DNA of 64,000 nucleotides from Octopus vulgaris (Eukaryota), in the NCBI GenBank assembly GCA_951406725.2, contig OX597819.1, forward strand, positions 26,226,001 through 26,290,000, read 5' to 3'. Numbering within the stretch: the stretch's first letter is position 1; every line of letters begins with the position of its first letter. This document shows, piece by piece, positions 1 through 64,000 of the stretch. The notes beneath the pieces were generated by a model. That model did no database searches and had not been told where the DNA came from. It saw only the letters and a program-made list of their open reading frames with translations. Both the position numbers and the translations under genes were made by a program.

Positions 1-13686: not shown

Positions 13687-14258
13687 ACATTATGTGTGTG
13701 CGTGTGTGAATGTGTGTGTAGCCACCCTGTGAAGAAATATCTAAGCCTATGACGTTCTGGATTGTGTTGGAGATTTTTTACAAAAGTTTGGGTACTCAGT
13801 GACATATAATTTCAAAATTTAATAACTCTTCAAACAGTTATAAAGAGAATCGGAATGCATTATATAGAATAGTGAAATGTGCAATTTTCCTTTTTGTCTT
13901 AAAATTATATTTGTTATACCAATATTATCATGAGAGCGGAAGTAACAGAGAAATGAATCCAAGTTCAAAGATGAGCACAGGAAGTAAGAGAGAAGGCTGC
14001 CATGGAGAATGTAAGCTGAAATAAGCGATGCTAAAGCTTTTGAGCACAGATGGTGTTCATAATGAGCACAAATAAAGTGAAAGCCGCATTTGTATAAAAA
14101 TATTGTGAAATTGGCTTGCAGTAAACTATCAATTCAGACATAGACAGTCAATCCTTTGTCCGAACTTGTCTGCAACGTTTCTTATGTCTGATTTAAATCA
14201 GATTCATACATATATAGAAAGAAATATGTAGATACACACACGTAAATATATATATATA

Positions 14259-14305
<47 letters not shown>

Positions 14306-15124
14306 ATACATATATATGCATATATATATGTGTGTGTGTGTGTGTGTGTATACATATATATGCATACATATATGTGAGTGTCCGTGAGTGTGTATATATG
14401 TATACATATATATATATTTGTGGGTATGTGTATCTGTATGCGCATTTGAGCATGTGTGTGCCTATTGACAGGATGACAGATGTCTGCCGGTATGTATGTG
14501 CATATGTATGTGTGGGTACATGTGCGCCTGAATGTATACATGCGCGCACATATATGTACATATACATGTGTGAGTGTGTGTCTGTGCGTGGCTGTTGTTT
14601 TAGGCAGCCACAAAGACTAAAGACTGGAATCGCATACCCACCCAAAATTCTTGACCATGCTGTTGTCTTTGCTGCCGTTGCCAGTCATCAAAGGCTTACG
14701 CACACTAAAGCCATTCAATCTAATGCCATAAACAACCCTTCCACACATACCCAACTTGCATTTATATTTGATTCTTTTTATTTTATTTTTATCCATTGGT
14801 TTTTGTTACTTTTAGCATCGACTTCTTAGTCACAACTATAACCTCCTCTCCCTATTTACATTAGACATTTTATGTTATTTTTCATTTTTTCCTTCATTAC
14901 CATATCTTCCTCACTGTACCAAATGTGTCTGAATTACATCTGACCACCAGCATATAACTTGGAGTGAAAACGAAATGCAGATCTGGTAAGTTTTGAAGAA
15001 CGTTACGTCACCTGATGAGACCGGTTTGCACTGTGCGTTGCATCTTATGTCATTACATTGCCACACGCCCACTAGAGAGTAGTGCAGAATGGAGCTGAAA
15101 CGATTGTTGTGCTATTTTCCGTAT

Positions 15125-15156
<32 letters not shown>

Positions 15157-15479
15157 ACAGGAAGGAATTTCGATTATCCCCACGCGGTGAGTTGTAATGC
15201 AATATAGTAATTACATAGTTATAATATATTTTTTAATATGTAAATAATAAGGGGAGGTAACTGGTAATCGTTATCATTGGGGACAGGGGAGGTAAATGCT
15301 CATCTTTCAGTGGGGAGATGAATAAATATATATACACAATCTTTGATGAATTTCAGCAAGGGTCTCGGTAAGATGTCAAGAAAATTGCTTAGGCAGTGAG
15401 TTTCTAAGCAATTTTTTTAGACATCCTACTGAAACCAGAAGGTGGTGCTAGAAATTTCCTGCTTATAAGGTTATCGCGA

Positions 15480-15652
15480 AAGGCCTCGTTAGAGACTCAA
15501 CTGTCCGAGTTCTTTTACAGATCTTAGAAAGCATGAAAGGCCGCTGCAATAAATGTGTGAAGCTGAGAGGGAAATAAGTTAAATAAAATCATAATTAACT
15601 GATCACCTGTATTTTCTTTTAGCCAGAAAGGAACTTTTCAGCTCCCCCTCTT
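15480..15652 (+). mobile_element. Decayed mariner 3' end
   Basis: Reads RCNKCVKLRG (compare RWxKCIxxxGxY), followed by a TIR-like GGAACTTTTCAGCTCCCCCTC. Confidence 0.55.
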
Positions 15653-17787
15653 ACATGTCTTTACTGACTTCCGTGTGTGTTTGTGTGTGTGTGTGTGCGT
15701 GCGTGCATGTGTGCGTGCGTGCGTGCGTGCATGTGCGCGTGCGTGCGTGCATGTGTGTGTGTGTTTGGGGTTAGATGTTACAAATAATGGATTTCTATAT
15801 TTGGATTTCCATATTAAACCCAAAGTATTTAACTGGCTTATTGAAAAATTTAGTTTCACTATACCGAACGAAATATAACAATTTGATATATTCTGTCTCC
15901 TCAAAGGAGCTAGGACATAAATATCCACGAAAATTAAATGGTTTTCTTTCGTTTCTAGCAGTATGTAGTTGCTATGATTATACCACTTTAAAAACACCTC
16001 ATTGTTATCACAGTTTTAGTAGTCTTGGACAATTTATGCACTGGGGCTATATTTCCTCATGGCATGTTCACTCTATATTGCAAAATTGTGTGTGTATGTG
16101 TAATCCTGTGTGCGCGTATGTGTCCGTTTGCATCTGTGAATGTATGTGTGGCATTTTGGTAAATATTATTACGAACTTAAATTTTCTTCATGTTACTTCA
16201 GTTTAGTTGATGTAATTTATCATAAAATGTTATTTGAATATTTTGAACACTGTACGGTATGCTAAGGGAACATTAGATCCCAGTTATGTGCCCCAGGCAT
16301 CAGCTTATAGCAAAAAACTTTGAAGATTAAAAGAATCACAGTTGCAAATGTAGATCTGTACCCGCATAATTTGAAAAAAAAATACTAACAATTTAAAAAT
16401 AAGATACTAATAGACTTTATGTGCGTATATGTTTGCATGAATGTGTGCGTGTGTACGCGTGTATATGTGTGTATGCGCGTGTTTGTGTATGCGTGTGTGT
16501 ATGTGTATTATTGCATAACAATAGAGAGGGTTGTATTTGCCAGAAAATGTATTGAAAAAATATATCGATGTAGTCATAAGGAAGTGGATTTTGGTATTGA
16601 ATTATTTGTTTATATGAGCCATATAAATTATTTGTTGTCTCAGAAATTAATTGTTGTCTCATATAAATTATAGTTGTCTCATAAATTCTCTGTCACACAG
16701 CTGAGTGAGTTTTCTGTTATCTATGTCGTGTTTGCCAATCACGACGGCTAATACTTAGTTTTGTAATTTGAAGTTACTTTTTTCCTCTCTCGGATCGTTA
16801 AACTCTGGCTGAACTGTAGAAGCGTCGTAGTCTTGTTCAGTGAATCTAGTTCATTTGAAACTTGGTAGAGCCCATCTTTTCCCATGCAATCACGTAGTTC
16901 ATTCACGTACTCCTTCCAGTGTGTGACAGGCAGAGCAGAAGTGGAAGAATAATGAGTACAGAACTGATAATTTATTGATTGAAATTGTATCGATGAAACG
17001 TCAAATTCACCTGAGCAGGATTTGAAATAAGTACACCGAGAACCGGATCAGAAACTGCAAATGATTCTGTCTAATACTCTAATGATTCAACTCATGCTTC
17101 GAATTTACACGATGCGAGAGACACCAACTTATGTTTCTCTTTTATAGACTTGCTTTAAGATTGTTATTTAAAGAACAATTTGATTTAAACTTCAATCACA
17201 ATGTTTCTAGCCTGTTACTGTTTTCACTGTTATATTTGCAAAATGTTTGCCGATTTTCTCATCAAATAAGTGGAGTCTTCAGGGAAAAAATAATCTACCA
17301 CGAAGTCCACTTCGGTACTGAAACGGATGTGTAGGCTACTGATCGAAGTGCCCAATCGAAAGTTGTCAATATTTTTTGGCAGTCGTCGTGGGTGGGGTGT
17401 TGACTTGTGCAAATCGATAAAATATTTTTGTTGATTGATTATAAAGAAATTCTAGGGATGTTCTTTGAAGTAGTTTTCTCGAGAATTCGATCGATAAAAT
17501 CCTGAACGAGATTTACGGGAAATTTAGAGGGTATTTGTTTACAATGGTTAAGACTTATAGAATACGAATAGAGGAATATCATAACAACTATAATACGCGT
17601 GATTGCCAGAAACGCAAAACAATATATCAATGGTATTGCATAAATCTAAATTTCCCTCTACTGCAAGATATTCAAGAGAATTTGTTGTATGATTTCTACT
17701 AAGTAGTTCATACATGCTTATCCAATAAATGCCAACGCATTAAAGAACAAAATCTTCTGATATTCGTAGTAAATATAAAAACACTTA

Positions 17788-18007
17788 CTTTTTTACTATT
17801 TTACTTGTTTCAGTCATTTGACTGTGGCCATTCTGGAGCACCGCCTTTAGTCGAGCAAATCGACCCCAGGATTTATCCTTTGTAAGTCTAGTACTTATTA
17901 TATCGGTCTCTTTTGCCGAACCGCTAAGTTACGGGGACGTAAACACACCAGCATCAGTTGTCGAGCGATGTTGGGGGATAAATACAGACACACAAACATA
18001 TACACAC

Positions 18008-18042
<35 letters not shown>

Positions 18043-18205
18043 CGACGGGCTTCTTTCAGTTTCCGTCTACCAAATCCACTCATACGGCTATGGTCAGCCC
18101 GAAGCTATGGTAGAAGACACTTGCCCAAGGTACCACGCAGTGGGACTGAACCCGAGACCATGTGGCTCGTAAGCAAGCTACTTACCACACAGCCACCCCT
18201 ATACC
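17788..18205 (-). mobile_element. Family A SINE
   Basis: Reverse complement of the 40540 copy. Confidence 0.9.
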
Positions 18206-20074
18206 TATAACACTTATTAAATCTAAATATGTTACCAGTTGAAATATGCTTGCAACATATTTGAACTTTAAAAAAGTCTCGGCATTATGTCACGGAGAAA
18301 TTATCTTGCTTTAGCCAAATAGGTGTCAACACACAAAGTGAGTCCGAAGGACCCCTACCACAAATCAATGAATGCATGCTTTTCGCGTTAGTTATCTTCT
18401 CTTCAACATTAAATTTTGAAAGGAAGGTGCAACGAAGTAAGAACTGCATTAACGCAACGAAGTAAGGAAGGCATTGACTGAATAGGAGACGCTGCGAACT
18501 GACTTGGTGTGTTTATACTTATTTCTCTACTGCGAGAATTTGTCTCTGCCATAAAATACAGAGAATAGCTTTCTTTCGTATTGAAATATGTCTTAATTAT
18601 ACTTCATCTAGAAACAAGCTTATATTTGTACACATACTTGCTTGGCGCTTCTAATCCGTAAGTCATTAAATCTTAGTAATGGCATTGCAATATATTTCAA
18701 CATTTAAACACATACATAGATATCTTCTGAATTAAAGGTTTCAAGCATCAAATTATGAAAGATTAATACTGGAGACTAGAAGCTGAATTTTAAATAGATT
18801 TAAGAAGTCTGATCGAGCTCTTGAAATATTGGCTTTATTATAAATATGTATGTAGACATTTAAAGAGTGTAGTCAGTTACTGAAGATATTTCAATACAGA
18901 AGTGAAAGTAATCCAGTTGGTCCCTTTTTCTCTGTCCATGAAAAAAATGTATATAATTGGATGTCAAAGTCTGTTTATATACACACAAGTAACTAAAATT
19001 TACAGATTTACTGTGGAATAGTATAGCATTGAAGCAGGCATTGTTAATGCGCCAGCAATTTATTAGTTGAATAAAATTTATGGAACTAGAAAGTAAATAT
19101 GAAATTTAGCTGGTTAAAAGATGGAGAAACTTCATTACTATAGGAATAAGAAATATGTGAAAATAATCCTGATTCTATTTTTAGTGCTACCGCTCTCAAT
19201 AGCCCTTCGGAATGAGCTTGCATACAAATATAATCAAATGCTTCAATTTTATGATGCAAAATTCTTTTCCTTTCTCTAGTAATACGTTGACCAATGTGTC
19301 TAGCTGATACTCTATTGTTGTGTTTCGAAAATTCTAGAGTGTGATTTGAGGTAATTACGTTCCTATTTCTAACAGGACGTGCAACTTAGTAAAGACTCTC
19401 GTGTGTAGATATAGTTCAGCGCTGTAAGCAGCGTGAGTACTGTATAATTGATAAGTACCTCGTTAGCTTGCAGTGTTGAGTTCGATTCTCCAATCGACAT
19501 AAAAATAATCAGTCATTCAACAACTCAATTTCGAGCCAGTTTCTCTGATGTTTAAACAACGAATTCTAAATACGGCATCTTAGTCAAAGGGGGAGCTTCT
19601 TCTTGTCGCATGTGATGTGAAAATAGGAAACAAAACACCTTTAAATCACTTTTCATCCCCTTCGAATAAATCCCCTTCATAAGCTACAATCTTTATGGAG
19701 CGACATTTCCAAACATAAAAGCATCCCCGAAACTACAGTTTTGAGAAGGCAAGTGACTAACTCGTAGAATTCTCCTCTTGAATTCCTGCCAAATCTTCAG
19801 AATTTGTTCTTTCTAACTGGGATTCTTCTCAGGCCTGTGTTTCGAGGTCATAGCCTTAGATCTACGACCATTTTCAAAAAGTCTTCGCTTTCCTCAACAT
19901 AATCAAGTAGATACCTCACGGCTGAAACCTGATTTTCTTTTTGAGACAAGTACGCTCTACATATTTTACTTCATAGCACTACTATAATCAGGGTAAATGA
20001 GTGAGAACGTTATAATTTAGTGCGCATAGACAACTGATTTCTAGGTCAATCTTTGCCAATCAGCTTCACTCTGC

Positions 20075-20460
20075 GCACTCGTGACACACCGTCGGTTACG
20101 ACGACTAGGATTCCAGTTGATCCGATCAACGGAAAGGGGTTGCTCGTTAAATTAACCTGTAAGTAGCTGAGCATTCCACAGACACGTGTACCCTTAACGT
20201 AGTTCTCTGGGAGACTCAACGTGAAACAGTGTGTAACAAGGCTGGCCCTTTGAAATACAGGTACAACAGAAACAGGAAGAAAGAGTGGGAGAAAGTAGTG
20301 GTGAAAGAGTACAGCAAGGTCTGCCACCTCCTCCTTCAGGAGCCTCGTGGAGGCTTAGGTGTCGCTCAATAAACACTCACAACGCCCAGTCTGGGAATCG
20401 AAACTGCGATCCCACGACCGCGAGTCCGCTGTCCTAACCATTGGGCCATTGCGCCTCCAC
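20075..20460 (-). mobile_element. tRNA-derived SINE (family B)
   Basis: Minus-strand head GGAGGCGCAATGGCCCAATGGTTAGG..GTTTCGATTCCC; same head as 56721-57026. Confidence 0.85.
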
Positions 20461-20672
20461 TTCACTATATGTACTTTAGCTCCGTAAACAATGACACGAT
20501 TCCGATATTTTTTGACCAGACCTCATAGATAGGTACATAGATAGACAGACAGAAAGATACATACATACATAGATACATACATACATACATACATACATAC
20601 ATACATACATGCATGCATATATATGTATATGTGTGTGTGAGCGTGTGTGTGCATGTATGTATGTATGTATGT

Positions 20673-20708
<36 letters not shown>

Positions 20709-21087
20709 TGAGAGCGAGTCAGATAGATAGATAGGTATGTATGCCTGTATGTATGTATGTATGTATTTACATGCAGACAGACGGACAGACACAAAAATAA
20801 ACATATCTGTGTGTTTGTATCACGAAGTATTTACTTTCTTACGTATATCTGTAAATGCGGTGATGACGGTAAACTTCCTAGATGTCCTTTCATGCGATAT
20901 ATCTTACTGGTGCCCCATCAAATTCCCACAGACAAAAGCCTGTTGGATTTAGGTATCATAAATCTTGCGATTGATTCATTCCGAGTAACGAAACAAGAAT
21001 TAACACAATGTAATATCTACTTTTTAAAGAAAATGTGTTGCCATATAATATAAGAATATCGATTGCTACCTTTTCTTTAAATTATAT

Positions 21088-21273
21088 ATTTCTTTACTAC
21101 CCACAAGGGGCTAAACACAGAGGAGACAAACAAGGACAGACAAAGGGACTAAGTCGATTACATCGACCCCAGTGCGTAACTGGTACTTAATTTATCGACC
21201 CCGGAAGGATGAAAGGCAAGGTCGACCTCGGCGGAATTTGAACTCGGAACGTAACGGCAACGCATTTCGCCGT
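21088..21273 (-). mobile_element. SINE with Nin-like central domain
   Basis: Minus strand CCTTTCATCCTTCCGGGGTCGATAAATTAAGTACCAGTT resembles the Nin-DC-SINE core. Confidence 0.75.
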
Positions 21274-21409
21274 ATTTAAATTATAGGCATGTGAAATGAT
21301 TTCGTAACGAACATCATTCAAAGAACGCAAATCCAAGTGAGTCGAGTGGGAATCGAAACCGGATGAAAAAAGCAGTTTATTGGAAACTTGGTTCGGCATT
21401 TGTTACTTA

Positions 21410-21813
21410 TTTACTCTTTCTCTTTTACTTGTTTCAGTCATTTGACTGCGGCCATGCTGGAGCACCGCCTTTAGTCGAGCAAATCGACCCCGGGACTTAT
21501 TCTTTGTAAGCCCAGTACTTATTCTATCGGTCTCTTTTGCCGAACCGCTAAGTGACGGGAACATAAACACACCAGCATCGGTTGTCAAGCAATGCTAGAG
21601 GGACAAACATGCACATATATATATATATATATATATATATGCATATATACGACGGGCTTCTTTCAGTTTCCGTCTACCAAATCCACTCACAAGGCTATGG
21701 TCGGCCCGAAGCTATAGTAGAAGACACCTGCCCAAGATGCCACGCAGTGGGACTGAACCCGTAACCATGTGGTTGGCAAGCAAGCTACTTACCACACAGC
21801 CACTCCTGCGCCT
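21410..21813 (-). mobile_element. Family A SINE
   Basis: Full head GGCGCAGGAGTGGCTGTGTGGTAAG, B-box-like GGGTTCAGTCCC, and (GTAAAAGA) tail. Confidence 0.9.
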
Positions 21814-22427
21814 ATTAACTTATAACTATTTAACTTATAGTTTTAGTATCTGTTATCTGACGGGGATAATGCTATCGAATTAAAAATATTTCAATAGTCG
21901 TCCGTGGGTGGCAAATATTTCGAATTCAGAAGGAAGAAATGTGTCTGAATAGTTAAATCAAACACTGAAAACATAGTACTTCTTAGAGACGTAAGATTAG
22001 TTTTACAAGATATCCGCCGTGACATAAAAGAAAAGTTTAATAGAAAACAGAGCAAGTAATATAGCTATAAAAGCAAGGACGTTTAGAGACGATCCAATTA
22101 ATTCCTGTGACAGGTTCCATTAACGACAATCATTCAATGTAAAGTGTCAATGTAAATGTAGATAAGATAAAGTTTCGCTGGACTCGTAGATAAAACAGGC
22201 AAAATATTTCTAAGCTGGTCATACAGTATGACTGTGATTAATAAGCAAGGTGCAATTGAATTTAGTAAAACATGGTGCGTAACTTCTCAAGTGGTGGGTG
22301 TATACGTGTATGTATGCATGCATGTATATGCACACACACACACATATACATAAACATACATACAAATGTATGCATACATGTACACACACACACACAAACA
22401 AGCTCACACACATACATATACACACAA

Positions 22428-22460
<33 letters not shown>

Positions 22461-22508
22461 AACGTATATATGTGTGTGTGTGTGAGTTCAAAAGTTTATA
22501 TCGAACTG

Positions 22509-22907
22509 GCAGTATCGCCCGGTGTTGCTCGGGTTTGTAAGGGAAATAACTATATAAGCAGTTTTAGAGAATTATTTCCCTTATATAATAGAAAAAAATG
22601 CATGAAAAATGGAAAAAAATTATGGTAATTTTTTTTTTAAATCGTAGAGTCATCGTAGACATTTTTAGAGAGTTACTTCCTTTATATATGCAAAAAATGC
22701 ATTAAAAAATGGGAAAAATTGATGGTAAATTTTTTTTAAATCGTAGACTCATCGTAGACGCGCGCTAATACCCAGAAGGGCTCGATATGAATCACGACTA
22801 TAAGATACCCGGTTTTGGTTAAACTGCACCGCCAAATGTGGGAGTAGTTAGGAATCTAAATCGTAGGAGACAGACAGCACACAACTTCTCTTTTAAATAT
22901 AAAGATT
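22509..22907 (-). mobile_element. Non-autonomous Helitron-like element with internal ~97 bp tandem duplication
   Basis: Minus strand begins A|TCTTTATATTTAAAAG and ends with hairpin CCCGAGCAACACCGGG, a spacer and CCAG|T (CTAG variant); duplicated units at 22563-22660 and 22661-22758. Confidence 0.65.
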
Positions 22908-25245
22908 TCAGATTTTTTTCATCATTCTTTGCGATTCAAGCGTGGGCTAAGACTTCCAGAGGAAGTTCTGAGCCTTTGTATCGAATTTGCATTCGAATAG
23001 ATTTCGTTTCATTCTAATAAATTGGCTGATATGGAGAGAAAGAACAACGTGAGAAAATAGCACTTAACCATCCATACATTACGTCTACATCAGCACGAGA
23101 CACCTTATTTCACCTTCTTCTACACTGTCCAGCTGTCAAAAACGTGTTGCACCAGTAATTAAATGGGTCCAGCTTTGTCTATTTAACTTATCAACTAAAC
23201 AGTTTTTGTCATGCTGTATCAAATAACGGTGTTGAGAGGGCAAATACTTATTGAGTAATAATATGTATGCGGGTGCGCATGTATTCATGGGTGTATGAAT
23301 GCGTTTATTATACGTGTGCAGGTGAGGAAGATGACTTATGTGCACGCAGGTGAGTAACATTTTGTTTACGTACGATTTATGAATAGGATATTCAATTCCT
23401 GGAAACAATACCTTATTCTAAAGCATTGTATCGAACGATTGGAAGCTATTTTACACAATATAATTTATATTATCTGAAGGAGCTTCTAAATATGACTGAA
23501 TATATTTACAAGCGTCTTCTTGTTAAAATCATTATCTTTTCAAGTATTCTTAATATCACTAAGCTCCACAGGGCTACCAACTCTTTCACGAGTGGTGCTA
23601 CTATATGACAATTCGACTTGTTGGAAATACCAGCAAAATCTCTTTCAAGTTATACCGTATAATTTTAGCAAAAAGAAGAAAGTATTGGGTAACGAAGCCA
23701 AAGATAAACTATCGCAACGAAAGAATGTGATGACCATGACTGGAACACTTTGGATTATACGTTTGTTCAATCAGGATTATGTGATCTAGATTAATCAAGA
23801 ATTACACTATGTACGAATTTAAAACAAATACCTTGTAATTTTATCCAAGAATTGTGTTATAATACAGTAATTTGTAGATAGGTAAATCTTAATGAATACG
23901 GTCCCCGATGTTATAATTAGTTAATGACATCATTCTGCCAAGTAACATCTTTTAAAAGATGTTTAGTTTTCAAATTTTCACTACATGGCAAATTTTCGCA
24001 GTTTGTTTTTAAATTAGATTCGGATCGGTTCTAGCATTGTAAGTGAAACGTGGTAGAAGAAAACTATGAGGAAGTTCATCAAGTTGTCTGTACATGTAAT
24101 TCAAACGGGCAACTTTGTCACACACAAATTCTGGCAGACGATTACCTTAAAGGTACACGTGATTTGGAATACTAACACCTACACACTAGTTCAGAGATCA
24201 TGTAGTAGAATTAATCTTACCCTGGAATACTCGTCATGGAAACCGTCGGAGATACAAAGTGATTTGTTTTACATTGTATTTAACATTCTAAGCATTATAC
24301 GCAATAGAACATGTACTCTATGATGACATAGCAAGCATTCAGCTACTTCCTTTCACTCCTGTATAGTAAATCTGTGCAAAACTAAACACACACTCTGACT
24401 TCAACACTTCCTTAGCTGAATCCCCAAAAGATGTTACTTGTGTATTATTTTAAAATCTTAAGTCATCATTTGTGCACCATTATTATGCACTTTATTTATA
24501 TAATGCATATTTGAAACATCGTTTCAGTTCCCATAATGTATCAAGGAGTATATTGTCAGTTAGATCCCACCTTGATTCGGGACCAGTATCATTTTATAAA
24601 TCATATATATAAGTCACATTATATATCACATATTACAAAGTTTTGATTAAACTAAGTAGGTAAAGAGACATGACTAAATATCGTAAATTATTTTGTCTGT
24701 CATTATTCCACTTCCATCCACAATTTTAGGTTCAAGAACCGCTTCTGAGAATGTCATGTAAGACGTCATCACAACCGAATTATATCGTAATTTAACAACA
24801 TATGTGGAATTATATAAATGTCAAGCAGATGACAGAGAAAAAGTATCTTGACTATTCAATTAGACTTTATAAATCATGAAAATAATCCTTTTTCTTTTTC
24901 ATTTGGATCATTTTCACAATTCTCATACGCCTTTATATCACTACTCAATGGGAAAGCTTCGACATGGTAGCTCGAACTGTAAGAAATAACAATTAAATCT
25001 CCATCAAATCATATACATCTCCCTTTGTAATGTGATGTTAGTTCCTGGTATGTAAGGTAAGTAAAAGGATATCACGCCTAGAAAACATTGGTCGTGATCA
25101 AGTGCTTGTATCATAAAACTGATCAATTAGGGCTGACATAATTGCTAATCGACACCAACAAAATTAAAATAAAAGCCTGCATAAACATACATACAGAGGG
25201 ACAAGCATAAACACACGCATACAGGTGCACAAATATATGCAAATA

Positions 25246-26540
25246 CAGGATGGGGAAGAGGGTACGGACGTTTTTGAAAAATTCACACAATTATTAATTT
25301 TAGGTGCAAACAAATTTTACTAACAACAATGTGTTCGTACTGAATTAGCATTTCTCAAAATCAAGTGTGAGAAACGACATCCATTATGTGGGGTCTGTTT
25401 TTATTGATGCCTTTCTGAAGGCATTGTTGGAGGTTGGCCTCCACTCTCTCCAACATTGTTCTATGGATTTGGGTGACCTGCACGCGAATAGCTGCCTTCA
25501 GATCGTCCAATGAACGGGGCTGCTGCGCATACGCACGTGCTTTGAGGCTTCTCCACAAGAAATAATCACACATGGACAAATCAGGGGACCGAGGAGTCCA
25601 AGGAATGTTAGCAAATCTTGAACGAGGCGGTCACCGAAGAGAAAGCGAAAAACATCTATTGATGCTCTGGCTGTGTTTGACCGTTGCTGCATCCTGTTGA
25701 AACCACACACGTCGAACAGGCATACGTTTTCGTCGTAATTCAGGCACATATAATTTGTTTATCATCTCGATGTAACGCTCGGAGTTCACAGTAACAACAT
25801 TTCCATTATTGTCTTAAAAAAAATGTACGGACCAATGCTGCAGCTTTTCCAAGAGCACACTTTTAGGCAGTGCAATGGTCTTTTGGGATTTTCAAGAGCC
25901 CAATAAATACAGTTCTGTTGATTCACCATGCCATTTAGACGAAAATGCGCTTCCTCACACATTAACAAAATGAGGTTGTCTTTTGCCTGAAAAACTGCTT
26001 CTGCCTGACGTGCAAACTTAAACCGTTGTGCATAGTCCCATGGTTTCAACTGTTGCCCAATGACTAATTTGTACGGGTGGAATGCAGCTCTTTATGCAAA
26101 CTACGCCTTACCGATCGATTACCGATGCCAAGTTCAGTGGAATGCCTCCGAATAGAGCGATTCGGAGTCCGTATTAAAGCTTGTCTGACGTGCCCCACAT
26201 TTCTGGAGTCCGTACCATTCCTGGCGCCCCACCGTACTCCTATTCATTAATGTACCTCATGTACGAAGTGCATTCACCAAACGTAAGATATTGCTTCGGG
26301 TGGAAACAGCTTGATTTCAGTGAATGCTGAAGTGGCGCAGAGACTCAAGCTGAACTGCTGTGACAGATACGTTACTTTTCACGTAACTGACGTAGGCAAA
26401 CACGTGGTGCTCTCTCCTCCACAACATCATAGTATCATCTCAAAAGAAAAACAAAGGCTAAGATACCATGGATGGAATGGTACCTGCCGGACATATGTCC
26501 CTTCCCATTTCAAAATCGTCCGTATTTCTGCCCCACCCTG
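25246..26540 (-). mobile_element. Tc1/mariner DD41D (rosa-like) transposon with pseudogenised transposase
   Basis: TA-flanked imperfect TIRs CAGGATGGGGAAGAGGGTACGGACG and CGTCCGTATTTCTGCCCCACCCTG; motifs EEAHFRLNGMVNQQNC and WTPRSPDLSMCDYFLW; about 41 residues between the 2nd and 3rd D after frameshift repair. Confidence 0.85.
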
Positions 26541-27528
26541 TATAATCAGACATAGTCATTTACACCAGTGTATTATACACACAGGCTTATATGTAGAAAT
26601 AAATTTAAAGAAAACTCTAAATTTATAATTGGATCAAGTGTAAATAAAATCTGTGTATATGTGATTATCTCTACACTTAAGTACATTTTTGTTATGATTA
26701 AGTTACTCAGATATGTAGATAGTGCGCGCTTGCGTGTGATCTTTCTACTTTATAGTTACTGGCATTTTTTTCCATAATAGGGTAGCAGGTCCCCCAGGAA
26801 AAAACAATTTCACCATCATTAAAGCTTGGATATCAGGACAGATAATTGTAACATATCGAACTAGAATATTTTAACTTCTCCAGTTCCTGAATGTATCACT
26901 AAAATTCGTGTGAACCGGTTTCTTTCTTTGCTTGAAAACCTAGCTTCTATAGATTGTAGCTTAGACATTTACGACGTATAGGACTGCAATATTAATCGCT
27001 GTAGTCTCATATTTGTTTTGCATTGTAACATTACAGATTGGGCCTGATCGATCACAGCTATGATAAAAAGATTGTCAATTCGAGTTAGTCTTGTATTTTC
27101 TGTTTATTGTAGTGGATTGAGGATTATATGATCCAAGACAAGCTTGTCAATTATTTTTATATAAGTAAAAAATAATGCTAGTGAGATTTAGCTGGTCGGG
27201 CTTGCAAGTCAAAACCTATCATGTCACTTAAACATCTTAACGTATCACCCAAGTGATAAGAAATATTTATGAAATGTAATAGATTCCGTAAAACATCTTA
27301 CGTGAACAAACATGACATTGAATATAATTAATATAATTTTACACCATGGACTGAGTAGCTAAATTTTCCATTCAAATATTTATATTTTTCCTTGATATTT
27401 CTATTAAACGAAGCATGCCATACATAAATTTACTACACTCCATATTGAACCCAAACGTGCAGTGAGGTTAGTTTTTCAAGGACTGGGGAACAATACATAC
27501 TAATAGATTTTTCTAGATGATATTATTA

Positions 27529-27686
27529 TTAATAATTATCGCCAGGCTAACATGACAGTCCAGAAAATTAGGACGAATGCTACCGTTTATTAGCTCCAAG
27601 AGGCCATCGTCTCTAGGTAGCTATGTGACACACAAACATGTGTCCATTTTTCTGGACTGCCATGTTAGCTTGGCGATAACTATTAA
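27529..27686. repeat. Inverted repeat with ~39 bp arms (MITE-like or PLE-like)
   Basis: TTAATAATTATCGCCAGGCTAACATGACAGTCCAGAAAA and TTTTCTGGACTGCCATGTTAGCTTGGCGATAACTATTAA. Confidence 0.8.
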
Positions 27687-27949
27687 TGCCCAGTACCGCT
27701 GCCGTAGTCTCCTTTAGAGAAACTTAGAAATATTAATATTTCGATATTATTATTATTCGTGATTATAGAGAAATCCTCAATAAATTAAGAAACCGCCAGT
27801 CGATTTTTGTACATCATACGTCTGTAAAGTAAAAACAAAGCGACGATCTGGCAGAAACGTTAGAACATCCGATGACATATTCAATATTTGTTCCAGCACA
27901 GAAGTTTCAGATCAAATCACACAGTGTTTATGTACAATCACAGTGTAGG

Positions 27950-28561
27950 TTAGTTGAAATATGTTTGCCAAAGCAAATACACTGCAGTTAACCTGGAGAA
28001 AACAATCTCTCTTATGGTAAAAATGTGTGAAAACACTCGGTTCGTTCAGTGTCGCCGTCTATCGGGAATGTCAAACATCGATGTTTCGAGTTTATTCACT
28101 CTTGTCGATGAGATGCACCTAAGAGAGACAACTCTGAACGAGCTTGTAGCTTTATATATAATTCAGTCAACAAGTTGACTGACTTGCGATGGCCGAACGC
28201 CAGATCGAAATAAATATTGAAATAATGACGCAAAGCAGTGCTTACGTATAATCCAGATTTAGGTAAGTTGTAGTATATGTGTTATATATTTCAACTGTTA
28301 AAGGCAGATACACTGCAGTTACCATGGAGAAGAAACCCGACAACATGTTAACTGATTTATATATAAAGTTACAAGCTTTATTTAGTTCGTTCAGAGTTGC
28401 CTCTCTTGGGTACATCTCATCGACAAGTGTCAATAAACTAGAAACATCGATGTCTGAGATTCCCAATAGATGGTAACACTGAACGAATTGGGTGTTTTCA
28501 CAGTTTTTTTACTACAAGAGAGCTTTTTTCCTCAATGTATTTGCCTTTAGCAGTTGAAATA
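27950..28561. mobile_element. Two opposite-orientation copies of a ~270 bp element; the second (28287-28561) has ~28 bp TIRs
   Basis: TATTTCAACTGTTAAAGGCAGATACACT and AATGTATTTGCCTTTAGCAGTTGAAATA; ORFs 27954+ and 28242- translate similarly. Confidence 0.75.
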
Positions 28562-29083
28562 CGGTGTGTGTGCGTATGTGTGTGTGTGTGTGTATGTATA
28601 TATGTGTATGCATGTATGTATGTATGTGTATGCATATATGTGTATGCATGTATGTATGTGTGTGTATGTATGTTTGTGTATGTGTGTGTGTGTATGTATG
28701 TGTGTGTGTATGTATGTGTGTGTATGTATGTGTGTGCATGTATGTGTGTGTATGTGTGTGTATGTATGTATGTATTTATGTATGTATGTGTGTGTATGTA
28801 TGTATGTGTGTATGTATGTGTGTGTATGTATGTGTATGTATGTATGTGTATGTATGTGTGTGTATGTATGTGTGTATTATGTGTATGTGTGTATGTATGT
28901 GTGTATGTATGTATGTGTGTGAATGTATGTGTATGTGTGTGTATGTATGTGTGTGTATGTATGTATGTGTGTATGTATGTGTGTGTATGTGTGTAGGTGT
29001 ATGTATGTATGTGTGTGTATGTATGTGTGTGTATGCATGCATTTATGTATGTATGTGTTTATGTATGTATGCATGTATGTATA
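28562..29083. repeat. (TG)n/(TATG)n microsatellite
   Basis: Seen directly in the sequence. Confidence 0.97.
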
Positions 29084-29755
29084 TTAGAGATCAGTTGGAT
29101 GTGCATTAACTGTCAATATGGTTCATATAAAGGGAATACATCACACATTCATTTCATATAAATCCTTATCCTCCTCCAAGTATTTGTTGCTTCTGAAATG
29201 GAAAAGCGTTATTTACCCATTTGCTCTTCTAATGCAAAAGAAGCATATTAGGAATTTACTTCTTTTATTCTTTGTTTATTTATAAGCAAAGCTTGGCTTA
29301 TTTCGACGTATATCCTAAGATTATTTCAACTTCATTGTAAATGGGTTTTCGTGTGTCTTGTAGAAAGCTTAATGTATTTATTTCTGTGTGTTTCATCGCC
29401 ATCCGTTTAATGGAATTCCTCAAGTAAATCATATGTCATTTACATAATATGAGCATATTATCACAGGGATGATATTATATACGTTTGTGTAAGCATTCTG
29501 TATCTTACATGAACAGTAACCAAAGTCCCACCGCAGTGAGTTTTATATTTACAACTATGGGATGTAAACTGTTTGTTAAAAAATAACTATCATACGATAT
29601 TCTCTGTATACGCATATACATATATATATGTGTGTGTGTGTGTAAAATAATTGAGATTTAGTTGAATTAGTTACCAAGGTAGTGCGGTAAATTCCGCACA
29701 GCAACAAATTAGGTGAATAGAAAGCAAATACGTTACAAGGATGCCCAGGTATCGG

Positions 29756-29812
29756 TGCATTACGGCCGTTTCAAGTGGCTCAATTTAATCGAAAGCGCTC
29801 TCCTCGGACGCA
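29756..29812 (-). ncRNA. Hammerhead-like motif (U4C core variant)
   Basis: TGCGT-CCGAGGA-GAG..CTT-GAAAC-GGCC-GTA-ATGCA; palindromic stem III ACGGCCGT. Confidence 0.6.
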
Positions 29813-29992
29813 GCCAACCATATAGATTTCCAACATAAATACTAAACTATTTTTTAGCGCAAATTACATCGGTGCTAGCAACCAAAATAATTTGTTTTTC
29901 CTTGTTATTTGTATAACTCATTGTATAATTTGTAAAATATGATATTTATATTTATGTTTATAATCATACGACATGTTTCATAAATGTTATAA

Positions 29993-30068
<76 letters not shown>

Positions 30069-31015
30069 GTGATATTTTATACCTTCAAGTTTGTTTTAAA
30101 TATTCTTACCCGAGATGGGATTATTTAACTTATTGCCTAGACCCTAAATTCTGGTCATGGTTTAAAATAACCTATATACTCCTACTCAGAGGTCATTTAA
30201 TTGTAAATGCATGCTTGAAAGGTTTTAACATGAACACCTTAGTATTATACATAGGAAATGTCTTATGAAATTTCTCTTATATATTATAGTACCCAATTTT
30301 TAGGGTTTCAGTTTATTTATTTATCGTTTTTTTTTTGTATATGAATCTAAAATCATTTTCTAGTAGCTGAGATATACTTCTTTACCCTCAGTTTTAACTA
30401 CTACCCTTAAGTATTTGGGCCTCGTTTTGTTTTCGACTTTATGCCTCTTTTATTTGATAACCTAAATATATTTGACTACCCCTTCCTTCTTAGTTATCAC
30501 CCACGTCCCCTTCTGTCATTCTCTTACTAGCAGGTCTCTAATATGCCTCTTTATGTAGATCAAGGTAGACTTTTGGTCTCAATAAAATAAAGCCCGTAGA
30601 GAATATCTGACATTAGCAGTAACTTAACTGTCAGCTCCTAAAGGGCTTAATTCTTAAGAGTTGGAGACAGTATGTTGCAAATAATCTTAGAAATAATGAA
30701 GAATGTAAATTTAACTATCTCCCTTTTCCTCATTCTTGGCTCCCACTATTCCACTATGCCAATTTAAATCATAGTAGGCTGTAGATGTGCAGTATTTACT
30801 AAATTCATTCTGCCACAGAATTAGCAAGGCAAAACAATGTTATTATTTTTGTTGCTAGTGCCTATGTAAGTTGCGCTGAAAAAATGGTTTATTCTTTATT
30901 TTGGAAATCTGTATGGTTGGATGCATCAGAGGAGAGCGGTTTATTTCAAATTCATTTAATGTTTTTATTGATCGACTAAATGGACTGATAACTAGACATG
31001 GGTGTTACTTATTTG

Positions 31016-31062
<47 letters not shown>

Positions 31063-31364
31063 GATAACATTTTCGAATAAATTTTATCAATGGCCAGCAT
31101 ATTAAAAAAACACCTTTCAAGGTTAAATTTATAAACAACTTATAAACAAGGGCAACAGAAAAAAAAAATCAATGCCGAAATAGACTTAATCGTCAATAAC
31201 CATATAATGTATCACTATAAGCAAGTGTCTCGAAAGCAAGCCGATAGAAATGTCTAATTTTGTGGAATTTCTATTTTCAATATATTTGGGGTACTTAAGT
31301 GTGCTCATGACATAGTGTTTACTTCTTCCATGGATAAAAGTAAGTATTTATTTTCTTATCATAT

Positions 31365-31426
31365 TTATCGCTGATTACGAGAAAATTCTAAATGAATTAA
31401 CTCAGAAATTGGGACCGATCCGATAA
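31365..31426 (+). ncRNA. Decayed hammerhead-like motif
   Basis: TTATCG-CTGATTA-cGAG..AATTC taaat GAATT..CTCa-GAAA-TTGG ga CCGA-TC-CGATAA; G8 is substituted. Confidence 0.5.
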
Positions 31427-31486
31427 TAACGAAATTTTTTTAGAAATTTCTACCGGCTGTCTTTCGGGGCATGTGCGTATAGTGAT

Positions 31487-31560
<74 letters not shown>

Positions 31561-31561
<1 letters not shown>

Positions 31562-32840
31562 GAGGGGCGTTCAATAAGTAATGCCCCTGACTCACTTCCC
31601 ATAGCGGTAGAGCAACGAAACTTTGCACAGTTATTAGTCTTTCTCTACATAGTTACGCATTTCTCCCATCGTTTGATACAGCTCTGGAGACCGTTTTTTT
31701 TTTAGAAGACCCAGCTTGGTCCTCCAACCACGACGTGACTTCAGAAATCAAGGCTGCATAATCTGGGAAACGAATTCCTTTCAAAAACAACTTCATGGTT
31801 GGGAAGAGGTGAAAATCAGAGGGTGCAAGGTGAGGAGAGTAGGGGGTGGGGGAGGTGTTCAATGCCGCACGCATGTACTTCTGATCTAGCGACAAGTGAG
31901 TTGTGAACCGGAGCGTTGTCCTGCAGGAGGAGGATGTCTTTGCTGATCTTGCCCCGCCTCTTGATTTTGATAGTTTCTCTTAATTTCCTCAAAAGTGAAG
32001 CATAATACGCTCCGGTAATTGTGGTACCCTTTGCCAGGAAATCTGTTATCAATACTCCGTCCTGGTCCTAGAAGACTGTGAGCATGACCTTGCCAGCGGA
32101 GGGTTGCACCCTTGCCTTCTTTGGAGGAGGTGAGTCACGGTGCTTCCACTGCATTGACTGAGCTTTGGTCTCTGGATCATAGAGATGGACCCAGGTTTCA
32201 TCCTGTGTAATCAGTATTTTGAAAAAATTTGACTCATCTTCTTGGCACATCTCCAAATTCATCCTCGAGCACTCGACGCGTTCTTGCTTCTGGAAAGGTG
32301 TGAGCAACCTGGGAATCCATCTGGCAGACACCTTTTGCATGTGCAAATGGTCATGAATGATAGTTTCTACAGACCCGGTACTAATCTTGACCTCGTTGGC
32401 TATTTGGCGAAAAGTTATTCGTCGATCTTCCAAAATGGCAGCCTCAACTTGACGGACAGATGCCTCATCAATTGCAGAAGTGGGGCGACCAGATCTGGGA
32501 GCTGTTTCCACGGAGTTCCGACCATGTTTGAATTCATGATGTCAGCGTTTTACAAGGTCATATGATGGGGTATCATTACCCTAAGTTACTTTCATTTCAT
32601 CAAAAGTCTCCCGTGGTGTGCGTCCTTTCAAATACAAAAACCAGATCACTACTCGACACTCAACAGGCTCCATTTCACACTTGACTCAGTTAAAACACCT
32701 GTAAATCAGAAATCCCAATTAGTTCAGAGCTGCAATTCGCCACCTACTCTGTAGAGATACAAATAATTGCACACACAAAATTTCAGCTAGATCAAACAAC
32801 TGCAAGTGGGTCAGGAGCATTACTTATTGAACTCCCCTCG
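31561..32840 (-). mobile_element. Full-length mariner (DD34D-type) with TA target-site duplication
   Basis: TIRs CGAGGGGCGTTCAATAAGTAATGCCCCTGAC and GTCAGGAGCATTACTTATTGAACTCCCCTCG; 1280 bp. Confidence 0.95.
31634..32673 (-). pseudogene. Mariner transposase pseudogene
   Basis: Motifs RSGRP, WIPRLL, DETW, QDNAP, YSPHLAPSDFHLF; in-frame stops and frameshifts. Confidence 0.92.
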
Positions 32841-32847
32841 TACATAT

Positions 32848-33272
32848 TGATAATAACAAAGGGTGAAATTAATTAAGTAGTAATCAATAATTTCACCAAG
32901 TAGAATTCGGCATGAAAAAGGACCATTTCTCGGTAAATTTAAGTAATATTAAACCTAAGTAATATTTTATAATTAGGGCTCAGCAAAGATTTGCTTTACC
33001 ACATACCGAAGTTTAGAATTAGCAGCCAAAGAACCTCAGCTATTTACTCTACTTTAAAACGAGACTCCCGGACAAAAACAAAGTACTCGAAAACAACCCA
33101 CGCAGACAGAAAAAGTAAAGTATAAATTCTACATTCTGTACCGATCTAATTCCGAAACGTGTCCATGGGTAATCAAATACCGATTGATTTTCGTAATTTT
33201 TCCTCTCTGTCTGCGTGGAATATTTTCGAGTACTTTGTTTTTGTCCGGGAGTCTCTTTTTAAAGTAGAGGAA
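32848..33272. repeat. PLE-like insert with ~64 bp inverted arms (33047-33110 and 33206-33269)
   Basis: CTCTACTTTAAAACGAGACTCCCGGACAAAAACAAAGTACTCGAAAA and its reverse complement; GAAACGTGTC lies in the spacer. Confidence 0.7.
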
Positions 33273-33424
33273 ATTATAATATATATACACACACGTTTTT
33301 ATTATTCATTTGCAATTTACTTAATCATCGGTATTTTATTGTTATTTTAATATTTCTATTATATGTAATTTTCTAGATGGTGTAATTTAATTGTTCATTT
33401 TGAATTCACAAAAGCTGTTTTTTA

Positions 33425-33610
<186 letters not shown>

Positions 33611-34084
33611 GCACACATGCAAATATATATGTGCGTCTTTGTGTGTGTTAGTGTTTATTTTTAAATATAAACTTATTATTCATTCTTTTGGTCAAACACT
33701 TGCTGTTCGCCAGGCTGTGCACGGATCATTTTCTATGAATTTAAATTTCTTCTCTGCTAAAGATAAGGAAACCCAACCGCCAATAATGCCTATAAATGCA
33801 GAAACATGTGTATACAGCTGTCCTCTCGTCTTGTTTCGTAATAGCATATCAATTCTGGAGGAATTTTTCATTTTTGAGATTAGCTTCGCTTATCATTTTA
33901 TGTTGGCATTAACTCTTACCACGTCTCCACTTTCTAGAAACAAAGAGATTTTAAAAAATCAAGAATATACCTTCTGTGTTATTTAATCTTTATTCATTAT
34001 TTTATCTTCGAATACACGGCACTGGTCATTTTGAGTTATTTCTCATTGCTCATTCTTATTTCAGTTACAATGATACGTATGAAT

Positions 34085-34553
34085 ATCTAGGAAGCTTGCC
34101 TCCCCATCACATGGTTCTGAGTTCAATCCCACTGCGTGGCACATTGCTCTTCTGTTATAGTCTCCGGTCAACCAAGGCTTTCTGAGTGGATTTGGTAGAC
34201 GAAAACTGACAGAAGTCCGTTTTGTGTGTGTGTGTGTTTGTGTGTGTGTGTTTGTGTGTCTGTGTGTGTTTTTGTCTGTGTGTGTGTTTGTGTGAGTGTA
34301 TGTATGTGTATTTGTCTCTTTATGTGTGTGTTTAGCCCCATCACCACTACCATCAGCACAACTTTACACACAGCGGTTGGTTTACGTCCCTGTAACTAAG
34401 CTTTTCAGGCAAAAAGGGAATCCGTTAGAATAAATACCTCGCTAAAAAAAATAGTCCTGAGGTCGATTTCTCTGACTAAAACTCTTCAACGCGGCGTCCC
34501 AGCATCACCACAGTCAAATGACTGAAAAAAGTTAAAAGATAACAAATAAAAGA
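34085..34553 (+). mobile_element. Family A SINE, decayed
   Basis: Shared body and CAGTCAAATGACTGAAA tail. Confidence 0.8.
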
Positions 34554-35416
34554 TGTATGCATGCAAACATACTTATATGTACGCATGTATAAATGTGCGT
34601 ATTTGCACGTAAAACAGAAACTAGTATCGTTTGCGTAAGTAGTCAAAAGACCAACAATATTTTAAGTGGTGTTTCGCTGACCATATTGATATCGGCGATA
34701 CACCTGCACAGTATTTTATCGACCCCGGATCGGACAAAAAGCAAATACAATGAACAAATACCGGATGTCACTCCACTGATAGAGAAATGGACATTATGTA
34801 ATTCTAATTAATATTTTGCCAAATGTACATCAATAACTATAAATATATTAACAATAGTTAATACACACATATACGTATATGCATATATATGAATTAGCGT
34901 ATGAAAATATGTATGTAAGTTTATATGTATCCATATAAATTCCTTGTGATTGGCGAGCCCGTAGTCGCTGTTCTGTCTATTCTACTAATTATGTCATTAT
35001 TTCTATGCCAAAACGTCTACCGATATTTCAATTTCAGACCAGAGAATTGCAGAATAGAAATCTCGGAAATTAAACAGCAAAATATTACATTGCCATTAGA
35101 AAGTAGATTAAGTGTGTGACCACTGAATTTCATACTATGTATGTACATACATACATACATACATACATACATACATACATACATAGACGGGTGGGTGTAA
35201 GTGTATACATACATATATATATATATGTATGTATATATATATACATCTTTATATATATATATCTGTGTATATATATATATATGTATATATATAAATATAT
35301 CTGTATATATATATATATCTGTATATATATATGTATATATCTGTATATATCTTTATATATATATATATATATATGAATATATTTTATATATATATGAATA
35401 TATTTTATATATATAT

Positions 35417-38400
35417 GATTGATTGATTGATTGATTGATTCTAGTTTCAGCTTATGAGCTGTGGCCATGCTGGGGCACCGCCATTTGGTGTTGCTACTTG
35501 GTTTCACTTCATGGAGGCTTTCTAGCAACTGCTATTTGGTGCATGAGAGAGTTCGATGCAGCTGCCCTCATCTGCCCCTCCTGCCGTGAAGTTGGTTCAT
35601 CTGGGACACCTGACAGGAAGAGATCCAGCTTCATTTTAAAGACATCTGTATCCACCCCATGCAGGTCTCTCAGGTTCTTCGGGAGGATATTGAAGAGCTG
35701 TGGGCCTCGGAAGCCCAGGCTATCACAGAATCTTGTCCTACATCTTGATGGCAGGTTTGGAGTCCTAGGCACCACGCAGTGGCGCCCAGTTCTGGCATTT
35801 GCGTAACTCTCGATGCCAAAGTTCAGGACACTTCCCTCCGGGATCTTCCAGATGTATATTATGGCATATCTTTCCCGCCTACGATCCAGGGAATATAATT
35901 TTAATCTCTTGAGTCTTTCCCAGTAGCTTACATTCTGCATAGAGGCTATCTTCTTTGTGTAGCTTCGTTGGATCGCCTCAAGTTCTGTGATCAACTTGAC
36001 ACTGGATGGTGACCATAGCTGAGAGCAATAGTCAAAGTGGCTTAGGACAAGTGTCTTCCAGAGGACCATCATGGTTTCTTGTTCTCTTGTTCTAAAGGTT
36101 CTAAGAATCCATCCAGCCAGCCGTCTACATTTCATTGTCAGTTTAGCAACATGTACATGAAAGGTCGCGTCATCACTCATGTGAATACCCAGGTCACGCA
36201 CTGATTGTGCCTCTGGGATTGCAATCCCTCCGGGTCCAGTGTATTCATTCGGTATTGCATTCAGTTTTGCATGCTGATAGTATAAAGCTTGAAACTTTCC
36301 AGCATTGAACTGCATGCTATTCTTTTCAGCCCACTTGTATATTTCGTCCAGCTCACATTGCAGGTGTTTAGTGTCCTCAGGGTTCTGTATTGCCTGTGAA
36401 ACGTTTGTATCATCTGCATAACTTGTGATCGTGGCTCTCTGCGTGGCTGAGGGCATGTCTGAGAGGGCCATTATGAACAGTAGTGGTCCCAGAACAGTGC
36501 CCTGCGGAACACCGCTCACTATTTGTGTGTTAATGGAGGTGGCCCCATTGGCTACTACCACCTGACTTCTATCCTTCAGAAAGTCATGAAGCCATTCTCC
36601 CAGTTTTCCAACTATGTTGAGATCACGCAGTTTGTGACATATCATTCCATGATCGACTTTATCAAAGGCCTTTGCAAAGTCGAGATATATCACTTCCACA
36701 TTTGAGTGGTTGAGCAGCCGTTTCAGCACCCAGTCATAGTGTTGTAGGAGCTGAGTTAAACAGCTTCTCCCTGGTCGGAAACCATGTTGGGTGTCGGGCA
36801 GCAAGTCATTCTCTTCAAGGAAGGTGATCAGCTTCCTTCTGACTATTCGTTCCATGACCTTGCTGATGTGTGAGGTCAGAGAGATAGGTCTATAGTTCTT
36901 GGCTTCCGCTCTGCTACCTCCTTTATGAATGGGGCATATTTTACCTTCCTTCAGTTTTCCTGGAAGTTTGCCAGCTGCAAGGAAGCTCTGAAAGAGGAAC
37001 TGCAGTGGTCTTGCTAGGACTCTCTTACATGCTTTTAGGAGGATTGCCGGGAATCCATCGGGGCCAGTAGCTGAGTCTGTTTTCATTTCATCTATAGCCT
37101 TGGTTACAGCGTCTTCCTTTATATCGATGTAATCTATCGTCGCCGCCTCTGATTTTATATCTGCAGTGGTAAAAAAGTCAGTTGGATTGGTGATTTGGAG
37201 ATTCCCAAGGGGTGGAGTGAAAACACTCTTGAATTGCTCATTCAGTATTTCACTTACCCTCATTGGTTTTCCTGTAAGTGTGCCATCCTTTTCGAGGAGT
37301 GGCCCTATTCTACAGTGCACTGTAGCTGTTTCTTTGGCATACCTGTAGAAAGCTCTGGGGTTAGATTTTATGTTTTCTATAGCCCAGGCTTCTTTGTCTG
37401 CTCTTTCTATTTCATGGGAGAGTTGCAGACATTTTTCGATTTCCAACAGTTTTATTTTTAGGCGGGACTTTTCACTGCTTTCAATCTGTTTGTTTAGGCG
37501 ATTTGAAAATTTCGTACGCCGTCTCATTAAAATTTTCCTCTCTCTGGGGATTTTGTTCTTGTGTACAGTGGCCTTTCTCTCTGGGACACATTTGTAGCAT
37601 ATGGCTTGCATTACAGACATGAATTGTTGAAGTTTCACGTCGATGTCTGGCGAGGAGAGACATTTAGGCCAGTTTTGTTTGAGGATCTCTTTCTCAATTT
37701 GTTTCCAGTTTGCCTTATGGTAGTTCAAGCTGGAAAGATTTTGAGGGTTTCTTGTAGGCTGAATGTTCGTGCTCTCTTTTGGCCCGTACATGGTCAGCTC
37801 TATCATGTTGTGATCCGAGAGTAGTGTCGGTGTCACTTTCACATTATGGATGAGATCCATGTCATTTGTGAAGCAGAGATCCAGTGTGTTACCTGCCCTG
37901 GTTGGTTGGAGTATTACCTGCTCCATGTACAGGGTGTTGATGAGGTTCAGGAGGGACCTCGCCTGTCCTCGTTCACATCTTGTCATTCCTGGGAGAGAAA
38001 GGCCCTCGGGCCATCTGACATTGGGCAGATTGAAGTCTCCCATAAGAAGCACACCTATGTGTTGTTCTAATGTGGTTAGAATTTCTTCTATTTTTATAAG
38101 GCAGTCTTCAAACTTGCCCACATGGCTTGGGGCATCTGGAGGGCGATATGTAGCACACACAACTACATCAAGTTGCCTAATATGTACAATTAGTGTGTCA
38201 CACACCGAGTTTGAGTATGACAAGAGGACCTGGGGTGTGAGGTCCTCACGGATGTACATAGCAACACCTCCATGACTCCTTTCTTTCCTGTCGGTCCGTA
38301 GTACAGCATACTGTGGTATGTGTAACTCCGCATCTGCTATGTCCGGTTTCAGGTGCGTTTCTGTAAGTGCTATGCATAAGGCTTGATTGCATGCAACAAA

Positions 38401-38608
38401 GTCTCTCAGGAACGGGATCTTTGTCCTGTTACTGAGTGTTTGCAGTCCTCTGATGTTCAGTAGGAGTATCGAGGTGAGGTGTACGTTGTTGCCGGCGGTG
38501 TCCATCCTGTGTCTGTTTGCTGTGGTGGTCTGGTATATAGTGGGTAGTCCCACCTGCGGGCTTGGGTTTGATGAAGCCAGGTCAGCTGCTGTACAATCTT
38601 TTGTGCCA
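35417..38608 (-). mobile_element. CR1-group LINE copy 1 with (AATC)6 tail
   Basis: Open ORF2 and 3' hairpin; lies inside an AT-rich 24 bp minisatellite present on both sides. Confidence 0.95.
35509..38505 (-). CDS. LINE ORF2 APE+RT (998 aa from MDTAGNN)
   Basis: Motifs [45 protein letters not shown]; the longer track ORF just reads on into microsatellite. Confidence 0.95.
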
Positions 38609-38832
38609 TATGAATATATTTTATATATATATGAATATATTTTATATATATATGAATATATTTTATATATATATGAATATATTTCATATATATATAAATA
38701 TATATATGTATATATATATATATATAAATATATATATACATATTTATATATATACATATTTATATATATATATATGTGTATATATATATGTATGTATATG
38801 TATATATATACATCTTTATATATATACATCTT

Positions 38833-38863
<31 letters not shown>

Positions 38864-39144
38864 CTGTGTATATGCAAATATGTATGTATATGTATATATA
38901 TATATATATACACATCCTTATATATATGTATATATATATCTGTGTATATGTAAATATGTATGTATATGTATATATATATATACACATCCTCTTATATATA
39001 TATATATATATCTGCGTATATGTATATATGTATGTATATATATATATATATATACACATATATATATATATCTGCGTATATGTATATATGTATGTATATA
39101 TATATATATACACATATATATATATATCTATATATATATATGTA

Positions 39145-39217
<73 letters not shown>

Positions 39218-39931
39218 GTATATATATATGTATCTGTATATATATATATATATCTGTATATATATATATCTGTGTATATGTATATATATATATATCTGTA
39301 TATATATATCTGTGTATATGTATATATATATATCTGTATATATATATATCTGTGTATATGTATATATATATATCTGTATATATATATATCTGTATATATA
39401 TATATATCTGTGTATATGTATATATATATATCTGTATATATATATATCTGTGTATATGTATATATATATATATGTATGTATATGTATGTATATATGTATA
39501 TATATATGTATGTATATGTATGTATATATGTATATGTATGTATATATATATATATGTATGTATATATATATATGTATGTATATGTACATATATATATATA
39601 TATCTTTATATATATATACACATGAACATATACATGTATATATACGTATATATATATATATATATATATCTGTGTACATATATATATATATATGCCTGTA
39701 TATTTATATATATATATATGAACATATACATGTATATATACGTCTATATGTATGTATATATGTTTACATACTTACATAGAAGTATATATAACATTTATCA
39801 TATGTACCTATATAGTAATGTTATCGTTGTTACTTCCCTCTTCGTCATCATTATCATTATCAATATCATCACTGTCATCTTCATTATTCTTCCTCTTATT
39901 ATTATTCAAACTAATTTATAAAAGTTATAGT

Positions 39932-39988
<57 letters not shown>

Positions 39989-39990
39989 CT
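38609..39990. repeat. Compound TA/TATC/TATG microsatellite and minisatellite
   Basis: Seen directly in the sequence. Confidence 0.95.
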
Positions 39991-40435
39991 CACATACATA
40001 CATATATATCATAATTGGACATTTGAATCTCATTTGCCGGCCAATTGCCTTACATAATGGCGGTAATGTGCATCGTAGATTACTAAGCAATATCTAAGTT
40101 AGACATTGTGATAAATCAGATGCGATTAATATTATTTTCAAATTTGTAACCTACGCTGATACCTAACGGAAAGTCAAATCCCGATTCAATGTAGTGTCTG
40201 CAATATTATTATTTGGAGTAAGTATATTGTCTATGCTGATTTAGTGGTCTGTTATTCCGGAGCCTCCACGGTGTGCAGCCATATATTCGAACAATTCAAA
40301 TTGGGCTCACTTATTTGAAGAAGCGGCATCACGTTGTCTAAACTTCAACGTAAAAGGACTTTGGAACGATCTTCGTAATTATTCTGTCCATTTATCTATG
40401 TATTTTTTATGTACTTACCTATTTTCCTACTTCCA

Positions 40436-40963
<528 letters not shown>

Positions 40964-40975
40964 ATATGTACCAAT

Positions 40976-41035
<60 letters not shown>

Positions 41036-41107
41036 ATTTATATATCTACCTATCTATTTATCCATTTGTCTAGTTAGCTATCTACCAGTTTATCTCTCTC
41101 TCTCTCC

Positions 41108-41143
<36 letters not shown>

Positions 41144-41148
<5 letters not shown>

Positions 41149-41468
41149 GAAATGAAGAAAATGCTGACAAAATAATTTATAGTAATTTAAGTAATTTAAT
41201 TAGGTGAAAAGTTCTTTTTACCGGTTGCGCATTTGTTATGCTTATCAAAAGATATTTTTTTAAGAGAGATAGAGTTCCTTTCTGATAAATTTTTTCCTCT
41301 TATTTCCAGATAAGAGGAAAAAAATCTATCAAAAAGGAACTCTATCTCTCTTAAAAATATCTTTTGATAAGCATAACAAATGCGCAACCGGTAAAAAGAA
41401 CTTTTCACCTAATTAAATTACTTAAATTACTTAAATTATTTTGTCAGCATTTTCTTCATTTCCTTTTT
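41144..41468. repeat. Near-perfect palindrome with ~160 bp arms and ~6 bp spacer
   Basis: Arms 41144-41303 and 41310-41468; ORF 41196- reads its own mirror image. Confidence 0.92.
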
Positions 41469-41596
41469 TATATATCACAACTCGTGTTCCACATCTCCTT
41501 TTTTAAATATATATATATATATATATATTGATAAAACGGTAAGATAACAAAAGAAAGAAAGAGACCTCAATATTATGTAAATAGAGGAAATTTATC

Positions 41597-42360
41597 TATA
41601 CAATATGTTACATTACTCGGTAGTCAAGATAAAATTCTGAGTTTCAGATGCCGAAGTGGAAATCCACAACACCATCTCTTCGGTTATCTGGCTATTTGAA
41701 AACGTTATGAAAAAATACCGTTAAAAATGAAGGGAAATTACTCTGTTATAACTCTGCTTTGCCTGCGTACTTATACATCGCTCGCATTTTTCGTCATAAA
41801 AATTATATAAAAATACATAAAAATATATAAAAATATATAAAAATATATAAAATCTTCTTGGGACATAACACAGAAAGCATGTTCTATCCGTTTTCTTTAG
41901 GGGACCAAAAACGTAACAGAAATTTAGTCACATGTGGGCATGATCCGAAAAGCTCTGTCCTTGTATTTGACCTACCTATTGACCCTACCACATGTCTAAA
42001 TACAAGGACAGAGCTTTTCGGATCATGCCCACATGTGATTAAATTTCTGTTACGTTTTTGGTCCCCTAAAGAAAACGGATAGAACATGCTTTCTGTGTTA
42101 TGTCCCAAGAAGACTTTTATATATTTTTATATATTTTTATGTATTTTTATATAATTTTTATGACGAAAAATGCGAGCGATGTATAAGTACGCAGGCAAAG
42201 CAGAGTTATAACAGAGTAATTTCCCTTCATTTTTAACGGTATTTTTTCATAACGTTTTCAAATAGCCAGATAACCGAAGAGATGGTGTTGTGGATTTCCA
42301 CTTCGGCATCTGAAACTCAGAGTTTTATCTTGACTACCGAGTAATGTAACATATTGTATA
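41597..42360. mobile_element. Inverted duplication of a Penelope-like 3' end (arms ~370 bp, 29 bp spacer)
   Basis: Mirror ORFs 41858+ and 41884-; CLNTRTELFGSCPHVIKFLL resembles the PLE C-terminal LNxRxELxxxCxHxxKF motif; hammerhead-like motif at 42268-42330. Confidence 0.85.
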
Positions 42361-42400
42361 TATATATGTGTGTGTATGTATATGTATGTGTGTGTATGTG

Positions 42401-42431
<31 letters not shown>

Positions 42432-42814
42432 ATGTGTAAATATGTGTATATAGGGACTAGTGTGCTGGGTGTGCATGTGTGTGTGTGGATTTGTGTGTGT
42501 ATGCGTGTATGTGAGTATGTGTGTGTATGTGTATATATATTTTTCTGTGTGTATATGTATGTGTTGTCGTGTGTGTGTATATATACATGTGTGTATACGT
42601 GTATGCATGTGAGTGTGTGTATGTATACATATATGTGTATGCGTAGATATGTATATGTATGTGTAAGTGTATATATATGTATATATATATATATATGTGT
42701 GTGTATGTATGTGTGTATGTATATGTATATGTTTGTATGCGTGTGTATATATGTATACATATGTGCATAGGTATAAGTGAGAATCTCCTTATTTACCTAA
42801 AACCCTATCCCCCT

Positions 42815-42855
<41 letters not shown>

Positions 42856-43019
42856 TTATTTTTTTTTTTTTATTTATTCTTCTATCTAATTTAACACTGA
42901 CTCCTTGACCACTCCCCCAAGTATGATATTTTGCGCTATGCCTACCCCCAAAAAGTCCCCCACCAACACCCCTTTAAACCTGCCTAAATGTATAAATGCC
43001 AATACAATTCTTGTTAACT

Positions 43020-43070
43020 AGCTTCCTGAAGATTTCTCTTGAATGAAACAGTTCTAGTCCTGTAGAAGCT
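43020..43070 (+). ncRNA. Type I hammerhead ribozyme motif
   Basis: AGCTTC-CTGAAGA-tTTC tctt GAAt-GAAA-CAG..CTG-TA-GAAGCT; differs from the 4989 copy only at the variable position 7. Confidence 0.75.
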
Positions 43071-43085
43071 CCTTCTATATAATAA

Positions 43086-43144
<59 letters not shown>

Positions 43145-43315
43145 TGTATACACACATACACGCACAGACGTTTCCTTGGTTTTATGTTTATGTTTTTGTT
43201 TCTCATTGTGTTCGACGTTTTTTTTGTGTCCTGTACCCATTTATGCATGTATATATATATATAGATGTAGGTACGTACATATATGTATGCATATATGCAT
43301 ATGTTTATTCATTTT

Positions 43316-43383
<68 letters not shown>

Positions 43384-43415
43384 GTGTAATATATATATAT
43401 ATATATACAATGGTG

Positions 43416-43465
<50 letters not shown>

Positions 43466-43479
43466 GTGTGACATTATTT

Positions 43480-43549
<70 letters not shown>

Positions 43550-43867
43550 GTGTATGTCCATCTGCCTCTCATGTCTCTTTTCCCTGCCTTGTGGTGAGAG
43601 TGTTTTAGAACAATTTAAAAGGAAAAAAGGAATAGACAGGATTAAATAGACAAATCATGCGGCTATAATTGTTTATTTGAATATTTAAATGTTGTAAGAT
43701 GGAACTGACTCTGGCTTGGTAAACAATAAAATATTTCAGAATAACCACAATATCCATCGGAAAAAAGTAAAATACAAAGACACTAATAAAAATATGAAAA
43801 ACAAGCGTAGCCACCTTGAGAGCAAAATTGTATGTAGTTCTTAAATTGATATACGTAGGTGTCATCA

Positions 43868-44092
43868 GTTTACTCTTTTACTCTTTTACTTTTTCAGTCA
43901 TTTGACTGCGGCCATGCTGGAGCACCGCCTTTAGTCGAGCAAATCGTCCCCGGGACTTATTCTTTGTAAGCCCAGTACTTATTCTATCGGTCTCTTTTGC
44001 CGAAACGCTAAGTGACGGGGACGTAACCACACCAGCATCGGTTGTCAAGCAATGCTAGGGGGACAAACACAGACGCACAAACACACACACAC

Positions 44093-44147
<55 letters not shown>

Positions 44148-44313
44148 TACGACAGGCTTCTTTCAGTTTCCGTCTACAAAATCTACTCACAAGGCATTGG
44201 TCGGCCCTGGGCTATAGCAGAAGACATTTGCCTAAGATGCCACGCAGTGGGAATGAACCCGGAACCATGTGGTTTGTTAGCAAGCTACTTACCACACAGT
44301 CACTCCTGCGCCT
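43868..44313 (-). mobile_element. Family A SINE
   Basis: Full-length reverse copy. Confidence 0.9.
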
Positions 44314-45639
44314 ATGTTTGCATACTAAACCATTGCAATTTAAAACACTCACCAGGAATTTCGTGGCCACCAACCCATTCAATTACCATTTTCTCTCTAG
44401 TTATTTATCTCATTTCCCCATCCCTTCCTACTATATGCCTCTCTACTGACTTCCATTTCTCTAACACCCTGTATTTTCTCGGTTATCCCGCTTACTTTCA
44501 CAATCTACATATGATAGTAAAGTGTATTTAGTAGCGTTTCTGTTATTACTTATACATTTACTCTAATCCGCCTTTTTCTTGATCCACTTTAGTTGTCGCA
44601 ATATTTTCGAATTCGTTTATTTTTCTTTAAAACACGGTTTACCAAACTGTTAGCACCAACCATCTATATTTGCCATTTCAAAGTCCACCTCATTTAGTAA
44701 TGTTATCTAATTACATTTATCTAGGAATCCCCTTCCGTATTGTCACACCTACCCTAACATATCTTCCGCATACAGCGCCCCACTTACAACTTCCAACAAA
44801 TATTGCCATTCTGATAATACTTTAGTTGACACTAAAACTAAATCAATGCATTTTTGTTACGGTTAAATTGTCTCAATTAAATGTCCTACATATTTCAAAG
44901 GATATTAAACTGAAGCCGCTGTAACATTTTCAGCAGTAACAGTTAAATTTAAAGTGCCCCTTATATGTTGTCTTACCAACCGTAAACGACACAGATGAAA
45001 ATATAGAATTGGTGAGTGCTTGTGCAGAGAGAGAGAGAGAGAGAGAGGAAAATAACGAAGGAGAAAAACAATTATGCTTTATATGCTACTTGCTTTTCTC
45101 TTAAAATGTTAATACTAACAAAACTGAAAGCCACGTGAGTCAAAATATCTAAAACAAATGACCATTGAAAACTGAAATGTCAACGGTGATAGTGAGGAAC
45201 TCTTTCATTGACAGAAGCCGGAACAGCAAACTAGAACACTGCGTGTTCTTCACCAACAGTGGAAGGATAAAAAATCCAAGTTTACAAGCTGGAGATCTGA
45301 ACCCAGAATCTAGAAAGAATAATGAACTTAACTTACTTTCTCGATCAAAGGTCAGCCTTTGCTAGCTTTAATTTTTCTTGATAACTTTTCTGGAACTTCA
45401 ATTTAATTAAAATACGGAAAATGGGTTTAGTGCATAGGTCCAGTGTTAGCGCCAATTTCAAAGGACGGCATTAACTTCTAATTGCGATTTTAAAATGATA
45501 TTGTCTCAAATTTACAATATTACCATGTCTCCAGCCTTCCTTCTGGAACTCAGCTACTGTTAGTTGACTTCCACTTGAAGACACTGCAGAAGGAGAAACA
45601 GTTAAACACCTTTTGGGTTTTGCGTTTTTTTTTTGTCAC

Positions 45640-46705
45640 AGTTTCTACCCGATCCCCTTTTCCTGCCCACGCAGCCGCATTTGCCCATACCTCTCCAACA
45701 CCACCCTCCTCATCGGCACACATCATCGAACCTATCATATCACAAGTGTAGGTGACTCCTTCACCTGCACTTCTAATAACGTCACCTACTGCATCTCCTG
45801 CTCTCTATATCCTTCTCTGTACATCGGTCAAACGGGACGCCGCTTGGCTGACCGATTCGCGGATAACCTCCGAGATATCAGACTCGGCAATGACACCCAA
45901 GTCTCGCGCCAATTCTGCTTTACCGGCCACTCTTTACAACACCTGTCTGCGTGCGGATTGTCCTTGCACAGGGGCCATCCGTACTCCCGTCTTCGCTGTG
46001 AACGGGAATTAATCTTATCTCTTCGCTCCTTTGCTCCACACGAGCTCAACTCTCCTCCCCTCTTCATCTAAACCCCTCCTCTCCTTACTCTTCCTCTCAC
46101 CTATTTCCACCCACCTCTCATCTCTTGCTCTGACACCTACGTCTTCTCTTCACTCCTGCCCTCCTTCCAACCTCTCCCCTCAGCGTCACCCCCTCCAACG
46201 GTATCGCACCCTACCACCACTATACATCACATCCTACACATTCCACTCCTAGATGCACTACCCCCACCCTCACATCCTACTCCCACATACCCACCCCTAC
46301 CTCCACATTCATCCCACCCCACCCTTGATGACCCACACTCGCCTCCTCCACATCCCAACACCTCTACACCACGCATCACCCACATTATCATCCACACCTA
46401 CACATGCACACACACACGTCAAGATCACTCTCACATACACACTCACGTGAACCTTCGTTTTGGGATCATCACTAGTATTTTTATCTCCCCTTTTTCCTAG
46501 CTGACCACCTGTGTCCGACCTTCGCCATGATTGATCGGTAGCCACTAAACCTTTTATTTATTTTCTCTCTCTGCTTATTTCTGTGTTCCTTTCTGTTGAA
46601 GAGCTTAGGCCAGAAACGTAAAAGTTTTTCTCACCTCCTGAGCGTTAAAGTAATACATCTGTTTGTCGTTTACACACCCATCTTCGTCTTTTTGTAAGTT
46701 CAAAC
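45640..46705 (+). mobile_element. Penelope-like element 3' fragment: GIY-YIG endonuclease plus C-rich 3' region or pLTR
   Basis: FTCTSNNVTYCISCSLYPSLYIGQTGRRLADRF..RE.ELI..L....P..LN; degenerate hammerhead TTGAAGA..GAAACGTA at 46596-46620. Confidence 0.88.
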
Positions 46706-46731
46706 TATATATACATACTTATATATACATA

Positions 46732-46787
<56 letters not shown>

Positions 46788-47304
46788 GTACAAGGATTTT
46801 ACGCATTAAATACATTCTTACATTTCTATCTAAGTTTTGGATACGTTCTGCTGGTAACAAGTTGGAATAATTCATATATACATGACACCTATAGAGGCAC
46901 AAACAATTTTCCACGTCTGTTTTTCACTATAGGCAGTCAAATTATATTTCTCTTAATGTTATTTCATTTTTTTTTGCTTCTTTCGAATTTTTCCATGAAA
47001 GGTATTTTTATTTTTAATCCAATTTCTCCATTGTATTATTCCTAGATTTATTTACTTCGAGCTCCACACTTAAAGAGAATTTACATATGCATCTATGTAT
47101 GTATGTATGTATGTATTTATGTATGTATGTATGTACGTACATATGTATGTATGTATGTACGTACGTACGTATGTATCGTAGATATCTTGGCTTAATTTAA
47201 ACCAAATACATACTGCCCTATGTTTTAGGGGAATAATTTTTGTATTACACATTTGGACCAGAAATGTTTAAGGAAAACGTCCTTCTCAGAGATCCTGAAA
47301 ATAT

Positions 47305-47348
<44 letters not shown>

Positions 47349-49825
47349 TTTATGCGTGTATGAATGTATAAACGTATGTGTGTGTGCATGTATGTATGTA
47401 CATAATGCAATTGCTTCCGCCACTAGAAAATATATCTTCAAGAATTTCCAATTCTATTATATTTCAATGCATTGAAATATATTAACTAGAAACTTGGTCG
47501 AAAGCAATTTGATCGGTAGAAATGGCGACCAGTGGATTCATGCAAATTTCAGAATCAGTTTACGTTTGATAGGTATCGGAAATCAATACAGTGAGTGCAC
47601 GCCATATTAAAATATGCCATATTGCTTCGTTCGAATCTCATTGAAACAGCGCAACGAGTTTGTGTATTAACTGCACTTTGGTTCATGTTCTGTGTGTGTG
47701 TGTGTGCGTGCGTGCGATGCATTTAACGTCATTCTATATATTTAGATAGTCATGCTATATGTTGTTAATAGAACAAAGTTATGTTTAGTAAGTCTTTACC
47801 AGAATGTTAGATATATGTAAAATACAATTTATTATTCCATTCGCTATGCTTGCAAGTGTTATAAAGTATTGGACCTAAACGAACTCTCAAATGATGTTCA
47901 TGACACAACAATACGCACAACATAAATTTTTGTCATATCTCATTATAATTATTCTCAGACGTCTTCAATGTGTCTGTTTTGTTTTTATTCCATTTTTCAA
48001 ATTGTTTTGAAAAGAAATACTTTCGCTAGTCTAGCTCAAATTTTTCAGATGCCCAATAAGACATGGAGGATAGTCGACATGCTCGTCTGAGATAGTGAAT
48101 GGGTGAATGTAACTCAAATAAATCTTGAATGTCTGTTATAAGCAATAATACTTGGTATACAGCGCAGACCATACAATGAGTCTTGCTTAGAGTAACTGGA
48201 GAAACGGAAAAGAAAATTCGGCGTCTGAGTGAACGATGAAAATAAAACTTCTATAGTTATAGACCTTCTCTCAATTAGTTTTCCGTGTAACTAACTGAAA
48301 TTCACATTTGAAAAGAAAACTGGGGGGGGGGGGATTGGTGGGGGATTGTATAGTATTCGTAGTCGATTTTCTCAATAAATAACTCAATGAAACGTTTTCG
48401 GTACATAAATTCTAGCGTCATCAACATTTCAACAGGAAGCTAGAATCATCCCTAATGTGAAGACTATATATTCCAACTTAGCACTAGATGCATATGCTGT
48501 TGCATATCAATGCTTTGCCGACACGCCACCAACAATATGATCTCTCGCTCATGTAAGAAGCACACACAGTTCAATATAGTCTTAGATGGAAAGTGCAAGG
48601 AAAATAAGCATCAATGTTTCGATTGGATACTTTTAATGGTTGGTCTGCTGAATGTGGAGTAACTTAAAGCTAAAAGAGAAAAGAGACGAACATACAGATA
48701 TTGTTTAGTTTCTTTCTTTTGTATTTAATACACAAAATACAACTTGAACATAATGGTTTTAATCTATTTTAAATAATATTCGTGATGTCCATCACGATCG
48801 CATACTGGGAAACACTGTATAAAATGTTAAAGCAAATGACTACTCTTGGTACCGATTTTACAAACCTTTGTAGTCTATCTGCGTTCTGGGTTTGAAAAAA
48901 GAAAGGATGACCGTGGACAGTCTTCCCTGAACACAGTTCTGATGAAGCATATTAGTGGCAGTATGCTGTATGAAGGATGAGTAACATATACTTTTAATCA
49001 TTGGATTCAGTACTTATTACATTGTAATGTAGGCCAAGACGTGCTGGGATAAAATATTGTTCCGTTTACATAAGTGAAAATCTACAACAGATTTGTTTTA
49101 TATTTGTGGGTAATTAATAATTCTCATCCATTCCATTTTGTTGAATATGTGAATCTTTTTGTATGGGTAGTTTTCGATAATGAGGGTGAAAAAGAGAGCA
49201 AGTGTGAGTATATAGGAGAAAGAATATTTATTATATATTTTAAATGCCTGAAGTACTGATTATGTCTGGTGTTTTGTCGTAAGAAGCGCATATTTCGGGG
49301 AGATATTATTGTCCCAGCGGCAATCGTATCCCGTATTCAAAGATTTGCACACTTAGAGTATAGTTTCAAACATAACTTATTGGAAAATTGCAAGTGTTTG
49401 AGTCATTCACATATAAATAATTTGGTCTACTAAGTATTTGAGTCTTTTCTTTCATTCTTCCTTGTTCCGTAAAGTAGATCACAGTGTTCCATATAGTCGA
49501 CCAAACCTCAAAATAGAAATAAATTCTGCAACTGTTAGAATTACGTTTTTTGGTAATTCCTTCAATTAAATACACCTCGTTATATGAGGTCAGTGCCCAC
49601 ATTTGCTGAGTGACTGATCTTGTATTTAGGGCTGCAGATAAAATATCGAACCAAAATGGGTTTCTCTATTTAGTTGTATGCCTATATTATCTAAGTTTAA
49701 ATAACTTTCAGGGTGAATTTTAATTTACTTATGCAGTTCTCAAGAAAATATGTATAAATGAAATTCTGTACCATCCTACCAAATTTTTTGGTACCATTAC
49801 TAAGTTTAGAATCAATAAATCTTGG

Positions 49826-49870
<45 letters not shown>

Positions 49871-50109
49871 CACGAGTGTATGTGTGTATGTGTGTGTGTC
49901 TGCTTTCTTTTCTTTACAAGCAATATATTAAATAATTGAAATGAACGTGGAATTGAATAATAATGAAGGCTTACCTTGATTTAGCTTATTTACTATAACA
50001 CTGGTTTTTGCACTTAAGTTTCACTTTAAACTGGTTTTTGGATATTTCTCTCGACGTATGTGTTTGTCACTTCTAAATCTATACCGTGACTTGACCAAAT
50101 ATTTGACGC

Positions 50110-50545
50110 TCTTGCAATTCCAGTGCTTAGGTAGAAACTGTGGACCAGGAGGTCACGTAGGTGGGTTCGTTTGAAGGAAGGAAGGTGTCGGTTAGGAAAG
50201 ATGTTCGAAGTGGAGGGGTAGGACTGGAGTCGCCGGAAGGCTCAGAGAATGGTAAGTTGTAGAGGTAGAGTGGAGGGGTGGTACGCGAGGGGAAACGGGA
50301 GACGGGTGATAGCGGGGCAAGTGCCAGAGGAGAGAGCAGATACACGGTCCCCGGAAGTGCTCTGGTAAGATCGGTGTGGATAGTGGTGAGGGGATATCCA
50401 CGTAGGATGAAGTGGCGAAGCATGAGTTGAGACTTAGTCTCAAAGTCATGGTTGCCAGTGTAGAGCCTACGCAGACGGAGGAATTGGGAATAGTAGATGG
50501 ATCGCTTTGTGTATTTATGGTGGGAGGAGGAGAAGTTGAGCTAGA
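50110..50545 (-). mobile_element. Penelope-like RT C-terminal fragment
   Basis: Reads SSHHKYTKRSIYYSQFLRLRRLY..F....QLMLRHFILRGYP, the typical PLE SQFLRLRRIC..F..RGYP region. Confidence 0.85.
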
Positions 50546-50978
50546 GGTGTTGGGATTTGCGGAGGGTTAAATTGTTAAGAAAAACAGGATAGTAAAAATA
50601 AAACCGTAAAAGCAAACGGTAAGTGTGGTTAAGCAATAACGAGATGAAGTAGTGAAAGCTGGAGAAATGAGCTTTGACAGGAGGCAGGCAAGAATGTCTG
50701 TTGTCTCTTGTAATGCACGGAGAAGAAAGAAAGATAGCCGCTGGTCACATGTGAGCAGCGTGAGAGTCAAGGAGGAAGAGTGAGGGAGAGAGAGGAAGAG
50801 AAAGGGAAGGATGAAGGGGAGGATAATAATTAGGGGAAGGCTGGGAGAAAAAAACAGAAAGAAAGAAGAATATGAGAAGGAGAATAGTGATAGGATAGTT
50901 ATTAAATGTCGCATCAGAGTTATTAAGATAAAACTTACTTGGAAATGGATGCGTGGCGTTCGATCATACAATAATTTA

Positions 50979-51031
<53 letters not shown>

Positions 51032-51338
51032 CACACACAAACGTATATGTACATAACTACATATATATGTATATACGCATGCATATATGAGTACAGGACA
51101 ACTGTTGAAAGGATTGTTCTTTATGTTTTCTGATTTGTTTCTCTATTTGTTTCTTTCGTTGTTCGAAAAAAGTTCGTTTTCCATGTTTTTGTTTTTCTAT
51201 TCTCGTTTTTGTTGACGTGCTGTCCCCATATATTCATCTGTATATGCATTGTATATATAGGTATATACATATATGATTGTATATATGCATATATATTATT
51301 TCGATTATATATATATATGTATATGTTTTGGGATCTTC

Positions 51339-51392
51339 AAAATGCACCTGAATCTCAAAACGACTACACATATTGAGATTCAGGTGCATTTT
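51339..51392. repeat. 20 bp perfect inverted repeat
   Basis: AAAATGCACCTGAATCTCAA, a 14 nt spacer, then TTGAGATTCAGGTGCATTTT. Confidence 0.85.
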
Positions 51393-51544
51393 CAAACCCG
51401 AAAACTCTTTTCCTATAGATACATTCACATATGACACACACACACAGTTTGTTATGTGTGTCTATGTGTTTCTTTGTAAGTGTGTTTGTGTTTTTTTTAC
51501 TTGTGTGTCTGCGCTCACACAGTTAAATATATCAGTGAAGTCCC

Positions 51545-52100
51545 TCGATTAATTCGACCTCAGTACGCAACAGGTACTTAATTTATCAATTCCGAAAGGA
51601 TGAAAGGCAAAGTTGGCCTCCGCGGAATTTGAACTTAGAATGTAAAGACAGGCTAAGCATTTCGCCAGGTGTGCTAACGTTTCTTGTTTCTTTACTGCCC
51701 ACAAGGGACTACACACAGACAGGACAAACAAGGACAGACAAACGGATTAAGTCGATTATATTGACCCCAGTGCGTAGCTGGTACTTATTTAATCGACCCC
51801 GAAAGGATGAAAGGCAAATTCGATCCCGGCGGAATTTGAACTCAGAACGTAGCGGCAGACGAAATACCTATTTCTTTTCTACCCACGAGGGGCTGAACAC
51901 AGAGAGGACAAACAAGGACAGACAAACGGATTAAATCGATTAGATCAACCCCAGTGTGTAACTGGTACTTATTTAATCGACCCCGAAAGGATGAAAGGCA
52001 AAGTTGACCTCTGCGTAATTTGAACTCAGAACGTAGCGGCAGACGAAATACTGCTAAGCATTTCGCCCGGCGTGCTAACGATTCTGCCAGCCCGCCGCCT
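51545..52100 (-). mobile_element. Tandem array of three Nin-like SINE units
   Basis: GGTACTTATTTAATCGACCCCGAAAGGATGAAAGGCAAA recurs near 51575, 51780 and 51964. Confidence 0.85.
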
Positions 52101-53653
52101 TGCCCACACAGTTGAATATAGTTACAATTCTTTAGGAGTGATCGCATCGTACGATATTCCACAAGATGATTCATTGAAAGGGTACTAAATCTTCAGCATA
52201 AAACAGTTTTTCATTTTTACCAACCAATAGTATTCTAGCGCATGTTTTAGTTTGCATTTGCTCTATATTAAACCTAGGCTATATCTGTATAGTCTTTGTA
52301 AGAACATGGCAGTCTAATGCGGTTTTACATTTTGTTTGCTTGTAAGGATTATCTTTTTTGCTGAGAAACAGTATTGAATCAGATTCATCACATGGCTCTT
52401 AATATCATAGTGTGTGAATTTAGATCAAAACATGGAGATATAACATTACAAAATCCTCTCATAAAATATTCACAACATGCATGCCACATAGGTTTTACCA
52501 ACTCATTACACCTGTCAAATATAACAGTTTATAAAGATAATTTTAGTTGCTATTATTTCCAAAGAAATAAATAATTTAAACGGAGAATATAGTTGTTGTA
52601 TCTATGATTCTAATGAGTATTTTAAATGTGTGAATGTTCCTACATTAATTGCTTCAAAATCCAGAAACAGTGTACCATTGTAGAAAGAAAATCTCTCATA
52701 AACATTGTTATGCAATGGAAGATTTACTCCACGAACATACGCTTTCGGATTTTGTCTCAAAGAGCAGGTACCATGTTTTCTAATTGAATTTCTGTAGACG
52801 GAAACATGGGAAATTTGGCAGATGCATCGCTCATTTCTTGGATTTGAGACTTAATCCGTATCCCGGTTCACCGGCTCGAAATAGACTTTAACACATTTTA
52901 ACGAAGTCCATTTGAGAGCAAGCATCAAAAGATAACTTTTTCTCCTTCTTCCACCGTTTTGAAATGCCCCGATATACTTTTATGTATAAATCATATCATT
53001 AATCTCTTCCCCTGAAAATAATCGTGTTAATTCCATCGATAATGCCATCTTATCCGACAGGTAGAGAGTGATAAAGGATAATAACTTACACAACGTTGGA
53101 TACGGATATAAGGTATAAATACTTCTTATTCACCATAAATTAAAACACCTATTCTATGTGTATTGAACCGGATGATTTATGAATACGTAGTATGCTTCTT
53201 TACTGAACCAATTCAAACAAGTAAATCAAACTATTTCTGCGTTTTCTGTTTTCAATTCTTACTATAAAATTATTTGTTCTATGGTAGCTATTTTATTACG
53301 TTGCCCCAATTATTAGTTTACTATTAAGAATCCTCCTTTACAAGGGGCGCCCAACCCTTTCCATACTACATACTCATGGTAACATTTCGTAAAAGAATTC
53401 CACAAATTCATTCATATTCTTATAATTGTATCTGAGAATATATATATGATACACGTTATCTATAAATCTAAGACCCGCTTCAAAGTGATTTTTTTTTGTG
53501 AAAATCAAATTCTACTGTGGATACACGCAAGAACAGAAACCGAGAGATTATTTTCAGTTTGTTATGTAAATATAATACGGTAACTTATTGATATCCAATT
53601 TAGTTGAGTGTTTTATTTTATTTTCAGGTTGTTTTAAAATAGCCTTTGCTACA

Positions 53654-53826
53654 ATGGCGGATTTTCGCCGAAGTATGGGAGATGTATTAGGAGCGGCTGC
53701 GAGGCCTCAGTCACCTCTAAAGCAACGGAGAGGTAAGAAGAAATCAGAAGAAAGATATATAAGTAAACTAGACAAACAAGCCGATGAGGAAGCATTTACG
53801 TTTCCTAAAGAGCATGAAAATATAAA
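53654..53826 (+). CDS. Probable first coding exon of an unidentified host gene (exon 53628-53826)
   Basis: T-rich tract and TTTCAG acceptor, strong-context ACAATGG, 57 open codons (MADFRRSMGDVLGAAARPQSP..EEAFTFPKEHENI), GTAAGT donor in phase 2; non-repetitive sequence. Confidence 0.65.
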
Positions 53827-54701
53827 GTAAGTCTTTGTTCTATTTCTTTCAATTTAATATTGTTTTTGTTCTTATATAGTGTTATAATTTTTGTATTTGT
53901 TTGTTTCACAAGAAATGGTCATTATGTTCCTCCGTATCCAGATATAGATTTAAATATTTAATGGAAGCCAAATTATCATGAATTACCTGGGGATTCTTTC
54001 ATATTCTTCTTACCCAGATAATACTATAATCTGAAAGTTATAAGACAAAATACTGCGTATATAATCTAAAGGAAAATTTTATCATTTAGTTTAGATTTAG
54101 GGGAGGATTCCATTATATTTTGCAAGGTCTCTGAAGCAAATAAAGATGAGATGGAGGCAGGGAAATAACCTCAAACCTGAAACATGTCCCCAAAAGCATG
54201 TAGCAGAAGAATCTCCGCTAAGGGCGTGCAAGAACCTTGTATTGGTGCTAAACCGGTAATTACTCACAGCATCGTATTCAGCACTTGTAACAATTCATTC
54301 ACATAACCATCAATAATTGTTAATTTATTTCAGTGTAGGAAGACTAAAAGTCGAATCGGACTTCAAACTCAGAAAGTAAGCATCTAGAATGAATATTGCA
54401 AGGAATTTTAACCATGTTCCAAAGACACTTCCATTTTGTAAATGTTTCAGTGAACATTCAATTTCTTTATAAATCATTTGTATATACTTTAGTAGTCTAC
54501 CAACTTTAACAGACATTAACAATTAGTTAAGTATTAAAACGGAAAAACCAATGGCATTTTAAATATTTAGATAAACGACATCGATACGTTACCCATAGGT
54601 TTCTTTAAATAAATAGAATTATATAAAAATAAAATGCACTAGTTATTTGAATGAAATTACTTATATTTCCGAAAGAGAAGTGTGTGGGAATGTATGTAGG
54701 C

Positions 54702-54748
<47 letters not shown>

Positions 54749-54752
<4 letters not shown>

Positions 54753-54840
54753 GTGGACAAATTGGTGACTTTTTTCTCTTATTAGGTTTTTCACGCTAAC
54801 TACTTGATAAATTCTTATAAAGATTTTATCCTATTTTTGA

Positions 54841-54900
<60 letters not shown>

Positions 54901-54995
54901 AGTGGACAAATTGGTGACTTTTTTCTCTTATTAGGTTTTTCACGCTAACTACTTGATAAATTCTTATAAAGATTTTATCCTATTTTTGAATTGTA
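54749..54995. repeat. Exact ~97 bp direct duplication separated by (TA)n
   Basis: TTAAGTGGACAAATTGG..TTTTTGAATTG at 54749 and 54898. Confidence 0.9.
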
Positions 54996-55427
54996 TATAT
55001 ATATATATATTCTTTCTCCCTTTCGCTATCTACTTTCCTTTCTCTACAGTAAACATAATCGAACACACAGGCACAGACCTCTCACCTCACAGCTGTCAGT
55101 TTTCTGACATCTACCCATCCACAAACACAATCACGCATTCAGACACACACATTAAGACAGTTATATACACTCACACACACAGGCACTCATTCATAAAAGA
55201 AATCATTTAAACCCACCATTCGTTTGACCTGCACTCTCCCACCTTACTATTCTTATACCTCCCTCCTCCTACTTCGTTTGAACCCTTGAACCTTTAGAAC
55301 CTTCTAGATTCTTCTACATTCAGCCACTCTGACGTCACTCCTTATAAAGAGACACTCATTATCGCCATGGGCTCCTTGAGAGCGGTCAGCTAAAAGTTTT
55401 TTGTGCATTTTGATGTCGACATAAGTT

Positions 55428-55522
55428 CCTTGATTTTCCTGATGAGAAATCTGCATAATGTACTCCTTATCCCTTTGGAATTAGGAATATGCAGCCTTCG
55501 AAACATATGTTGAGAATAAAGG
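55428..55522 (+). ncRNA. Type I hammerhead ribozyme motif with extended stem II
   Basis: CCTTGATTTTC-CTGATGA-GAA.CTGCATA..TATGCAG.TTC-GAAAC-ATAT-GTT-GAGAATAAAGG; follows C-rich PLE-like sequence at 55010-55400. Confidence 0.75.
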
Positions 55523-55717
55523 ATATTTGTTAACTTGTTCAACTCCATTCTTTCATATACTTATAATTTTAAAATAAACATACAAATTTCCGCACGAAGA
55601 CACGTAGTCTATGCCCTAGGGACGTAGCTTCAAGCGTGTTCTTTCTGATGTGAATTTGCTACCCAGGTATCGGTTATCTTTCGAATTATCCTTAATAAGA
55701 TAATTCATTCAACTACT

Positions 55718-55752
<35 letters not shown>

Positions 55753-55769
55753 ACTTATATATATATATA

Positions 55770-56010
55770 TAGTTGAAATTTACAGAAAAACAAAAGACGA
55801 GGTAAGGTGTATTGTTCTCAGAAGAATGCAGTTTGAAATCTGATATGTCCCTCAAAAATGTAACACGGGAACGAGTTTACAGAAAACAAAAAATAGATAC
55901 TCGGGGAGAATGGAAAAGTCTTTGACGTTTTCAGCCTAGGCCCTTCGACAGAAAGTATTGAGAGGAAAATGATGGAGAGAGAACGAAAAGAAACACGGAG
56001 TGACAAAACA
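55770..56010 (-). mobile_element. PLE pLTR-like fragment with degenerate hammerhead
   Basis: Minus strand CTTTCTGTCGAAGGGCCTAGGCTGAAAACGTCAAAG; same family as 46560-46705. Confidence 0.6.
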
Positions 56011-56044
56011 TTTTGAGGGATTAACGGTTCAACATGAGAAAATT

Positions 56045-56640
56045 TATGTCAGGTTTTTCTATAATGTAATCAGTTTGGTGCGCTTTTGATCAGGTGTCAG
56101 AAAATGTAGAACGCACCAAGCGGAAACCTTTATCATGTCACATTCATTGTGCAGAATATTGTCAAATCTCTCACGGGATATGCTAATAGCATTGAGTATT
56201 TGGTTTACAGTCAATTGCCTTTCGTCCATCACCATGTGGTGAATACGATATTTTCCTCGGTGGTGGCATTGTAGGATGTCCAGACCACAGGTCATCTTCA
56301 AGACTCCCATTCTTCTCCTAAATTCAGCTGCTCAATTTTACACTGCTGATAAAGCTGAGTCATTATTTCCTTATGTAGCAATCGCCTCAGCATGAATGTC
56401 CTCGGGGGTTAAACCTTTTTTCTGAAGTTACAACACGATGCCAAATTTTGTCCATTTGCATGTGGGTACTCTACAAATTAAATCTGAAGTCTTTAGATAA
56501 CAGTCGGATGTAATTTTTATCTTGAAAAAACAATTCAGTTATCGATGAGTTGTATTTGATGAAAGATTTCACAGCTCTAACATCACTCCCTCTTAGTCAG
56601 ATTATTAAAGTTTCAGCCCATCTTTCTATATATCTAGACT
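56045..56640 (-). mobile_element. Decayed mariner 5' fragment
   Basis: DERQLTV..ISRE...ILH....KVSAWCVLHFLTPDQK (compare KVSARWVPRLLTPDQK). Confidence 0.7.
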
Positions 56641-56720
56641 ACTTTGAAAAATCCTACGTGGAAATATTCAGAATAAAATTAACACTCAGATTTAGATAAG
56701 TATGTAATATAAAATATCAC

Positions 56721-57026
56721 GTGATCACGTGACCGACCAGGCTATCAAATGTTGCTACACACCGCTGGTCACAATGCGCTTCGCATTGTTTTCGCCTTCA
56801 AATGACGCCACCCCGTTGGCTAAGCGAGCAGGCGAACAGAAGAAAGAGTGAGAGAAAGTTGCGACGAAAGAGTACGGCAGGGATCACCACCACCCCCTGT
56901 CGGAGCCTCGTGGAGCTTTAGGTGTTTTCGCTCGATAAACACTCACAACGCCCGGTCTGGGAATCGAAACCGCGATCCTACGACCGCGAGTCCGCTGCCC
57001 TAACTACTGGGCCATTGCATCTCCAC
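56721..57026 (-). mobile_element. tRNA-derived SINE (family B head, different tail)
   Basis: Head shared with the 20075 copy; ends in CACGTGATCACGTG. Confidence 0.85.
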
Positions 57027-58354
57027 AATATGAAATATATAATGCATTAAATACATTGAATTTATGATCAACCCCCAGTTTTACTGATACCTAAGTTATC
57101 AGCGATGTCTTAGGTATCTCATTACCAATACTACCAAATTCCTTCTACTTAATTAGTCAGATTGTAAGCCTACGTTGGATTATATTACTCTAGTTGCCTC
57201 TTAAAAATATACGATACTTACGTCTGATTTTTCTTTTCAGACATAAGTTTACTCAAAGAGAGTTGTTCTGGGTCTAAATAGCAACAAGCTTTAAATAATA
57301 GTCTTAATCTCCTGCATTGTTTCTAGTATATATTTATGAAACTATCAAATTGGCTATTTGTTTCTAATCTATATCTGCTTAGTATATACGTGTGTATATG
57401 TATATATTTGTGTGTGTTCACTATGTATGTACGTATGTATATATATATATAGTATGTGTGCGTGCATGCTCCAAAAGTACACAAAAAAATTTTGCACATA
57501 TTTCTTTAACAACGTTAGGTAAATGTTACAAACGATGCAAAGCTTTACGTGAAGTATGAAAATGAGACAAAGATGTTAGTTTAAATAAGTCATTAACTCT
57601 TTAGTAGTGTTCGTTTTGATATTATTTTTACACACAGCAGAATCAACGTTATTATCTGCGTGAGCAAACTAATTAAAAGTTATTGAACGTAATGCTCAAT
57701 AATACTGTCTAGCAATTTATTTTTTCGGCCTAGAATTAAGAGTTGTTGTTGCAGATGTGGTTGCAATGACAAACGAACTAATAGTACAGACGATCCCTTA
57801 TTTTTCTATATACAGTCAAATTGTAAAGATAAAAAATAGCGGCTTAAGACTGGCCAATGGTTATAATTAATTAGTTTCTTCATGCAACGCTGGCTCGGAT
57901 TTATGGGTTTGTTCTGTAGTATATAATAGCATGAAAATCATAATAGATTCACGACTAAATATTTCCTCTACGTCACCGAGCTAAATGAAATGAAGTCAAT
58001 TATAAATATGCTTATCTTTCACAATAATCTATTGAATCTTCCATCAATTAGCAAGAAGGGGGAAGTCCATTTCTTAACTGATGTAATAAAATATGTACCG
58101 AGTTGGATTTCTTGTAGAAATAATTTATAATATAAACCAATGTCTAATGTATATGTCATCGTTTCTTGTTTAGCACTTTATATTCATTATATTCTCTCAT
58201 GCAGAGCGATTTTATACGGTCAGTTGACTTGTTAGAAATAGCAGCATTTTCATGCTCAAATTACAATCTGCCTCTCTAAAAAGTGAATACGTATTGAATG
58301 CTGATTATAAACTGTTCTATTTCTGATCATAAATTAGCCAAATTAGAAATAACA

Positions 58355-58678
58355 TGGCTGTGGTCGTTGCATATTAAAAAGATTGCTTCCTAACTGCATA
58401 GTTCTGGATTCAGTCCCATTGCATTCCGCCTTGGGCAAATGTACTTTACTATAGCCTCGGCCAGACCGAAGTCTTTTGAGTGGATTTGGTACACGGAAAT
58501 GGGGAGAAGCCAGTTGTATATATACGTGCGTGTGTGTTTGTCCCACATCATTGTACAAGTAGAAGGCTTAAAAAAATATTTCCTGGGGTCGATTTGTTCG
58601 ACTAAAACCCTTCAAAGCGGTGCTACATCATGGCCACAGTTAAATGACTGAAACAAGTAAAAGAGTAATGAAAAAGAA
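58355..58678 (+). mobile_element. Family A SINE, decayed and internally deleted
   Basis: Shared head, body and tail. Confidence 0.75.
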
Positions 58679-60387
58679 TGAGCAACAATGCCTTTCAGTG
58701 ATAAACATTAGAGCTTCATTGTGTGTTGATGGTATCCATCAGCAAAACACTTCGATATAGTTTATAAAATGTATTATATCAATGTTCAAGACAAAAAAAA
58801 AATTCTAATATTCCAATCTTTAAGACAGGAAGCGTAATCAGAGAGATAATGTTATAAGAAACTATGAAAAGCGATAAATTTGTTGAAAAGGAATTGTTGA
58901 TTACACATGGCAGCCCATTTTTAGCAAAGATATCATCATATCATTACCAGCTTCAACAGTTCACTCTAGGCTTCAATCTTATTGCAATGAACAGAAAGAG
59001 ATGCAAATTTAAATATATACACATAACTCTATTATATGTTTCTCGCGGCTCTATACTTCTTTACATGCACACGGCACCTTTACTAATTATCAAGTTATGT
59101 CTTTATGCAACACAGAAGGATAGATATTTGGTGCCATTTCCTCTTTCTTCATAATACTCTTTTTTATCTACTCCCTGCAACCCAACTTTCACATTGTCTA
59201 ATATTATAACGTTTCCATGCTGAAATTCAAGCATCACGCACGGACTAAATCTCACCTTCGTTCGGCCTTTATTCCCTCGTTCTTTACTTTCCTTCCACAC
59301 CTTCCTCTCCCACACTTCTGGGCATACGTAAATAATTCTCTTCACGCTTTTCCTTTCCTATTTCTTTTGTGGTCACCTTCCCGTTGGTTTTCGTCCCTTC
59401 TTCATGCCGTTATTTAATGTAAGTATTTTACTATCACCTCATTTGCAAGTCACCCAGAAGATGTTCGGAGGTCCTCTCATGGAAATATTTGCACATCATG
59501 CTTCATGCGAATTGATATAATAGGTTTGCTTATAAATTTTGTGTAACATTGCCACAATATGGAAAACTGTTTGCATAATATATTATATCAAACATTCACC
59601 GACTTGTTGAACAGCTGTAAAGATAAATTTACATCATCAAATATATACATACATACACACATACATATATATACATACATATACATATATATATATATAT
59701 ATGTATCAAATGAAATAAAAACAGAACACAAAGAATGTCGCAGTACACATGTTTCGAGCTTTATAAAACAACTTATTCTTACATCAATGTATAATCGACA
59801 TAACAGATAGTTTAAAGCCCTTTTCAGCCGCATGCAATTGCTACACCAAAGACTTGTATCACATTATGAGAGGTCTGAAAAAGAACATTTGGTATTATTT
59901 ATAATGGTAGGTAAATTGAGTATCACTGAGAAAGTATGTTTGTAAATCTTGATAATCAAATAGTTGTACAGGGTATTATTGAACTCCAAAAAACCGTCCA
60001 TACCGTTTTCTCACTCAATATAGAGTGAATACTGGGTAGATTCCGGTTGGGTTCATTCCTCTTGTAAGAGAAGGACATAATGGAAATTCTAATCGAAAAA
60101 TACTGGAGATAACAATGTTGTAAATGACTATGAAGATATTACAGTGGAGAATTAAGGATTATGAACTTTAAACCTTATAATATTTGAAAGTTTTAGTTAA
60201 TTTATGCATACAAGATAGTTTAAATTCAGATCTTTTATTAATTAGTTTGTTTTTATCTTTGAATTTAATGATTTTTAGAAGTTCTACGCAACATAGCTGG
60301 TACCCTGTTCTATTATTTTTTTTAAGACGCAGCTGATCTGATAATGGACCATCTAAGGCTAAATTCGATATTATTGTCTTTAAGTTC

Positions 60388-60454
<67 letters not shown>

Positions 60455-60667
60455 ACGTCACATAAATACTTTTATGTATTATTGCCTGAGTCTTGCGTTT
60501 CTTCGAACCAAGTTTCGCACTGCAAGTCTACCCCCATTTAGAAGTTTGGGCTCAAGAATTCGAACAGTCCGAGCCTTTATTTGCTTCTTATCTATTCTAT
60601 GCTGTACTGCCATCTAGTCAGTCACTGCCCTCTTCTCTCTCTCTCTCTTTCTTTGTTTCTTTCTCTC

Positions 60668-60706
<39 letters not shown>

Positions 60707-63700
60707 GATTGATTGATTGATTGATTGATTCTAGTTTCAGCTTATGAGCTGTGGCCATGCTGGGGCACCGCCATTTGGTGTTGCTACTTGGTTTCACTTC
60801 ATGGAGGCTTTCTAGCAACTGCTATTTGGTGCATGAGAGAGTTCGATGCAGCTGCCCTCATCTGCCCCTCCTGCCGTGAAGTTGGTTCATCTGGGACACC
60901 TGACAGGAAGAGATCCAGCTTCATTTTAAAGACATCTGTATCCACCCCATGCAGGTCTCTCAGGTTCTTCGGGAGGATATTGAAGAGCTGTGGGCCTCGG
61001 AAGCCCAGGCTATCACAGAATCTTGTCCTACATCTTGATGGCAGGTTTGGAGTCCTAGGCACCACGCAGTGGCGCCCAGTTCTGGCATTTGCGTAACTCT
61101 CGATGCCAAAGTTCAGGACACTTCCCTCCAGGATCTTCCACATGTATATTATGGCATATCTTTCCCGCCTACGCTCCAGGGAATATAATTTTAATCTCTT
61201 GAGTCTTTCCCAGTAGCTTACATTCTGCATAGAGGCTATCTTCTTTGTGTAGCTTTGTTGGATCGCCTCAAGTTCTGTGATCAACTTGACACTGGATGGT
61301 GACCATAGCTGAGAGCAATAGTCAAAGTGGCTTAGGACAAGTGTCTTCCAGAGGACCATCATGGTTTCTTGTTCTCTTGTTCTAAAGGTTCTAAGAATCC
61401 ATCCAGCCAGCCGTCTACATTTCATTGTCAGTTTAGCAACATGTACATGAAAGGTCGCGTCATCACTCATGTGAATACCCAGGTCACGCACTGATTGTGC
61501 CTCTGGGATTGCAATCCCTCCGGGTCCAGTGTATTCATTGGGTATTGCATTCAGTTTTACATGCTGATAGTATAAAGCTTGAAACTTTCCAGCATTGAAC
61601 TGCATGCTATTCTTTTCAGCCCACTTGTATATTTCGTCCAGCTCACATTGCAGGTGTTTAGTGTCCTCAGGGTTCTGTATTGCCTGTGAGACTTTTGTAT
61701 CATCTGCATAACTTGTGATCGTGGCTCTCTGCGTGGCTGAGGGCATGTCTGAGAGGGCCATTATGAACAGTAGTGGTCCCAGAACAGTGCCCTGCGGAAC
61801 ACCGCTCACTATTTGTGTGTTAATGGAGGTGGCCCCATTGGCTACTACCACCTGACTTCTATCCTTCAGAAAGTCATGAAGCCATTCTCCCAGTTTTCCA
61901 ACTATGTTGAGATCACGCAGTTTGTGACATATCATTCCATGATCGACTTTATCAAAGGCCTTTGCAAAGTCGAGATATATCACTTCCACATTTGAGTGGT
62001 TGAGCAGCCGTTTCAGCACCCAGTCATAGTGTTGTAGGAGCTGAGTTAAACAGCTTCTCCCTGGTCGGAAACCATGTTGGGTGTCGGGCAGCAAGTCATT
62101 CTCTTCAAGGAAGGTGATCAGCTTCCTTCTGACTATTCGTTCCATGACCTTGCTGATGTGTGAGGTCAGAGAGATAGGTCTATAGTTCTTGGCTTCCGCT
62201 CTGCTACCTCCTTTATGAATGGGGCATATTTTACCTTCCTTCAGTTTTCCTGGAAGTTTGCCAGCTGCAAGGAAGCTCTGAAAGAGGAACTGCAGTGGTC
62301 TTGCTAGGACTCTCTTACATGCTTTTAGGAGGATTGCCGGGAATCCATCGGGGCCAGTAGCTGAGTCTGTTTTCATTTCATCTATAGCCTTGGTTACATC
62401 GTCTTCCTTTATATCGATGTAATCTATCGTCGCCGCCTCTGATTTTATATCTGCAGTGGTAAAAAAGTCAGTTGGATTGGTGATTTGGAGATGCCCAAGG
62501 GGTGGAGTGAAAACACTCTTGAATTGCTCATTCAGTATTTCACTTACCCTCATTGGTTTTCCTGTAAGTGTGCCATCCTTTTCAAGGAGTGGCCCTATTC
62601 TACAGTGCACTGTAGCTGTTTCTTTGGCATACCTGTAGAAAGCTCTGGGGTTAGATTTTATGTTTTCTATAGCCCAGGCTTCTTTGTCTGCTCTTTCTTT
62701 TTCATGGGAGAGTTGCAGACATTTTTCGATTTCCAACAGTTTTATTTTTAGGCGGGACTTTTCACTGCTTTCAATCTGTTTGTTTAGGCGATTTGAAAAT
62801 TTCGTACGCCGTCTCATTAAAATTTTCCTCTCTCTGGGGATTTTGTTCTTGTGTACAGTGGCCTTTCTCTCTGGGACACATTTGTAGCATATGGCTTGCA
62901 TTACAGACATGAATTGTTGAAGTTTCACGTCGATGTCTGGCGAGGAGAGACATTTAGGCCAGTTTTGTTTGAGGATCTCTTTCTCAATTTGTTTCCAGTT
63001 TGCCTTATGGTAGTTCAAGCTGGAAAGATTTTGAGGGTTTCTTGTAGGCTGAATGTTCGTGCTCTCTTTTGGCCCGTACATGGTCAGCTCTATCATGTTG
63101 TGATCCGAGAGTAGTGTCGGTGTCACTTTCACATTATGGATGAGATCCATGTCATTTGTGAAGCAGAGATCCAGTGTGTTACCTGCCCTGGTTGGTTGGA
63201 GTATTACCTGCTCCATGTACAGGGTGTTGATGAGGTTCAGGAGGGACCTCGCCTGTCCTCGTTCACATCTTGTCATTCCTGGGAGAGAAAGGCCCTCGGG
63301 CCATCTGACATTGGGCAGATTGAAGTCTCCCATAAGAAGCACACCTATGTGTTGTTCTAATGTGGTTAGAATTTCTTCTATTTTTATAAGGCAGTCTTCA
63401 AACTTGCCCACATGGCTTGGGGCATCTGGAGGGCGATATGTAGCACACACAACTACATCAAGTTGCCTAATATGTACAATTAGTGTGTCACACACCGAGT
63501 TTGAGTATGACAAGAGGACCTGGGGTGTGAGGTCCTCACGGATGTACATAGCAACACCTCCATGACTCCTTTCTTTCCTGTCGGTCCGTAGTACAGCATA
63601 CTGTGGTATGTGTAACTCCGCATCTGCTATGTCCGGTTTCAGGTGCGTTTCTGTAAGTGCTATGCATAAGGCTTGATTGCATGCAACAAAGTCTCTCAGG

Positions 63701-63858
63701 AACGGGATCTTTGTCCTGTTACTGAGTGTTTGCAGTCCTCTGATGTTCAGTAGGAGTATCGAGGTGAGGTGTACGTTGTTGCCGGCGGTGTCCATCCTGT
63801 GTCTGTTTGCTGTGGTGGTCTGGTATATAGTGGGTAGTCCCACCTGCGGGCTTGGGTT

Positions 63859-63861
<3 letters not shown>
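60707..63861 (-). mobile_element. CR1-group LINE copy 2 with (AATC)6 tail
   Basis: Near-identical to 35417-38608; (TA)n on both flanks. Confidence 0.95.
60799..63795 (-). CDS. LINE ORF2 APE+RT (998 aa from MDTAGNN)
   Basis: Same motifs as copy 1, with no stops or frameshifts. Confidence 0.95.
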   Translation of the reverse strand: MDTAGNNVHLTSILLLNIRGLQTLSNRTKIPFLRDFVACNQALCIALTETHLKPDIADAELHIPQYAVLRTDRKERSHGGVAMYIREDLTPQVLLSYSNSVCDTLIVHIRQLDVVVCATYRPPDAPSHVGKFEDCLIKIEEILTTLEQHIGVLLMGDFNLPNVRWPEGLSLPGMTRCERGQARSLLNLINTLYMEQVILQPTRAGNTLDLCFTNDMDLIHNVKVTPTLLSDHNMIELTMYGPKESTNIQPTRNPQNLSSLNYHKANWKQIEKEILKQNWPKCLSSPDIDVKLQQFMSVMQAICYKCVPERKATVHKNKIPRERKILMRRRTKFSNRLNKQIESSEKSRLKIKLLEIEKCLQLSHEKERADKEAWAIENIKSNPRAFYRYAKETATVHCRIGPLLEKDGTLTGKPMRVSEILNEQFKSVFTPPLGHLQITNPTDFFTTADIKSEAATIDYIDIKEDDVTKAIDEMKTDSATGPDGFPAILLKACKRVLARPLQFLFQSFLAAGKLPGKLKEGKICPIHKGGSRAEAKNYRPISLTSHISKVMERIVRRKLITFLEENDLLPDTQHGFRPGRSCLTQLLQHYDWVLKRLLNHSNVEVIYLDFAKAFDKVDHGMICHKLRDLNIVGKLGEWLHDFLKDRSQVVVANGATSINTQIVSGVPQGTVLGPLLFIMALSDMPSATQRATITSYADDTKVSQAIQNPEDTKHLQCELDEIYKWAEKNSMQFNAGKFQALYYQHVKLNAIPNEYTGPGGIAIPEAQSVRDLGIHMSDDATFHVHVAKLTMKCRRLAGWILRTFRTREQETMMVLWKTLVLSHFDYCSQLWSPSSVKLITELEAIQQSYTKKIASMQNVSYWERLKRLKLYSLERRRERYAIIYMWKILEGSVLNFGIESYANARTGRHCVVPRTPNLPSRCRTRFCDSLGFRGPQLFNILPKNLRDLHGVDTDVFKMKLDLFLSGVPDEPTSRQEGQMRAAASNSLMHQIAVARKPP

Positions 63862-63911
<50 letters not shown>

Positions 63912-64000
63912 CAAAATACGCAACAAGGATATCCAGAGGTAATGCTGTACGATCGTTTCATGCGACTCCATTTAATTGAACAATGCAATAATTTTCATGA

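What the first reader, a model, noticed from the sequence alone, without database searches (positions are those of the whole stretch)
27950..28561. TIR-bounded ~275 bp element carrying a U3-A8 variant hammerhead
Seen: two inverted copies. Combined they give ATCTCA-TCGACAA-GAGT gaataa ACTC-GAAAC-ATCGAT-GTC-TGAGAT, with paired stems I, II and III and a UCGACAA core. The second copy is bounded by ~28 bp TIRs. Established: core positions 3 and 8 form a Watson-Crick pair, and U3-A8 can replace C3-G8. Inference: a MITE-shaped element with a compensated non-canonical ribozyme that standard CUGANGA searches would miss. It may be a ribozyme captured by a DNA transposon, or a retrozyme with inverted ends.
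Basis: partly seen in the sequence, partly recalled or inferred. Interest (0 to 1): 0.72.

Follow-up and report, generated by a model that had tools for sequence, protein, structure and literature searches.

The report
Penelope-type retrozyme insertion, not a MITE
This is one decayed copy of a dispersed 340-base non-coding repeat that carries a hammerhead RNA motif with an already described U3-A8 base swap; its 'terminal inverted repeats' are only a flipped second copy, so it is likely a small RNA parasite copied by Penelope-like retrotransposons rather than a ribozyme inside a DNA transposon.

Summary
The two inverted copies and the hammerhead motif are real; the MITE reading is not. The family unit is a circularly permuted 340-nt monomer. 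The window holds a mirror insertion (27922-28561): a 414-nt minus arm (1.2 monomers) joined 5'-to-5' to a 229-nt plus arm. The 29-bp 'TIR' is internal monomer sequence: family sequence continues past it in 67 of 70 occurrences, and inverted pairs occur at spacings of 74-624 nt. Copies have scattered 5' ends, 3' ends in one 78-nt zone beside dinucleotide microsatellites, and mirror arms in 27 of 48 loci: the Penelope-like (PLE) footprint. Stems covary across sister families. U3-A8 is family-wide and is in print for PLE hammerheads (PMC4209133) and others (PMC3088659). Both window ribozymes are damaged. Cleavage, circular RNA and the partner PLE are not shown. The scan found the same kind of element before on other DNA (e1-10343086, e1-8834929, e1-10357596). 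Verdict: new member of a known kind (non-LTR retrozyme).

The parts
27922..28335 (-). Left arm: 414 nt, about 1.2 monomers (monomer position m293 through one full lap to about m52); terminally redundant. Left end may reach ~27897 in decayed form.
   Evidence: L001; direct repeat 27970-28000 / 28301-28331 at spacing 331 (D6)
28333..28561 (+). Right arm: 229 nt, 5'-truncated monomer (m103 to m1), 89.6% identical to the family majority (207 of 231)
28333..28335 (.). Inversion joint; the two arms meet 5'-to-5' with a 3-nt overlap
28414..28460 (+). Type I hammerhead motif, core U3-C4-G5-A6-C7-A8-A9 at 28420-28426, stem II damaged, palindromic stem III, predicted cut after 28454
28068..28114 (-). 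Type I hammerhead motif, same core, stem II intact, stem I mismatch, U at position 17 (28074)
28385..28489 (+). Long hairpin that carries the hammerhead (extension of stem I); -41.8 kcal/mol, z -4.9 for 28385-28500
28287..28315 (-).
28533..28561 (+).
28562..29085 (+). TG/TA microsatellite abutting the right arm, the usual 3' neighbour of this family

Best explanation
This is an old, damaged mirror-image insertion of a 340-nt non-coding repeat with a U3-A8 type I hammerhead motif, likely a non-LTR retrozyme that was reverse-transcribed in trans by a Penelope-like element from a circular or multimeric RNA. Shown: monomer length and circular permutation, copies longer than one unit, scattered 5' ends, clustered 3' ends at microsatellites, 5'-to-5' inversions, covarying stems. 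Inferred: a PLE GIY-YIG endonuclease nicks TA-rich DNA; the RT starts inside the RNA at a short or a long site about 35-40 nt apart; priming on both target strands gives two truncated arms facing away from each other, which creates inverted repeats of any length. Predicted: the palindromic stem III lets two hammerheads cleave as a dimer and release unit-length RNA. The U4C subfamily, to which both window arms belong, likely cleaves weakly yet still spread.
For: 48 distinct loci (60 fetched duplicates dropped): 35 of 74 segments over 80 nt exceed one monomer; 61 of 74 3' ends fall in m1-78 (12 at m78, 7 at m41) while 5' ends are spread over the whole unit. 27 of 48 loci are 5'-to-5' mirrors, none tail-to-tail; 13 of 17 scorable mirrors pair a long with a short end; 48 of 64 3' ends lie within 30 nt of a dinucleotide run against 17 of 74 5' ends and 348 of 1920 random spots. 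PMC8557442 (passages) describes partial tandems, an inverted 5'-truncated copy, a 30-40 bp tail and microsatellite bias for PLEs; PMC11167929 (parts 1-2 of 4) shows internal RT initiation at two sites, AT-rich targets, and insertion unaffected by hammerhead mutants. Majority monomer folds as a circle at -118.5 kcal/mol against -64.8 +/- 5.7 in 60 shuffles. Stems: 91% of 403 cells paired, 8 of 13 pairs with two-sided change. Two large PLE families with long open RT-EN frames are in the genome. At L045 a family segment is fused directly to a 5'-truncated PLE RT fragment, with no family remainder in the next ~6 kb.
Against: No autonomous partner found: the family shows no similarity to the PLE sequences of either family tested (34 loci, 31; the two hits are separate insertions), and the active PLE has a C3-G8 core. 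The window's own mirror scores short+short, not long+short. 5' ends do not cluster at the cleavage site (2 of 74 at m224-226). No long tandem array of this family was seen (longest arm about 600 nt). RNA reads are few, on both strands, with no defined ends. Predicted minimum-energy folds of the monomer are not the three-way hammerhead. Loci were picked by similarity to two queries, which inflates the share of long copies. L045 is one case and could be a deletion joint.
Confidence: 0.84

Rival explanations
1. The copies are 5'-truncated pseudo-LTR stubs of an autonomous Penelope-like element that I did not find, not a separate non-coding circle.
For: Same insertion footprint as PLEs; PMC4209133 reports single and opposite-strand U3-A8 motifs from truncated Cercyon PLEs; one copy is fused to PLE coding DNA.
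Against: Upstream of the unit the sequence wraps into the unit's own 3' end in long copies; no shared non-family upstream sequence among 37 copies; sister families show dimers and a trimer of the bare unit; PLE coding matches in 4 of the 110 loci searched, one of them picked through its PLE.
Confidence: 0.08
2. Mirror arms arose after insertion by local hairpin-driven inverted duplication of a dispersed satellite-like repeat, and the hammerhead is a relic.
For: The unit is rich in hairpins; copies are about 10% diverged and only 5 of 34 captured motifs are fully intact.
Against: Inversions are always 5'-to-5' (27 against 0), both arms end in the same 78-nt zone, often one long and one short, beside microsatellites; the younger sister family shows the same with two sharp end sites.
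Confidence: 0.05
3. A MITE with ~28-bp TIRs that captured a hammerhead and moves by cut-and-paste.
For: A 29-bp, 90% inverted pair bounds 273 nt in this window.
Against: The word forms an inverted pair in 13 of 48 loci at spacings of 74-624 nt, only here at 273; family sequence continues beyond it in 67 of 70 occurrences; no TSD over 4 nt; copy lengths vary and exceed one unit.
Confidence: 0.02

Closest known systems
Metazoan non-LTR retrozymes (Cervera and de la Pena 2020, PMC7229834: part 2 of 6, section 14 and passages read; Li et al. bioRxiv 10.64898/2026.07.22.740005: part 1 of 5 and passages read)
   Same: Non-coding monomer of 150-450 bp with a full-size type I hammerhead (6-bp stem I, 4-bp stem II, short palindromic stem III), highly self-paired predicted circle, co-occurring with PLEs; mussel units are 350-390 bp.
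   Different: Core is U3-A8 (and U3-C4-A8 in a subfamily) instead of C3-G8; copies are mostly dispersed 0.5-1.8-mers with mirror arms rather than tandem arrays; abundant circular RNA is not shown here.
U3-A8 minimal hammerheads of Cercyon PLEs in Schistosoma mansoni (PMC4209133: parts 1-2 of 4 read, supplement file 2 searched)
   Same: Same 3-8 covariation; about 1,300 hits, mostly single, some as opposite-strand pairs 100-700 bp apart.
   Different: Those are minimal motifs in pLTRs of coding elements; here the motif has canonical helix sizes, a 10-nt palindromic stem III and no linked frame.
Natural hammerhead core variants (Perreault et al. 2011, PMC3088659: passages read)
   Same: U3-A8 seen in several natural ribozymes and known to be active; a natural U4C variant in a viroid lowers activity in vitro but keeps infectivity.
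   Different: I found no report of the two changes together in an amplified genomic family.
PLE insertion structure (Craig et al. 2021, PMC8557442: passages; Frangieh et al. 2024, PMC11167929: parts 1-2 of 4)
   Same: Inverted 5'-truncated copy, partial tandems, optional 30-40 bp tail, AT-rich or microsatellite targets.
   Different: This family encodes no protein and its driver is unidentified.

Membership tests
Type I hammerhead ribozyme | Three stems around the core, stem I open | tested here: met
   91.1% of 403 cells paired; two-sided changes in 4 of 6 stem I and 3 of 4 stem II pairs; slid controls 16-52%. Rows were hand-picked and related.
Type I hammerhead ribozyme | Core with a 3-8 pair, G5, A6, A9, GAAA and NUH | tested here: met
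   With the core left free, 41 of 48 hits are U3-A8 and 0 are C3-G8; position 4 is U in 25, C in 22, A in 1. Position 17 is C in 27 of 34.
Type I hammerhead ribozyme | Self-cleavage | not testable with these tools
   Needs an assay; RNA reads show no end pile-up; both window copies are damaged.
Non-LTR retrozyme | Non-coding 150-450 bp monomer with one type I hammerhead | tested here: met
   340-nt period; no frame of 100 aa or more within 27922-28441.
Non-LTR retrozyme | Head-to-tail, more-than-unit copies | tested here: met
   35 of 74 segments exceed one unit; full dimers and a trimer seen only in sister families.
Non-LTR retrozyme | Highly self-paired monomer | tested here: met
   69% paired, z -9.4 as a circle for the majority monomer (prediction).
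Non-LTR retrozyme | Expressed as linear and circular unit RNA | tested here: inconclusive
   72, 52 and 49 reads in about 12 million each, both strands, 97-100% running on into unlike sequence, no circular joint in the raw-read runs; the runs may be of a related species and may not hold small circles.
PLE-mobilised element | 5' inversion, variable 5' truncation, tail, microsatellite targets | tested here: met
PLE-mobilised element | Sequence shared with an autonomous PLE (pLTR or tail) | tested here: inconclusive
   None with the two PLE families tested; other PLE families were not surveyed.
Autonomous PLE | RT and GIY-YIG frame | tested here: not met
MITE | Constant TIRs at both termini | tested here: not met
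MITE | Uniform length | tested here: not met
   Arms of 47-597 nt
MITE | Target-site duplication | tested here: not met
   None over 4 nt at the window insertion; not scored at the other loci.
MITE | Related transposase with the same TIR | not tested
   Not searched once the TIR had failed.

The most novel reading that the evidence does not exclude
A whole clade of retrozymes in this genome switched to a U3-A8 core, and one subfamily spread with an added U4C change that weakens catalysis and locks the core onto its own stem III palindrome, so it would cleave only as a dimer or not at all; with the L045 chimera recording a Neptune-type PLE reverse transcriptase jumping from its own RNA onto the retrozyme RNA, this would be a natural test of whether ribozyme cleavage matters for retrozyme mobility and which PLE drives it.
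Probability: 0.3. Interest if true: 0.5.

Novelty: new member of a known kind. Interest (0 to 1): 0.27.

Why it matters
Modest. It adds cephalopod-type genomes to the hosts of non-LTR retrozymes (no such paper) and shows that searches with the canonical core would miss families with hundreds of copies. The PLE-like footprints support the proposed but unproven dependence of retrozymes on PLE enzymes. The U4/C4 subfamily pair gives a ready comparison for whether cleavage is needed for spread. It is also a caution: mirror insertions of permuted monomers mimic MITEs.

Tried and rejected
Rfam scan of 26000-30500 at E up to 10: no hammerhead model among 26 matches, nearly all on microsatellites. MITE reading rejected. 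U4/C4 as plain CpG decay rejected: with the core free, C4 is 22 of 48 and the opposite-strand decay product at position 5 appears in 2; C4 is linked to loop position m204 (p 2e-5) and four other sites, and needs 3 changes on the tree against 14.7 shuffled (the tree includes the scored column and its bootstrap had not settled); some U4 copies are probably decayed C4. Search for an autonomous partner: two PLE families, no similarity; a PLE next to a family copy in L190 lies 1.7 kb away and is unrelated. Pfam found nothing on the two short PLE remnants in the window. Run search: no RNA holder listed; family words in 10 listed rows from 8 studies, all under half the words. Laying DNA contigs on the window stretch gave no piece spanning the locus, so presence in other individuals is unknown. 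Look-up of earlier findings by sequence gave nothing. Paper searches: octopus + hammerhead ribozyme, retrozyme + cephalopod terms (none of the 20 listed held 'retrozyme'), hammerhead + MITE + TIR, C3U/G8A gave no description of this family; listings only. Supplements of PMC7229834 could not be read, file 1 of PMC4209133 was not searched, and those of the bioRxiv preprint are closed; any could list related families.

Full report
Observation. The region holds two inverted copies of one repeat (126-nt arms, 86% complementary; 564-nt inverted alignment). Each carries a type I hammerhead layout, at 28414-28460 (+) and 28114-28068 (-). In the plus copy two of four stem II pairs are broken; in the minus copy stem I has a mismatch and position 17 is U. 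Both cores read U3-C4-G5-A6-C7-A8-A9, so they differ from the canonical core (recalled) at positions 3, 4 and 8. A 29-bp inverted pair at 28287-28315 / 28533-28561 is present. Rfam has no hammerhead match here.

Family. The window lies in a 2.8-Gb genome of 227 contigs; earlier AI notes call it an octopus, which fits but which I did not test. Two DNA searches gave 967 and 1568 first-look candidates, 40 scored each. An exact 19-nt pattern has 62 hits with 0 for the reversed control, so the family has at least hundreds of copies at about 10% divergence (mean 90.5% identity to the majority for 58 segments). I kept 48 distinct loci of 60 fetched. Sequence downstream of the supposed TIR continues and then runs into what lies upstream of the hammerhead: the unit is a circularly permuted 340-nt monomer, seen directly as a 188-nt repeat at spacing 340 in L025.

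Anatomy of the window insertion. Mapped on the monomer, the minus arm runs from 28335 (m293) through a whole lap to about 27922 (m52), 414 nt; the plus arm runs from 28333 (m103) to 28561 (m1), 229 nt, and abuts a microsatellite. The left 'TIR' is therefore the start of the left arm, and part of it occurs a third time at 27970-28000. Across 48 loci the word is present in 45, forms an inverted pair in 13 at spacings of 74-624 nt, and is followed by more family sequence in 67 of 70 occurrences. No duplication over 4 nt flanks the insertion. The MITE reading fails.

Insertion footprint. Of 74 segments over 80 nt, 35 exceed one monomer, 61 end within m1-78 and 5' ends are scattered. 48 of 64 3' ends have a dinucleotide run within 30 nt, against 17 of 74 5' ends and 18% of random spots. 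The second query favoured full-length copies, so the share above one unit is inflated; the upper limit at m78 is not explained by that bias. These traits match PLE insertions as described in PMC8557442 (passages) and the internal two-site initiation shown in PMC11167929, which also found that hammerhead mutants do not block insertion in vitro.

Ribozyme. With the seven core letters free, 41 of 48 hits are U3-A8, 4 C3-A8, 3 U3-G8 and none C3-G8; a looser pattern gave 92 of 100 listed U3-A8 among 103 hits. Two sister families share the core with different stems: a 360-nt one (570 hits for its pattern; same architecture with two sharp 3' sites) and a roughly 330-nt one with a trimer. On 31 hand-picked rows (12 of 34 from this family, 11 of 12 loci, 3 of 33 and 5 of 15 from the sisters) 91.1% of cells pair and the covariation score is 0.456 against 0.172 shuffled; relatedness means this is not a probability. 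Stem III is a 10-nt palindrome (duplex -12.9 kcal/mol), the design linked to dimer cleavage in PMC4209133. The 105-115-nt hairpins around the window motifs are stable (z -4.9 and -3.1) but their best folds are not the active junction, and the bare motifs are not distinguishable from shuffles (z -0.5, -1.7). In C4 copies the core can pair with the stem III palindrome by a G-C where U4 copies have G-U (prediction). C4 is inherited: linked to five other sites and clustered on the tree. Only 5 of 34 captured motifs are fully intact, 1 of them C4.

Driver. The genome holds two abundant PLE families (12,749 and 18,656 first-look candidates), one with many identical copies and a 727-aa frame between 459-nt direct repeats whose pLTR has a C3-G8 minimal motif by eye. 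Neither shares sequence with this family. At L045 an inverted arm, a forward segment ending at m325 and a 5'-truncated Neptune-type RT-EN fragment (clade label from recalled motifs) are contiguous, with no family remainder downstream. That is what a template switch would leave, but it is a single case.

Expression. Three raw RNA runs gave 72, 52 and 49 reads at 82% likeness, both strands, almost all running into unlike sequence, with no start or end pile-ups: consistent with passive read-through of old copies and uninformative about circles.

Comparison. It works like a metazoan non-LTR retrozyme (PMC7229834; bioRxiv 10.64898/2026.07.22.740005) and meets the sequence-level criteria; circular RNA and cleavage are untested. 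U3-A8 was reported in nature in 2011 (PMC3088659) and in Schistosoma PLEs in 2014 (PMC4209133); a natural U4C is known from a viroid. I found no paper on this family or on the combined U3-C4-A8 core, with supplements partly unseen. My reading was recorded before the look-up; earlier notes on sister families agree and are not independent support.

Verdict. Real feature, wrong frame: an old PLE-type mirror insertion of a U3-A8 retrozyme family. New member of a known kind; interest 0.27.

Noticed in passing
window 27528-27751: The 40-bp inverted repeat just upstream (I6) is a mirror fragment of the 360-nt sister retrozyme family, without its hammerhead (80-87% identity).
   Followed up: partly
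L045:1501-3233 (G000:C10:70761959 onward); L145: Family segment fused directly to a 5'-truncated PLE RT-EN fragment, with an inverted arm on the other side; possible template switch.
   Followed up: partly
window 45568-46071 (+) and 50127-50540 (-): Remnants of a GIY-YIG PLE family that is very abundant in the genome; an 826-aa open frame at L091:2211-4688.
   Followed up: partly
L190:4700-8522 (G000:C1:194226699-194230521): Apparently active PLE: 727-aa frame between 459-nt direct repeats at 99%, dozens of copies identical over 157 aa, many in mirror pairs; C3-G8 minimal hammerhead-like motif in the repeat.
   Followed up: partly
L137, L138, L143; G000:C2:133277397: Further type I hammerhead motifs with canonical C3-G8 cores and other stems occur near or among these families.
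   Followed up: no
L180, L189: A further U3-A8 family with different stems I and II but the same 10-nt stem III palindrome; L180 has a repeat at about 331 nt spacing.
   Followed up: no
window 5737-8868, 35509-38991, 60799-63957 (all -): Open LINE frames (endonuclease + RT) of over 1000 aa; the last two are nearly identical proteins, suggesting recent activity.
   Followed up: no
window 31653-32541 (-): Broken mariner/Tc1-type transposase remnant.
   Followed up: no
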